57,061 nt of DNA from Nitrospirota bacterium (GTDB lineage: Bacteria; JACPQY01). The stretch lies in NCBI GenBank assembly GCA_016180645.1, contig JACPAV010000034.1, positions 1-57,061 of the forward strand, in the 5' to 3' direction. Positions 1 to 57,061 of the stretch are shown one piece after another. The position numbers were made by a program, and so were the translations under genes. Position 1 is the stretch's first letter. Every line of letters starts with the position of its first letter. The notes under the pieces are model-generated. The model had not been told where the DNA came from. It ran no database searches and worked only from the letters and a program-made list of their open reading frames with translations.

Positions 1-1
1 C

Positions 2-328
2 AGGTTCTATTCCGATATCGAACGGGTCAAACAGATATTCAGCAAACCCGAAATGAACGTAGGCTGGTTCAGCGCGGGCGAGCGGTTCGCCGATTTCCTG
101 AAGAAGATACCCGCTCTCCTGCTGCTCGGGTTCTACATGCTCTGCAAGTTCATACAGGTGTTCTCCTTAAGCGTGATCCAGAAACGCACACGCATCTCTT
201 TCGGATTCTTTCTTGGCATGTTCGACGGCTTTTTCCCCGCAAGAAAGAAACCGGCAACCTTTGGACGATCCGAAGGGCTGCCGGATGGAGAGAGTCCGGT
301 GTCTCCGGAACCGGCGTCGAATCCATAA
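2..328 (+). CDS. Partial CDS (5' end outside window), C-terminus of an unknown protein with a hydrophobic segment
   Basis: Frame is open from base 2 to TAA at 326-328 and is co-directional with the downstream operon; no diagnostic motif. Confidence 0.55.
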   Translation, partial: RFYSDIERVKQIFSKPEMNVGWFSAGERFADFLKKIPALLLLGFYMLCKFIQVFSLSVIQKRTRISFGFFLGMFDGFFPARKKPATFGRSEGLPDGESPVSPEPASNP

Positions 329-347
329 GGAACCAGGCGGGCTCGCC

Positions 348-1400
348 GTGAGTGTCATCCTTGAAGCGGATGTGCGTCAGGTGGTTGAGAGAGTCGGGAA
401 CGCCTTCCGTCGACTCAGCGGCAGGAGCCTGCTGCTTGCGGGTGGAACAGGATTTGTGGGGACCCATCTCTTGGAAACTCTGGCCTACCTAAACGACCGA
501 GTCCTGGATCGGCCCTGCCGTGTGGTTGCCGTTGCCCGCCATCCGGAGTCCTTCTCTCGGAAATGCCCACGATTGGCCCATCGTAGGGACATCCAGTGGG
601 TCAAGGGAGACATCCGATCCTTTCATCCCCCGCGAGGCCCGTGGTCGTTTATCGTCCACGCGGGCGCCCCATCCGATCCCAAGAAGCTGAAAGGTAATCC
701 ACAGGAGGTGATGGACGTGATCGCGGCGGGGACCCGAAGACTTCTCGAATTCGCCTCGGAGAAGGAGACGGAGGCGTTTCTGTTCCTGAGTTCGGGCGCC
801 GTCTATGGTCCTCAGCCTCCTCAACTGGACTCACTCCCCGAAACTTACCAGGGCGGACCCGACACCCGAAACGGCCGCTCCGGATACGGTGAAGCCAAGC
901 GTTATGCGGAAGTGCTCTGCCAAGCGTGCCTGGAGAGCAAGGGGATCCCCATCGTGGTGGCCCGGTTATTCACGTTCGTGGGCCCGCACATGGATCTAGA
1001 CGCAGGCTTCGCCGTCACGGATTTCGTCCGTCAGGGCCTGAGGGACCGCGTCATCCGAATACAAGGAGATGGCCGCGCTATCCGCACGCTGTGCTACAGT
1101 GCGGACATGACCGTAGCGATATGGAAAATACTGTTGAGCGGGCGCAAAGGACAGGCCTATAATGTCGGGTCGGATCTGGAAAGGATCTCCATTGAAGAAT
1201 TGGCCGGAAAAGTTGCGGGCATCATAGGACTTCGATGCAGGATCAGAGTCGAGAGGAAAGGGGGCGGAGATTTTCTTCGGCCGCGGTACGTCCCCGACAT
1301 CACGAAGCTCAAGTCCGAACTGGGGTTTTCTCTCCATCACGATCTGGATCTCTCTCTTCGAAGAACGATCGAGCACGTGAGAGAGAAGGCCGCCACATAG
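348..1400 (+). CDS. NAD-dependent epimerase/dehydratase (extended SDR, nucleotide-sugar)
   Basis: GGTGFVG Rossmann motif, SSGAVYG, YGEAK (YxxxK), AYNVGS; start moved to GTG at 348. Confidence 0.9.
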   Translation: MSVILEADVRQVVERVGNAFRRLSGRSLLLAGGTGFVGTHLLETLAYLNDRVLDRPCRVVAVARHPESFSRKCPRLAHRRDIQWVKGDIRSFHPPRGPWSFIVHAGAPSDPKKLKGNPQEVMDVIAAGTRRLLEFASEKETEAFLFLSSGAVYGPQPPQLDSLPETYQGGPDTRNGRSGYGEAKRYAEVLCQACLESKGIPIVVARLFTFVGPHMDLDAGFAVTDFVRQGLRDRVIRIQGDGRAIRTLCYSADMTVAIWKILLSGRKGQAYNVGSDLERISIEELAGKVAGIIGLRCRIRVERKGGGDFLRPRYVPDITKLKSELGFSLHHDLDLSLRRTIEHVREKAAT

Positions 1401-1443
1401 TCCTTACAGGGCGGGCCGCGCTGGAAAAGAAGAGAGCAAAACC

Positions 1444-3240
1444 GTGAGGGGCTGCGACTACGTGGCGGAGTTTCTGCATCAACACAAGAGCAGGCATGTG
1501 TTTGTTTTGACGGGCGGGGCGATCGCGTTTGTCGTGGATGCCGTGGCACGCCGGAGGGACATCGAACTGGTGGGATTCCAGCACGAGCAGGCTGCCGCCA
1601 TGGCCGCGGACGCCTATTCTCGTTTCGGCGAAGGGCTTGGGACAACCTTGGCCACGAGCGGGCCTGGAGCGACGAATCTGATCACCGGCATAGCCTGTTC
1701 ATTCTTTGATTCGATTCCCACGCTCCATATCACGGGCCAGGTTCCCGTGCAGGAATCCAATGTCGGAACCCGAATTCGGCAAGTCGGTTTCCAGGAAACC
1801 GACATCGTTTCGATGGTGAAGCCCATCACCAAGTATGCGGTTAGGGTGACGCGGATCGATGACCTGCGGTATGAAATGGAGAAGGCGGTTTACCTGGCCA
1901 CCTCTGGCCGAATGGGGCCGGCCCTGGTCGATGTTCCGATGGACATTCAGCAGCAGGACTTTGATTTTGGGTCCGCTCGTGAGTACGTGGCTCCAAGCGC
2001 CCGCGGATCGGGGGAAGGCGGCATGACCGGCGACTCGATGGAACTCCGTCGTCAAATCGATGAAGCGCTCCGCCTGATCGCCCAAGCACGGCGGCCTGTG
2101 GTGATCGGTGGATCCGGGGTGCGACGGGCAAAGGCGGAGGCCGAATTCATGGAGTTGGTGGAACGGCTCCAATTCCCGGTTCTGGTCCCCTGGGGCGCCT
2201 TGGACCTTGTCCCCCACGACCATCCTCTGCATGTCGCCCAGTTTGGCATCTATGGAAATCGCGGCGCCAACCTTGCCGTTCAGAACTGCGACCTCCTGTT
2301 GTCGATCGGTTCCCGACTCGATACACGGCAGACCGGTGGGGACCCGAAGACTTTTGCGCGTGAAGCAAAGAAGATTGTTGTTGATATTGATCGCGCAGAG
2401 TTGGGCAAGAGGTTGGAGGTGACCCACCCGATTGAGTGTGATGCCGGAACGTTTCTGCGAACGATGAACAGGGCCCTTTCCGAGTTCCGTGTGCCTGATG
2501 TCACCGAATGGAAATCACGCGTGGCGACGTACAAGGCAAGATATCCTGCCGTGGTGAGGGCGGACTTTGACGAGAAAGGATACGTCAATCCGTACGTTTT
2601 TTCGCAGCAGGTCGGAGGGCTGACGGAGCCGGGGGATATGCTGGTCATCGATACCGGTGGAACCCTGGTGTGGATGTATCAGGGGCTGTTTGTGAAAAAG
2701 GGCGTGAGAGTGTTTACGGCGGCCGGCCATTCCCCGATGGGATACGCGTTGCCGGCGGCCATGGGCGCTTGTCTCGCGCGTGGACATCAGCCTGTTCTTT
2801 GCTTTATCGGGGACGGCGGTTTGCAGCTTAATATCCAGGAGTTTCAAACCCTCAGGAACCTGTCTCTCCCGATCAAGGTTTTTGTTCTGAACAATAACTG
2901 CTACGGCATTATCAAGCAGTTCCAAGACTCCTGGTTGGGTTCCCGGTACTGGGCCAGCGACCCCCAGGGGGGGTACAGCTCGCCGGATTTCCGGGCCGTG
3001 GCGGCAGCGTACGGAATCGAATCCATCGCGATTTCCAGCAATGACGAGATCCGACCCAAGGTGATGGAAGCCTTGAAACACCCGGGGCCTGTCCTCGTTG
3101 ATGTTCTCATCCGGGGCGACCAAAAGCTTGTCCCCAAGACGGAGTTCGGGAATCCCATCGAAGATTGCTCCCCGATGCTTCCGGATGACGAATTCTATTC
3201 GAACATGCTCGTGAAACCGCTGCCGAGAAAGAGGGAATAG
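1444..3240 (+). CDS. Thiamine-diphosphate-dependent acetolactate-synthase-like enzyme (YerE-like, sugar C-branching candidate)
   Basis: HEQAAAMAADAY, TSGPGATN and GDGG...NN TPP motifs; lies in a glycan cluster with no ilv context. Confidence 0.85.
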   Translation: MRGCDYVAEFLHQHKSRHVFVLTGGAIAFVVDAVARRRDIELVGFQHEQAAAMAADAYSRFGEGLGTTLATSGPGATNLITGIACSFFDSIPTLHITGQVPVQESNVGTRIRQVGFQETDIVSMVKPITKYAVRVTRIDDLRYEMEKAVYLATSGRMGPALVDVPMDIQQQDFDFGSAREYVAPSARGSGEGGMTGDSMELRRQIDEALRLIAQARRPVVIGGSGVRRAKAEAEFMELVERLQFPVLVPWGALDLVPHDHPLHVAQFGIYGNRGANLAVQNCDLLLSIGSRLDTRQTGGDPKTFAREAKKIVVDIDRAELGKRLEVTHPIECDAGTFLRTMNRALSEFRVPDVTEWKSRVATYKARYPAVVRADFDEKGYVNPYVFSQQVGGLTEPGDMLVIDTGGTLVWMYQGLFVKKGVRVFTAAGHSPMGYALPAAMGACLARGHQPVLCFIGDGGLQLNIQEFQTLRNLSLPIKVFVLNNNCYGIIKQFQDSWLGSRYWASDPQGGYSSPDFRAVAAAYGIESIAISSNDEIRPKVMEALKHPGPVLVDVLIRGDQKLVPKTEFGNPIEDCSPMLPDDEFYSNMLVKPLPRKRE

Positions 3241-3243
3241 GTT

Positions 3244-4224
3244 TTGCACGACGCGCAGAAAGAACGAGCCAGGGTGTCCATCGTAATCCCGGTGTTGAAT
3301 GAGGAGGATAACATTCCCCGTCTGGAGCAGGAACTGCTCGCCGCGATTGCACACCTGCCCTATCAATTTGAGTTTCTGGTTGTGGATAACCACAGCGCGG
3401 ATGGGACAAGGGAACGGGTTAAGGCCATCTGTCAACGCGATGATCGATGGAAGTACCTCCGCTTCAGCCGCAACTTCACGGTCGAAATGTCCATCACCGC
3501 CGGGTATCATTTCGCGTCCGGTGATGCGATCATCGTCCTCTATTCCGATCTTCAGGATCCCCCCGACGTTGTACCCCGGCTGATTGAAAAGTGGCGCGAG
3601 GGGTACGATGTGGTGTTCGGGGTGCGGGAGGTTCGGCCCGGGGATCCCGCATGGCGCAACTTCGCCGTCAAGGTTGCTTATCGACTGATCAACCGGCTTT
3701 CCGACGTTCCGATCCCCGAGAACACCGGTGACTTCCGACTGATCACGCGGCGGGTGAGGGATGCCTTGGAGCAATGCGGAGAGTACAACCGGTACCTGCG
3801 CGGGCTCATCGCGTGGCTCGGTTTTCGGCAGATCGGCATCCCCTATGAGCGACGGCCCCGAACCGCGGGTGCGAGCAAAGCCCCGCTCTGGGACCTCATT
3901 TTCTTCGTGTTCAATGCCATTACAAGTTTCTCCTTGAAGCCGTTGAGACTGTTTACGTTGATGGGATTCGTGCTGATTGGAATGTCCTTGATCGCCGCCT
4001 GCGTCTACTCCTTCCTCTATCTGATCGGGTCCCCTCCTCCGGGAATCACGACCTTGATCGTGCTCTCCTTTCTAGGCATCGGCCTGAACAGTCTGGGGAT
4101 CGGGGTGCTGGGCGAGTACCTCGGCCGGGCGTACGCCGAGACCAAGCATCGACCGCTCTACGTAGTCGAGGAATCCGTAAATGTCCCATGGCCGAACCGT
4201 GGGGCGGTGGAGACCCGCGGCTGA
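3244..4224 (+). CDS. GT2 polyprenol-phosphate glycosyltransferase (GtrB/ArnC-like)
   Basis: IVIPVLNEE, RFSRNF, DLQDPP, GDFRLI, two C-terminal TM helices, GEYLGR...RPLYVV. Confidence 0.92.
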   Translation: MHDAQKERARVSIVIPVLNEEDNIPRLEQELLAAIAHLPYQFEFLVVDNHSADGTRERVKAICQRDDRWKYLRFSRNFTVEMSITAGYHFASGDAIIVLYSDLQDPPDVVPRLIEKWREGYDVVFGVREVRPGDPAWRNFAVKVAYRLINRLSDVPIPENTGDFRLITRRVRDALEQCGEYNRYLRGLIAWLGFRQIGIPYERRPRTAGASKAPLWDLIFFVFNAITSFSLKPLRLFTLMGFVLIGMSLIAACVYSFLYLIGSPPPGITTLIVLSFLGIGLNSLGIGVLGEYLGRAYAETKHRPLYVVEESVNVPWPNRGAVETRG

Positions 4225-4247
4225 CCGCCTGACGTCGGAGACGAAGG

Positions 4248-6386
4248 ATGACCCCGGCGAAGCGTCAGACACTCCTCCCCCAACTTCTTGCCCTCCTGGG
4301 CGGAACCTCCTATGTTGTCCTTGTTCTCTGGGGTTCGCCCATCCGGGGTCTCTCCATGGGGAGGCAACATCTCAGACACGATCATGTTTGGCTCTACAGT
4401 TTCTTCTACGATCACCTTCACTCCGTCAACCACTTCGGAGAGATCGCCTGGTGGCACCCCAATATTCAGTACGGGTTCCCTCTCTTTTTCCCGTCGATTC
4501 TCGGAACCAACACCACCACGCCGCTCTTTGCCGCGTTCACGCTCGTCGCCTGGCTCTTGGGACGTCTGGGCGTTCATCTTTCCTCATTCTTCGTCCCCTA
4601 CCTGCTCTATCACGCGCTCCTGGTTCCCCTTTTGTTCGGTCTTGGCCTCCTGCTGCTTGTCCGCCGCCTCCTGAGAGAACGAGCGCTCATCCTTTTCGTG
4701 ATCATGGCGGGCTGCGCATGTCCCGCCGTGGTCTTCCAGAACTCGGACGTCGGCTTTCTCGAACAGACGGGCTACGGCTTTCTCTATGCGGCGGCTTTCC
4801 TCCGATTCCTGAAGAACCCGGGGCCGCGGACTTTTTGGCCCGCCGTCGTGTGCTGCCTCGTATTGGGAGTTTCAACCAACCTCATGTTCTTTTGCTGGAA
4901 CGTCCTCTTCGTGCCGATTTGGACCTTCCTGTCGATGATGTGGCGGCCGGGAGGCATGGGAGGCCAGGTTCGCAAACTCGTGAGAAGTGTCCCCATCGTG
5001 CATGGGTGCGCCGCCCTGCTCATGGCAGGGATCTGCATCCTCCCGGGTCTCGTCACTCTGATCGACGGCGAAGGTATCCTGAGATCCAGGATGGGGGCTG
5101 AGACCTACAACTACACCGACCTGTTCCCCGGGAACCCGCTTGAGATCCTGAGCGCGGGGGTCCCGGGAGCGGGGTTTGAATGGAGCGACAACCACGAGTG
5201 GGAATTGGCGCCGATGCACAAGGAAGGGGCCCATCGCGGATATCATTATGTCGGGTCGCTTGTCCTGGCTCTGGCTTTTTTCTGCCTTGTTCTGGGCCGA
5301 CCTTTCTGGCGCCAAAGACTCCTTCTCTTCGTGGCCGCTTTCTCGATGATCGTGCTCCTTAGCGCGCACAGCCCGGTGTTCAGTCTGCTGCTATCCTGGC
5401 TGGGTCCGCTCAAACGCATCAATCACTACAGCGATGTGGTATTCCGGGCCGGGTTCTCGGCGATCCTCACCCTGATGGCCGGGATGGGTTTGGAGGGAAT
5501 CTTGCGGAGTAGCCAACGTTGGAGATGGGTGTTTTTGGGAGTATTCGTCTTGACCGCAACCGGGTCCATGCTTCTATTTGGGGTGATCTACCGCAACGAA
5601 ATATACTCGAACTGGCTGTTCGGGTTTGAGCTGGTGGCCATCATGCTGGAATTGGCCGTGGTGGTGTGGCTTGCTTTGGCCCGGGGACGGGTTCAAGTCC
5701 GCAGATCGGTTCACTTCCTTGCCTTTCTCGTTCTCTTGGACAACTCTACCGTGGCCTTCTGGTATATCCGGTCAATCGGTTTGCCTCATCGCGCCGAGAT
5801 CATCGAACCCTCCTTGGAATCGATCGGCATTACGGGTCAGCCGAGTTTTCACGCCAATACGTTGCTCTATTTGAAAAATGTCAAAGCATTGCAGGCAGCG
5901 GGCATCAATCCCGAATCACTGCCAAAACTGGGGTTGGCCGAAATGGGGGGAGAGGAAGGAAAGAGAAACGGGTCGGAAGTGAACCCAGGCATGCCCCTCC
6001 AAGGGTCAGCCATCCGCTCCAATCAGGGTCCCGCGATTCCCGATAACGCTCCGGTGGCCATCCGTCCACTGCTCGCCGGCGAAGAGATTGCCATCCTAGG
6101 ACAGACGTACAACCGGATTCAGTTGAGCGTATCCGCCGCCGAACCGTCGCAGCTTTTCTGGAGAGACGCCTACTTCGCCGGTTGGTCGGCCACGGTGAAC
6201 GGAAGAGCGGAATCGATCACAAAGCCTTTCGGGGCATTCAAGGCTGTCCCGGTGCCACGAGGCCGCTCCAGCGTGGAATTCCGCTTCTCACCCCCCGGCT
6301 CCGTGGGGCTTGCCTTGTTAGCAGCCTATGCGTGCATCGTGGGCGCCCTGCTTCTCTGCGTTTGGGTTCCGAGGAGACATCGCTAA
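4248..6386 (+). CDS. Polytopic membrane protein, YfhO/GT-C-like
   Basis: Many TM segments; C-terminal DAYFAGWSATVNG...FKAVPVPRG...VEFRF typical of YfhO-like proteins. Confidence 0.75.
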   Translation: MTPAKRQTLLPQLLALLGGTSYVVLVLWGSPIRGLSMGRQHLRHDHVWLYSFFYDHLHSVNHFGEIAWWHPNIQYGFPLFFPSILGTNTTTPLFAAFTLVAWLLGRLGVHLSSFFVPYLLYHALLVPLLFGLGLLLLVRRLLRERALILFVIMAGCACPAVVFQNSDVGFLEQTGYGFLYAAAFLRFLKNPGPRTFWPAVVCCLVLGVSTNLMFFCWNVLFVPIWTFLSMMWRPGGMGGQVRKLVRSVPIVHGCAALLMAGICILPGLVTLIDGEGILRSRMGAETYNYTDLFPGNPLEILSAGVPGAGFEWSDNHEWELAPMHKEGAHRGYHYVGSLVLALAFFCLVLGRPFWRQRLLLFVAAFSMIVLLSAHSPVFSLLLSWLGPLKRINHYSDVVFRAGFSAILTLMAGMGLEGILRSSQRWRWVFLGVFVLTATGSMLLFGVIYRNEIYSNWLFGFELVAIMLELAVVVWLALARGRVQVRRSVHFLAFLVLLDNSTVAFWYIRSIGLPHRAEIIEPSLESIGITGQPSFHANTLLYLKNVKALQAAGINPESLPKLGLAEMGGEEGKRNGSEVNPGMPLQGSAIRSNQGPAIPDNAPVAIRPLLAGEEIAILGQTYNRIQLSVSAAEPSQLFWRDAYFAGWSATVNGRAESITKPFGAFKAVPVPRGRSSVEFRFSPPGSVGLALLAAYACIVGALLLCVWVPRRHR

Positions 6387-6406
6387 AGCCGGTTGCGGGG
6401 GGTGGG

Positions 6407-7117
6407 GTGAATTCTCCATCGGAGCGGTCGGAGCTGACCGTTATCATTCCTGCGAAGGATGAGGCGGAGAACCTCTTGACCCTTCTCCCCAGCCTGAGAG
6501 ACACCCTTCGCGGCCTGCCCTGCCGGACGGATATTCTCGTCGCCGACGGTGGATCGAGCGACGATACCGCGGGTGTTCTCGGTCGGCTGGGCGTGGCGAT
6601 GTTCAGACAAGAGAGTGCCGGCTACGGGGGCGCGCTACGCGAGGCTTTCAAGAGAGTGATCGCCCCCTACGTGGTTACTATGGATGCCGATTACTCCCAT
6701 CCGCCGAGATTCATTCACCAACTCTGGGCCGCGCGCGGCACGGCGGATCTGGTCATCGCTTCGCGGTATGTTCCCGGCGGTCGGGCTCAAATGCCGGTCG
6801 TGCGGCTGGTCCTGAGCCGGGTCCTCAACCGGATCTACGCGCGTTTCCTGCGCCTTCCGTATCGCGACCTCTCCAGCGGCTTCCGCTTGTACCGCCGGGC
6901 CGCGCTCCAAGATATCGGCGAACTCACTTCATCGCATTTCGAGGTCTTGCAGGAAATCTCCATCAAGCTGCACGGCCGTGGTCGCCGGATCCGCGAGATT
7001 CCCTTTCACTACGCTCCGCGCAAGGAGGGGAAGTCGAAGGCGCGAATTTTCCGATTCGGCGCGGCGCACCTGCGATCGCTGAGGAAGATGTGGATCCTGA
7101 GAAATACTCGGAAATAA
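6407..7117 (+). CDS. GT2 Dpm1-like polyprenol monophosphosugar synthase
   Basis: VIIPAKDEA, DGGSSD, MDADYSH, ASRYVPGG, DLSSGFRLYR; start moved to GTG at 6407. Confidence 0.9.
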   Translation: MNSPSERSELTVIIPAKDEAENLLTLLPSLRDTLRGLPCRTDILVADGGSSDDTAGVLGRLGVAMFRQESAGYGGALREAFKRVIAPYVVTMDADYSHPPRFIHQLWAARGTADLVIASRYVPGGRAQMPVVRLVLSRVLNRIYARFLRLPYRDLSSGFRLYRRAALQDIGELTSSHFEVLQEISIKLHGRGRRIREIPFHYAPRKEGKSKARIFRFGAAHLRSLRKMWILRNTRK

Positions 7118-7129
7118 ACCGAATAAACC

Positions 7130-7172
7130 GTGACAGTATACTATTATTCTTCCAAATAGAGTATACTGTCAC
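7130..7172. repeat. Perfect 13-bp inverted repeat GTGACAGTATACT-N17-AGTATACTGTCAC between convergent genes (REP-like element or bidirectional terminator)
   Basis: Read directly; one arm recurs at 17009-17022. Confidence 0.85.
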
Positions 7173-7186
7173 CGAGAATATCGATC

Positions 7187-8188
7187 CTAAGATCCATCAA
7201 AGCGGGCGATCGCATAGAGATTTTCACCGCCGAAGTTTCGGACCGCCAGGTAGGGAATCATGAAGGGGCCTCCGAGGTTCACCGCCGATCGAATCATCGC
7301 CCCTTTCGCGCGGCGGAGTGGCGTGATCCAGCTTCGTAGGAACGCGGATCGGCCCTTCGGTCCATTTTCCGTTCCCTGCATCCCCGGCGCCATCGTAGAA
7401 GAGAGGGCATTCACGCTCGTGGCGGAGAGCAGAAGATTTTCGAGGTAAGATCGCGCCGCGCGGAGATCGTGGGAAGGCTGGATCACCAATTTTTCAACGT
7501 GGAGCCCGGCTTTCTTCAAGGCCTTCTCGAAGGCGGAATGGGTCCACCGGGTCAGGTGGTGGGGAGGGAAATCCCAACTTTCCCGGCCGAACCGAAGGGT
7601 CCACCGCTCCGCATTCGGAGTCGACAGGACCAGACACCCTTGCCTCTCAACCAGCGGCCGGAGGTTCTGGAGAAATCCGACGGGGTCCGGGAGATGTTCG
7701 ATCACCTGAAAGCAGACCAGTACGTCGAACGACCGGACCCCCGCCATCGAGCGGGGTTCAAGAAAATTCGCCGTGCGCAGATCCGAGAGCCCGTAGTGTG
7801 CGCCGGCAAATTTCAAGGCCCGCTCGTTTACGTCAAACCCCGTGACTTGGTAGCCTGCATCGCGCGCCCGACTCAGGAAATGACCGGTATGACATCCCAA
7901 CTCGGCCAGTCTCCCTCCGCGACAGGGAAGATCTTTGAGGAGCCGGCCGAACTCCCACCTCCAGTAGAAATCCGGCGAGAAGTGAGTCTCATAGTACGCT
8001 TGATCGCCTGCTTTCATCGGTGAGCTGAAACACAGACCGCACGAGAGGCATTCCGCCACGGTGAATTCGCCGCAACGCTCCACCGCGCGGAACTTGCGTT
8101 CTTCGCGACAGACAGGGCACGGTCCCTTCACTTCTGTGGACTCCGCGCTCCGGCTTGACCCTGCCGGGTGGGACGACGGATCAGGCAT
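7187..8188 (-). CDS. Class I SAM-dependent methyltransferase with N-terminal Cys4 zinc-ribbon
   Basis: CPVC...CLSC, ELGCHTG, FQVIEHLPDP, STPN, DFPPHHLTRW; paralog of 43462-44511. Confidence 0.88.
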   Translation of the reverse strand: MPDPSSHPAGSSRSAESTEVKGPCPVCREERKFRAVERCGEFTVAECLSCGLCFSSPMKAGDQAYYETHFSPDFYWRWEFGRLLKDLPCRGGRLAELGCHTGHFLSRARDAGYQVTGFDVNERALKFAGAHYGLSDLRTANFLEPRSMAGVRSFDVLVCFQVIEHLPDPVGFLQNLRPLVERQGCLVLSTPNAERWTLRFGRESWDFPPHHLTRWTHSAFEKALKKAGLHVEKLVIQPSHDLRAARSYLENLLLSATSVNALSSTMAPGMQGTENGPKGRSAFLRSWITPLRRAKGAMIRSAVNLGGPFMIPYLAVRNFGGENLYAIARFDGS

Positions 8189-9110
8189 GATGGCGAAGTA
8201 TGCTTTTGTCCCGGTGGAAAGCCAAGTCGAACATCCCGGCACAAAGGGCGGCCGAGTAGATGGTGCAGGCGATGGGGAACAGGTACGGATGGGTCACATT
8301 TCGGCGGTTCAACACCCAAATCCGGAATAGGCCGGAGATGGCGGCAAGGCTGGCCGTTCCCTGCCAGTTCTTGAGATAGAAGTAGAGAAGCGATTTCAAC
8401 TCCTCGGCCAGCGGCAGGTGTGCGAATCGCCGCTTCGTGCGGGTCCCCCCGCTGGGCGCTTTTAGGTGGTAGATCCCCGCTGTGGGATCTTGAGCGATGC
8501 GGCCCCCGGCGAGGTGGAACTTTCGCCCGAAATCGAGGTCCCCGTGAAGGCTGGCGCGACCGAAACACTCGTCCAGCCCCCCCACCGCGATGGCTGCGGA
8601 GCGAAGCACAGAGCAGTTACACGTGCGGAGGATCGAGATTTCGGTGCGGAGGGTGAGGGTTGCCGGGATGTGTGTCCATCCGAAAGGGTGGGTGAGCATC
8701 CAATCGGGGATCTTGTCCAGCGGCTCAAGGTTGCTGCCGCGCTCCCACCAGATGGCGCCGTTGACCGCCACGAGGTCCTTTTCTCCGTAGTTCAGGAGAT
8801 GGCGCCGCACGAAATCGCGCTTGATGAGGATGTCATCATCCACAATCAGCACGATTTCGCCTTTCGCCTCCCGGATGCCCACGTTCCTGGCGCGGCACGG
8901 ATTGGGCTCCTCCTGCCGGATGAGCCGAATGGCACCCGAACGATTGAGGCGGTCCAAGTCTTCGCGGGTCTTTTCCAGATGCGAGACCGACTGGTCGATG
9001 ACGAGAATCTCGTCCGGCTTGCGGTCTTGGTCGAGGAACTGCTGAATCGTCATCCGGAGGACTTCCTCCCGGTTATACGTAGGGATGACGACGCTGATGG
9101 AGGGGTTCAC
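8181..9110 (-). CDS. GT2 family glycosyltransferase
   Basis: SVVIPTYNR, ARNVGI, IVDDD, GGLDE; start set to GTG at 9110 because the upstream extension runs through a repeat element. Confidence 0.88.
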   Translation of the reverse strand: MNPSISVVIPTYNREEVLRMTIQQFLDQDRKPDEILVIDQSVSHLEKTREDLDRLNRSGAIRLIRQEEPNPCRARNVGIREAKGEIVLIVDDDILIKRDFVRRHLLNYGEKDLVAVNGAIWWERGSNLEPLDKIPDWMLTHPFGWTHIPATLTLRTEISILRTCNCSVLRSAAIAVGGLDECFGRASLHGDLDFGRKFHLAGGRIAQDPTAGIYHLKAPSGGTRTKRRFAHLPLAEELKSLLYFYLKNWQGTASLAAISGLFRIWVLNRRNVTHPYLFPIACTIYSAALCAGMFDLAFHRDKSILRHHA

Positions 9111-9204
9111 CCCGCTAGAGGCCCAGCGGCCTGCCGCGGGGAGGGACTCGGATCCGCCTTCTCGTAGGCGGGGGTCTGAATGCCCGTGCGAGCCTCTAAC
9201 GGGG
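9110..9204. mobile_element. 95-bp MITE-like element, ends CCCCGCTAGAGGC...GCCTCTAACGGGG, flanked by TTCA direct repeats
   Basis: TTCA at 9106-9109 and 9205-9208; a related element at 54923-55011 has the same flanks. Confidence 0.75.
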
Positions 9205-9205
9205 T

Positions 9206-9919
9206 TCAAGTTTGGGCGCAAATCAGGATATTCGCGCCTCCGGGGAGCCTTTCATCGAGATCGATGAGGGCCTCCCAGAAGCCAGCCCGGCTCATCGGCA
9301 ATTGGATCCCGCTGCCATACCCGGACAGGAGGTAGAAGAGGGATCCCCACCGGCGATGGGTAACGACGCGAAATCCCGCATCGGAAAGCCAACCCAGAAC
9401 GCCCTCCGCCCGCGCTTCCAATCCCCGAATGTCCTCGGGTTTGGAAAGAAATGCCGCGGCGGCCTTCCTGGGCACGGCCCCCAGCCACGAGAAAACGGGC
9501 ATGAAGAGAACCAAGCGTCCACCGGGTTTGAGAATCCGTCGAATTTCTCCAATGGCCGACTGCGGCTGATCGAGATGCTGCAAGACGGCCCGGCACACGG
9601 CCGCGTCGAACTCCCCGGTTTTGAAGGGCAGTCGCTTGATGTCCGTGCGGACAAGATTCAGAAGGGGCGTGCGCTTGGCGGCATCGCCCAGCATCGCGGC
9701 GGAAACGTCCACGCCGACCCTTTGGACACCCTCCGGGAGGTGGGAGAGAAGAATCCCCGTTCCGCAGCCGACGTCCAATACGCGGGCACCGGGGGTGGGA
9801 CTCAGCCATTCGACGCACCGTCGGATGGAGCGCAAATAGACGCGCTGCGCGGAAACAGATCGGACGTAGTAGTTGCGCACGAAATCGTCGCCCAGCTTCA
9901 GGAAAGTATCTTCGGCCAT
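9206..9919 (-). CDS. Class I SAM-dependent methyltransferase (type 11-like)
   Basis: VLDVGCGTG, LPFKTGEFD, LKPGGRL; start moved to ATG at 9919. Confidence 0.88.
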   Translation of the reverse strand: MAEDTFLKLGDDFVRNYYVRSVSAQRVYLRSIRRCVEWLSPTPGARVLDVGCGTGILLSHLPEGVQRVGVDVSAAMLGDAAKRTPLLNLVRTDIKRLPFKTGEFDAAVCRAVLQHLDQPQSAIGEIRRILKPGGRLVLFMPVFSWLGAVPRKAAAAFLSKPEDIRGLEARAEGVLGWLSDAGFRVVTHRRWGSLFYLLSGYGSGIQLPMSRAGFWEALIDLDERLPGGANILICAQT

Positions 9920-9945
9920 GAAAGGGGGGGGGCCTCGACTCCGGC

Positions 9946-11832
9946 CTAGGCGGCCTTCAACGCCATGGCAACCCGGTCCACCTGTGTCTCGGAAAGCGAG
10001 AGGGCGGAGGGCAGGCTGATCAGGTGCCGTGACCAATAGTAAGCGTTCGGGAATCGCTCGGCCAGTTCGGCCTCCCGCATGGCGCCGTAGGGCTTCAGGG
10101 CGGGAATGGGCACGAACGCCGACCGAAATTCAATTCGCGCCTGGGTGAGACTCTTCCTGATCCGATCGGCCGAATTTTCGTCCGCCGCCAGCAGACTGCA
10201 CAGCCAGGGCACCTCGTTTTGATCCATCTTCAGCATCCCGCCCAGCGGGGATCCCTTGAGGCGCTCTTCGTACCATCGTTGGATTTCCCTTTTTCGAGCG
10301 ACGATCTCCTCCAGGCGCCGGAACTGACCCACCAGCAGCGCGGCCTGGAGATTGGTCAATCTGTAGTTGTAACCGGTTTCGAGATGGTCGTAGGAGCCGG
10401 CGGTCAACACGCCCTGATTGGACAGCAGGTAAACCCGGTCGTGAACCTCGCGGTTGCGCGAGGCGACGGCGCCACCCTCGCCCGAGGTCACGTTCTTGTT
10501 GGCGAAGAAACTGAAGGCCGAAACAATCCCGGAGGCGCCGACCGGCCGCCCGTTGACGCGGCATCCCAGGGCTTGGGCGGCGTCTTCAGCCACCCAAAGG
10601 CCTCGCCGCGAAGTCTCTTCAACCAGCTCAGAGAGGTCGGCAACCACTTTGCCGTAGAGATGAACGGCCCAGAGTCCGACCGCACCCTGCCGGGCGAGTT
10701 CCGGGAGGCATGAGCCATCGAGAACGGGCCGGTCTCTGCGAACATCCACAAAAACCGGTTGGGCCTGTTGGTATCGGACGGCGTTGGCGGTGGCGACGTA
10801 GGTAAACGCGGGAACGCCCACCTTATCGCCCGGACGGACGTTCACGGCGAGCATGCAGAGATGACAGGCCGCCGTCCCGTTCGACACGAGACGGATGTGC
10901 GGCATTCCCGTAGCCAGGGCCAAGGCTGCTTCCGCTTCGGCGCTGAACGACCCCTTGGCAATCTCATTCCGTCGGACCGCCTCCGCGAGGCGGTCTGTAT
11001 CCTCCTGAGCGAAGGCCGGCCCGCTCACGCGGATGAACTCGGGCGCGTTGGCTGAGGAAGAGCTTCCGGCGGGCTCAAGGCCGGCGGTCGATGGGATTCG
11101 CCCTTGGACGGTGGGAAGCGTTCGATGGAGACCGATTCGGACGAGGTACTTGAACAGGGCGGCGGTATATCCCGAGAAAATACTGAGAAACTTCGTCTTG
11201 CTTTGGCCGGCGGGCCGCAGCTTGTAGAAGACCGGAATTTCGATCATGGAAAGGCCGAGCCCAACCGCCTGATGGAGCAGGCGAAAGAAGTAGTCCCCGT
11301 ATCCGAAAAAAATGGCATCGAGAGGGAGACGATCCATCCATGCGCGCCGCATCGCAAAGAACCCGCAGAGATTGTCCTGGATGCGGGTGCCCAGGACGAT
11401 CCGAATCGCCAGGTTGTAGAGGGAGCTGCAGTAGTAACGGAACCCGTCCTGCATCCCCCCCCCGAACACGAAACGGGAGCCGACCACAAGATCGTAGTAG
11501 CCCAGGAGGTCTCTCATGACCGGGATGACGCGCGGATCGTGGTTGAAATCGGTGTCCATGACCAGCAGATGGTGCCCCCGGGCCTCTTCGAGTCCCCTCC
11601 GAATGGATTTCGCCAGGCCCCGATCCGTTTCGCGGATGATCAGACGCACACGGCCGTCCGCGCCGAATTCCCGGCGCACGACGTCCGCCGTTCCGTCCGG
11701 ACTCGAATCGTCCACCACGATGACTTCAACCCCCGCTCCAGAGGCATCCAGGATGGCACGAATCAGTGGGGCGATGTTTTCTGCCTCGTTGAAGGTGGGA
11801 AGGATGACGGAGAGCAGCGTTGATGGACCCAT
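9946..11832 (-). CDS. Fusion: Dpm1-like GT2 glycosyltransferase + DegT/DnrJ/EryC1/StrS PLP aminotransferase
   Basis: N-half: ILPTFNEAENI, DDSSPDGT, MDTDFNHDP. C-half: EDAAQALG, SFFANKNVTSGEGG, GYNYRLTNLQAA. Confidence 0.88.
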   Translation of the reverse strand: MGPSTLLSVILPTFNEAENIAPLIRAILDASGAGVEVIVVDDSSPDGTADVVRREFGADGRVRLIIRETDRGLAKSIRRGLEEARGHHLLVMDTDFNHDPRVIPVMRDLLGYYDLVVGSRFVFGGGMQDGFRYYCSSLYNLAIRIVLGTRIQDNLCGFFAMRRAWMDRLPLDAIFFGYGDYFFRLLHQAVGLGLSMIEIPVFYKLRPAGQSKTKFLSIFSGYTAALFKYLVRIGLHRTLPTVQGRIPSTAGLEPAGSSSSANAPEFIRVSGPAFAQEDTDRLAEAVRRNEIAKGSFSAEAEAALALATGMPHIRLVSNGTAACHLCMLAVNVRPGDKVGVPAFTYVATANAVRYQQAQPVFVDVRRDRPVLDGSCLPELARQGAVGLWAVHLYGKVVADLSELVEETSRRGLWVAEDAAQALGCRVNGRPVGASGIVSAFSFFANKNVTSGEGGAVASRNREVHDRVYLLSNQGVLTAGSYDHLETGYNYRLTNLQAALLVGQFRRLEEIVARKREIQRWYEERLKGSPLGGMLKMDQNEVPWLCSLLAADENSADRIRKSLTQARIEFRSAFVPIPALKPYGAMREAELAERFPNAYYWSRHLISLPSALSLSETQVDRVAMALKAA

Positions 11833-11852
11833 TCAGGAAAGCCTTGCCGCCC

Positions 11853-11881
11853 TATATAACAAAGCACAGTCGCGCGGGCAA
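11853..11881 (-). promoter_or_regulatory. Putative sigma70-type promoter TTGCCC-N17-TATATA with extended -10 TG
   Basis: Read on the minus strand upstream of the 11832 operon, in a divergent intergenic gap. Confidence 0.5.
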
Positions 11882-11928
11882 ACCCGTCCCAGCCGGCTCG
11901 ATTCAGGTGAAGTCCCACGTTCGGACTT

Positions 11929-13767
11929 GTGCAAACGGGACGGAAAACGTATGGTTCGCGGCGAATGGGCCACCCCCGGCCGAGCCGCTTTCAGCGGGCC
12001 CCCTTGCGGGGACTCAGCGTCGTGCTTCTCTCGGCACGGCGGCTGTCCTGCCGCCGGACACGCCGCCTAGCCCACCTCGCCGCATTGGCCGTCTTGGTCA
12101 CAATCCTTTCAGCTCTGAAACCCATCACCCTCGACGAAACGGCCTACCACGCGGCCGCCGCGCAGATCGCCCGCGCCCCCTTGGACCCCTATGGATTCGT
12201 TCTGTTCTGGCTCCAGTCTCCCCTGCCCGCCAACCATTCGATCCTCCCGCCGGTGAGCAACGCGTGGTGGGCTCTCGGGCTCCGGATTCTCGGTGACCAT
12301 GTACCCGCGTGGAAGCTGTGGATGTTCCCATTCAACTTTCTTTTCGTCCTTGGACTTCACGGCCTGCTTCGCCGAACGTGCCGGGGCCTTGAAACGACGC
12401 TGTTGTGGATGACTTCTCTCTCCCCGGTCTTTCTCCCGGCTTTCGGCCTCATGTTGGATGTCCCGTCCATGGCTCTTGCGCTGACCGGGCTGAACCTTCT
12501 CATGACGCCGGGGCAGAGGGGGAGTGTCCGCCGCGCGTCCCTTGCAGGCTTGTTCTTCGGCCTTGCCGTCCAGACGAAGTACTCGGCGTTTGTCCTCCTT
12601 GGAGCTGGATGCCTGCACACGGTCCTGTTTGGAAGAATCCGGCGGGGAGTTGCGGCCGCGGTCATCGCTTCAACCCTGTTCCTGTCGTGGGAGGTGTTCA
12701 CGTACGTGAAGTACGGGGAATCTCATTTCCTGCATCCGATCCTCCACGGATACCCCATTCACGTTGAGCCATGGCCCCATTTCATCCGGCCGCTATTTGT
12801 TTTTACGGGAGGGCTGCTGGCCCTGCTCGCCCCGCTCGGATTTCTGGGTCTCGGTCTTCCCGGCTGGGTGTCCGTGGCCCTCATGGCGTCAACGGCGCTG
12901 GTCTATGCGGTTGTGGGCGTGTTCCCGGAGGCCGCGATGCCGTGGGCGACGCGGTTTCATATTGCCGAAACGCACTTCTCGCTGATTCGAAGGCTGTTTG
13001 CGGGGCTGGGCATGGTTCTGTGGGGAACGATTCTGGCCGGCGCCGTTCGCGGCATGGCATGGGATGCGGCGCATCGAGGGTGGAGGGCCTTTCGGCGGGC
13101 TTCGCGGAGATCCGAGATCTTTTTGTTCGCCTGGCTCGCGGCTGAAATCGTGGGGTACTTCGCCCTCTCGCCCTTCCCGGCGGCACGGCGGTTCATGGGA
13201 ATGGCGGTCGTGGTCACGATGATTCTGGGCAGGCTGGCGTGTGTCCGGCGGGGGCGAGGCGCAAGCGCCTTCCTCCTCCCTTGCGCCGCCGTTCTCCAGA
13301 TACTTCTGGGTCTCGCCTATGCCGGGGTCGATGAAATGGAAGCCCGGTCACACCAGCGGGGCGTGGCCTTGGCCAAGGATTGGATCGAGCAGCGCGACCC
13401 CGCGCCCTCGGTCTGGTACACGGGCCACTGGGGATTCCAGTTCTATGCGGAGCGCGCCGGGATGCAGCCGATCGTCCCGGAGCACTCGATGGAAAAATCC
13501 TATCTCGACCTTCCGCCGGCCTCCTTCATCCGGGCTGGGGACTGGTTGGTCATCCCGGATGGAAGCGTGTCCAAACAGCAGGTCAAGCTGGATGGAGAGT
13601 CAGGACCGCTGAGCCGGAGGACCACCCTTCGGATCGCGGATCGCAATCACTATCGCACGCTCTGGTGCTATCACGGCGGGTATGCGCCGCTGTGCCGCCT
13701 CGGAGGTCCGAGGCTGGAGGTGGACGTCTACCGGGTGGATCGGGACTTCACGGCCGGCCCGCCGTAG
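11929..13767 (+). CDS. Polytopic membrane protein, ArnT/PMT-like GT-C candidate
   Basis: ITLDETAY acidic motif after TM1, LAVQTKYS, more than 10 TM segments, soluble C-terminal tail; exact start uncertain. Confidence 0.72.
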   Translation: MQTGRKTYGSRRMGHPRPSRFQRAPLRGLSVVLLSARRLSCRRTRRLAHLAALAVLVTILSALKPITLDETAYHAAAAQIARAPLDPYGFVLFWLQSPLPANHSILPPVSNAWWALGLRILGDHVPAWKLWMFPFNFLFVLGLHGLLRRTCRGLETTLLWMTSLSPVFLPAFGLMLDVPSMALALTGLNLLMTPGQRGSVRRASLAGLFFGLAVQTKYSAFVLLGAGCLHTVLFGRIRRGVAAAVIASTLFLSWEVFTYVKYGESHFLHPILHGYPIHVEPWPHFIRPLFVFTGGLLALLAPLGFLGLGLPGWVSVALMASTALVYAVVGVFPEAAMPWATRFHIAETHFSLIRRLFAGLGMVLWGTILAGAVRGMAWDAAHRGWRAFRRASRRSEIFLFAWLAAEIVGYFALSPFPAARRFMGMAVVVTMILGRLACVRRGRGASAFLLPCAAVLQILLGLAYAGVDEMEARSHQRGVALAKDWIEQRDPAPSVWYTGHWGFQFYAERAGMQPIVPEHSMEKSYLDLPPASFIRAGDWLVIPDGSVSKQQVKLDGESGPLSRRTTLRIADRNHYRTLWCYHGGYAPLCRLGGPRLEVDVYRVDRDFTAGPP

Positions 13768-13778
13768 GATTGTTTTTC

Positions 13779-15545
13779 ATGACACCAATGCGCCGCCAAA
13801 TCTGTCTTGCTCTTTTCTGGAGCGGGCTGTTCGGCTTCTTCGTCGGCGCGTTCGGGCACGCCACATGGCAGATCGCCGTGGAAGATGCGCAGGTGCTCGC
13901 CGGGGTTGTCCAATATCCCTTCAAATCTCCCGAGTACCAGGCGCGTACGGCTCTCTGGGCCTTTGCAAATCAGATCAGCGCCGTCTTGCTCTGGCTGGGG
14001 ATCTCCGAGAGGGTCCTCTCGATTGCCTGGAGCGGATTTCTGAGCTGCCTCTCTTTTCAGGCGCTTTCGTTGCTGACCCTGGTCATCAGTCGGAACGTGC
14101 TGCCGGCCATCGCATGTCCATTCCTGGTCCACTACTCGCGCCTGCTGGAATCCGTGGGCGATGTGGTCTACCCCGTCTACCTGTCCGGCCTGCATACCCA
14201 CGGGATTCTGGGGCTGTCGTACATGGTCCTTACCGTGGGAATCCTCTCGTCGGGGCGCCGCCGCCTCGGGGCGTTCTTGCTCGGATTCGCCCCGGCCGTA
14301 CATGCGAGTTGGGCCGTTTGGACCTGGGGACTCGTGGGCATTGTTTGGCTGATTTCCGAACACCACAAAAAGTTTGCCATGCGAAAAAACGCCGGAGCAT
14401 TCCTGTTCGGGGTTCTGATCGCCGGGATAAGCTACTCGGTTCAGCGCTTCGGCTTCCGAGATGTTCCCGCGGTGCCGGGCGAGACGGCCGCGGCCTACTG
14501 GGATGCCTTCACGCGGCTCTGGGACTATCACCGAAGGCCGCTTTCATGGGCCGAGATCTCGTCGAGTCGCACGTTCTTTCTTTCGGTGATCGGTCTGGGC
14601 ATCGGAGGGTGGGGCCTGCTGAGGATGAGGCACTCGATCCCGGCCGGCGGCGTTGTGCTTCTGAGGATTTTTTTCCTGGCGACGGGCCTGGGCATCTTCG
14701 CGCTGCTCCTGCACGCGGTCCCGTTGGGCAAGTTGCCCTCCGCCGTCGCCCTCCTGATGCCCGGACGGTGGATCAACCTCGCGTCGTTCATGACGCTCCC
14801 GATCTTCCTGGGCTTGCTGGGAAGTCGAAGGGAGAATGGCGCCACGCAGGCGGTCTTGGCCGGATTCCTATTGGTGGTGGCGATCCAAGCGCCCTTCTGG
14901 GTGCTCAAGGGCCTGGCGTTGTTTCTCGTCCTGTTCGTTGCCTCGGAATTCTTCAGCGGTGTCTTGCGCACATCGAGCCGGGCGGGCAGGAGGGTTGCCG
15001 CCGCCGGGCGGGCGGCACAGGCGATCGTTCTGCCGGCGATGGCCTTGTCGGTCTTGATCCACTCATGGAAGGCCTGGCCCGACTCCTGGAGGCAAATGCG
15101 AGACCGGGAAAATGACCCGTTTTTCTCCTCGATGGCCGGCGGCCAAGGAATGGTGATCGCCTCGCCCGCCGCGAACATGCTGCAACTCCGGACGCGACGG
15201 CCGATGCTTTTTTCCGAATCCAAATTGGATCTTGTCTCGTACGTGCCGTCGATCGGTCCCGACCTCAACCGGCTTCTCAACGTTATTTCGAACCTGGATT
15301 TTCTCTCCCCGCCGATGCGTCCGGACGCGCACATCGACGGTTTGAGGTCGATGAACTTCGGTTGGCTGGGCGGTCGAGTGAAGCAGACGTGGGAGTCGCG
15401 CGACGCGGCGGGTTGGCAGGCGATTCGCAGGGAATTCGGCGCGACCGAGGTGGTGACGTTGGCCGACTGGCGACTCCAACTTCCGGAAGCCGCGCGCAAC
15501 GAAGAGTTCGCGCTCTACCGCATCCCGGCCGGCATGGAGGAATGA
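13779..15545 (+). CDS. Polytopic membrane protein of unknown function (possible GT-C)
   Basis: Long ORF with many TM segments directly after the previous gene; start moved to ATG at 13779. Confidence 0.7.
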   Translation: MTPMRRQICLALFWSGLFGFFVGAFGHATWQIAVEDAQVLAGVVQYPFKSPEYQARTALWAFANQISAVLLWLGISERVLSIAWSGFLSCLSFQALSLLTLVISRNVLPAIACPFLVHYSRLLESVGDVVYPVYLSGLHTHGILGLSYMVLTVGILSSGRRRLGAFLLGFAPAVHASWAVWTWGLVGIVWLISEHHKKFAMRKNAGAFLFGVLIAGISYSVQRFGFRDVPAVPGETAAAYWDAFTRLWDYHRRPLSWAEISSSRTFFLSVIGLGIGGWGLLRMRHSIPAGGVVLLRIFFLATGLGIFALLLHAVPLGKLPSAVALLMPGRWINLASFMTLPIFLGLLGSRRENGATQAVLAGFLLVVAIQAPFWVLKGLALFLVLFVASEFFSGVLRTSSRAGRRVAAAGRAAQAIVLPAMALSVLIHSWKAWPDSWRQMRDRENDPFFSSMAGGQGMVIASPAANMLQLRTRRPMLFSESKLDLVSYVPSIGPDLNRLLNVISNLDFLSPPMRPDAHIDGLRSMNFGWLGGRVKQTWESRDAAGWQAIRREFGATEVVTLADWRLQLPEAARNEEFALYRIPAGMEE

Positions 15546-15649
15546 CGGCGGCGAGTCGGACGGAAGAGACCCGGGTCACAGGCCGGCCGTGATGGCCGAT
15601 CACGAAAGGACAGGATCACGACTGCGCCCCCGCGGCCGAGCACCGCGGG

Positions 15650-16708
15650 CTATCGTTCCGTAAGCCTGACACGGAGGGCTTCCTCGACATCCTTGCCGGT
15701 CTTGGCGGCGAAGTACCAGTCCATGGTTTGCTTGAGCCCTTGATGGAAGGCGACTCTCGGTTTCCATCCCAGGAGCTTCTCGGCCAGTGAGTTGTCGGCC
15801 ACTCGATTGACGGGCCCCGTAGGCATCTCCGGCTTGGTCACGATTCGGGGCCGGAAGGAATCCCCGCGAAGTTCCGCCGCGTATTGGATGACGGAGTTCA
15901 CCGCATCCAAGACCCGGATTCGCTCCATCGTCCCGAGATTCACCGCCGTTCCGTCACTTATTTTCTCCGCGGCCAGGAGGGTCCCTTCCACGATGTCGTC
16001 CACGTACGTCCAGTTTCGGATCTGTTCGCCGGTTCCCCACACTTCGAAGGGATCCTGCTTGACAAAGGCGCGAGCGATCATCGCCATGACGGCATGGTTC
16101 TCCACGCCCCTCGGGCCGTATACGGTGAAGAACCTGCAACTGGCGCAGCCGACTCCGAACTGCTTGTGAAGCGCCACCAGGGTCATTTCCGCCATGAGTT
16201 TCGCCCAGCCGTACATATTGTCCGCGTCATAAGGCGGGCCGACGTCCGTTTCTCGGAGGTAACGCTTGGTCTGGGGATCCCGTTGCAGATGGTTTGGGTA
16301 GACGCATCCTGACGATGCAAAGACGATCTTCTTCACGCCCGCCGCGACGGCGGCGCGAAAGACCAGCCCGTCCAGAACCAGGTTTGATGCGCATTCGGCC
16401 TGATGGAGGTCCACGTACCCTCGTCCGCCATGGTCGGCGGCGAGGTGGAAGACCACCTCCACGCCCTCGGCGGCGCTCTTGGCCGCCCCCTGCTCGTTCA
16501 GATCCGCGCGCGTGAATTGAACTCCTCCACGGGAGATCAGCGGTTCCAGGTTTTCCAGCTTTCCGCTGCTCAGGTCATCCACGACGCTCACCTTCGCGCC
16601 GCGCCTCGCGAGTTCGCGGACAAGATTGGAGCCGATGAAAGATGTACCCCCCGTCACCAAGACAGGCTTGTCTTTCCACTCGTATTCGGAAACAACCCGT
16701 TGATTCAT
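15650..16708 (-). CDS. NAD-dependent epimerase/dehydratase (GDP-mannose 3,5-epimerase-like)
   Basis: TGGTSFIG, HLAADHGGRG, SSGCVYP, YGWAK. Confidence 0.88.
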   Translation of the reverse strand: MNQRVVSEYEWKDKPVLVTGGTSFIGSNLVRELARRGAKVSVVDDLSSGKLENLEPLISRGGVQFTRADLNEQGAAKSAAEGVEVVFHLAADHGGRGYVDLHQAECASNLVLDGLVFRAAVAAGVKKIVFASSGCVYPNHLQRDPQTKRYLRETDVGPPYDADNMYGWAKLMAEMTLVALHKQFGVGCASCRFFTVYGPRGVENHAVMAMIARAFVKQDPFEVWGTGEQIRNWTYVDDIVEGTLLAAEKISDGTAVNLGTMERIRVLDAVNSVIQYAAELRGDSFRPRIVTKPEMPTGPVNRVADNSLAEKLLGWKPRVAFHQGLKQTMDWYFAAKTGKDVEEALRVRLTER

Positions 16709-16898
16709 TTCACGCCTTTCAAATCACTTTCCTGATTCCATCTCGACCCGCGGTCTTGCCCGCCTACCGGGGCCCGACGACAGCCACTGCGGGGCAGGAG
16801 TTAGGCCGCCGGAGCACTTCCGCGTCTCAGCCTTGCCCCGGAACCACTCGTGGATGATACTCCGAAATGTCGGCATTCGACTCTGGAAGGAAGAGGAA

Positions 16899-17002
16899 GG
16901 GGTCAAGTCTTGAATTGGCACAGGTGGGCAGGGATGGTGGTTCACAGATGTATCAATTCAAGACTTGACCCCAGGTCTGCCAAGACTTGACCCCAGGTCT
17001 GC
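16899..17002. mobile_element. 74-bp gene-less derivative (16899-16972) of the RAYT-like element, plus a 22-bp tandem duplication of its right end
   Basis: GGGGTCAAGTCTTGAATTGGCA (16899-16920) is identical to 52170-52191; right arm CAATTCAAGACTTGACCCC; CAAGACTTGACCCCAGGTCTGC occurs at 16959-16980 and 16981-17002. Confidence 0.85.
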
Positions 17003-17003
17003 T

Positions 17004-17022
17004 AATAAAGTATACTGTCACC
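17004..17022. repeat. Half copy of the GTGACAGTATACT element; supplies the TGA stop of the 17018-18721 gene
   Basis: AATAAAGTATACTGTCACC matches 7155-7173 at 18 of 19 positions. Confidence 0.75.
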
Positions 17023-18721
17023 TATTATTCCATAAATGGCGGAGCGCCAGGGCGAAGCAGATCGTCTGGATGGACGCGGCGATCGTGGAGACGGGCTCCG
17101 GAGGCAGAACGGCCCCGATGAACTCGTTCACTCGCCCCTGAAACGCGATCCATGGATCGGACGGAATGGATTCCAGCAGCGGGCGGATTTTCGCAAGGAG
17201 CGGTTGCGCGGGTGCCGTGTCCAGGTGGAAACTGGGGAGGAGTTGCGGGCGTCCGAAGCGGGCGTGGGAGAGAATCACCAGGAAGTGGGCGCCGCACATG
17301 GCGAGCCAGATGGGAAGCAAGGGACGGTGAACGGCCGCCCTTATCGCTCGTGGGCCTTGCTTGGCTTCGCGCAAGGTCCACGTCCAAGGACGGCGAAACG
17401 AGGGTGCATGGAGACCGGGCGCCGCCAGCAGGATCATCAGCACGAGGGCCGCGTAGGCGTGGTTCTCGTGGGCGCGGGTTCCGAGTTGCGGGACAGTCAG
17501 ACCCGTCACGATCATGAGGAGCAGGATGGCGGTATGCCGCTGAGATCCCTCCCGCATATCCGTGCCGGCCCTGAGGACTTGAGGGAGCCCGCGGAGAATC
17601 GCTTCGGTGAGCCGCAGGAGGGCGGGACCGGCAAGGATCAAGAGAAGCCCCGCGGCGAGGAGGACCAAGAGTGAAACGAAGTAGAACATTGAATACCGGC
17701 CGAGAACGAGACTTGGGTGCATTGCGGGATCGGAGGGGCGAAGCCATCCCAGTCCGCAGATCACCAGCAGGAGCCAGCCGCAGAGTCGCGCGAAGCGGCC
17801 GGGGTCGCCGGTCCACCGGCGGCCGGGGATCGCGGGAATCCGGAGCGTAAACGCGAGGATAATCAGAACGGCCAGGATGATGCCGGTCCGATCCAGCGCC
17901 GCGAACAACGAAGGGGGAAGTACCAGCGCATAGGTCGGCCCGGGCTGATCCAGAACGGCTTGGAAGAGTCGCGTGACCGGTCGCCAGACGCTCACGCAGT
18001 TGTTGCAGAGGGCCACCATGTACCCGGATACGAAAACGTACTGCCTTGGAAGGGCCGCCGCATCGCCGCCGCCGAGCACGAGAAAGACCGCGCCGGCCAG
18101 GAGAACCGAGGATGCCCCCGCTGCGTACCAGACCAAGGCCGCTCTTCTTTCCCGGAGGAATTGGAAGGTCAGGAGCAAGAGGACCGGAGCCCCGAAGAAC
18201 ATGAGGCCTTGCGGCTTGAACATGGCGCTTCCGAGGAGCGCGGCGCCCGTGGCCGCCCATGCCAAGCGATCGTCCCGGATACCACGGAGCAGCAATAGCG
18301 ACAGCAGAACCATGGAAGTATGGGCGCCGTCCCAGTAGCCCTGCCATGCGCCGTGAAGGATGAACCAGGGGTTCAACCAGAAAAGATAGTACGCCCATCG
18401 CTTGCGCTCCGCCCCCAGAAGACGCGCCAGCAGCCAGAGGATTCCGGCTTCAAAGCACAGTTCGAAAAACTTGTGCGGCGCCCACCAGAATCTCGGGATG
18501 GCATCGGCGATCCGGTATGCAGCGCCGGCAAACCAGAAGGAGAGGATTCCGTACCCGCCGTCTCCCGAGAAGGCGTGGGCCAGACCCTCGCTCGTGACCC
18601 GGGGGCCCCAGTCGAAAACCCAGGGGTCCGGGTCGGCCATCCCGTTGAAGAGAAGTCCCGGGGCCCTGAGTAGAAGGCCCAGAAGGAAAAGGAGGACTTC
18701 AGCCCGGCGATTCCTATCCAC
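17018..18721 (-). CDS. Polytopic membrane protein, GT-C-like (mannosyltransferase-related)
   Basis: WLNPWFI...WQGYWD, MFKPQG, HENHAY; many TM helices. Confidence 0.7.
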   Translation of the reverse strand: MDRNRRAEVLLFLLGLLLRAPGLLFNGMADPDPWVFDWGPRVTSEGLAHAFSGDGGYGILSFWFAGAAYRIADAIPRFWWAPHKFFELCFEAGILWLLARLLGAERKRWAYYLFWLNPWFILHGAWQGYWDGAHTSMVLLSLLLLRGIRDDRLAWAATGAALLGSAMFKPQGLMFFGAPVLLLLTFQFLRERRAALVWYAAGASSVLLAGAVFLVLGGGDAAALPRQYVFVSGYMVALCNNCVSVWRPVTRLFQAVLDQPGPTYALVLPPSLFAALDRTGIILAVLIILAFTLRIPAIPGRRWTGDPGRFARLCGWLLLVICGLGWLRPSDPAMHPSLVLGRYSMFYFVSLLVLLAAGLLLILAGPALLRLTEAILRGLPQVLRAGTDMREGSQRHTAILLLMIVTGLTVPQLGTRAHENHAYAALVLMILLAAPGLHAPSFRRPWTWTLREAKQGPRAIRAAVHRPLLPIWLAMCGAHFLVILSHARFGRPQLLPSFHLDTAPAQPLLAKIRPLLESIPSDPWIAFQGRVNEFIGAVLPPEPVSTIAASIQTICFALALRHLWNNR

Positions 18722-19733
18722 TTTTCTTTCCCATGGCGCGGAACCGCCGGGTTGCCCGACCGACGATGGGCGGAAGGAGGGCCTTTGCTCTCGCTTTCCA
18801 TTTTCCGGCCGCCGCGCGCTTGAAGAAGTTCACGCACTCGCATTTCATGAAGCGAGAAGCGTCGTCATGGCCAAATTGCGACTCGTAGGCGCGTGTGAGA
18901 TCCATGGCGAAGCCGGCCTGAGTGTCCAGGAGGGCGAACACCCACAGGAGGAGATAGTCGCGCCGATCCCGCTTCGATTGTTCCAGCCAGGCGATGGAGC
19001 GAAGATACCGGGCTTCCGCGTACGCGGGCGACGGCTTGCAGGCCCACGAGACGAGGGACTCGGTCAGAGGCGGGGCCTCACGGGAAAATTCTCCCACCGT
19101 TGCCTGCCTGAGACGCAGGGCGGCGCCGATTTTCAGATCCGAGATCCAGAAGCCCGTTTCCGCCAGTTCCCGGTGGGCATCGACGAACAGATCCTCCCCT
19201 TCGTAGGCGTGGATCAGGCCCGGTTCGATGTCCAGCGCCAAGACGCCGTTGCGGAGGGCGTTCGGGAGGCTGTTGAAGATCCGGAGATCCGCCCCCTGAG
19301 TGTCGCACTTGAGCCAGTCCACGCGATCCAGTCCGAGCGATCGAATCACGGTCTCCAGCGTGGCCGTGGGAACCCGCGTCTCTTTCACCACCCGGAAGGA
19401 ATCGACGAATTGGTAATCCGAGAGGGACTTCAGGTCGGGTCGCAGGAGGCTCGAACAGTAGGGGGAGCGCGTGAGGTAGAACGGCGCTTCCGCGATCGAA
19501 GCGTCCCACGTTACGGCCTTGTTGACGATACAGGTTCGGTGAAATCGCCCTTCCTTGATCTCGCGCATTTCCCGGAGATCCGGATCAAAGCCGATGTAGA
19601 TCGACTGGGGGGCGATTCGTTCCCAGATGGCGGGAGGATCACCGGAGGCCCCGACATCGACGAGAACCGGAGGCGTTCCCAACCGGGCCAGCGGGATTTC
19701 GAACGAGGAGGACTTCATCAAGCCACGCGGCAC
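18714..19733 (-). CDS. FkbM-family methyltransferase
   Basis: LVDVGASG, IGFDPD, DWLKCDTQGADL, YEGEDLF. Confidence 0.85.
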   Translation of the reverse strand: MPRGLMKSSSFEIPLARLGTPPVLVDVGASGDPPAIWERIAPQSIYIGFDPDLREMREIKEGRFHRTCIVNKAVTWDASIAEAPFYLTRSPYCSSLLRPDLKSLSDYQFVDSFRVVKETRVPTATLETVIRSLGLDRVDWLKCDTQGADLRIFNSLPNALRNGVLALDIEPGLIHAYEGEDLFVDAHRELAETGFWISDLKIGAALRLRQATVGEFSREAPPLTESLVSWACKPSPAYAEARYLRSIAWLEQSKRDRRDYLLLWVFALLDTQAGFAMDLTRAYESQFGHDDASRFMKCECVNFFKRAAAGKWKARAKALLPPIVGRATRRFRAMGKKSG

Positions 19734-20485
19734 AGGTAGGTTCGCGCTTGGACGGGCTCGCCCAGGTGGCTGTCCAGATAGCTGTGTGGGACGCTTTCAT
19801 AGGTGCGCTCCAGATGGAGAGGGTCTTTCTCGAAGTGCGCGCACAGCTCGTTTTCGTTGAAGATGATTTCGACCACCGGGCTGTTGTAGGCCAGTTTGCG
19901 AAGCAGGGTCGTGGCTCGGCGCCGAACGACGGGAACGGTGTGAAAAATGCACCAGCGGCGCGAAACCCGCCCGGCCTCTTGGATGGCCTCGGCGTAGCCC
20001 AGGAGATGCATCAGCACGGTGCCGGAGATCAAGACATCGCAACCGTTCGTCTTCAGGGGCAGGGCCGTGGCATCGCCCACCAGAAACGGATGATCGGGTT
20101 GGCTCGACCGGGCCAGATGGATCATGGGCGTGGAGTAGTCCAGGCCGACGTAATCGATGGGTTGCTTGAGGAGGAAGCGGAGGACTTCCGCATTCCAGCC
20201 GTTCCCGCATCCCGCTTCGACCAAGCGGGAAGATGCGAGACCTGTGTCCGTCACGGCTTGGGAGAGGGCCAGAAAATCCTCTCGGGGCCGGCCGGCGTAC
20301 ATCTCCTGCAGGACCGGCTGGAACGCGTCCCGCTGGCGGGCGGGGACGTCCGGGGATTGCCAGCCCTTCGTCAATTCCGCCGGGGGGGGGGAGGTCAGGA
20401 TTTCGCATCGAAACGGGTCGTGAGCCGGCCGATCCCGTCGAAGGATTCGGCGAAGCCGTCTACGCAGTTCAGTCCGCATCCGCAA
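19718..20485 (-). CDS. Class I SAM-dependent methyltransferase
   Basis: VEAGCGNG, GLDYS, GDATALP, VLMHL. Confidence 0.85.
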   Translation of the reverse strand: MRMRTELRRRLRRILRRDRPAHDPFRCEILTSPPPAELTKGWQSPDVPARQRDAFQPVLQEMYAGRPREDFLALSQAVTDTGLASSRLVEAGCGNGWNAEVLRFLLKQPIDYVGLDYSTPMIHLARSSQPDHPFLVGDATALPLKTNGCDVLISGTVLMHLLGYAEAIQEAGRVSRRWCIFHTVPVVRRRATTLLRKLAYNSPVVEIIFNENELCAHFEKDPLHLERTYESVPHSYLDSHLGEPVQARTYLCRVA

Positions 20486-20506
20486 GGCCCGACGTGCTTT
20501 TCTCCC

Positions 20507-21736
20507 TCAGGCCTGCTGGAGCTGCGCGCCGCGGCCCGGCCCCGAGGAGGACGCAGGGAGAAACCCGACTTTACTCCGGGCGCCGGTCCAGCGCACATCC
20601 GGGATCAAGACGTGTTTCCGGGCCAGGATACGCGACTTGAACGGCCCGAGGTCCTGAAGCATCGTCCGCACTTCCGTTTCGACGTCCACGGAAGGCTTGT
20701 AGCCCAAATCGAAAAGCTTCCGGTGATCCGGGTTGTAGTAGTGATCTTCCGATTCGAGGCGGGGATTCTCCAGGGGCCGGATCTCCACTCTCAAGCCGAG
20801 CCCGCCGCCGACCTGTTGAACGATCTGCGCGAGTTGGGTGACGTTGTAGACCTCCTGAAACTGGTTCAGCACGCGGTATTCCCCCTTGGAAGCGGGATTC
20901 TCCAGGGCCAGCGTCAGGCACTGCATGGAGTCTCTCAGCGGGATGAATCCGCGCTTCTGCCCGCCTTTCCCATAGGGGGTGAGCGGATGGCCCATTACGG
21001 CCTGACAACAGAAGCGGTTGATGACGGTGCCGAAGGCTTGATCGAAATCCAGCCGCGTCATGAGGGCCGGAGCCGTTTCCGCCCCGCCGGCCCGCGTCCC
21101 GAAGACGACTCCCTGCATGACGTCCGTGGCTCGCAAGCCCCAGATCCGGCAGGCAAACATGATGTTGTTCGATCCGTGTACTTTGCTCCAGTGGTACCAG
21201 GATCCCCCTTGGCGCGGGAAAGGCAGCCGGTCCCGTCGTCCTCGGTACTCGATTTCGAAGAAGCCCTCCGGGATATCGAGGTTTGGGGTTCCATACTCCC
21301 CCATGGTGCCCAGTTTTACCAGGTGGGTATCGGGGCTCCGGTGGCGGATGGCGAAGAGGAGGTTGAAGGTGGTCGTGAGGTTATTCGTTTGGACGAATAC
21401 GGCGTGGTGCGCGTCGACCATCGAATAGGGTGCGGAGGGGCATTCTCCGAAGTGGACGACCGCGTCCGGCCTGAACTCGCGGACCAGTTTGTCCACGAAG
21501 GCATACCGTCTCAGGTCGCCCTTCCAGAATCGGAGCGGTTTTCCGAACCGTTTCTTGAACGCGCGCAGGCGTTCCGCGATGGGAGGGGTGGGGATGGCGC
21601 TCCACGAGCCCATTTCCTGAACCCACTTTCGGCGGAAAAAGATATCGGCCCCGGCCACGTCATGCCCGCGAGCCGCCAGGGCTTGGGCGAGCGGCCATCC
21701 CAGGTATCCATCCATGCCGGCGATCAGTATTCTCAT
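20507..21736 (-). CDS. sqdB: UDP-sulfoquinovose synthase (SqdB/Agl3 family)
   Basis: GMDGYLGWP, SAPYSM, HLVKLGTMGEYGTPN, YHWSKVH, TDVMQGVVFG, RFCCQAVMGHPLTPYGKGGQKRGF, HYYNP. Confidence 0.92.
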   Translation of the reverse strand: MRILIAGMDGYLGWPLAQALAARGHDVAGADIFFRRKWVQEMGSWSAIPTPPIAERLRAFKKRFGKPLRFWKGDLRRYAFVDKLVREFRPDAVVHFGECPSAPYSMVDAHHAVFVQTNNLTTTFNLLFAIRHRSPDTHLVKLGTMGEYGTPNLDIPEGFFEIEYRGRRDRLPFPRQGGSWYHWSKVHGSNNIMFACRIWGLRATDVMQGVVFGTRAGGAETAPALMTRLDFDQAFGTVINRFCCQAVMGHPLTPYGKGGQKRGFIPLRDSMQCLTLALENPASKGEYRVLNQFQEVYNVTQLAQIVQQVGGGLGLRVEIRPLENPRLESEDHYYNPDHRKLFDLGYKPSVDVETEVRTMLQDLGPFKSRILARKHVLIPDVRWTGARSKVGFLPASSSGPGRGAQLQQA

Positions 21737-21754
21737 TTCACGACCTCCTTCACT

Positions 21755-22912
21755 TCAAGCGCCATGTCCGGAAAACGAGGACTCATACAGTTGATGGAAT
21801 TTTCTTGCCATCGCCTCGGGGCTGAACTCCCGCGCCCATCGTTGGGCGCCTTCACGGCCTATTCTCTGCCGTTGCTCGGGGTCCGACAGCAGGGATTGCA
21901 GGGCGGAGTGAAGAGCTCGGAAGTCGCCCTCGGGAACGATGATCCCGGCTTCTCCGATCACTTCGGGGATGGCCCCCGAATCGGACCCCACCACGGGGAT
22001 CCCGCACGCCATGGCCTCGCCGATGACGCGGCCGAATTGCTCGCTCATGCCCGGGGTGGTGAGCGAGGGAACCGCCAGGATATCCATGGAGTGGAGATAG
22101 GCCGGAACCTCACGGGCGGAGACTCCACCGGCGAATCGGACCCGATGGGAGAGGCCGGTCGCCTGGGCGAGGAGGAACGCGTCGGAAAGGAAGGGGCCGT
22201 CACCGACGATCAGGGCGGCGGCGTCCGGCAAGCCGTGAAGCGCCGCCAGCAGAATGCTGATGCCCTTGTCCCAAATGATCCGGCCGATGAACCCCACCGT
22301 GGGTTTGCCGGCCGTGCCGTGGGTATCCCGCACGCGGCGCACGGCATCGGGGTCGGCCGTTTTCGCGATGCAAGGCCGGAAGGTGCGCTCAATCCGGAGC
22401 CGCCGGGGATAGCCGGCATTCCGCATGGCGCGGATGGCGATGGAGTTGACGGTGTTCCCGCCTGCGATCACCCTCCCGACCGTGGCCCACCAGAGTTTGG
22501 TGTGCCTTCCGAGCGGCGGCGCGGTGTTTGTGCTCTGCCAGAAGAAAACTCTCGAACAGAGCCGATGGTAGGCACAGAGACGGGCGATCTGTCGGAACTG
22601 GGGCGTCGAGGGCTCTTCATACACGTGAATCACGTCGGGATGGGCCTTTCGGAGCGCCTGTTTCAGAGGGGACTTGGCGAACTCCGATGCCCAATAGGAC
22701 GGATCTTTCAGTGGAAGATGGATGATCCGATAACCTTCGTGCGGCACGTCGGCCGACCATTTCAGGAGCTTCGCCCAGGGCGGGCCCGGGAAGGGGTAGA
22801 CTTCATCCGCCACGATCACCGTCAATTCGACGCCGGGAATGCGCGCCATCGCTTCGAACGTGGCCCGGTCGACGGGATCCAACCCATACGCACAGACGAT
22901 CGTGATCTTCAT
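21755..22912 (-). CDS. GT4 (GT-B) glycosyltransferase
   Basis: GFIGRIIWDKG, EQFGRVIGEAMACGIPVVGSDSGAIPE. Confidence 0.9.
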   Translation of the reverse strand: MKITIVCAYGLDPVDRATFEAMARIPGVELTVIVADEVYPFPGPPWAKLLKWSADVPHEGYRIIHLPLKDPSYWASEFAKSPLKQALRKAHPDVIHVYEEPSTPQFRQIARLCAYHRLCSRVFFWQSTNTAPPLGRHTKLWWATVGRVIAGGNTVNSIAIRAMRNAGYPRRLRIERTFRPCIAKTADPDAVRRVRDTHGTAGKPTVGFIGRIIWDKGISILLAALHGLPDAAALIVGDGPFLSDAFLLAQATGLSHRVRFAGGVSAREVPAYLHSMDILAVPSLTTPGMSEQFGRVIGEAMACGIPVVGSDSGAIPEVIGEAGIIVPEGDFRALHSALQSLLSDPEQRQRIGREGAQRWAREFSPEAMARKFHQLYESSFSGHGA

Positions 22913-23868
22913 GTGGGCTTCCCCACGGCCGCCCCGGCGCCTGGGCGGCCCCGTCGGAGCCGGTCGATCGCGCCCCGTTTGATCGCACGGGCCACGTTGG
23001 TCCAGAAGATGCCGGATTCCCGCATTTCCGGGATCCTCAGCAGGGCGGCGCAGAAGCCCAGAAATTCAGGAATGGAGTTTGCGGCGAGGTATTGGAGCGT
23101 GAACCAGGGGTCGCGCACGGTTTGATCGATGAGCGCCCGCTTGCAGGACTTGAATTCCTCTTCCGGCAGCACTTCTCGGATGATCCGGATGATGGAGGCG
23201 TAGCCGTGGTCGGGAGGCCGGTCGTAGTAGACCTTGTTGTTGACGCGGTGTTTGACGAGGGGAAACGCGGTGTAGTACGCGGGGGCCTTCTTGAGGGCGA
23301 TCCCCGTCACGTACATTTGGGCGAAGAGGCTGTCGATGTGCCGGAGGTGCCCTTCCCAATCGATGAGATCGCGGCGGAGGACCGTTCGGGAGAGCACGAA
23401 GCAAGGATGGAACAGGGACTCCAAGGCATCGGCGCCCGCGGAGAACCGTCTGGAGTTCGGGAAACCGGACCAAGACGACACCGGTGTCCCTTCATCGTTG
23501 AACCTCTCCAGGTGGCTCAGGATCAAACCGATCTCCGGATCTTCCCTCAGGATCCGGCGCACCTCCCGCAAGGCTCCGGGCAGAAGGAGATCGTCGTCCG
23601 TCAGAAAGAAGGCGTGCGATCCGCGGGCGAATTTCCAGACGTTGTGCACATTCATGGAAAGTCCCAGGTTCGACTCGTTCCGAACGTAGCGCAGCCGCGG
23701 GTCCCTGAACGAGGACACGACCTGCGGTGTGTCATCCGGCGAGGCGTTGTCGCTCACCACAATCTCCAGATCCGAATCGGACTCCTTGAGGACGCTTTGA
23801 AGACATTCGCGGAGGTTGGCGGCGCGCCGGTAGGTGGGGATGACGATGCTGATCCTCGGTGAAGGCAT
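22909..23868 (-). CDS. GT2 glycosyltransferase (candidate dideoxyhexosyl transferase)
   Basis: SIVIPTYRR, VSDNASPD, NLGLSMN, LTDDD; directly downstream of rfbH. Confidence 0.88.
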   Translation of the reverse strand: MPSPRISIVIPTYRRAANLRECLQSVLKESDSDLEIVVSDNASPDDTPQVVSSFRDPRLRYVRNESNLGLSMNVHNVWKFARGSHAFFLTDDDLLLPGALREVRRILREDPEIGLILSHLERFNDEGTPVSSWSGFPNSRRFSAGADALESLFHPCFVLSRTVLRRDLIDWEGHLRHIDSLFAQMYVTGIALKKAPAYYTAFPLVKHRVNNKVYYDRPPDHGYASIIRIIREVLPEEEFKSCKRALIDQTVRDPWFTLQYLAANSIPEFLGFCAALLRIPEMRESGIFWTNVARAIKRGAIDRLRRGRPGAGAAVGKPT

Positions 23869-23879
23869 GGGATCCGGTT

Positions 23880-26114
23880 TCAGACCACCGCCCGGCGACC
23901 GGCCGTCTGACGGCGGAAAAAATCCCGGAAGCGTTCCAGGACGAAATCGATTTTCTCATCGGAAAGGCCCGGATACACGCCGATGAAGAAGGAATCGCGC
24001 ATGACGCGGTCGGAGTGGGCGAGGGATCCCGCGACGCGGGCCTTGATCTGGCGGTATGCGGGTTGGCGGAGGATGTTCCCCCCGAAAATCTCCCGCGTTT
24101 CGATGTTGGCCGTTTCAAGCCAATGAACCAGTTCGAAGCGTGACGCGCCTCCATGGACGGAGATGGGGAACCCGAACCACGAAGGATTCGCGCGCGAATC
24201 CCAACGAGGGAGGACGAGGCGATCCTGGTAGGACTGAAGGCCGTCGTAGAGTCGTGAGAAGTTTCGACGGCGCGCTTGAATGAATTCGTCCAGCCGGGCG
24301 AATTGCGCAAGGCCGATGGCCGCCTGCATGTCCGTGGGTTTGAAGTTGTAGCCGAGGTTCGAATAGGTGTATTTGTGGTCGTAGCCTTTGGGGAGGTCGC
24401 CCAGTTCCCAGCCGAACCGCTTTCCGCACGTGTTCGATTCGCCGGGGGCGCACCAACAGTCTCTTCCCCAATCCCGGACGGACCTGACCAGGCGGGAGAG
24501 GTGGGACCGGTTCACGACCACCCCCCCCCCTTCCCCCATCGTCAAGTGATGGGCCGGATAGAAGCTCAGCGTGGCCAGGTCGCCGAATGTGCCCACGCGG
24601 CGGTCGCCGAACGTCCCTCCCAACGCATCGCAGCAGTCCTCGATCAGGAACAAACGGAACTTTTCCGCCAGGCCGGTCAGGATCTCCATGTCGCAAGGGT
24701 TGCCCAGGGTGTGAGGGACCAGGATCGCCCGCGTGCGGGGCGAAAGGGCCGATTCGACGAGCGTCGGATCGATGTTGTAGGTGCCGATCTCGCAGTCGAC
24801 GAGAACGGGAACCAGCCCGCTGTGAACGAGGGGGGCCAGCGTGGTGGGGAAGGTCACCGCCGGGGTGATGACTTCATCTCCCGGCCGGAGGGGATGGTCC
24901 AGTTGGGCGGACATGAGGGTCAGGACGGCCGTCAGGTTGGCACTCGAGCCGGAATTGACGAGCACGAAGTCCCGTGATCCGAAGAATCTTTTCATCTCCC
25001 GCTCGAATCGGTCTCCATAGCGGCCCAGGGTGAGCCAGAACTCCAGCGCGCTGTCGACCAGGTTCGTCATTTCATTCTCTCCGTAAACCCGGCCCGAGTA
25101 TTGGATGCGCGACTTGAACGGGACGAAGGGCTCCGGTCGGTGGGCCACCCGATAGTATTCCCCGACCTTCTCGAGAATGTCCCGTCTCAGCGATTCGGCG
25201 CTTCCCGTTTGGGGCCGCGATTCGTGAGCGGACTGGGTATCGGAAAGCCAGTGTCGGCGGAAGCGTTTCAGGGCTTCCTGGAGATTCATGGCGTCCGTCC
25301 CGAGGAGCGTTTCCAGTTTGCCGGTGGTCAGGCCTCCTTGAAGAGGGCGGGTGGCACGCGGGCCCATGGCGGCCGTGGGCGTGGGGAGGACACGATCGGG
25401 ATCCAGAGACATGGACTTGGCGAGCTGCTTTCCAAGATCGCTGCGGGTCATACGATCTTTTCCAACGACGTTGAAGATCCCACCGGCGCCCCGCTGAACG
25501 AGTCGAACCGTGACCTCGGCCAGATACTCCGCAAGGGTGGGATTGCACCATTCGTCCGATGGAACCCGCATCGGCTTCCCGGTCGGGAGGACCTCCCAAA
25601 TCTGCATGGCGAAGTTTCGAGAAAGCCGGTTCCATCCGAAGACCGCCGTGGTTCTCACAATGATCGGATCGGACGTTTCGGATCGGATGCGTTCCTCCGC
25701 CTCGAGTTTAAGCCGGCCGTAGACGTTGACGGGGTGTGGAAGATCGTCTTCACTGTAGGGACCGCGCGTGCCGTCAAAGATGTAGTCCGTCGAATAGTAG
25801 ACGAGCCGCGCCCCTTGAGTCCGGGCGGCTTGGCACACATGGTCGATTCCGTCCACCAGAACCTCCCGGGCCTCCGCGGGGTGTTCCTCGCAGGCGTTCA
25901 CTCCGCCGGGTATGTTGACGGCCAGGAAAATCCATTCCGGTCGGGTCTCCTCCAGAGTTCGCTCGATGGCTCGTGCGTCCCGGATGTCCAGACGAATCGC
26001 GAACTCGGTGACGTGGCGAAAGGCTCCCCGGATGACTTGGACCCCGGAGTTTTCCAACGCGTCCGACAAGGCGGTCCCGACCAATCCCGAAGCTCCCAGC
26101 ACCAAGGCTTTCAT
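23880..26114 (-). CDS. rfbH: Fusion: RmlD-like NAD(P)-dependent sugar reductase + RfbH/DdhC (E1) CDP-4-keto-6-deoxyglucose 3-dehydrase
   Basis: N-part: GASGLVG, STDYIFDG, YGRLK. C-part: VNSGSSANL, EDCCDALG, SFYPAHHLTMGEGG (His at the PLP-Lys position), WGRDCWC...NTCGKRF, YDHKY. Confidence 0.9.
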   Translation of the reverse strand: MKALVLGASGLVGTALSDALENSGVQVIRGAFRHVTEFAIRLDIRDARAIERTLEETRPEWIFLAVNIPGGVNACEEHPAEAREVLVDGIDHVCQAARTQGARLVYYSTDYIFDGTRGPYSEDDLPHPVNVYGRLKLEAEERIRSETSDPIIVRTTAVFGWNRLSRNFAMQIWEVLPTGKPMRVPSDEWCNPTLAEYLAEVTVRLVQRGAGGIFNVVGKDRMTRSDLGKQLAKSMSLDPDRVLPTPTAAMGPRATRPLQGGLTTGKLETLLGTDAMNLQEALKRFRRHWLSDTQSAHESRPQTGSAESLRRDILEKVGEYYRVAHRPEPFVPFKSRIQYSGRVYGENEMTNLVDSALEFWLTLGRYGDRFEREMKRFFGSRDFVLVNSGSSANLTAVLTLMSAQLDHPLRPGDEVITPAVTFPTTLAPLVHSGLVPVLVDCEIGTYNIDPTLVESALSPRTRAILVPHTLGNPCDMEILTGLAEKFRLFLIEDCCDALGGTFGDRRVGTFGDLATLSFYPAHHLTMGEGGGVVVNRSHLSRLVRSVRDWGRDCWCAPGESNTCGKRFGWELGDLPKGYDHKYTYSNLGYNFKPTDMQAAIGLAQFARLDEFIQARRRNFSRLYDGLQSYQDRLVLPRWDSRANPSWFGFPISVHGGASRFELVHWLETANIETREIFGGNILRQPAYRQIKARVAGSLAHSDRVMRDSFFIGVYPGLSDEKIDFVLERFRDFFRRQTAGRRAVV

Positions 26115-26134
26115 CTCAGGCCGATCCGCTCCCG

Positions 26135-26584
26135 TTATCGGTTTTGGAGTTCCCAGTCGTAAGGGATCTCGGTGGTGGAGGGGTCGAGCCGAACAATTTC
26201 AGCGGGGTCGTGGGGCTCCGTGGCGCAATTGGCCACGAAGGCGGGGGCCGAGCCGACGCCCTTGAAGCCGTTCCAGACGAGCGCCGGAACGCGAACGAGA
26301 ACATGATTCGCCTCCCCCAGGAATAGCTCCATGATTTCACCGCGGGTCGGAGAACCTTCGCGCCCGTCGTAAAGAACGAGCTTGATCGTTCCGGACACAA
26401 CGGCATAGTTCAGGACCATGCGCTTGTGCAAATGCCAGCCCTTGACCACGCCCGGGTAGACCATGGAGAAATAGATCTCGCCGAACTTCTCGAAATGCGG
26501 GGCGTCCGCCCGCAACATGTGCATGATTTTTCCCCGCTCGTCCTGAATCTGGCGCAACGGATGGATCTGCACGCCTTGGATCAT
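26135..26584 (-). CDS. RmlC-like cupin, NDP-4-keto-sugar 3,5-epimerase family
   Basis: DERG, FGEIYFS, VKGWHLH, IPYDW. Confidence 0.88.
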   Translation of the reverse strand: MIQGVQIHPLRQIQDERGKIMHMLRADAPHFEKFGEIYFSMVYPGVVKGWHLHKRMVLNYAVVSGTIKLVLYDGREGSPTRGEIMELFLGEANHVLVRVPALVWNGFKGVGSAPAFVANCATEPHDPAEIVRLDPSTTEIPYDWELQNR

Positions 26585-26594
26585 CGTTCGCCCC

Positions 26595-27599
26595 TCATAC
26601 AGTCTGCCCGAAGAAACCCCTGTACCATTCGATGGTTTCCCGAAGCCCCTCCTTGAGGCCTATCTTCGCCCTCCAGCCGAGGAGGCGCCGGGCTTTGGCG
26701 GTGCTGAGGTGCTGGGACAGGATTTCGCCAGAGGCGGTATCGAGGATCTTTGGATGAATGTTGTCGGCTCCCATCAAGCGCCCGATTCGGCGCACGAGGG
26801 TCAGCACGGTGACCGGCTCTTCGGAGCTGAAATTGAAGGCTTCGCCTCGAATCTTCGCCTCCGCCAACCCGTCGGCCAACCTCAGGTAGGCGCGCACGAC
26901 GTCCTTGACGTAGGTGTAGTCGCGCACGTACTTCCCGTTGCTTCGGATGACCGGTCTTTCGCCTCCAAGCAGAGATCGGATGGTTCCCGGCACGATGCGG
27001 GACCAGTTCAGGTCGGCCCCTCCATACACGTTGCCGCACCGGGCGATGCCGACGGGCAGCCCATACGTGCGGTGGTAGCACCGGGCGAGCAGGTCGGCGC
27101 AACTTTTCGAGACTTCGTAAGGGAAGAGGCCGTTGAGGGGCATGTCCTCCCGATAGGGCAGCCGGGGGGGGGTTCCGTAGGCCTTGTCACTGGAGGCGAT
27201 GACGATCCGCCGGACGAACCCGGATTGCCGCCGGCAGGCTTCCAGAAGATGGTAGGTGCCGCGGATGTTGGCCTCGAACGTCTGGAGGGGCGATCGGGCG
27301 GCCGTGGTCACAATGGTTTGCGCGGCGAGGTGGAACACCGTGTCCGCATCATGTTTGAGGATGGCCCGTTCGAGGGTTTCCGGGTCCTCCACCGCTCCAT
27401 GGATCACCGAGATCCTTCGGATGTCGCCGCTCCGGAGCAGCTCGGAGTTCGGATCGGCGTCCCGGATGAGCCCGATGACAAAGGATCCGCGGGCCAGCAG
27501 CTCTTTGACCAGCCAGGAGCCGACGATTCCCGTGGCCCCGGTTACCAGAACGCGGCGGGAACTCCACGAGGGCCCCACCCTCTTGCCGTTTGGCTTCAT
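26595..27599 (-). CDS. rfbG: CDP-glucose 4,6-dehydratase-like SDR
   Basis: TGATGIVGSW, HLAAQTIV, ASSDKAYG, YEVSK, RCGNVYGGADLNWSRIVP; adjacent to rfbH. Confidence 0.75.
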   Translation of the reverse strand: MKPNGKRVGPSWSSRRVLVTGATGIVGSWLVKELLARGSFVIGLIRDADPNSELLRSGDIRRISVIHGAVEDPETLERAILKHDADTVFHLAAQTIVTTAARSPLQTFEANIRGTYHLLEACRRQSGFVRRIVIASSDKAYGTPPRLPYREDMPLNGLFPYEVSKSCADLLARCYHRTYGLPVGIARCGNVYGGADLNWSRIVPGTIRSLLGGERPVIRSNGKYVRDYTYVKDVVRAYLRLADGLAEAKIRGEAFNFSSEEPVTVLTLVRRIGRLMGADNIHPKILDTASGEILSQHLSTAKARRLLGWRAKIGLKEGLRETIEWYRGFFGQTV

Positions 27600-27615
27600 G
27601 TCAATCCTTCCACTT

Positions 27616-28929
27616 TCACGAAAGCGCCGAGGAGATCCTGAACGTGACCGATGCCCATGCCCGGCGGCAGACGTGTTCGACGGTCCACCCGGCCCGCTTC
27701 AGCCATCCCCGGAGCGCTTCGGGGTCCCCCCACCTCTCGGCCTTCCGGAGCAGGGTTGCAGGCCCCTTCAATTCGGGATCGTGTTCGAGGGCCATCGCGG
27801 CATACTCCTTCCATCGGGTCCGACGGGTATCGACCCGCCTGAGTTCCGCTCGGGCCCAGGCGAAATAGTGTTCGGCCATCGACCGGCGAAGGGGGTTCGG
27901 TTGCTCCACCGCGGCCACGGGCGCCGGCCGGCCGTTTTGATGCAGGTCCGCTTCGAGGTGCTCGAACAGCGCGCGGAGTGTCTCGTGCGCTTCGTATTGC
28001 CTCAGCGCCCTCTGGTGGGCCCGGTTCGCCATCTCTTCCCTTTCCTTTTCGTGGGCCAGATAATACCTGATTTTGTCGGCGGCTTCCGCCGGCGATTGGA
28101 ACACGTCCACCTCGCGGCCGACGTCGAAATACTTTCCCAGGAGCGGCATGTCCTCGGTCAGGAGGAATCCGCCGCACATCGGAATCTCAAAGAGGCGGCC
28201 TTTCAGTTGGTGGGGCGCATTCGGATCATTGGGGTTCGACGTGAAGCTGAGATTCACCCGCGTGCGATTGACCGCCCTCACGAACTCCGCCGTGGAGAGA
28301 CCGGGATCCCGGTAGCCCCTCCCGTAGACGAAAACGTCCGCGCCTGCCTTGGCGATGTCCGCCATTGCCCGCTCCCGTTCGCCGTGCAAGGTGCCGACGA
28401 AGCCGGCGTCGTGTTCCTTCGGAACCCCGGGAAGCTTGGAAAAGACGGATCCATTGACGGGAATGATCGGCACCATCAGACGGGCGCGCGCGCCCATCCG
28501 GCGATAGGGTTCGACGACCGACGGCGTATTGGTGACGGCATAGTCGAGGTTGGGCAGCATCCATCGAGATCGGGTTTCGAACAAGACCTCGTCGTCGAAG
28601 AAAAAGCCCAGCACATGGGTCCCGCTCCGTCGGGCGGCCTGGAGGGTGGTGTCCGTCACCAGTCCCGTGAAATCGCACATATGGAGGAGATAGCGGGGCC
28701 GAAAGGTTTCCACCAGATCGAGAATCTCGCGGTTGGCTTGCGAGATTCCCCGTGCATTGGCGCCGGCGTAGATGTCGTACCGGAGGGCGCGGCGGAAGGT
28801 GCGGCACAACGGCTCGTACCAGGTGGCGTCTATGTCCCGGTTGCACGTGAGCTGGATCCCCGGTTCGCCGGCCAGGCCGAGCCCGCGCTGGCTCGTCAGG
28901 GTCACGAGGAGGACCGTGGCGTCAACCAT
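27616..28929 (-). CDS. CgeB-like GT-B glycosyltransferase
   Basis: KGRLFEIPMCGGFLLT, KIRYYLAHEKERE; start moved to ATG at 28929. Confidence 0.82.
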   Translation of the reverse strand: MVDATVLLVTLTSQRGLGLAGEPGIQLTCNRDIDATWYEPLCRTFRRALRYDIYAGANARGISQANREILDLVETFRPRYLLHMCDFTGLVTDTTLQAARRSGTHVLGFFFDDEVLFETRSRWMLPNLDYAVTNTPSVVEPYRRMGARARLMVPIIPVNGSVFSKLPGVPKEHDAGFVGTLHGERERAMADIAKAGADVFVYGRGYRDPGLSTAEFVRAVNRTRVNLSFTSNPNDPNAPHQLKGRLFEIPMCGGFLLTEDMPLLGKYFDVGREVDVFQSPAEAADKIRYYLAHEKEREEMANRAHQRALRQYEAHETLRALFEHLEADLHQNGRPAPVAAVEQPNPLRRSMAEHYFAWARAELRRVDTRRTRWKEYAAMALEHDPELKGPATLLRKAERWGDPEALRGWLKRAGWTVEHVCRRAWASVTFRISSALS

Positions 28930-30208
28930 GGTGCGCCAGCTTCCACGTCGATCGTCCGTCCACGATGCCCGTGTTCGTGACCTCCGGGACCCCGCCGTTT
29001 TCCGCGTGGTCCAGCACTTCCAGAGTAATGGCGTCGAGACCGACGATGTTCTGGAGCCAGGAGTGGGCGACATCCGCCCCGATGTGGAGTCCGTACAGCC
29101 CCGGGCGCAGAAAATTGTCCAGGGTGAATTCGATCGTGTAGCGGCCCGGATCCAAGTTCCACAGCTTCCGATCGCCGTCATCGTCCTGGTGGACGGTGAA
29201 AACGTGGGACCCATCCACGGCGCGAATCCCCGCGCCGAAGGCGACATCCTTCAGGGGTTCCAGGGCTTCGATGTCCAGGCCGACCGCGATGGGCTGTTTC
29301 CAGAACAGGCTGAAGCTTCCATTCGCGCTGTTCAGCAACCGGATGCGCCGGATCCTCAATTTACGGACGCCGCGGTGGTGGTCCTCGTCACGGATGGTTT
29401 TTTCGGCCGCGTCCACTTGGTGCATGCTGAGGTACCGGGCCACCACGTCGTTGGCGGGCCCGTCGGCTTTCCGTTCGCCCTGCTCCAGAAGGATCGCCCG
29501 GGGGCAGAGCGCCTTGACGGTGCTCATGCTGTGGCTGACGATCAGGACCGTGCGGCCCTCCGAGGCGACCTGCTCCATCTTGCCCATGCATTTCTTCTGG
29601 AAGACCACGTCTCCCACGGCCAGGACCTCGTCCACCAGCATGATTTCCGGACGGAGGTGCGCGGCCACGGCGAAGGCGAGCCGCACGTACATCCCGCTGG
29701 AGTAGAACTTTACAGGCGTGTCGATGAATTTCTCCACCTCGGCGAACGCCACCATTTCGTCGAACCGCGCGTCAATTTCGGACTTCCTCATGCCGAGGAT
29801 GGCGCCGTTGAGATATACATTTTCACGGCCCGTCAGTTCCGGGTGGAAGCCGGTTCCGACTTCGAGAAGGCTGCCCACCCGGCCCGTGATCCGGGCACGG
29901 CCTTCGGTCGGTTCGGTGATGCGGGAGAGAATCTTGAGGAGGGTGCTCTTGCCGGCGCCGTTTCGCCCGATCACGCCGACCACCTCGCCGGGCTTCACCT
30001 CGAAGGAAACGTTCTTGAGGGCCCAAATTATTTCGTGGCTCGTGGCTCGTGGCTCGTGGCTCGTTGAAGATCGGAGAAGGCGGAAGGGGGATTTTATCTT
30101 GTCCATGAGGACGTCCCGCAGAGCGGTGTAGCCGTACAGGTTCCCCTGGCCGCTCCCGATCCGGTAGAGCTTGCTCAAGCCTTCGACTTGGATGACGGTT
30201 TCGGGCAT
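28922..30208 (-). CDS. wzt: Polysaccharide ABC exporter ATPase with C-terminal Wzt_C carbohydrate-binding domain
   Basis: GRNGAGKST Walker A, YSSGM signature, VDEVLAVGD Walker B, about 170-aa C-terminal extension. Confidence 0.93.
   Translation of the reverse strand: MPETVIQVEGLSKLYRIGSGQGNLYGYTALRDVLMDKIKSPFRLLRSSTSHEPRATSHEIIWALKNVSFEVKPGEVVGVIGRNGAGKSTLLKILSRITEPTEGRARITGRVGSLLEVGTGFHPELTGRENVYLNGAILGMRKSEIDARFDEMVAFAEVEKFIDTPVKFYSSGMYVRLAFAVAAHLRPEIMLVDEVLAVGDVVFQKKCMGKMEQVASEGRTVLIVSHSMSTVKALCPRAILLEQGERKADGPANDVVARYLSMHQVDAAEKTIRDEDHHRGVRKLRIRRIRLLNSANGSFSLFWKQPIAVGLDIEALEPLKDVAFGAGIRAVDGSHVFTVHQDDDGDRKLWNLDPGRYTIEFTLDNFLRPGLYGLHIGADVAHSWLQNIVGLDAITLEVLDHAENGGVPEVTNTGIVDGRSTWKLAHHG
30033..30064. 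repeat. Heptamer tandem repeat (TCGTGGC)x4.5 inside the 5' part of wzt
   Basis: Four perfect units at 30033-30060 plus TCGT. Confidence 0.9.
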
Positions 30209-30212
30209 GGCG

Positions 30213-31052
30213 TCAAATCACGTCCGCGAAGGTTCGTTCCATGCGGCGGAAGTACAGCAGACCCCCTGCAAGAACGGCGAGGACGACCGCCGTCGAAACG
30301 GCGATCAATCCGCCCGCCGGATGAGGCGTGCCCAGCAGGGCCCATCGGAAGCCTTCCACCACGCCGGCCATCGGATTGAGGCCGTAAAGCGTTCGCCATT
30401 TTTCCGGCACCAAACTGGCCGGATACACCACGGGCGTGGCGAACATCCAGAACTGGACCAGGAACCCGAGGACGTACCTCACGTCGCGGTACTTCACGTT
30501 CAAGGCGCACAGCCACAGGCCCACGCCCAGCGCGGTCATCATCGCGAGGAGGATGAAGAGAGGCAAGGTCCATACCGCGGCCGTGGGCGCCACCCTGAAA
30601 TAGACCATGAGGAGCAGAAGCATGCCGAAGGCGATGGCCAGATCGACGAGGCCCGACACCACGGACGAAAGGGGAAGGATCAGCCTCGGCACGTAGATCT
30701 TGGTGATGAGATTTTGGTGGCTGACGATGCTCTGGGTGGACTGGCTCAGGGCGTTGGAAAAATAGGTCCAGGGCAGCAGCGCAACGTAGCTGAACACGGG
30801 GTACGGTTGGCCGTCCGAAGGGATTCGCGCGAGCTTGCCGAAGAAGAGACTGAACACCACCATCGTGAAAAAGGGTTGGATGATCGCCCAGGCGGCGCCG
30901 ATCGCGGTCTGCTTGTATCGGACCTTGATGTCCCTCCAGATCAGGAAGTAGAGGAGTTCGCGGTAGTTCCAGATCTCGGCCCAATCCGGAAGCCGCCACC
31001 GGCTCGTCGGGTGGATGTCGATGACGGATCCTGATTCAATCGTTGCGTTCAT
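30213..31052 (-). CDS. wzm: Polysaccharide ABC exporter permease
   Basis: WRDIKVRYKQT, YRDVRY, TPVVYP, LNPMAG, ERTFADVI; start moved to ATG at 31052. Confidence 0.93.
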   Translation of the reverse strand: MNATIESGSVIDIHPTSRWRLPDWAEIWNYRELLYFLIWRDIKVRYKQTAIGAAWAIIQPFFTMVVFSLFFGKLARIPSDGQPYPVFSYVALLPWTYFSNALSQSTQSIVSHQNLITKIYVPRLILPLSSVVSGLVDLAIAFGMLLLLMVYFRVAPTAAVWTLPLFILLAMMTALGVGLWLCALNVKYRDVRYVLGFLVQFWMFATPVVYPASLVPEKWRTLYGLNPMAGVVEGFRWALLGTPHPAGGLIAVSTAVVLAVLAGGLLYFRRMERTFADVI

Positions 31053-31662
31053 GCCGGCTTTGCGCGCCTGCCTCCGGCGAATGCCCGGGTCCGGGCGCCG
31101 GGGGACTGAAAAGGATTTCATGGAGCACCGAGACGCCGATATCGCCGCCGTTCCAGCGACAGTCGAGAATCGCCACCGGAGACCCATCGACCGCCGCCCG
31201 CCGTCCGTTGCCCGTTCGGGCCGATTTCCTTCCGGCCACGCCGTTCCATGACCTCACGCTCTCAAAGGTCACGTCTCCTCGAGACTTGAGCGCATCCTCG
31301 ACGATGTGCACGATATCCCCCTCGCCGACCACGACAAAATGGGATTTCCCCTCGGCCTGCAATCGTTTCAGCAAGGACTCGATTCCCTGCCGCAGGGTCC
31401 GGTACGAGTCCAGGGTTTTCTGGACGTACTGCACGGAGCGCTGCATGACGTGGCGCAGCCCGCGGGGCGTGACGAAGTAGCGGAGCCGCCGTCCATCGAC
31501 GCTCTTGGCCTTGACGAGGCCGATCCGCATGCAACGGCGCAGGATGATGTTCGCGAGGCCGTGGGAAATCCCGCTTTGCCGGGCCAGGGCTCGTTGGGTG
31601 AGGTTGGGGTCCGCGGCCAGGAGTTCCAAAATCCCATAGGCCCTCTCCGGAAGATTGTCCAT
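31036..31662 (-). CDS. Winged-HTH transcriptional regulator (MarR-like, EPS-associated type)
   Basis: LTQRALARQSGISHGLAN...YFVTPRG; first gene of the wzm-wzt operon. Confidence 0.85.
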   Translation of the reverse strand: MDNLPERAYGILELLAADPNLTQRALARQSGISHGLANIILRRCMRIGLVKAKSVDGRRLRYFVTPRGLRHVMQRSVQYVQKTLDSYRTLRQGIESLLKRLQAEGKSHFVVVGEGDIVHIVEDALKSRGDVTFESVRSWNGVAGRKSARTGNGRRAAVDGSPVAILDCRWNGGDIGVSVLHEILFSPPAPGPGHSPEAGAQSRHERND

Positions 31663-31700
31663 TTATTGGACATTATGGCCGTCGGTGGTCGGCGAGTCAA
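31656..31700 (-). promoter_or_regulatory. Promoter TTGACT-N17-CATAAT with operator palindrome TGTCCA-N5-TGGACA covering the predicted TSS and start codon
   Basis: -35 at 31700-31695, -10 at 31677-31672, palindrome at 31656-31672, ATG at 31662. Confidence 0.7.
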
Positions 31701-31811
31701 GGCCAGGCAGGGACGGTGCGGCCCTTGTCCTACTGCCGGCCAAGGAGGGTCGGCGTTGGAGCACAAGGGGCGTTTGCGACTGTCGAAATGGGGGTGTAAA
31801 TATCATGCGCC

Positions 31812-32735
31812 TTGGAAGCCGTCCGATCCACCGTATCCGTCGTCATTCCCACGCGCTTCCGTCCCGAGGCGCTTCGGAAATGTCTGCTCTCCCTGCTCGG
31901 GCAGACGCAGCGGAAGCGATTGACGGACGTGATGGTGGTGGACGACGGGAGTTCGCCCGCCACGCGCGCTTGCGTGTCCGGCCTCGAGAAAGAATTTGCG
32001 AAGACCGTTCCGGAGTGCCGATTGACATATCTTGCGCAAGATTCTCTCGGGGCGAACGCGGCGCGAAACCTCGGGATTCGGGAGAGCCGGGGCTCCATCG
32101 TTGCGCTCATGGATGACGACGCCGTGGCGCCTGAGACGTGGCTGGAGGAACTGGCCGGCGGATTGGAGAGGGCGGGCGTTGACGCGGCCGGAGGAGCCAT
32201 CCGGTTGCGGGTGGAGGGACCGCTCATCGGAAAGCACCGGGAGGAGGTCAAATCCCTTTTTGCGGAAGTGCTGGAGCCGGCCCGCACGGACGACGGGCGC
32301 GTGGTCCCGGTCACGTGCAACATGGCGGCCCGCCGAAATGTTTTCGACCGCGCGATGTTCGACGAAACCGTGCGCCCGCCCGTAGAGGAAATCGACTGGC
32401 TTGTCCGCGCGCGGGCCGCGTCGGTTTTCCTTCCCGACGCCTGGCTTTGGCACGAGAAATCCCCGGAGGAACTGCGTTTGGCTGCGGCCCTCCGACTGGC
32501 TTGGAAACGGGGAAGCGAGACAGGTTGGTGGAGTCGAGTTCGTCTTCGTCGCCCGCTCTCCCGCCGCTTACGCGAGGCCGGGATGTCCGCGTGGACCGTG
32601 CTGTTCTCGGTGGGTCACGTCGCGCGGCGCCGCTGCGTGGGCGGGCTCCTCACGGCCGCGGGCGAAGCGGCGAGGCTCTTGGCCGTTCTCGGTCTCATCA
32701 ACCGCGGCGTTCGTTCTCCGAGGAGCTGGCGTTGA
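31812..32735 (+). CDS. GT2 glycosyltransferase
   Basis: SVVIPTRFR, VVDDGS, AARNLG, MDDD. Confidence 0.87.
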   Translation: MEAVRSTVSVVIPTRFRPEALRKCLLSLLGQTQRKRLTDVMVVDDGSSPATRACVSGLEKEFAKTVPECRLTYLAQDSLGANAARNLGIRESRGSIVALMDDDAVAPETWLEELAGGLERAGVDAAGGAIRLRVEGPLIGKHREEVKSLFAEVLEPARTDDGRVVPVTCNMAARRNVFDRAMFDETVRPPVEEIDWLVRARAASVFLPDAWLWHEKSPEELRLAAALRLAWKRGSETGWWSRVRLRRPLSRRLREAGMSAWTVLFSVGHVARRRCVGGLLTAAGEAARLLAVLGLINRGVRSPRSWR

Positions 32736-32836
32736 AGGCGGCGGCGCATCGAGCAGGCCGACCGCAGGGCGCCACGGGGACCGGGCAACCGCGGCTTTAT
32801 CGAATGCCCCGCCGGGAATAGAATCGCGCGCTTGGC

Positions 32837-34012
32837 ATGAATCGCATGGCCACCCCGAAGAAGGGCCGCCGCCTGCTGTTCGTCATCGATCAGCTTTCCG
32901 GCGGCACGGGACGGGTGTTCGTGGATCTTGCCCGGGGACTGGATCGAGCGCGATTCGAACCGCGGCTGGCCGTTGTCCACGGGGACTCGACGCTGCTGGG
33001 TCAGTGGCCGGGCGACCTTCCCGTGCATGCCCTCCGCCGGCCCGGCGAATCCTGGAGGCTCGGGCGATTCCTTGCTTATCGACGGCTTCAAAAGGTTGTG
33101 GAGGAGAATCGGATCGACCTGGTGGTGTCGGCCTTGGAGGTCTCCAACATTTATGCGGCCTTGTTGAGGAGGAGCGGGCGGCGCGCGCGGACCCTTCTTT
33201 CCTACCACACCAATTTGACGGCCTTCCGGCGCTACACGCGCGAGCGATTCAGTTTTTGCGGGCTGCCCATGGAATGGTACATTCGTCACCTGTACGCGTG
33301 GGCGGATGCCGTGGTTTCACCTTCTCGGGGCGGAGCGGAGGATCTGGTCAAGACCTACGGGCTGCCCGCTGGAAAATCGCGCTGGATCCCGAACCCCGTG
33401 GATCTCGGCCGGGTGCGGGAAATGTCCCATGAGCGGATCGAATGGCCGTGGCGGAGGGGGACGACGCCCGTCGTTTCGGTGGCCTCCGTGGGACAGCGGT
33501 GCGTGGACACCAAGGGATACGACGTGCTGGTTCGAGCGTTGGCCGAGTTCCGGGGAATCCGGGCGCCCCGGCTCGCCGTTCTGGGGTCGGGACCGCAGGA
33601 AAAGGCCGTGCGCGCGCTGGCCGCATCGCTCGGCCTGTCCGACCGCGTCTGGTTTGCGGGTAACCTGGAGAATCCCTGGAAATACGCGGCGCAAACGGAT
33701 CTCTTTGTTCTGCCCAGCCGGTGGGAGACCTTCAGCCTCGTCCTGGTGGAGGCCATGGCCTCCGGGTTGCCGGTCCTGGCGGCGGACTGCGACTTCGGTC
33801 CGCGGGAAATCATCGAGCACGGCAAGTCAGGCTGGTTGGTGCCGCCCGATGATCCGCATGCGATGGCGGAGGCGCTTCGCCGGCTCCTGCCGCGGAAGGA
33901 CGTGCTGAGACGGCTCGCCGGAAACGGCAGAAGGAGAGCCGAAGATTTTTCTCTCTCGCGCCGTGTGCCGGAGTATGAGAAACTTTTCCACGAGGTGCTT
34001 TCCACAAGATGA
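32837..34012 (+). CDS. GT4 glycosyltransferase
   Basis: LPSRWETFSLVLVEAMASGLPV, DCDFGPREI. Confidence 0.9.
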   Translation: MNRMATPKKGRRLLFVIDQLSGGTGRVFVDLARGLDRARFEPRLAVVHGDSTLLGQWPGDLPVHALRRPGESWRLGRFLAYRRLQKVVEENRIDLVVSALEVSNIYAALLRRSGRRARTLLSYHTNLTAFRRYTRERFSFCGLPMEWYIRHLYAWADAVVSPSRGGAEDLVKTYGLPAGKSRWIPNPVDLGRVREMSHERIEWPWRRGTTPVVSVASVGQRCVDTKGYDVLVRALAEFRGIRAPRLAVLGSGPQEKAVRALAASLGLSDRVWFAGNLENPWKYAAQTDLFVLPSRWETFSLVLVEAMASGLPVLAADCDFGPREIIEHGKSGWLVPPDDPHAMAEALRRLLPRKDVLRRLAGNGRRRAEDFSLSRRVPEYEKLFHEVLSTR

Positions 34013-35577
34013 AACGATTGGGACTCCATGTTCGCGCCGCCGCGGAGAAGGTGGCGGGGAACGAGCGCCTCCTCAAAGTGGGCATGGCCGTGCTCCTGGT
34101 TTACCTCGGTTGGCGGGCCGGGGCCTATCAGCTGGGCCAAGGGGGAGGTCTGTGGGCCAACCTGGCCATGGGGGTGGTTGCCCTCGTTGCTCTGGCGGCC
34201 CTCCCGTGGCGCTTTGCGCTGACGATAGCGACGCTGGTGGTGGTGGGGGAGGGCGCCCTCCGGAAGTGGGTTTTTCCGGATCGGCAGCCGGCGGTGTACG
34301 CCTTGAAGTATCTCCTGCTGGCCGCCGTTTATCTCCGGTTCATGGTGGAATGGGGTACGGGGAAGGTGAAGATGATTGTTCCCAGCCGGCTCTCGCTTCT
34401 GCTCCTTCTCTATGTCGGCTGGGTGCTTGTTCAGGCCTTCAATCCGGCGTTGCCGGACGCGTGGATCGGGGGGGTCGGCGTTTTTCAGCGGCTTTTCATG
34501 ATGCCGCTTTTTCTGGTCGTCCCTCAAGTGTGCCGGGATGAAAAGGACTGGATCCGGTATTTCCAGTTCCAGGTCATTGTGGCGGCGGCCCCTCTCGTTT
34601 TGGGCGTCGTCCAGTTCTTTCACGAGCCTTGGGACCTGATCAACCTCGATCCTTACGGTGGAGAGGGGATCGGTTCCGCTTTCGGCCACTTCTTCGGACT
34701 CATGATCACACGTCCCACCGGCAGCTTTCCGTCCATCTCCCAGTTTAACGCCTACATCACCCTCGTGGCTGCGATGGCGCTGATTCTTCTGACCGCGCGT
34801 GAGCATGAGGTTCGCTTCCTGAGATGGCTCCCCTATCCGACCATCCTCCTGGTCCTCTTCGGAGTCCTGGCGTCCCAATCGCGGGGCGCGGCGGTCATGT
34901 TCGCCGTCATCCTGGCCCTGATCTTCGGCTCCAGGAGGAACCTCCGTCTTCCGCGGCGGGGTCCGGTTCTGTGGGCGGGCGCGATGGTCCTCCTGGGGCT
35001 TGGGGCCGCGGTCATGAATAAGGAAATCCGCAACCATGCCTTTGGACGATTCACGGGAACGGAAGCGGGACAGGCCAACGAATCGCGCGAGTTTTTCACC
35101 CGAATGGGGATCATCGCAAGCGGACCGCTCAAAGCGGTGGAGGATCTCAGGGGGGGATTTCTTGGAGTTGGGGCCGGATTCCGAACCAACCTGGCCGGCC
35201 GGATCGGCGCCCGGTACGCGACCTCCAGCGTCCGTTCCGCGCTGGGAGCGGAGCAGGGCGTGGGCGATGAGATCGTCACGGAACTCGGCGTGCCCGGCCT
35301 CGTCCTCTACTATCTTCTGAAGGTGACATTTCTTTTGCTCATTCTTCGGGAAGCTCGGTCCCATCCGTCGACCGGCTGGAGGAGGCTGCTGATCTTCCCG
35401 CTCTTCGTTCATTTGATCGACTTGGGGCTCGGCCTGGAGCAGCGGGACCCGGTGTTCGCTTTCTATTATTGGTCGGGGACGGGGATCCTTCTTGCCGCGA
35501 TGGCGAAGAGGGCCGAGAACGAATCCGCCGCGAGTTTGGAGGCGGCCGAGAGCGGAAGGTCAGAGCTTGACTTGTGA
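34009..35577 (+). CDS. Wzy polymerase / O-antigen ligase-like membrane protein
   Basis: About 12 TM segments, RPTGSF, SQSRGA, large loop followed by GVGAG...ELGVPG. Confidence 0.72.
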   Translation: MKRLGLHVRAAAEKVAGNERLLKVGMAVLLVYLGWRAGAYQLGQGGGLWANLAMGVVALVALAALPWRFALTIATLVVVGEGALRKWVFPDRQPAVYALKYLLLAAVYLRFMVEWGTGKVKMIVPSRLSLLLLLYVGWVLVQAFNPALPDAWIGGVGVFQRLFMMPLFLVVPQVCRDEKDWIRYFQFQVIVAAAPLVLGVVQFFHEPWDLINLDPYGGEGIGSAFGHFFGLMITRPTGSFPSISQFNAYITLVAAMALILLTAREHEVRFLRWLPYPTILLVLFGVLASQSRGAAVMFAVILALIFGSRRNLRLPRRGPVLWAGAMVLLGLGAAVMNKEIRNHAFGRFTGTEAGQANESREFFTRMGIIASGPLKAVEDLRGGFLGVGAGFRTNLAGRIGARYATSSVRSALGAEQGVGDEIVTELGVPGLVLYYLLKVTFLLLILREARSHPSTGWRRLLIFPLFVHLIDLGLGLEQRDPVFAFYYWSGTGILLAAMAKRAENESAASLEAAESGRSELDL

Positions 35578-35581
35578 CTTA

Positions 35582-35770
35582 GAGCCTCTAACAGAATGCC
35601 GATTCGTAGGGGAGCATCTTCAGATGCTCCCAATACGGGCGGATCTAAAGATCCGCCCCTACGACTTGCTATCCTCCCGTGTTCGGGCTCCTCGTAGGGG
35701 AGCATCTTCAGATGCTCCCTCTTGTCGGGAGGGCCTGAAGGCCCTCCCCTACGCATTCTGTTAGACGCTC
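35582..35770. mobile_element. MITE-like element, 18-bp IRs GAGC(C/G)TCTAACAGAATGC, TTA flanks, carrying two GTAG-type REP doublets
   Basis: TTA at 35579-35581 and 35771-35773; internal GTAGGGGAGCATCTTCAGATGCTCCC hairpins; related copies at 39077 and 45723. Confidence 0.85.
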
Positions 35771-35772
35771 TT

Positions 35773-35963
35773 AGAATGCATCCGGAAACTCACCTGCCGT
35801 AGGGGAGGACCTTCAGGTCCTCCCTGCTTGGGAGCAGCTAAAGCTGCTCCCCTACACGCTGCTTGCTCCCAGGCAACGACTAAAGCTGCTCCCCTACACG
35901 CTGCTTGCTCCCAGGCAACGAACCGGCTCATTTGGCATTTCTGGACATTTCCGGACGCATTCT
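35773..35963. mobile_element. Second MITE-like element, 16-bp IRs AGAATGC(A/G)TCCGGAAA, containing a GTAG REP doublet and a 42-bp tandem duplication
   Basis: IR arms at 35773-35788 and 35948-35963; CTAAAGCTGCTCCCCTACACGCTGCTTGCTCCCAGGCAACGA is present twice. Confidence 0.7.
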
Positions 35964-35988
35964 TGCCGGTGCAGAACAGTCGAGTCAG

Positions 35989-37512
35989 TCAAGAATCAAG
36001 TTCAGACCCCCATTCCTGTGGCTTCCCTTGCGGCATGCCTGTGGGTGCTGTCGCGCATGCGGAAAAAGGGATGGGTGGCTTTGCCCGTGCCCGCCTGAAG
36101 ATTCCATCGACGAAGAGACCCACACCCACGGCAAGGAAGGGATCGATTGGAATTCGGTAGAAGCAATTCTCCTTCAACTCCAGCAGGCTGGAGATCCCAA
36201 AAGCATACAGGATATTGAACAGGGCGAATGCGGACAGGGCGGTTCCCGCGCGGGTTGATGGATCGTCGAACGAACGCAGGCCGGAGATCAACCGGCGTGT
36301 CCATGCGTAGAGTGCAGTCACGAAGACCGCCAACCCGATCAACGGCACGAGATAAATCACGGAGACATCCGCCATCGAGCGGAGGATGGAATCGGTCCGA
36401 AGGGTTCCCCAGTCGTCAAATTCCCAGAAGAAACGGTCGTTCTTGTTGCCGAAAAAAATATAGAGGGCGTTCAGGACCGCCAGCGCGTATTTGGCGGGGT
36501 ATTCTTTTACGAGGGTGACGGCATTCCGCTGGTACTCCTGCGAGGCCCGCGGATAGATGAGGTTGTTCCAATTCCCGTAGCCGTTTCGTTTCCACGGCGC
36601 ATCGAGCACTTCGATCCCCGTGTGGGGGGCCGTGCCGTAGTAGTCGATGAACGCCTGAGGCGGCGCCCAGCGATAGATGCCCACCAGGGGGGTGATTTTC
36701 CCCTCGGCCAGAAGCCTCTCCTTCTCGTCCGCCGCAACGTAGGCGGTCATCCCGAACAGATTCCCGCCCTGCCAGGTACTGGACGTGAACATGCCCAGCC
36801 AAACGTAATTTCGAACATAGAGGCTGCCCGCCGCCAGGACGAAGATGAGGGTCAGTGCGGTGTGGAGCCGCACACGGTCCGGCGCGCGCCGGGTGGTCAG
36901 ATAGAGTAGGAAAACGGCGATGGGCCCCATCCAGACGATGAGGTGATAGAAACTTCTCGTGAGAACGACGACGGCGGCCAGCAGGAGCGAAATCGCAAAC
37001 CATTTCGACTTTCCGGTCTGCGCGAAACGGTGGACCGTCACGGCCATGGCGCAAAGGAGCGCGGCGAGGGGCAATCCGTAGTACAGCCACCGTTCCGCTT
37101 TGAGCATGAGCGGGGAATGGACGAGGGCGAGGGTCAGGATCAGCGAGACCGCCCTTGAAACGCCGAACGACCTCATCAGGCCGAAGGTGAGCACGGCCAC
37201 CATCGCTCCCAGGATGAAGTACATCGAAGCGAAGACGATGAGATCGTACCCTTGCGGCGCTCCTTTCAGAACCAGACCCAAAAGCAAGTTGAACAAGGGA
37301 GGCTGACTGTGCATATGCAGGAGCCCTTGCAGGAGATCGGAGCGGAGAATTTCCGGATCGAGAAACTGCATGAACGACTGGAGAGGTTCGTCATAGAAGA
37401 AGGGACGAACGTGGTAGAGGACCGCGCGCGAGGCCGCGAAAAGGAGGAGAAGGAGAAGGAGACTCTTGACGTCTTTGCGGTCCACTCCGTGCCCGCCTAT
37501 TGACGCCAGCAT
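35989..37512 (-). CDS. Polytopic membrane protein (possible GT-C)
   Basis: MQFLDP...HSQPPLFN, many TM segments, periplasmic loop; follows a Dpm1-like GT2; start uncertain. Confidence 0.72.
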   Translation of the reverse strand: MLASIGGHGVDRKDVKSLLLLLLLFAASRAVLYHVRPFFYDEPLQSFMQFLDPEILRSDLLQGLLHMHSQPPLFNLLLGLVLKGAPQGYDLIVFASMYFILGAMVAVLTFGLMRSFGVSRAVSLILTLALVHSPLMLKAERWLYYGLPLAALLCAMAVTVHRFAQTGKSKWFAISLLLAAVVVLTRSFYHLIVWMGPIAVFLLYLTTRRAPDRVRLHTALTLIFVLAAGSLYVRNYVWLGMFTSSTWQGGNLFGMTAYVAADEKERLLAEGKITPLVGIYRWAPPQAFIDYYGTAPHTGIEVLDAPWKRNGYGNWNNLIYPRASQEYQRNAVTLVKEYPAKYALAVLNALYIFFGNKNDRFFWEFDDWGTLRTDSILRSMADVSVIYLVPLIGLAVFVTALYAWTRRLISGLRSFDDPSTRAGTALSAFALFNILYAFGISSLLELKENCFYRIPIDPFLAVGVGLFVDGIFRRARAKPPIPFSACATAPTGMPQGKPQEWGSELDS

Positions 37513-37712
37513 ATTAGGTGGGATTAACGGGGATTCTGATCGAGAGTTTCGTGTGAGGGATAGAGGAGGCCGGCAAGTCCGGGCGTCGCTGGAGGCAGAG
37601 CAACTCGTAGTGGAACTTCCGGCAGAGATGATCGATGTTCATTGGGGCGAAGGAGGGCCAGGGGGTGGAAATCGGCATCCGGTGTCGCATCTCCGGACCC
37701 TCTTTCATGCGG

Positions 37713-38435
37713 TCAGTAGTCTCCGCGCAGCAAATGTTTTTCCAGCCACACGTATAGGAGGGTAAACAAGTAGCGGCTTCCCATCTCCCTGATCGCGAAC
37801 TTGGACCGGTCCGCTTCCCGTCCATACCAGTGAGTCGGCACGGTGCCCACTTTGAAGCCCCGAATAAGCGCCTTGAGGGGAATCTCCACGGTGATGTTGA
37901 ATCGCTTGGAAATGAGGGGCTGAACCGCCTCAATCACTTCGCGGCGATACGCCTTGAATGCGTTGGTAAGGTCGTTGTGGGCCGACCAGAACATGATCTG
38001 CATCATCTTGTTTCCGATGCGGTTAAGAACCAGTTTGTGGAAAGGGTAGTTCTCTACTACCGCTCCTGGAACAAATCGGGATCCGAAAACACAATCGTAA
38101 CCTGCCTCCAGTTCGCGCACATAGGCCACGGCATCTTCCGGATCATCGGAGGCATCGGCCATGCAGATGACCACCGCGTCTCCGATCATGCGGGCAAACC
38201 CTTCGCGCAGGGCCATCCCCAGGCCAGGTTCCGAGTGGCGATGCACGGTGCTGACGTTGGGATAGCGCCTGCCCAGTTCATTTGCGATCAACCCCGTGTC
38301 GTCGGTGCTGTTGTCGTTGACGATCAGAACATGATGCGAGATGCCGTGCCCGTTGAACGTGCGGGTGAGGTTCTCCACGGTTTGCGACAGGAGAGCCGAC
38401 TCATTGTGGGCAGGCACCAACAGGCACGGTTTCAT
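37713..38435 (-). CDS. GT2 Dpm1-like polyprenol monophosphosugar synthase
   Basis: VPAHNES, NDNSTD, MADASDDP, GSRFVPG, DLTNAFKAYR. Confidence 0.9.
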   Translation of the reverse strand: MKPCLLVPAHNESALLSQTVENLTRTFNGHGISHHVLIVNDNSTDDTGLIANELGRRYPNVSTVHRHSEPGLGMALREGFARMIGDAVVICMADASDDPEDAVAYVRELEAGYDCVFGSRFVPGAVVENYPFHKLVLNRIGNKMMQIMFWSAHNDLTNAFKAYRREVIEAVQPLISKRFNITVEIPLKALIRGFKVGTVPTHWYGREADRSKFAIREMGSRYLFTLLYVWLEKHLLRGDY

Positions 38436-39067
38436 GGGAGGACGGTCGACGCCGGCGGGTTGGGGCTCGCTTTCTTGGCGGCCACGAGCAGCGATTGCTT
38501 GACAAAGGCAAGCGGATGCGTGTGGAGAGGCCTGATCCGGACAACATCCAGATCAAGCGAGGCTAGGCTGGACTGCCATCCGGCCAGGGATTTGAACCGA
38601 TACGGACGCGGAATCCCTTCCTGGGTCAGATTGTTTGCGAGGTAGTCGTGAACCTTGGCCAACGCGATCTCCATGCGGCCCTCGGGGATATCTTCCACCA
38701 TCAACAACCTCGAGCTGGACACGCGCACGCACTCCCGCAAGATCGCGTCAGGGTCTTCACAGTGGTGGAGGACAAATGAAAGAAGAACAGTTGAAAAGTG
38801 GTTTGGGGGAAAGGGGAGAGTTCGACCATCGTACCTATGAAACGGCAGACCGGTTCGGTGGTATTCGAGTATGTCCACGCCCGTCCACTGGACTTTCAAG
38901 AGATGCGTGATCTGCTGCCCGACCAGAAGATCCCCGCACCCGACATCGAGCACATGGTCTCCCGGCGAAAGCTCAGCCGCCAACAAACGGGCGAGCCGGG
39001 CTGTGCGGGAAGATACCAGCGGCTGGAGAATCGACCGAAAGGTTGCACGTAACATGGCCTTGGACAT
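38432..39067 (-). CDS. Class I SAM-dependent methyltransferase
   Basis: VLDVGCGD, YDGRTLPF, FVLHHC. Confidence 0.87.
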   Translation of the reverse strand: MSKAMLRATFRSILQPLVSSRTARLARLLAAELSPGDHVLDVGCGDLLVGQQITHLLKVQWTGVDILEYHRTGLPFHRYDGRTLPFPPNHFSTVLLSFVLHHCEDPDAILRECVRVSSSRLLMVEDIPEGRMEIALAKVHDYLANNLTQEGIPRPYRFKSLAGWQSSLASLDLDVVRIRPLHTHPLAFVKQSLLVAAKKASPNPPASTVLP

Positions 39068-39076
39068 CCGTTCTTA

Positions 39077-39172
39077 GAGCCTCTGACAGAATGCCGATTC
39101 GTAGGGGAGCATCTTCAGATGCTCCCTCTTGTCGGGAGGGTCTGAAGACCCTACGCATTCTGTTAGACGCTC
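39077..39172. mobile_element. MITE/REPIN copy of the TTA-flanked family, same orientation as 35582
   Basis: GAGCCTCTGACAGAATGC...GCATTCTGTTAGACGCTC with TTA on both sides. Confidence 0.85.
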
Positions 39173-39237
39173 TTAGTCAATTACGCGAGCCGGGGGCGAA
39201 AAGTAACAGGCCGCTATCGCCTTGTCAATCGCGCGGC

Positions 39238-40968
39238 TTACTCGGATCGCGTGTCCCGGCGGGGAATGTAGACGTCCCATCCACTGATCGGTTGATCCTT
39301 CAACTTGTACTTCTCGATGAACAAGCGAACGAAATCCGGGGGAAAAGCCGAGAAGTGGTATGCTTCCCGGTTGAATCCACCGAACATTGGACCCTGCCGA
39401 GTTTGGACGGGTCTTCGCCCCTCACTCAAGAACACCGCGTCGAATGTCTGGCTCGAGATCAACCGGTAGAGGCGATTCGGTAGCGGGAATCGATCCCTTC
39501 TATAGTCATTCAGGTAGGCCGCAGTGTCGAAGGCCGCTTTCCCCGCAAGAAGGGCGAATTCAGGGGATTCTGGTACCCAAACATCGCGTGGGTAGGACGC
39601 GATCGATTCGACTAAGCGGTCGACTGTCGAATCCTGGCGATATGGTTTCAGAACCGCTGCCACGGGCATCAGGTGGTCCAGCCGACAGGGGAACCATGCC
39701 ACGCCCAGCAGCACGATCAGCAGGAGGATGCCAGACGATTGCCAGAGTGCAAATCGGCTCGGCTGAATGCGTGCCGTGCCGGCGAAGGCATGCCCAACAC
39801 CAAGGCACAAGAAAGCCTCGAGGGGTATGAGCGAATTAACCCATCCACCGACATGCCAAATGCCGCTCAGCCCCATGATCAGCGCGCATGCCGTCATCAA
39901 CCACCATGAGCGGATGAAGAGCCGGTCGGGAGGGGTGCGTGGGCGCACCAGCGAGGCGACCAAGAGCCAGAGGGGGGCTTGTCTGACCCAAAAGAAGAAT
40001 GATGCTCGGAGCGGCGAGAAGCCGTGGTAAAGCCCGTCGGAGGCGACCACGATGTCAAGGGTCCAGAACTTGAACCAGCCTGAGGTGCTCCAGTTGAGAA
40101 ACATCCAAGGTACGGTGATCTCAAGGGCGACTAGAATCGCGGCAAGGAGCCAATGCGTGGCCCTTCGAGTGCCCAATACCCACATGCAAGCGAACCCACC
40201 GGCCACCGCAGCGAGGGCATTTTGCTTTGTCCAGTACGCCAGCACAAGAAAGGTGACGCCCAAGAGTCGCGAAGCCCTTCCCCTGTGCATAAGGACAAAT
40301 CCGGCCATCCAGCAAAACGTGAGAAGTGGATCCACACGGGGCAAGTCGTACCAGCGACCGGTGACCTCGAAAGCGGCCAACCAAGCCAAACCACCTAGCC
40401 ATGCCGCCATGCGGCTGCGCTCAGTTGCAATCAGGTGCCAAAAAATCAGTAGGGCCGTCCCGATGATCGAAACGGCCGAAATCGCCTTTGGAACCCAAAG
40501 GGCCGGCCCTGTGACTCGAAGGAGCAGTCCCGTCAACACCATGTACAATGGGTTATAGCCGCCCACAACAGGGCATTCCTCGGGATTGCAGTAGATTGGC
40601 AAACCGACCGCGTAGCGCCAAGCGTGCGTAAAGAGCGTCGAACCGAAATCACTTCCCAAGAAAGGGGAGCGAAGTCGTGCGATTTGGGCGGCGAGATAGT
40701 TCAGACTGCACGCGCCAAGCAGAACGACCGCCGCGATTTTCAGGAGTCGTGGACGGGGATCAGATCCCAGGCACGCCCAAAGTCTGGGCTTCTGCCCGGC
40801 CGTCCACACCATGCCGGCCGATATCAGGCAGACAAGAGCCGTGATGTACAACTCGACGGCCGTTCCCGGAGAGTGGTGCGCAGCGTAGAGCCGCGTCATG
40901 ACAGGAGGGAATGTGCATATTCCCGCCGCCGCCAACAGAACAACAGTGAGCGATTCGATCCGCTTCAA
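39238..40968 (-). CDS. ArnT-like GT-C membrane protein
   Basis: YNPLY, WYDLPRVD, WTKQN, many TM segments; start set to TTG at 40968 after an AGGAGG RBS. Confidence 0.75.
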   Translation of the reverse strand: MKRIESLTVVLLAAAGICTFPPVMTRLYAAHHSPGTAVELYITALVCLISAGMVWTAGQKPRLWACLGSDPRPRLLKIAAVVLLGACSLNYLAAQIARLRSPFLGSDFGSTLFTHAWRYAVGLPIYCNPEECPVVGGYNPLYMVLTGLLLRVTGPALWVPKAISAVSIIGTALLIFWHLIATERSRMAAWLGGLAWLAAFEVTGRWYDLPRVDPLLTFCWMAGFVLMHRGRASRLLGVTFLVLAYWTKQNALAAVAGGFACMWVLGTRRATHWLLAAILVALEITVPWMFLNWSTSGWFKFWTLDIVVASDGLYHGFSPLRASFFFWVRQAPLWLLVASLVRPRTPPDRLFIRSWWLMTACALIMGLSGIWHVGGWVNSLIPLEAFLCLGVGHAFAGTARIQPSRFALWQSSGILLLIVLLGVAWFPCRLDHLMPVAAVLKPYRQDSTVDRLVESIASYPRDVWVPESPEFALLAGKAAFDTAAYLNDYRRDRFPLPNRLYRLISSQTFDAVFLSEGRRPVQTRQGPMFGGFNREAYHFSAFPPDFVRLFIEKYKLKDQPISGWDVYIPRRDTRSE

Positions 40969-40996
40969 CTCGCCTCCTGAGGTCCTTCGCGGCGGG

Positions 40997-41078
40997 GGAA
41001 AAGGGGCCATTCTACTTTTTCGCTCCCGGTTCGGCGGGTCACAAGGTGCAAACGAAAAAGCAGAATGTCCCCTTTTCC
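40997..41078. repeat. 26-bp inverted repeat pair GGAAAAGGGG(C/A)CATTCT(A/G)CTTTTTCG (REP/MITE-like)
   Basis: Arms at 40997-41022 and 41053-41078, two mismatches, intergenic. Confidence 0.8.
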
Positions 41079-41088
41079 ATTTTCCGGG

Positions 41089-42231
41089 CTACACCAACTC
41101 GTCATAGGCATTTTCGAATTCGCGCGCCATCCGTTCGGCGGAAAAACGGGAGAAGGCCTCCTTCTTCCCCCGCTCGCCGAGAGTTCGCCGCAAATGGGAA
41201 TCGGAAAGCAGTTGGACGACGCGGTCGGCTAGAGCCGCGTGGTCGCCGACCGGGAAAAGGAAACCGGTCTCACCGTCGCGCACGATTTCCTCCGGCGCGC
41301 CGATCCGGCTGGCGAGCACGGGTTTGCCCGCCGCGGAACCCTCGATCATCACAATGCCGAATCCCTCCGCCTGCACGGAGGTGTTGACGACGATGTCCGC
41401 CGCCGCATAGAAGCGCGGCACGTCGGTCCGGAACCCGGTGAACAGGAGGGACGATGTGATTCCGAGGTCGCGCCCGAGTTGATGCAAACTCTCCTCGTAA
41501 GGAAAATCCTCTTTGAAGGTGGTCCCCCCCACGAAGAGAAACCGCGCCTGGGGGAAGCGGCGGAGGACTTCGGGCGCGGCCTTGATCAGGACGTGCTGGC
41601 CCTTCCAGGGAGTCACCCTCCCGGAAAGGAGAACGACGGGGGCCTCCAAGGGAATCCCGAGTTCCCGCCGCGCGGAGACCCGCGCTTCGTCCGCTCGACG
41701 GAACGGTTCGAGGTCGATGCCGTAATAGATAATCTTGATGTTCCTTCGGCCCTTGAAAAAATCATCCAGGCGATCGCGATTGCGCCGTGAAGTCGCTACA
41801 ACAAGGTCCGCGGGAAGGCGGGACGACCCTTTCACCCACCGGCCCGACAGCTCGTGACCGCCGATGGCCGCATGAGGATGGAGAACGGTTCTCGCGCCGG
41901 CAGACTTCCCCGCGAGGGAGGCGTATGCGAAAGGATGCACGCCGTTGGCGACCACAACCTTGATGCCGTGGGCGAGGATATGCCGTCGCAGCAAGAGAAC
42001 GGTCTTGGCCCCTTTGATCGGGTCCCGGAGGCGCCCGGCCCGGCAATCGACGACGGTGATGCCCGGTCGAAGGTTGCGCATGCGGTCGACCACGAACCCC
42101 GGTGTGAGGAAGGCGACGTGCGGTTCGATGGCCTTGGAGTGAAATCGGATGAGCGTTTCGAGGCTGGTCTCGACGCCGCCCATGCAATATCCATTCGACG
42201 TGACATAGAGAACAGGGAGCGGCTTGCTCAT
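41089..42231 (-). CDS. GT4 glycosyltransferase
   Basis: GRVTPWKGQ, EGFGIVMIEG, EIVRDGETG; start moved to 42231. Confidence 0.9.
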   Translation of the reverse strand: MSKPLPVLYVTSNGYCMGGVETSLETLIRFHSKAIEPHVAFLTPGFVVDRMRNLRPGITVVDCRAGRLRDPIKGAKTVLLLRRHILAHGIKVVVANGVHPFAYASLAGKSAGARTVLHPHAAIGGHELSGRWVKGSSRLPADLVVATSRRNRDRLDDFFKGRRNIKIIYYGIDLEPFRRADEARVSARRELGIPLEAPVVLLSGRVTPWKGQHVLIKAAPEVLRRFPQARFLFVGGTTFKEDFPYEESLHQLGRDLGITSSLLFTGFRTDVPRFYAAADIVVNTSVQAEGFGIVMIEGSAAGKPVLASRIGAPEEIVRDGETGFLFPVGDHAALADRVVQLLSDSHLRRTLGERGKKEAFSRFSAERMAREFENAYDELV

Positions 42232-43364
42232 GACAGCAGTTTCATGAACCGCCCGCCGATCACCGGCCAATCGAATTCCTTCTCGTATAGTGCGCGGCCC
42301 TCGCGGGCGAGCTTGCCGCGGAGATCGGAGTCCTTCAGCACGCGTTCGAGGGTGTCCGCCAGAGCCAGGGCATCGGGCGGGCCCGCAATCACGATGTTCT
42401 CGCCGTGAACAAACGGGGCCGGGAGGGCGTCGTCGTGGAAGGCCACCACGGGCAGGCCGTGTTCGAGGGCCGCCATGACCGTTCCACTCTTGGTCATGAG
42501 GCGGTGGTCCAGGTACGCGTACACGTCAAGGCACTGAAGTCGCTTGGACACTTCCTTCGGATCCAGGAAACCGGTTTGTCCGATGACGAGGCCCGAATCG
42601 GGCCGGGAAGCCTCGCGCGTCAACAGGGCCCAGTCGGCTGCGTGCAATCGTTGCGCATCGCCGATCAGGACGTAAGCCACGGACAGGCCGCGCTCTCGAA
42701 GCGTTTTCAGGGCGTCGATCAGAATCGGCGAGGCACAGAGGTTGCTGAAGGTTCCGACCAGGTACGTAGCGGAGACGGCCAGGCGGGTTCGAAGACTCTC
42801 GCGTTCGCCCTCGCCCATCGAGACCGGCGGGATATTTCCCCCGACGGGAATCACCTGAACCGTCCCGTTTCGCCCCAGCCATTCCCGCAGGATATCGCCG
42901 TACTGCGCGTGGGAGGCGACGCTCGAATCGGCTGCATGCGCCAGGATCCGGGCCTGGGTCTTCTGAAGGAAACTGATCGGACGATGTTTGAGCCGGGCCG
43001 GCTCGGCGTACAACTCGATGAAATTGACGATCAATCGGCCCCGCATCGCGTATTTCCAGATCAGCATCCAGCAAACGAGGTAGAAGCAGATGCCGTGGCG
43101 TCCGAACATGTACAAATTGAGGTTCAGAATCACCGTGTCGGGCCCGATCCGTCCAAGAAGCCGCAGGAAAGCCGCCGTCCCTCCCCAGTTCCAGCGAGTG
43201 AAAGGATGAAAAGCAAACGGCTCGCGCCGATGGTCGCCGCCCGCAGGCTGGGCAATCACGTCCACCGAGACATGGTCCGAGAGCGTCTTCGCCAGCCAGT
43301 ACGTGCAGTCGGCCAGGCCTCCGAGTTTCGGGGGGAAGTCGCGACCGATCACGGCTGCTTTCAT
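42228..43364 (-). CDS. GT-B (GT4-like) glycosyltransferase
   Basis: FPPKLGGLAD, IPVGGNI, KSGTVMAALEHGLPVV; start moved to 43364. Confidence 0.82.
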   Translation of the reverse strand: MKAAVIGRDFPPKLGGLADCTYWLAKTLSDHVSVDVIAQPAGGDHRREPFAFHPFTRWNWGGTAAFLRLLGRIGPDTVILNLNLYMFGRHGICFYLVCWMLIWKYAMRGRLIVNFIELYAEPARLKHRPISFLQKTQARILAHAADSSVASHAQYGDILREWLGRNGTVQVIPVGGNIPPVSMGEGERESLRTRLAVSATYLVGTFSNLCASPILIDALKTLRERGLSVAYVLIGDAQRLHAADWALLTREASRPDSGLVIGQTGFLDPKEVSKRLQCLDVYAYLDHRLMTKSGTVMAALEHGLPVVAFHDDALPAPFVHGENIVIAGPPDALALADTLERVLKDSDLRGKLAREGRALYEKEFDWPVIGGRFMKLLS

Positions 43365-43371
43365 GCCCGCG

Positions 43372-43448
43372 AAAATAGCCCATGTGGTTTTTCCTTGCAA
43401 AGCCGGTCCAGGCCCTACTTTGCATCGAAGAGTGCGGTGAGGTAAGTT
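43372..43448. promoter_or_regulatory. Divergent sigma70-type promoters: TTGCAA-N17-TATTTT (minus) and TTGCAT-N17-TAAGTT (plus)
   Basis: Minus: 43400-43395 and 43377-43372. Plus: 43420-43425 and 43443-43448. Both have 17-nt spacers. Confidence 0.5.
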
Positions 43449-43461
43449 TCCAAGCGCGTCG

Positions 43462-44511
43462 ATGAGCGATTCACTCAGATGTCCCGGTTGTGACGAGACC
43501 TCGACCTCTCGGAAAATCGGGAGGCATGCCTCGTACCGTCTGTTCCGATGCGGCGCCTGCGGGCTGGTGTTCTCCCAACCGATGGCCATCCCCGAAGGGT
43601 TTTACGACGAGTTCGAGCAGCCGTACGGTTGGAAATGGGAATTCGATGCCTTTCTCGCGCAGGAGAGCGCGAAGAATCGTACGCTGCTGGATGTGGGCTG
43701 CGGAGACGGGACCTTCTTGGAGATGGCGAAGAAATCGGGCTACCGCGTCCATGGAGTGGATTCCAGCCGGGCCGGGATCAAAGCCGCCCGCGAACGGGGA
43801 CTCCGCCACGTCCTCGCCGGCTCGTTGGATCATGCCCTCCGAGCTTTCGGCGGCAGGTTCGATGTGGTCACCTGCTTCCACACGTTGGAGCATGTCGAGA
43901 ATCCCTCGGCCTTCCTTCGCAAGGTGTGCGATTTTGTTCGCCGGGGCGGAACCCTTGCCATCGGTGTCCCGAATGCGCGCCGGTTCGTGGTCCGGCTTCG
44001 GAGGGAGGTGGGCGATTTTCCCCCGAATCATCTCACCCGCTGGACGGATGGGGCTCTGAAAACGTTTCTGGCGCGGCACAGGTTGAACGTCCGCGATGTC
44101 CTGCCGGAAACGATTCACATCACCGAAGCGAAAGACGCGGGATACGTGATCTGGCTTGCGGTCAACGCGCTCACGCAGACGGGGCTGATCCACCGGCAGA
44201 GGATGCGTGCTCGTTCGAGTTCATCCGGCGCGGGGAACGACGGTGGAATGCCGGGGCACGGCTCCGCCGCGGATACCGGCACGGCGCAGGCGTCGAAGAC
44301 CGCCGCCACCGGCGCGCGCGCGCCTCACCCGTCCCCGGGCGCCGTGATGCCCGTTCTCCTGAACGTGGCCCGAACCGCCGCGAGCCGGATCCGACCGATG
44401 ATGCATCATGCCGCTCGATCGGCCCTCGGTGGGCTCGTGCTGCGTGGGGGACGCGGTCGTACACTCCAAGGTCCGGGCCTCCTGGCTATCGCCGAAAAGC
44501 CCGGGCGATAG
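43462..44511 (+). CDS. Class I SAM-dependent methyltransferase with N-terminal zinc-ribbon
   Basis: CPGC...CGAC, LLDVGCGDG, FHTLEHVENP, DFPPNHLTRW. Confidence 0.88.
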   Translation: MSDSLRCPGCDETSTSRKIGRHASYRLFRCGACGLVFSQPMAIPEGFYDEFEQPYGWKWEFDAFLAQESAKNRTLLDVGCGDGTFLEMAKKSGYRVHGVDSSRAGIKAARERGLRHVLAGSLDHALRAFGGRFDVVTCFHTLEHVENPSAFLRKVCDFVRRGGTLAIGVPNARRFVVRLRREVGDFPPNHLTRWTDGALKTFLARHRLNVRDVLPETIHITEAKDAGYVIWLAVNALTQTGLIHRQRMRARSSSSGAGNDGGMPGHGSAADTGTAQASKTAATGARAPHPSPGAVMPVLLNVARTAASRIRPMMHHAARSALGGLVLRGGRGRTLQGPGLLAIAEKPGR

Positions 44512-44515
44512 GGCG

Positions 44516-45703
44516 GTGAGAGTCCTTCACGTCATCGCCTCGCTCTCACCGGTCTACGGAGGGCCGAGCGTGGCCGTGGTGGAAATGTGCCGCGCGCTGA
44601 GGGAGGCGGGCGTGGACGCGGAAATTGCGGCGACGAATGCCGATGGCCATCGCAACTCGACTTTGGAGGAAGCGCGCAAAAGGGCCGGAGAAGGAATTCC
44701 GGCGCAGATCTTCCGCCGACTCCCTCCCTATGCTTACATGACGAGCCCCTCCATGGCCGTCTGGCTCGCGCTGCACACACGCGAATACGACATCGTCCAC
44801 GTCCACGCCCTGTTTTCTCATCCGACGACGCTGGGCTGTCTCTGGTCACGGGTCCACGGCGTGCCCTACATCATCCGGCCGCTCGGGCTGCTGGACCCGT
44901 GGTGTCTGAATCAGAACCGGATGAGGAAGCAGGCGTACTGGGCGCTGGCCGATCGCGTGAATCTCCGCCATGCCGCGGCCCTCCACTTCACATCCGACGC
45001 GGAGGCGAAGGAGGCGCAGTGGGTGCCCCCCTCCGTACGCCACGCCGTGATCCCGCTGGGAGCGCCGGCGCGGAAAACGCTCCGCCTTCCTACACGCGAA
45101 GCATTCTTGAAAAAACATTCCATCCCGCCGGGCCACTCGATCCTCCTTTTTCTTTCCCGCATCAACCCCAAGAAAGGGCTGGACCTGCTCGCCCCGGCGC
45201 TGGGCGATCTCAAGAAGAGGGGCGACCGGTTCGTGCTGCTCGTCGCCGGCCCGGACGAAGACGGCTATCGGGCGCGGGTCGAGGAGATGTTTGCCAGGGC
45301 GGGCGTGGCCGGAGAGGTCCGCTTCCTGGGACTCGTGGCGGGCGAGGACAAGGAGTCACTTCTCCTGCATTCCGATCTGTTCGTGCTGCCTTCCTATCAG
45401 GAGAATTTCGCCATTTCGGCCGTCGAGGCGATGCAGCGGGGGCTTCCCGTCGTGATCTCCGACCGGGTGGGCATCCACTCGTACGTCACCCAATGGAAGG
45501 CCGGCGCGGTTGTGCGATGTTCGAGCGAGGAACTCGCTGCAACGCTCCACCGCCTTCTTGCCGATCGGGATGGCCTCAAGAAAATGGGCCGGAACGGAAT
45601 TCACCTTGTCGAGGCTGAATTTTCATGGCACGATGCCACCCGGCGTTTGGAGAGGCTTTACCGCGAAATTCGGAATCCAACTCGAAAAGCCTGCGTCCGG
45701 TGA
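44516..45703 (+). CDS. GT4 glycosyltransferase
   Basis: VLHVIASL...YGGP, FLSRINPKKGLD, LPSYQENFAISAVEAM; start moved to GTG at 44516. Confidence 0.9.
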   Translation: MRVLHVIASLSPVYGGPSVAVVEMCRALREAGVDAEIAATNADGHRNSTLEEARKRAGEGIPAQIFRRLPPYAYMTSPSMAVWLALHTREYDIVHVHALFSHPTTLGCLWSRVHGVPYIIRPLGLLDPWCLNQNRMRKQAYWALADRVNLRHAAALHFTSDAEAKEAQWVPPSVRHAVIPLGAPARKTLRLPTREAFLKKHSIPPGHSILLFLSRINPKKGLDLLAPALGDLKKRGDRFVLLVAGPDEDGYRARVEEMFARAGVAGEVRFLGLVAGEDKESLLLHSDLFVLPSYQENFAISAVEAMQRGLPVVISDRVGIHSYVTQWKAGAVVRCSSEELAATLHRLLADRDGLKKMGRNGIHLVEAEFSWHDATRRLERLYREIRNPTRKACVR

Positions 45704-45722
45704 GTCTCCGAACACACACTAA

Positions 45723-45823
45723 GTACGTCTAACAGAATGCGTAGGGGAGGGTCTTCAGACCCTCCCGACAAGAGGGAGCATCTGAAGATGCTCCCCTACG
45801 AATCGGCATTCTGCTAGAGGCTC
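45723..45823. mobile_element. MITE/REPIN copy of the TTA-flanked family, inverted orientation
   Basis: CGTCTAACAGAATGC...GCATTCTGCTAGAGGCTC with TAA on both sides; internal GTAG...CTAC doublet. Confidence 0.82.
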
Positions 45824-45844
45824 TAAGCTGAAAGGGAGCAGCGC

Positions 45845-46993
45845 ATGACCTCGGGAATTAAGCGAGTCCTCGTCACGGGAGGCGCCGGTTTTATCGGCTC
45901 CTACATCGTGGACGAGCTTTTGGCGCGGAAATTCAAAGTCCGCATCCTCGATGCGCTCGATCCCCAGGTCCACGGCAAGACGCGGAAGGTTCCCGACTGG
46001 ACCAGGCAACAGCTCAAATCCGGCCGCGCGGAATTCCTCCGTGGCGACGTGAACAACCCGCGCACGGTGGAGTCCGCTTTGAAGGGCGTGGATGTGATTT
46101 TCCACGAGGCTGCCGTCGTCGGCGTCGGCCAAAGCATGTATCAAATCGAATACTACAGCCGGCACAATATGCAGGGCACGTCCGTCCTGCTGGATGTTTT
46201 GGCGAACAAGAAGCACAAGGTGCGGAAGCTGCTCGTGGCCTCCTCCATGTCGATCTATGGCGAAGGAGCTTATCGCTGCGGGACATGCGGCGAGGTACAT
46301 CCCGAGCTCCGGTCGAACGAACAACTCGCGCGGCGCGAGTGGGAGATGGCCTGCACAAAATGCGGGAAGCAGGCGGAAGCGGTACCGACGCCCGAATCGA
46401 AGCCCTGCTTCTCCACCTCCGTCTACGCCATATCGAAAAAAGTTCAGGAGGAAATGTGTCTGTGCGTGGGGCGCGCGTATGGAATCCCCACCGTGGCGCT
46501 CCGGTACTTCAACGCCATCGGGCCCCGGCAGGCCCTCTCGAATCCCTACACCGGAGTCGCCGCCATCTTTTCGTCGCGACTGCTTAATAATCATCGGCCA
46601 CTCGTGTACGAGGACGGCCTCCAGAGCCGCGATTTTGTGAGCGTCAAAGACATCGCGCGGGCGAATCTCATGGCCATGGAGAGCGACGAAGCGAACTTCG
46701 AGGCGATTAACATCGGCACCGGCCGGCCCACCTCCGTTGCGGAAGTGGCCCGCCTGCTGGCCCACGCCTTGGGCAAACCGATCGAGCCGGAGGTGCTGAA
46801 CTCTTTCCGGCAGGGCGATATCCGCCACTGCTATGCCGATATCGGCAAGGCGCGGACCCTCTTGGGGTATGAACCCTCGGTAAGGGTTGAAGAGTGGATC
46901 CCGCGCCTCATCGAGTGGGTTCGGACCCAGCAACCGAAGGATCGCGTGGAACAGGCCAAAAAGGAGTTGGAGAAACGGGGCCTGACCAGCTAG
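45845..46993 (+). CDS. NAD-dependent epimerase/dehydratase with CxxC...CxxC insertion (dTDP-L-rhamnose 4-epimerase-like subgroup)
   Basis: TGGAGFIGS, VGVGQSMY, SSMSIYGEG, CGTC...CTKC, YAISK, SNPYTGV. Confidence 0.87.
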   Translation: MTSGIKRVLVTGGAGFIGSYIVDELLARKFKVRILDALDPQVHGKTRKVPDWTRQQLKSGRAEFLRGDVNNPRTVESALKGVDVIFHEAAVVGVGQSMYQIEYYSRHNMQGTSVLLDVLANKKHKVRKLLVASSMSIYGEGAYRCGTCGEVHPELRSNEQLARREWEMACTKCGKQAEAVPTPESKPCFSTSVYAISKKVQEEMCLCVGRAYGIPTVALRYFNAIGPRQALSNPYTGVAAIFSSRLLNNHRPLVYEDGLQSRDFVSVKDIARANLMAMESDEANFEAINIGTGRPTSVAEVARLLAHALGKPIEPEVLNSFRQGDIRHCYADIGKARTLLGYEPSVRVEEWIPRLIEWVRTQQPKDRVEQAKKELEKRGLTS

Positions 46994-47012
46994 GAAGGCG
47001 CGGTACTCGCCC

Positions 47013-47552
47013 GTGCAACCCGACTTAGGAAGAGGAAGGACCTCCAGGGCGAGTGCGCTCGTCGAACTCGGCCCTGGCAGGAACAAAGCGTTTCCCGCGG
47101 CCTTCGGGGTCGACCGAAAGGCGCTCCCCGGTATTCACGTGGTCGCCGATTTCCGCGGCGGACTCCCGTTCCGGTCCGACACCATCGAACGGATCATCGC
47201 CTTCAGCGTTGTGGAGCACGTGCCGGACGCACCGCGGCTCATCGGCGAATGCCACCGTGTTCTCAATCGCGGGGGTGAGCTCTGGATCAAGGCTCCTTCC
47301 CCCGATTCGCCCAACGCGTGGGACGATCCAACCCACGTCCGCCCGTTCACCCGCGGGTCGTTCCTATATTTTGTCGAAGGCCACGAAAAAAACTACTACT
47401 TCGATTTCTCTTTCAGCGGCTTCCGGGACGAAATGGATCCCATCGCGCGGCAGTCGTTCTGGAAATGGCGGTGGCTCAGCCGGTGCGTTGCGACCCTGCG
47501 CATTCCGATCCTTCGCCGCGCGTACCAGCCGATCTTCGTCCTGATCAAGTAG
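47013..47552 (+). CDS. Small class I SAM methyltransferase-like protein
   Basis: VELGPG, SVVEHV, ECHRVL, DDPTHVR. Confidence 0.8.
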   Translation: MQPDLGRGRTSRASALVELGPGRNKAFPAAFGVDRKALPGIHVVADFRGGLPFRSDTIERIIAFSVVEHVPDAPRLIGECHRVLNRGGELWIKAPSPDSPNAWDDPTHVRPFTRGSFLYFVEGHEKNYYFDFSFSGFRDEMDPIARQSFWKWRWLSRCVATLRIPILRRAYQPIFVLIK

Positions 47553-47562
47553 ATTCCAGGCA

Positions 47563-47737
47563 AGCGATCAGCCATCAGCCGTCGGCTTTCAGCCTCTGGA
47601 CATAGATAGGCGCAGGACGCAAGACGCAGGCAGGAGCGATCCGTCCCGCGCAGGTGTCTTGCATCACGACCCGTCTCCCGCGTCTTGCGGCTCCTCTTGA
47701 TCCAAGGCTGACCGCTGAGAGCTGACCGCTGAACGCT
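47563..47737. repeat. Nested inverted arrays of degenerate heptamers: (TCAGCNN)n outer, (GCAAGAC)n-like inner
   Basis: 47563-47595 is the approximate reverse complement of 47705-47737; inner 47612-47630 pairs with about 47655-47689. Confidence 0.75.
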
Positions 47738-47792
47738 TACAAGATGCTAGAAACGCTTGACATGCCATTTAGCTTTTCATTTCGGGGGTTGC

Positions 47793-47821
47793 TTGACATG
47801 CCGGCCCGGGTTTTGTAGCGT
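47793..47821 (+). promoter_or_regulatory. Putative sigma70 promoter TTGACA-N17-TAGCGT
   Basis: Consensus -35 and 17-nt spacer; GCTTGACATGCC is duplicated at 47755 and 47791. Confidence 0.55.
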
Positions 47822-48229
47822 CGGCGGGCGAAGAAGGGGGAGCAGAGCGCCACTTTCTTCACCGAATCGCCCAGAGCGTGGGCTATGAGTCGTCGGGGGA
47901 GACAAGAGAGGATACGGGAATCCTTAGAGTCCATAAAGCCAGGTTGACCGCCAGTGCGGTCGTCATGCCGCCATCACTCCATTCTCCGAGTTCCGGAATC
48001 TCCCTGCCGGCAGGCCCAAGTGAAAGGGCCGTGTTGCTGAAGCGAGCCTTAGCACCTCCTTCGACGCCAAGACCGTATCGTGGTTCCACTCGTCGTCCCG
48101 ATGCCAGGACTTCATCATTCCACTCATCGTCCCCGCATGGGGGCCGAAGCGTAGCAGAGGGGGCGAGACAGGGCCCCGGCCTGCCGGCGCTGCTGCTCAT
48201 TGACCTCATGTCTCTGAAAGGAGCCTGAC

Positions 48230-49768
48230 ATAAAACGATTTTCGATCTCACACGGATCTCCACGCAGCTTGGGTTGGCTTGTCGTGTGCCTCTTTTCGTT
48301 GGCCGTCAGCCCGTGTGAGGAACAGGACAAAACGAAAGGCCCTACGCGGATCGGCCCCGAGGGCGGCGTGGAAAAAGGGCCGAACGGCTCGGAGGTGATC
48401 ATTCCGGCGGGATCGGTGGGCACGGATTACTCGGAGTGGCAAAAGTGCAAGCCCGAAGAATGCGGGGTGCCGACCGACGTTGAGATTACCAAGGAATCCG
48501 TCCCGAAAGATTTGGTCCCGCCGGAGGGGGCGGAGGTATTCAGCGACGTGTACATTGTGCGGGCGTCAAGACACGTCTTCGCGCCGAACCCCGTTTCCAA
48601 ATACATGTTCATCATTAAGATCCCGCTGAAGGACAGGGTGGCGCCAGGGGAGGAGGTGTGCTCGACGGATTTGGCGGAGTTGTGGTGGTGCACCGATTTT
48701 GAGGGGGAAGACTTGGATCCCTCGGGCCGGTTTGTGCTTGCGCGTTCGGCCGAACTCTACGGTCCCGACAGCCCGGCCGTCATCCGACTTCCGGGTACGC
48801 CTACGGAACTCAAACTCGTTGTATTCCGAAAGACCCCGGAGAAGCTTCCTCAGGTGGCGCCCCAGCGAGCCTCCGTGAGCGGCAGGTATTTCGAGGCATT
48901 TGCCCCCAAGGGGATTGCGCCTCAACAGGTTCAGGCCGTCTTGACTTCTCTCGACGCGTCGATCGAGACGTACCGACGCTTGGGTTTCCGAGAACCGAAG
49001 CTCGATGCCTTCTCGGGATCACAGGCTTTCCGGTTGCGGATACTGCGGAACACCACCCCGCCCTGCACGGATCCCAACCTCTTGGGTCAATACGAACCGC
49101 AACAAGTGGAACAGAATGGGGTTCGTGCCCCGAGCGGTTGGCGGCCCCACCTCATCATCTGCCAACGCAGCCTGTCGGAACCGGCCGTGCTCCAGACCAC
49201 CGCCGCGCACGAGCTTTTTCATGCGATCCAGTTTTCCTATTTCAACTGGCCGCGGTTCCGAGACGCCTGGGAGGAAGGGAAACCCCTTCTGTGGTTCACC
49301 GAGGGTTCCGCCGAGGCCCTCGCTGGAACCGTGGCTGCGGGCGGCACGCCGCAAGCCACGAGCGATTACGATCCACTCTCGCTCAAAGACTCCGTCTTGG
49401 CGGACCGTGTCTGTGAAAACCGGGGAGGCACGCTTTGCTACCAGGCGCAGGATTTCTTCGTCTTCCTCGCCCTGAGCCGGACCGACTCGATCTGGGGCTT
49501 CCTCAAGCAAGCGCTCCAGGCATTTGCCGTAGGCACAGACGCCGTTTCCGCCCTGGAAGCCGCACTCGCGCCGGGATCGATTCAGAAGAGCTACCTCGCG
49601 TTTGCCGAGGAACGCGCCTACCGGCATGCGCAAAAAATTCACGCCGCGGAAATTCCACTCAAACAAGCCGCGCCGCGGCCCCGACCGAGGAAAATCACGG
49701 AAACTTTTCTGCGTGGCGGGAGCAGCGCGATTATTTCGCGCCAGTCTTGTCTTCGCCTTACCGACTGA
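48230..49768 (+). CDS. Secreted/lipoprotein with HExxH zinc-metallopeptidase-like domain; possibly degraded
   Basis: AAHELFHAIQ...WFTEGSAE; signal-like N-terminus; in-frame ATA at 48230 after an AAGGAG RBS (first standard start is TTG at 48269). Confidence 0.7.
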   Translation: MKRFSISHGSPRSLGWLVVCLFSLAVSPCEEQDKTKGPTRIGPEGGVEKGPNGSEVIIPAGSVGTDYSEWQKCKPEECGVPTDVEITKESVPKDLVPPEGAEVFSDVYIVRASRHVFAPNPVSKYMFIIKIPLKDRVAPGEEVCSTDLAELWWCTDFEGEDLDPSGRFVLARSAELYGPDSPAVIRLPGTPTELKLVVFRKTPEKLPQVAPQRASVSGRYFEAFAPKGIAPQQVQAVLTSLDASIETYRRLGFREPKLDAFSGSQAFRLRILRNTTPPCTDPNLLGQYEPQQVEQNGVRAPSGWRPHLIICQRSLSEPAVLQTTAAHELFHAIQFSYFNWPRFRDAWEEGKPLLWFTEGSAEALAGTVAAGGTPQATSDYDPLSLKDSVLADRVCENRGGTLCYQAQDFFVFLALSRTDSIWGFLKQALQAFAVGTDAVSALEAALAPGSIQKSYLAFAEERAYRHAQKIHAAEIPLKQAAPRPRPRKITETFLRGGSSAIISRQSCLRLTD

Positions 49769-49810
49769 AGGGGGAGAACGGATGGTACAAGGATATGAAA
49801 GGAGTTCTGA

Positions 49811-50536
49811 ATGAGAAACAAGATGGGAACGAGAAAACGCATCGCATGGGCATTCCTGCCCGCCGCCTTTGCGCCGGTGTTCATTGGGGGATGCGCCTCC
49901 ATGTCCGCACTCCAGACGGCCCGCACGTTGCCCCAAGGTCAGGTTGTGGTCGTTGGGGCCGCAGGGGTGACGGGGGTCCATGTCGAATCAAGTGACCCCG
50001 GTGCAGGGGACGAGGATTTTGTCCTACCGGTGGTTGAGTCCATGGCCCGCCTGGGTGTCTGGCCAGGCCTGGATGTCGGACTCAAGTACTTTGTAGGAGG
50101 CATCCTCGCGGACGCGAAATATCAATTCCATGGACGAGAGCCCGCATCGGACACGGGATTGGCTGCGGGTTTCGGTGTGGACTACTCGGGGCGGGACGTG
50201 AACTGGTGGGATCTCTATTTCCCGATCTATGCCAGCTACGATCCATCCGAGTGGTTCAGCGTGTATGGCTCGCCTCGATATGTCCTGCGCCTAGCCGACA
50301 CCCTGGGAAACCACCATCTCCTCGGGGCCGTAGGGGGGATTGCGATGGGCAAAGAGAAGCGAGTGTTTATTGAGGCCGGATACATGCTGGACACGGGGCT
50401 CGGCCTCGTAAAAGGACCTAGCTTCCAGGGAACCGTTGGACTGACGCTCGATTCAAAGCGGCTTTTCTCGCGCCGCGAATCCCCCCCAGACTCCCCGTCT
50501 TCAGCCGACGGACCGGCCGTGCCGGCTCCGAATTGA
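49811..50536 (+). CDS. Putative lipoprotein with outer-membrane beta-strand-rich domain
   Basis: Basic N-terminus, hydrophobic stretch, IGGC lipobox-like motif, alternating amphipathic strands; AGGAG RBS. Confidence 0.7.
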   Translation: MRNKMGTRKRIAWAFLPAAFAPVFIGGCASMSALQTARTLPQGQVVVVGAAGVTGVHVESSDPGAGDEDFVLPVVESMARLGVWPGLDVGLKYFVGGILADAKYQFHGREPASDTGLAAGFGVDYSGRDVNWWDLYFPIYASYDPSEWFSVYGSPRYVLRLADTLGNHHLLGAVGGIAMGKEKRVFIEAGYMLDTGLGLVKGPSFQGTVGLTLDSKRLFSRRESPPDSPSSADGPAVPAPN

Positions 50537-50629
50537 AAAGGCGAACCCATGAATGACCCAGTCACACTGTCGCGCATCTCGGCGAGTGAGAATACCTTGA
50601 ACGAATCACCCCAAAACAAAGGAGGACGA

Positions 50630-50944
50630 ATGAAAAGAACACCCTTCCTACTAGCATTGTCAACGGCCTTGGTGCTGGCCGCCTGCGCCGTTGCTCCGGC
50701 TCCCTTGGTCGGAACGCTCTACACGAATGTCTCCTACCCACGGCAGGTCTGGCACGGCCTGGAGACGTCGAAAAGAGGAGAAGCCTGCGCCTCAAGCATC
50801 TTGGGGCTCGTCGCCACCGGCGACGCCAGCATTGAGGCGGCGAAGAAGGATGCGGGGATTCACGAGGTGGCATCGGTGGACCACACCGGATCGAGCGTCC
50901 TCTTCTTCTATTCCACCTACTGCACGATTGTGACGGGCAAGTAG
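50630..50944 (+). CDS. TRL-like family lipoprotein
   Basis: AGGAGG RBS, LAAC lipobox, GEACASSILGLVATGDASIEAAK...VDH...CTIVTG. Confidence 0.85.
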   Translation: MKRTPFLLALSTALVLAACAVAPAPLVGTLYTNVSYPRQVWHGLETSKRGEACASSILGLVATGDASIEAAKKDAGIHEVASVDHTGSSVLFFYSTYCTIVTGK

Positions 50945-51173
50945 GTTCGCCTCGCCACGGGATGCGCGACAGAGTGGTTGGCCGTGGAGAAAGGATCGAC
51001 CTCGCGCTTGGTTGCGCCATGTGTGCCTACTGCGAAGGGAAAGGAGGAGAAGAGAGACGTGCCATACTTGGAGATGGGCATATTTGGACTTTGACCTAAG
51101 CTGACCACCATATCCTGTAGGACAGCCGATGGGGGGGTGAGAGTGCTAGGCTCCGCGCTTTCTAGGGAGTAGG

Positions 51174-52184
51174 ATGACATTGAGTACGGGTGTAGTCACG
51201 CGGCCGCCGCTGGAACGGTTCTGGATCATTCATCGGAGCCTGCGCGCGGGTCGAACGGAGGACGGCGAACGGCCGAGCTGCACCTCGCTGGCGCGCCTCC
51301 TCGAGGTCTCCACGAAAACGGTCCAGCGGGACATCGATTTCATGCGGGACCGCCTCAAGGCGCCCATCGAATACCACCGCGAGTCGAAATCATGGCGGTA
51401 CATGCGCGATGACTACGCGTTTGCACTGAACAGCCTATCTGAAGAAGACCTCTTCGCCCTCATCTATGGGTGCCAGGTCCTCCAGAAAATCGGCGTGGGC
51501 GCTCTGGGTGACGAACTGCTGGCGCTGGCGAGGGAGACCAATCCTTCGAATCCGTCGGGAGAATCGTCCCTTGTGTCTTTCTCCGATGAACCGGGCGTCA
51601 TCCTCGATCCGGGCATCCTGCGCCCGGTCATCCAAGGCCTGCTCAGGCGAAGGCGGTTGGACATCACATACTTCACCATCTACCGGGAGGCCGTCACCCG
51701 GCGCCAGGTGGATCCCTACCACCTCGGGAGATACATGGGGCGCTGGTTCCTGATCGGGTACGACCACTTCCGGAAGGGCAGGCGCGTCTTCGCCGTCGCC
51801 CAGATCAAACAAGTGCGCGTTCTGCGGCAGACCTTCACGGTGCCTCCGGAATTCAACCCGAGAAAATACATCGGGGAGGATGGATTCAGCTTCGAGCGGC
51901 TGAGCGGCCCGGTGAAGGTGGAGCTGGCGTTCGAGAGGCAGGCCGGACTCGTAGCCCGTGAACTCATCTGGCACAAGACCCAGCGGTTCGAGGAAGGCGC
52001 CGACGGCCGCATCCATCTTATTTTCGAGACGAAAAACCTCCAGCAGGTGCTCCGATGGGTTCTGGCCCGAGGCGCGGACGTGGAGGTTGTGACCCCCGCG
52101 GAACTCCGGCGTGAAGCGTACAAGGTCTTGTCCAAGGCCGCAGGCTTCTACGCAGGCGACAACAACAATGGGGTCAAGTCTTGA
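51174..52184 (+). CDS. HTH-WYL-WCX transcriptional regulator (PafBC/DriD-like)
   Basis: LEVSTKTVQRDI HTH, RRQVDPYHL, WFLIGY...RVFAVAQI WYL motif, WVLARG...EVVTPAELR WCX. Confidence 0.92.
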   Translation: MTLSTGVVTRPPLERFWIIHRSLRAGRTEDGERPSCTSLARLLEVSTKTVQRDIDFMRDRLKAPIEYHRESKSWRYMRDDYAFALNSLSEEDLFALIYGCQVLQKIGVGALGDELLALARETNPSNPSGESSLVSFSDEPGVILDPGILRPVIQGLLRRRRLDITYFTIYREAVTRRQVDPYHLGRYMGRWFLIGYDHFRKGRRVFAVAQIKQVRVLRQTFTVPPEFNPRKYIGEDGFSFERLSGPVKVELAFERQAGLVARELIWHKTQRFEEGADGRIHLIFETKNLQQVLRWVLARGADVEVVTPAELRREAYKVLSKAAGFYAGDNNNGVKS

Positions 52185-53176
52185 ATTGGCATTGGTTGGG
52201 GGGCTGGACGGATGGCACGACCCCTTCGAACTCAGTTCCCCGGGGCCGATCACCATGTCATGAACCGGGGACTCGATCGCGCGCCTGTCTTCGAGACCCA
52301 CGCCGATCATCAGCGATTCACCGAGCTTTTTCAGGACATTTCTCAACGTTGGGGCGCGCGCATTCTCGCCTACTGTTGCATGACCACTCATTACCATCTC
52401 TTTCTACAACCCCCCGGCGGCAACCTTTCCCGCTTCATGCGCCATGTCGATGGAGTCTACACCCAACGACTCAACCGCAACCGGGGCCGCGACGGTCCCC
52501 TTTTTCGAGGGCGATACAAGGCTGTCCTGGTCGATGTCGATTCACACCTCCTTCAACTCGTCCGGTACATCCACCTCAACCCGGTCGAGGCGGGACTCGT
52601 CGAGACGGCTGGATCATACCCATGGAGCAGTCATGGTCTCTATCGCGCCCGGAGCAAGCCCACCTGGCTGGCTCATGAGGAAGTCCTGGGTCATTTTTCC
52701 GGGCTGAAGGCTTTTGAGGAGTTTGTGGCGCGGGGGAATGATATCGTCCTCAAGACGTTCTTGGATGGGCATCGGCGCAGCCCTTTCCTCGGCTCCGCGG
52801 ATTTCCTATCCCGGGCGCTTCGCAGAACCGCCTCGTCGCGGGAGCATCCGCGTAGGGAACGCGCGCCTCAGTTTCGGACGGTGGAGGACGTGAAGGACAC
52901 CGTCACCCGAGAATCGGGAGTGGGCCGGGAGGAGTTGGAGAGATGCCGGCCCGGACGGCGGAACGGGAGGGATCTGGCCATCTACTTGGCCGCCCGTTGC
53001 GCGGGCTTTAGCCATGGGGACATCAGGGGTGGTTTTAGTTTGACCGGCGGCAGTGCGATCACCCGTGCGTGTGCGCGGGTGGAACGGTCCCTCTCCCGAG
53101 ACCGGACTCTGCGCAAGCTCTATCGAGAGATCATGCAAAAGGTGGACTCACCTATGCCAATTCAAGACTTGACCCC
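52170..53176 (+). mobile_element. RAYT-like element 1 bounded by perfect 22-bp inverted repeats GGGGTCAAGTCTTGAATTGGCA
   Basis: Arms at 52170-52191 and 53155-53176 enclose the transposase. Confidence 0.85.
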
Positions 53177-53294
53177 AAGGGTTTCCAAGCTGAACCTCCA
53201 TGGTGAAATCCCATGCAAGTGGGGGAGCGCCCACAGCGGTGGCGGGACCGAACGGGCTGCCCACGGCGAGCTCCCCGGGACCGAATTCACTTGA
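52212..53294 (+). CDS. Y1/HUH transposase (REP-associated tyrosine transposase-like) with C-terminal HTH; reads through the right IR
   Basis: HVMNRG, HYHL (HUH), RYIHLNPV (catalytic Tyr), YPWSS. Confidence 0.9.
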   Translation: MARPLRTQFPGADHHVMNRGLDRAPVFETHADHQRFTELFQDISQRWGARILAYCCMTTHYHLFLQPPGGNLSRFMRHVDGVYTQRLNRNRGRDGPLFRGRYKAVLVDVDSHLLQLVRYIHLNPVEAGLVETAGSYPWSSHGLYRARSKPTWLAHEEVLGHFSGLKAFEEFVARGNDIVLKTFLDGHRRSPFLGSADFLSRALRRTASSREHPRRERAPQFRTVEDVKDTVTRESGVGREELERCRPGRRNGRDLAIYLAARCAGFSHGDIRGGFSLTGGSAITRACARVERSLSRDRTLRKLYREIMQKVDSPMPIQDLTPRVSKLNLHGEIPCKWGSAHSGGGTERAAHGELPGTEFT

Positions 53295-53319
53295 CGCGTC
53301 ACGTGTGGGCGAGTAGCGT
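53291..53319 (+). promoter_or_regulatory. Putative sigma70 promoter TTGACG-N17-TAGCGT
   Basis: Same -10 and spacer length as the 47793 promoter. Confidence 0.5.
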
Positions 53320-53576
53320 GTCCAGCAGGATGCGAAGTACGGGGAGAGAAGGAGGGCCAGTGGTTTGAAAATCATCTCGGCCCCCCGGTCTACACGATTC
53401 CTCAACTCTCCTTGCGCATGCCGGAGAACAGATCCTGTTCGAATTCATGGTTCCATGGGATGGGCACTGACGAATGACCCCCGGGGGAGCGACGAGTTGC
53501 CGTTCGTGGTCCTTGAAGCAGATGCGTGGGGGGGCAGAGTTCAGTCAAGCGTTGCTAAACTTGACGGAGGGAACAA

Positions 53577-54623
53577 TGGGGTCAAGTCTTGACTTGATAC
53601 TACTTGGAGCGATTTGATGGCGCGGCCGTTGCGAGTCGAATTTCCCGGGGCGTACTACCACGTGATGAACCGCGGCCTCGATCGGCAGCCGGTCTTCGAG
53701 CGGGAAGCCGATCATGGGCGATTCGTGGATCTGCTCGCGGATGTCGCGACGCGGTGGGACGTCAAAGTAATGGCCTATTGCTGTATGAAGACCCACTACC
53801 ATCTTTTCTTGCAGACCCCTCGCGGGAACGTGTCTCGGGTGATGAGACATGTGGACGGACTGTACACCCAGCGATTCAACCGGGCTCGCGGGCGTGACGG
53901 TCCGTTGTTCCGAGGCCGCTACAAGGCTCTTCTGGTGGATGCGGATGCCTACCTGTTGCAACTGGTCCGGTATATTCACCTCAACCCTGTTGAAGCCGGC
54001 GTGGCGAGGTCCGCGAGGGCCTACCCGTGGAGCAGTCACCCCTTGTACCTTGCCTCGAAGAAGCCGGGATGGTTGGCGTGGCAGGAGGTGCTGGGTCGAT
54101 TCTCGAACCTTGGCGCCTTCGAGCGGTTTGTGGCGGAGGGGAACGAGGCTGCGCTGAGGGACCATATGGAGAGTGGGCGTCGGAGCCCGTTTCTGGGGGA
54201 TGGGGGATTTCTTGCCGCGGCGATCAGGAGGGCCCGACCGTCTCGGGAGCATGCGCGGAAGGAACGGACCCCGCAGTTCCCCTCCTTGGGCGCCGTGGTG
54301 CAGGCGGTGATTCGGAAGACGGGTCGGACTTCACCGGAGATCGTGAAGGGGCGTCGGGGTCGGACGAACAACGCGCGGAACCTGGCGATCTACGTTTCCA
54401 GCCGGGTGGCGGGGTTTCCGAATGCGGAGATACGGCGGCATTTCGGCCTGGGGAGCGACAGCGCCGTGACGAAGGCGTGCGTTCGGGCCGACGGCTTGCT
54501 CCGTGCGGACGGGAGGGCCAAGAGGCTGTTGAAGGGGATCACCGCGCAGCAGGAGGCGCGTGAAGAACGTTCATGATCCGACGCAAGACGGGTCGAGAAG
54601 TATCAAATCAAGACTTGACCCCA
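53577..54623 (+). mobile_element. RAYT-like element 2 bounded by 25-bp inverted repeats TGGGGTCAAGTCTTGA(C/T)TTGATACT
   Basis: Arms at 53577-53601 and 54599-54623, one mismatch. Confidence 0.85.
53617..54576 (+). CDS. Y1/HUH transposase (RAYT-like) with C-terminal DnaA-C-like HTH; paralog of 52212
   Basis: MARPLRVEFPGAYYHVMNRG, HYHL, RYIHLNPV, YPWSS, ARNLAIY. Confidence 0.92.
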   Translation: MARPLRVEFPGAYYHVMNRGLDRQPVFEREADHGRFVDLLADVATRWDVKVMAYCCMKTHYHLFLQTPRGNVSRVMRHVDGLYTQRFNRARGRDGPLFRGRYKALLVDADAYLLQLVRYIHLNPVEAGVARSARAYPWSSHPLYLASKKPGWLAWQEVLGRFSNLGAFERFVAEGNEAALRDHMESGRRSPFLGDGGFLAAAIRRARPSREHARKERTPQFPSLGAVVQAVIRKTGRTSPEIVKGRRGRTNNARNLAIYVSSRVAGFPNAEIRRHFGLGSDSAVTKACVRADGLLRADGRAKRLLKGITAQQEAREERS

Positions 54624-54711
54624 AGGGCACTTGATGTCATTTCCATGAACGTTGGAGTCAAGATTCCATGTTTCCCGGTCCAGGTTTTCCCCCGAGAAAC
54701 CGGAGAATCTG

Positions 54712-54739
54712 TTGACATCATGTGGAGATTCGATAGAGT
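54712..54739 (+). promoter_or_regulatory. Putative sigma70 promoter TTGACA-N16-TAGAGT
   Basis: Consensus -35; similar position relative to the right IR as the 53291 promoter. Confidence 0.5.
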
Positions 54740-54922
54740 ACGCTCAAGGGAGACGGATACGGGGTCGTCTGAAGGGACCCCAAGGCACTTAAACGTTGTT
54801 AAAGTACGTTGCACTGCAAAGGGGAGGGAGCAGGATGACAGTGAGGGAGGGACCGCCAGTGGGTGGAGGATTGGGGAGCAAATGAATCTCGCCGGAGATT
54901 CCGTCTGCCTTTCGCCCGTTCA

Positions 54923-55011
54923 CCCCGTTAGAGGCCCCGTGGCTTGCCACGGGGTATCTTCGCTTCAGCACAAGCCCGGGGTCCGAAGCCCGGTGCGGGG
55001 ATCTAACGGGG
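54923..55011. mobile_element. 89-bp MITE-like element CCCCGTTAGA...TCTAACGGGG flanked by TTCA direct repeats
   Basis: TTCA at 54919-54922 and 55012-55015; internal hairpin CCCCGTGGCTTGCCACGGGG. Confidence 0.78.
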
Positions 55012-56441
55012 TTCACCGGAATCTTTCATCGTTCAAGATTTTCCAAGTCAGTATATCCGTGGGGTCCCGATCCCCCATAGCCCTGCAAGATGGGCCCATA
55101 TTCGGGACCCCCGGTGCAAATTCTTCATGGCCTCACCTACTACGACGCAGAGACTTCATGGGATTTCGATTCGTCGTCCCCGAAACGGAGTGGAGGGGAC
55201 CGTACTTGGAGCTTTGCGGAGAGTGCGGTGAATTTTCTTCAACGAATTCCTCGCAACAATCCGCTGCCCGGCGATGCAAGGACTGAATGGTGTTTCCAAT
55301 CATCGTACCCCATGCCTAGGAGGGTATGGGGCCATGATATGTCGCCGCGCCCAGGATGGCGCGGCATGGACCATGGCCCGAAGCGCAGCGGAGGTGTGCT
55401 CCCAAACGTCTCCCGGGGGTCGGGCCAAGCGGTGCCGCGCTGTGTGGGTACCAGGGAGAATGGAGGGAGTCCGCCGCGTGGCGGATTCCCCCTTCTCAAG
55501 TTTCACGAAGTCCTGCGAAGGCAACGGGGAGCGAGTCCGTGGGGGCGTCCGCCAGCCGGCGGAGCCCCCCGGCAAATTTCTTTCGCCTTACGATTCACGA
55601 GTTCACTGGCTTACGGGTTCACGACTTGTGCGCGGAACGGGGAAAACCTTTTGTGTTCGTTCAACCCCCCCCATCCTGGCCTTCCCCCTCAAGGGGGGAA
55701 GGGGTGGTAGCCGCACTCCCTTGCCGAGGACGGTATGGGGCCATGACATGTCGCCGTGCCACGGACGGCGCGGCATGGAACATGGCCTTCATGGGTGCGT
55801 CTTCAGACGCAGGCGTAAAGCCTGCGCCTACCTCCTACCCCTTGAGGGTGAGGATTCAGGTGGGGGTGAACGCTTGCGTAAGCTCCATGCGAGTGGGGGG
55901 AGCGAACCGTCCGGAGTGCGTCTGTCCAGTGGCGGACGCCCCGGCAAATCAGAATACCCGCCGCCCGGTCCGCAAACGTCTCCCGCGGGCCGGGCCAAGC
56001 GGTGCCCTATCGATGCGAAGTCTCTATAGGAAAAATGCGAGTAAGGGGGAGCAGCCGGGGTTCGGGGCCGCAAAGCTCCGACCCCGGCAAATTTGCGTTC
56101 TCATGTGGGCACAAGGGAGTCCGAGGGCTGGACTGCACGGTCCGGCCCTCGGCAAGTCTCTTTCGCCCTACGATTCCCGGTTCACGGGATCACTGGCTCA
56201 CGGGTTCACGACTTGTGCGCGGAACGGGGAAAACCTTTTGTGCTCGTTCAACCCCCCATCCTGGCCTTCCCCCTCAAGGGGGGAAGGGGTGGTAGCCGCA
56301 CCCCCTTGCCGAGGACGGTAAAGCCTGCGCCTACCCCCTACCCCTTGAGGGTGAGGATTCATATGGGGCTGAACGCTGTTCTATCAACCCCAAAAGGAGG
56401 ACACCTCTATGAAACGATTTTCGATGCACGGCACATGAAAC

Positions 56442-56469
56442 CGAGAAGTATCAAGTCAAGACTTGACCC
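56442..56469. repeat. Orphan right-end copy of RAYT-like element 2
   Basis: AGTATCAAGTCAAGACTTGACCC is the exact reverse complement of 53579-53601. Confidence 0.85.
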
Positions 56470-56616
56470 GTGCGCCGTTGACGATGCGGGGGGCGACCCC
56501 AAATGTGCAGGGATGGAAGGTTGGGCTTAGGCTTTGCGGAATAAGTACAAGGCAGTTCCCCCCACCACGATGGCTACGGTCAGCCCGAAAAGCGATGAAA
56601 GGATCAACTCCATGCT

Positions 56617-56823
56617 CTACCCTTTCCAAATCTTATAAGCGATGAGAAGAAAAAGCAAGATCATGACCACGCCCATGCCCAGGGAAACCAGATATGTTCC
56701 GACACCGATTTCCGCCTTGAGAAAACGCAATCCCGTAGGCGTAGCAACCAGGATCAGGAATGAAATCTCGGCAAGCCTGAGAAAGAACTTCACGAAATCC
56801 GTCCGATCCCTTCCCGCTTCCAT
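56617..56823 (-). CDS. Small two-TM membrane protein (68 aa)
   Basis: Two clear hydrophobic helices with basic flanks; unique sequence between repeat copies. Confidence 0.55.
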   Translation of the reverse strand: MEAGRDRTDFVKFFLRLAEISFLILVATPTGLRFLKAEIGVGTYLVSLGMGVVMILLFLLIAYKIWKG

Positions 56824-57061
56824 CGAGTCCGGCTTCTATCAGGCTGGACATCGCGAGTCAAACGCTTTCATTAGGAGAGAGCCGAAAGCTGATAGCTGGA
56901 TGCTTGTGGGAATGCTCCTTGACGACTCACGCTTCACAATCCACCATTCACCCATGATGCGAGGAACGGGGAAAACCTTTTGTGCTCGTTCAACCCCCCA
57001 TCCTGGCCTTCCCCCTCAAGGGGGGAAGGGGTGGTAGCCGCACCCCCTTGCCGAGGACGGT

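Follow-up and report, generated by a model that had tools for sequence, protein, structure and literature searches.

Two TIRtrons with diverged Y1 HUH enzymes downstream of a WYL regulator gene in a Nitrospirota genome

Results and discussion

The locus and its two TIR-bounded elements

The window analysed here is a stretch of 57,061 nt from contig JACPAV010000034.1 of a Nitrospirota bacterium, read on the forward strand. The features of the locus under study are listed below.

51174..52184, + strand: HTH-WYL-WCX (YafY/PafC-like) regulator gene with Pfam matches; last codons (GVKS*) from the left TIR of element 1
52169..52196, + strand: left TIR of TIRtron 1, with GGGG from 52170; holds the WYL stop codon
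52212..53294, + strand: TIRYT 1 gene (Y1a), with HUH residues H60/H62, Y119 and C-terminal DnaA-IV-like helices
53150..53177, - strand: right TIR of TIRtron 1 (element 1, 52170-53176, 1007 bp)
53577..53604, + strand: left TIR of TIRtron 2, with GGGG from 53578
53617..54576, + strand: TIRYT 2 gene (Y1b), 319 aa, with a Y1_Tnp match and a structure model
54596..54623, - strand: right TIR of TIRtron 2 (element 2, 53578-54622, 1045 bp)

As the initial annotation had described, each Y1 gene is enclosed by long inverted repeats (IRs), whose 28-nt GGGGTCAAG arms are 96% complementary in element 1 and 93% in element 2; all four ends contain the palindrome TCAAG-T-CTTGA, and the flanks AACAAT and AAGGG are common to both elements, with no target duplication seen. 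Its statement that the repeats match within each element has to be corrected for element 2, the ends of which differ at repeat position 16 (C/T). The TGA of the WYL gene (52182-52184) does lie within the left repeat of element 1, 27 nt upstream of the Y1a ATG at 52212. Since the Y1a reading frame meets no stop codon before the right repeat, it runs 118 nt past the right TIR; homology of the protein ends at about aa 313. Element 2 is located about 400 bp beyond element 1, on the margin of a repeat-rich intergenic region. We consider it probable that the window elements are two independently diverged TIRtrons with GGGGTCA-type TIRs, and that element 1 inserted into the 3' end of the coding sequence of an ordinary WYL gene, whose TGA is now provided by the repeat. 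The sharing of 6+5 flank bases by the two neighbours counts against this reading, being rarer than a weak flank bias explains; 6 flank bases are shared by 5 of 666 end pairs.

Motifs, domains and fold of the Y1 enzymes

The two Y1 proteins are diverged paralogues, as annotated, with 58% identity over 314 aa; the Y1 paralogues in the genome are 56-62% identical, and each element is single-copy there. Both window proteins keep H60-Y-H62 and Y119-x-H-x-N-P, and residues H60, H62, Y119, H121 and N123 are invariant in 63 aligned proteins including these two. Of the three profiles named in the initial annotation, two were recovered: both Y1 ORFs scored above the cut-off for Y1_Tnp, and the WYL ORF matched WYL (59.3 bits) as well as WCX (46.1 bits), with HTH_11 below cut-off. 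The third, Bac_DnaA_C, matched the element 2 protein only and below its cut-off (17 vs 31.5 bits), and PF08299 was found on many homologues. The predicted structure of Y1b (pLDDT 90.6) has E. coli TnpA-REP (4ER8) as its best fold match, and its C-terminal region resembles 3PVP, the DNA-binding domain of DnaA (TM 0.80 on the target, E 0.015). The earlier description of the genes as RAYT-like Y1 enzymes encoded between terminal inverted repeats, each with an HTH of DnaA-IV type at the C-terminus, is supported.

The elements belong to a known class

The window elements are not a new module but belong to a known class, the TIRtrons/TIRYTs, and by their motifs and C-terminal tail probably to TnpAY1 subclass 2.1.2. 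Subclass 2.1.2 is Group 1 of Bertels 2017 (PMC5581495); of the species that Quentin 2018 (PMC6006769) sampled, about 15% carry subclass 2.1. The enzymes fit the published definition (PMC6006769, PMC3733652) in their HYH and YIHLNP motifs and in having a DnaA-like tail. With subclass 2.1.2 (PMC6006769) the window enzymes share HYH, Y[IV]HLNP and the SS motif after the core, together with a Bac_DnaA_C-like tail, the lack of GTAG REPs and the presence of several diverged copies per genome. No REP-like repeats were detected around genes of this subclass in PMC6006769, whereas a modest TIR family is present here (26 exact genome copies of the 15-mer TIR core, against 0 of the reversed control pattern).

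According to Di Nocera, De Gregorio and Rocco 2013 (PMC3733652), who distinguish four groups, a TIRtron is a RAYT-like gene between long TIRs, which start with GGGGWSAS; the TIRs are dispersed as dimers or singles, several genes with different TIRs occur per genome, and overlap between gene and TIR is allowed. The gene between long TIRs, the dispersal (11 short pairs plus solo ends), the several genes with different TIRs and the overlap are likewise seen here. GGGGTCAA agrees with GGGGWSAS at 7 of 8 positions, the final base being A and not C/G; in relatives, TIR position 8 is A in 58 of 94 and G in 28 of 94. In the passages of PMC3733652 consulted, neither movement from TIR to TIR nor duplications at the tips nor a promoter within the repeat are described; the present analysis provides evidence for the first two and a putative promoter. 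The literature searched on this class, which was described in 2013, consists of computational work, and no experimental test was found in it.

Two other groups of Y1 elements are close enough for comparison. REPtrons, to which the TnpA-REP fold match belongs, likewise have paired imperfect inverted repeats that are non-autonomous, and the nick-extend-religate amplification model for BIMEs (PMC3333891) is similar to that proposed below. Unlike REPtrons, with their GT[AG]G-foot hairpins, the four window ends have no GTAG foot, the enzymes carry an extra C-terminal HTH and score 70-71 bits with NF047646 (cut-off 80), and the entire cassette, gene included, appears to be mobile. The Y1 HUH core is also like that of the IS200/IS605 elements IS608 and ISDra2 (Foldseek E ~1e-5), and target duplication is seen in neither; however, IS200/IS605 elements have subterminal hairpins and enzymes of about 150 aa with YxxxQ, while the window elements have TIRs, 319 aa, YxxxNP and no tnpB, and their proteins reach 19-21 bits with NF033573 (cut-off 55).

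No linkage of WYL and Y1 genes at the outside loci surveyed

The initial annotation had proposed a WYL-controlled module. In a survey of about 148 distinct Y1 ORFs, 118 of which had 1 kb or more of upstream sequence, and 52 distinct WYL ORFs, 49 of which had 500 nt or more downstream, 0 outside loci carried both genes; this is the outcome that the annotation itself had named as refuting the proposal. The WYL profile used recovered 2 of the 3 WYL genes identified by Pfam in this genome, so that distant WYL genes could escape the survey. Five further genomes gave 42 Y1 places and 2 WYL genes, none of them neighbours. The orthologue of element 2 (L001, 85%) is located elsewhere, with no WYL gene nearby. 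TIR-like motifs near the stops of two outside WYL genes (L329, L088) were rejected as TIRs and had no Y1 gene. A scan of viral contigs for WYL gave 7 partial HTH matches, and the literature searched contained neither a WYL-TIRYT link nor a co-mention of WYL and REP-associated tyrosine transposases. The conserved linkage to regulated genes that would be expected of a WYL-regulated operon (BrxR/CapW-like) was not seen. The elements most likely lie behind the WYL gene by chance.

A conserved WYL-HUH module for ssDNA-sensing mobility with strict enzyme-IR pairs is largely refuted already by this survey, and we regard it as highly improbable. It would account for the adjacency of WYL and Y1 in this genome, for a second WYL gene 12 kb from the third element (contig C46) and for TIR variants that track enzyme lineage (TIR identity 0.97 for Y1b/L001 and 0.97 for the third element/L003), but not for the missing co-occurrence elsewhere, the position of the WYL gene outside the element boundaries or the mini-elements that mix TIR variants; nor do the two terms appear together in the literature searched.

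The WYL protein has the domain order HTH, WYL, WCX of YafY/PafC/BrxR/DriD-like regulators, and its homologues are annotated as YafY or proteasome accessory factor B; unlike such regulators, it has no conserved partner gene in the survey. WYL proteins are known for ligand sensing and autoregulation. The closest relatives of the WYL protein in the window (P0002, 67%, 355 aa; P0003, 51%, 383 aa) are both longer and lack GVKS, and a TIR-derived tail is present in 1 of 120 homologues, the query itself. This protein comparison suggests that the original tail may have been lost on insertion of element 1, although most distant homologues stop at roughly the same place anyway. The WYL gene is probably a bystander, and in the explanation that we favour with good confidence it is an ordinary regulator gene with no conserved role.

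Promoter context

The sequence TAnnnT was found 4-9 nt upstream of the start in 34 of 73 leaders (11.0 in shuffles); with a stricter -10 definition the result was borderline, the count of 24 of 73 being equalled by the shuffle maximum of 24, and the leaders are mutually related. The Y1a and Y1b leaders, 42 and 39 nt in length, are among the shortest and lack a -10 of their own, and no terminator-like site was seen between WYL and Y1a; read-through from WYL is therefore possible. Element 1, if devoid of its own promoter, might then be transcribed from an autoregulated, ssDNA-sensing WYL gene that gates Y1a in this lineage only. Besides the Y1a leader, without the -10 found in many relatives, and the missing terminator, the WYL stop in the TIR just before Y1a on the same strand fits this, as does the presence of contigs spanning WYL and Y1a in 3 of the 4 runs of a single study. 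However, no second case was found among the ORFs surveyed, the Y1b orthologue L001 has an equally short leader with no WYL nearby, the stop codon that Y1a should have ahead of the TIR is lost, and inspection by eye revealed no clear operator palindrome upstream of WYL; we judge such local capture to be improbable.

TIR family, mini-elements and enzyme-TIR pairing

The TIRs are not special to the WYL locus, as a third element, 11 gene-less mini-elements (short inward TIR pairs of 66-118 bp) and solo ends are found elsewhere in the genome. Three further features are in the window.

16899..16972, no strand assigned: gene-less intergenic mini-element, 74 bp, with one GGCA-type and one GATA-type end
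16973..17001, - strand: duplication at the tip of the mini-element, comprising 7-8 bases of flank and 14-15 of TIR, present twice
56441..56470, - strand: solitary element-2-type TIR, G-to-C at position 1

The solitary TIR and a solo end on contig C35 share the same G-to-C change and 6 flank bases. The mini-element folds as a long hairpin (z -7.9); the single TIR ends of the window fold no better than shuffles (z -0.73, 0.67, -1.83 and 0.13). A TCAAG-N-CTTGA hairpin was rejected as a family signal, since no more than 5 of the 94 related left ends have it; the TIRs often carry a GTCAA-N8/10-TTGAC dyad.

The suggestion that each enzyme is paired with its own IR variant stood in part. Across 35 elements, the more alike the enzymes, the more alike their TIRs (Mantel rho 0.43, 0 of 2000 permutations). 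Such a correlation is, however, expected from physical linkage by itself; and since 3 of the 11 mini-elements join a GGCA-type end to a GATA-type end, strict pairing is not established.

Element boundaries and mobility

The mobile unit is bounded by the TIRs and occurs in unrelated contexts, with gene-less miniature derivatives and tip duplications. Similarity ends at the TIRs, with different flanks, both between element 2 and L001 and between the third element and L003, and the loci L050 and L051 share 98.8% identity across 1036 nt, from TIR to TIR, in different flanks. Joined flanks from 14 TIR pairs of this genome and 97 pairs from other loci gave no convincing empty site, so that the insertion point, the exact ends and the lack of target duplication are provisional. 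No precise excision joint was present in contigs from 4 runs of one study, contigs being prone to lose rare variants; the joints listed between TIRs in those runs hold spacers, two of which match mini-elements on contigs C23 and C2.

Two further readings were not adopted. True ends 6 nt outside GGGG, co-travelling with the element, were suggested by the 11 of 666 end pairs that have 5-6 flank bases in common, at least 7 being shared by none, but were rejected as a rule, as near-identical copies of the L050/L051 type retain only 0-3 flank bases. A 1-bp target duplication would fit 7 of the 11 short pairs, but is seen in 0 of the 3 full elements.

Duplications at the TIR tips

Short flank-plus-TIR duplications were observed at 38 of 210 TIR ends, where shuffled sequences gave 1.9 and sites shifted away from the tip 5 of 786. 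In a set of new ends the count was 7 of 50, compared with 0.29 for shuffled sequences and 42 of 3002 for GGGGTC sites that are not TIRs; the rate in controls is about 1%, these controls being drawn regardless of intergenic position and the duplications read from assembled sequence. The signal is greatest at the tip, with 27 of 247 there and no more than 2 when positions 45-120 nt further out are examined. A 6-nt duplication also adjoins the left tip of the window mini-element. As a negative control, viral contigs were scanned for GGGGTC-N3-12-GGGGTCAAGTC; 53 loci had no Y1 or WYL matches, and a clean duplication was seen in 1 of 54 chance pattern matches. The counts were made with no requirement for an upstream GGGTC, so that junctions before base 6 are visible. 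Junctions cluster after G1-2 or GGGGTC(A) of the TIR, which suggests nicking, extension and religation at the TIR tip, as modelled for REP/BIME (PMC3333891); the duplications may mark enzyme cut sites. No description of them was found in the literature searched.

A tentative model of TIRtron transposition

As part of the explanation favoured here, the enzyme would bind the TIR, probably through its DnaA-like HTH, and nick one strand at the tip, after TIR base 1-2 or 6-7. Productive events would move the 1-kb cassette or mini-elements with no target duplication. In abortive events host polymerase would extend the 3'-OH by 4-12 nt before rejoining to the phosphotyrosine end, leaving the duplications. 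We further put forward, as a possibility that we rate somewhat below even, that TIRtrons represent a third mode of Y1 HUH transposition, in which a DnaA-like HTH holds two inverted ends, the outward-reading strand is nicked at the tip (TGACCC^C or TT^GACCCC), and duplications are left at about 1 tip in 7. In many relatives the TTGAC half may also serve as the -35 of a leaderless promoter; enzyme binding would then give autorepression, and a separate regulator would be unneeded. The TIR-to-TIR boundaries and clustered duplications predict nick sites that can be checked with short oligonucleotides, and the two window enzymes, the TIR variants and the doubly stuttered mini-element are substrates for a first biochemical test of a widespread class.

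Alternatively, TIRtrons could be domesticated and immobile, REPtron-like, with only mini-elements moving and the duplications due to replication slippage in G-runs or to assembly error. The single-copy state and divergence of the elements in this genome agree with this, as do the low copy number of class 2 genes (PMC6006769) and the rarity of related proteins on plasmids, of which 9 among 72,556 records gave a match, in each case below 45% identity. We nevertheless think it unlikely, as the near-identical L050 and L051 copies stand in different flanks, orthologues occupy non-syntenic places, and duplications are about 12-fold rarer at non-TIR GGGGTC sites and scarce among the viral-contig matches.

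WYL regulator gene and two TIRtrons in the window

The features concerned are the following.
51174..52184 (+), WYL gene, an HTH-WYL-WCX regulator gene
52170-53176, element 1, TIRtron with the gene Y1a (ORF 1) between terminal inverted repeats (TIRs)
53578-54622, element 2, TIRtron with the gene Y1b

The anatomy described in the initial annotation was confirmed: the TGA stop codon of the WYL gene, whose 336-aa product has HTH, WYL and WCX domains, lies within a 28-nt inverted repeat, 27 nt upstream of the first Y1 gene; the two diverged, paralogous Y1 genes are 58% identical, and the second copy is also enclosed by 28-nt repeats; both elements have AACAAT and AAGGG flanks, and there is no target duplication. 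The WYL gene and element 1 were found on one contig in 3 of the 4 runs of one study. ORF 1 runs 118 nt beyond the right repeat of element 1, unlike 30 of 34 other elements, in which the stop codon is at or before the right TIR. The proposed DnaA-type C-terminal tail gave a Pfam match under the cut-off, but in the confident structure model of Y1b (pLDDT 90.6), whose best match is E. coli TnpA-REP, the C-terminus matches the DnaA DNA-binding domain.

Upstream of the WYL gene (48269-50944), the + strand carries ORFs of 499 and 241 aa without a Pfam match and a gene for a TRL-like lipoprotein (PF13146). Aligned with positions 53676-54485, other contigs of run X2 carry a Y1b variant of about 93% identity; this suggests a related element of a co-occurring strain or species. 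Just past element 2 there is a near-consensus sigma-70-like site, TTGACA-16-TAGAGT (54712-54739, +), with no clear gene after it. At 54775-54792, 160 bp downstream of element 2, GACCCCAAGGCACTT is akin to the right tip and flank of that element (GACCCCAAGGGCACTT) and is possibly its remnant; a similar string is also present on contig C3 of the genome.

RAYT-like genes between TIRs with the motif GGGGWSAS are named TIRtrons in Di Nocera (2013, PMC3733652), where dispersed single and dimer TIRs are also noted. According to two further papers, TIRtron genes fall mostly in subclass 2.1, with a Bac_DnaA_C-like tail in branch 2.1.2 (Quentin 2018, PMC6006769), and the same group is the most IS-like among the true RAYT groups (Bertels 2017, PMC5581495). 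The window elements fit the TIRtron description except for the A at motif position 8, which also occurs in 58 of 94 relatives. Taken as a whole, it is quite probable that elements 1 and 2 are new members of this known class and have the WYL gene as a neighbour by chance.

Survey of WYL and Y1 genes

The WYL proteins DriD and PafBC sense ssDNA, and the two Y1 genes had been proposed to form a linked module with the WYL gene. Profiles built from 120 WYL and 119 Y1 homologues were searched across all outside loci, many of which are kin, and no locus carried both genes among about 148 distinct Y1 and 52 distinct WYL ORFs, the counts being approximate because de-duplication was by sequence key. The survey covered at least 1 kb upstream for 118 Y1 ORFs and at least 500 nt downstream for 49 WYL ORFs, and the WYL profile missed 1 of the 3 WYL genes of this genome. 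Five more genomes contained 42 Y1 places and 2 WYL genes, none adjacent, the nearest pair being 66 kb apart. A conserved WYL-HUH module is now very improbable.

The closest WYL relatives (67% and 51%) are 19-47 residues longer and are without the GVKS tail, which the query alone has among the 120 WYL homologues, and the WYL and WCX domains of the window gene are intact. We infer that element 1 probably took the place of a dispensable WYL tail. Three points count against the WYL gene being a bystander: Y1a lacks its own -10, nothing resembling a terminator was found between it and the WYL gene, and the shared 6+5 flank bases of elements 1 and 2 are only partly explained. Local read-through control of Y1a from the WYL gene is nevertheless unlikely, and we prefer chance neighbourhood.

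The stretch downstream (54900-57061) is a long gene-poor zone of dense dispersed repeats, with up to 110 BLAST matches per position and families of 115, 70, 60 and 34 nt, and the contig ends within one copy; this fits an insertion-tolerant zone.

Probable mobility and TIR variants

In L001, a relative of element 2 (85% to Y1b), the left TIR is the same but the flanks are unrelated. The match between L003 and the third TIRtron of the genome, on contig C46, covers exactly the TIR-bounded span. An 86% Y1b orthologue occurs in a genome of the same family and another genus, and two copies within one genome are 98.8% identical across 1036 nt, the identity ending at the TIRs. These comparisons argue for whole cassettes that would be mobile from TIR to TIR; no empty site was found. 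Five loci (L009, L010, L017, L022 and L037) have one TIR variant, GGGGTCAAGTCTGCTCTTGACTCA, in common; their record titles name Deltaproteobacteria, Nitrospiria/Nitrospirae and an archaeon (Methanoperedens). This distribution suggests either mis-binning or horizontal transfer on a wide scale. In L067 and L068 a TIRtron left end and gene start lie in a 368-bp tandem duplication.

Across the 35 complete elements, enzyme identity and TIR identity past base 7 were correlated (rho 0.43, 0 of 2000 permutations), and TIR likeness was 0.83 for left versus right ends within an element and 0.51 between elements. The correlation fits the suggested co-evolution of each enzyme with its own repeat variant, but also fits plain linkage. 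The palindrome TCAAG-N-CTTGA was present in only 5 of 94 related left ends; a dyad GTCAA-N8-TTGAC was present in 29 and its N10 form in 17 of the 94 (at least 4 of 5 matching). In many relatives the TTGAC half stands 16-18 nt ahead of a -10-like hexamer, with the start codon 4-9 nt on. Such a hexamer near the start was found in 34 of 73 cases versus 11.0 in shuffles, a stricter test being borderline, which suggests a built-in leaderless promoter beneath a putative enzyme binding site.

The repeat family in the genome

The 15-base TIR core has 26 exact copies in the 4.7-Mb genome. Pairing of the TIR ends yields 15 inward pairs. Three are element-sized (elements 1 and 2 and the third TIRtron, with a GGCTTTA variant), and 11 are gene-less, each of 66-118 bp, including one in the window:
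16899-16972, mini-element
A 24-bp pair was an overlap and was discounted. An element-1-type (GGCA) end is joined to an element-2-type (GATA) end in 3 of the 11 short pairs. The flank bias at the TIR ends is weak: of 37 ends, 26 have T at -1 and 22 have C at -4.

The third TIRtron (C46:14102-15115, L101) has ends of the GGCTTTA type and a leaderless promoter, TTGACA-17-TAGAGT; a tRNA-His gene lies at a distance of about 130 bp, and a second WYL gene is 12 kb off on the same contig. The genome has four further Y1 genes, more distantly related (26-35% identity), at C52:22213, C36:72361, C25:35409 and C25:105818; it also has a second family of TIR-like repeats, GGGGTCAGGTCTTGCA, which possibly goes with one of them. 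A mini-element subfamily of about 72 bp (C6, C23, C47 and C62) has not only the TIRs but also a spacer in common, and its members were therefore copied whole. The mini-element at C23:31419-31536 is composite, with a truncated inner end.

Duplications at the TIR tips

With the WYL module failing, the remaining result is a nick-site prediction that can be tested on a so far unstudied class of enzymes. At the tips of TIRs, 4-12 flank bases together with a TIR prefix are often duplicated head to tail. In an unbiased count, 38 of 210 distinct ends had such a duplication; shuffles yielded 1.9, and shifted sites 5 of 786. In a fresh set the count was 7 of 50, compared with 0.29 for shuffles and, among non-TIR GGGGTC sites, 42 of 3002. 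The controls of both sets were not intergenic-matched. Periods of at least 7 peaked at the tip (27 of 247); the count did not exceed 2 at 45-120 nt outside the tip and reached 7 at most at 25-55 nt inside it. The 27 junctions fell after TIR base 1-2 in 6 cases, at 4 in 1, within 6-9 in 14 (one ambiguous from base 4) and deeper in 6.

The simplest reading is that the enzyme would nick at the TIR tip, on a strand and at an exact site deduced from the duplications, that the 3'-OH would be extended a limited length, and that the extended end would be religated to the phosphotyrosine end, leaving the duplication. Nick, extension and religation have been modelled for REP/BIME arrays (PMC3333891). 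We found no description of tip duplications in the literature covered, from which subscription journals are mostly absent. Elements 1 and 2 have no tip duplication; the window mini-element has one at each tip.
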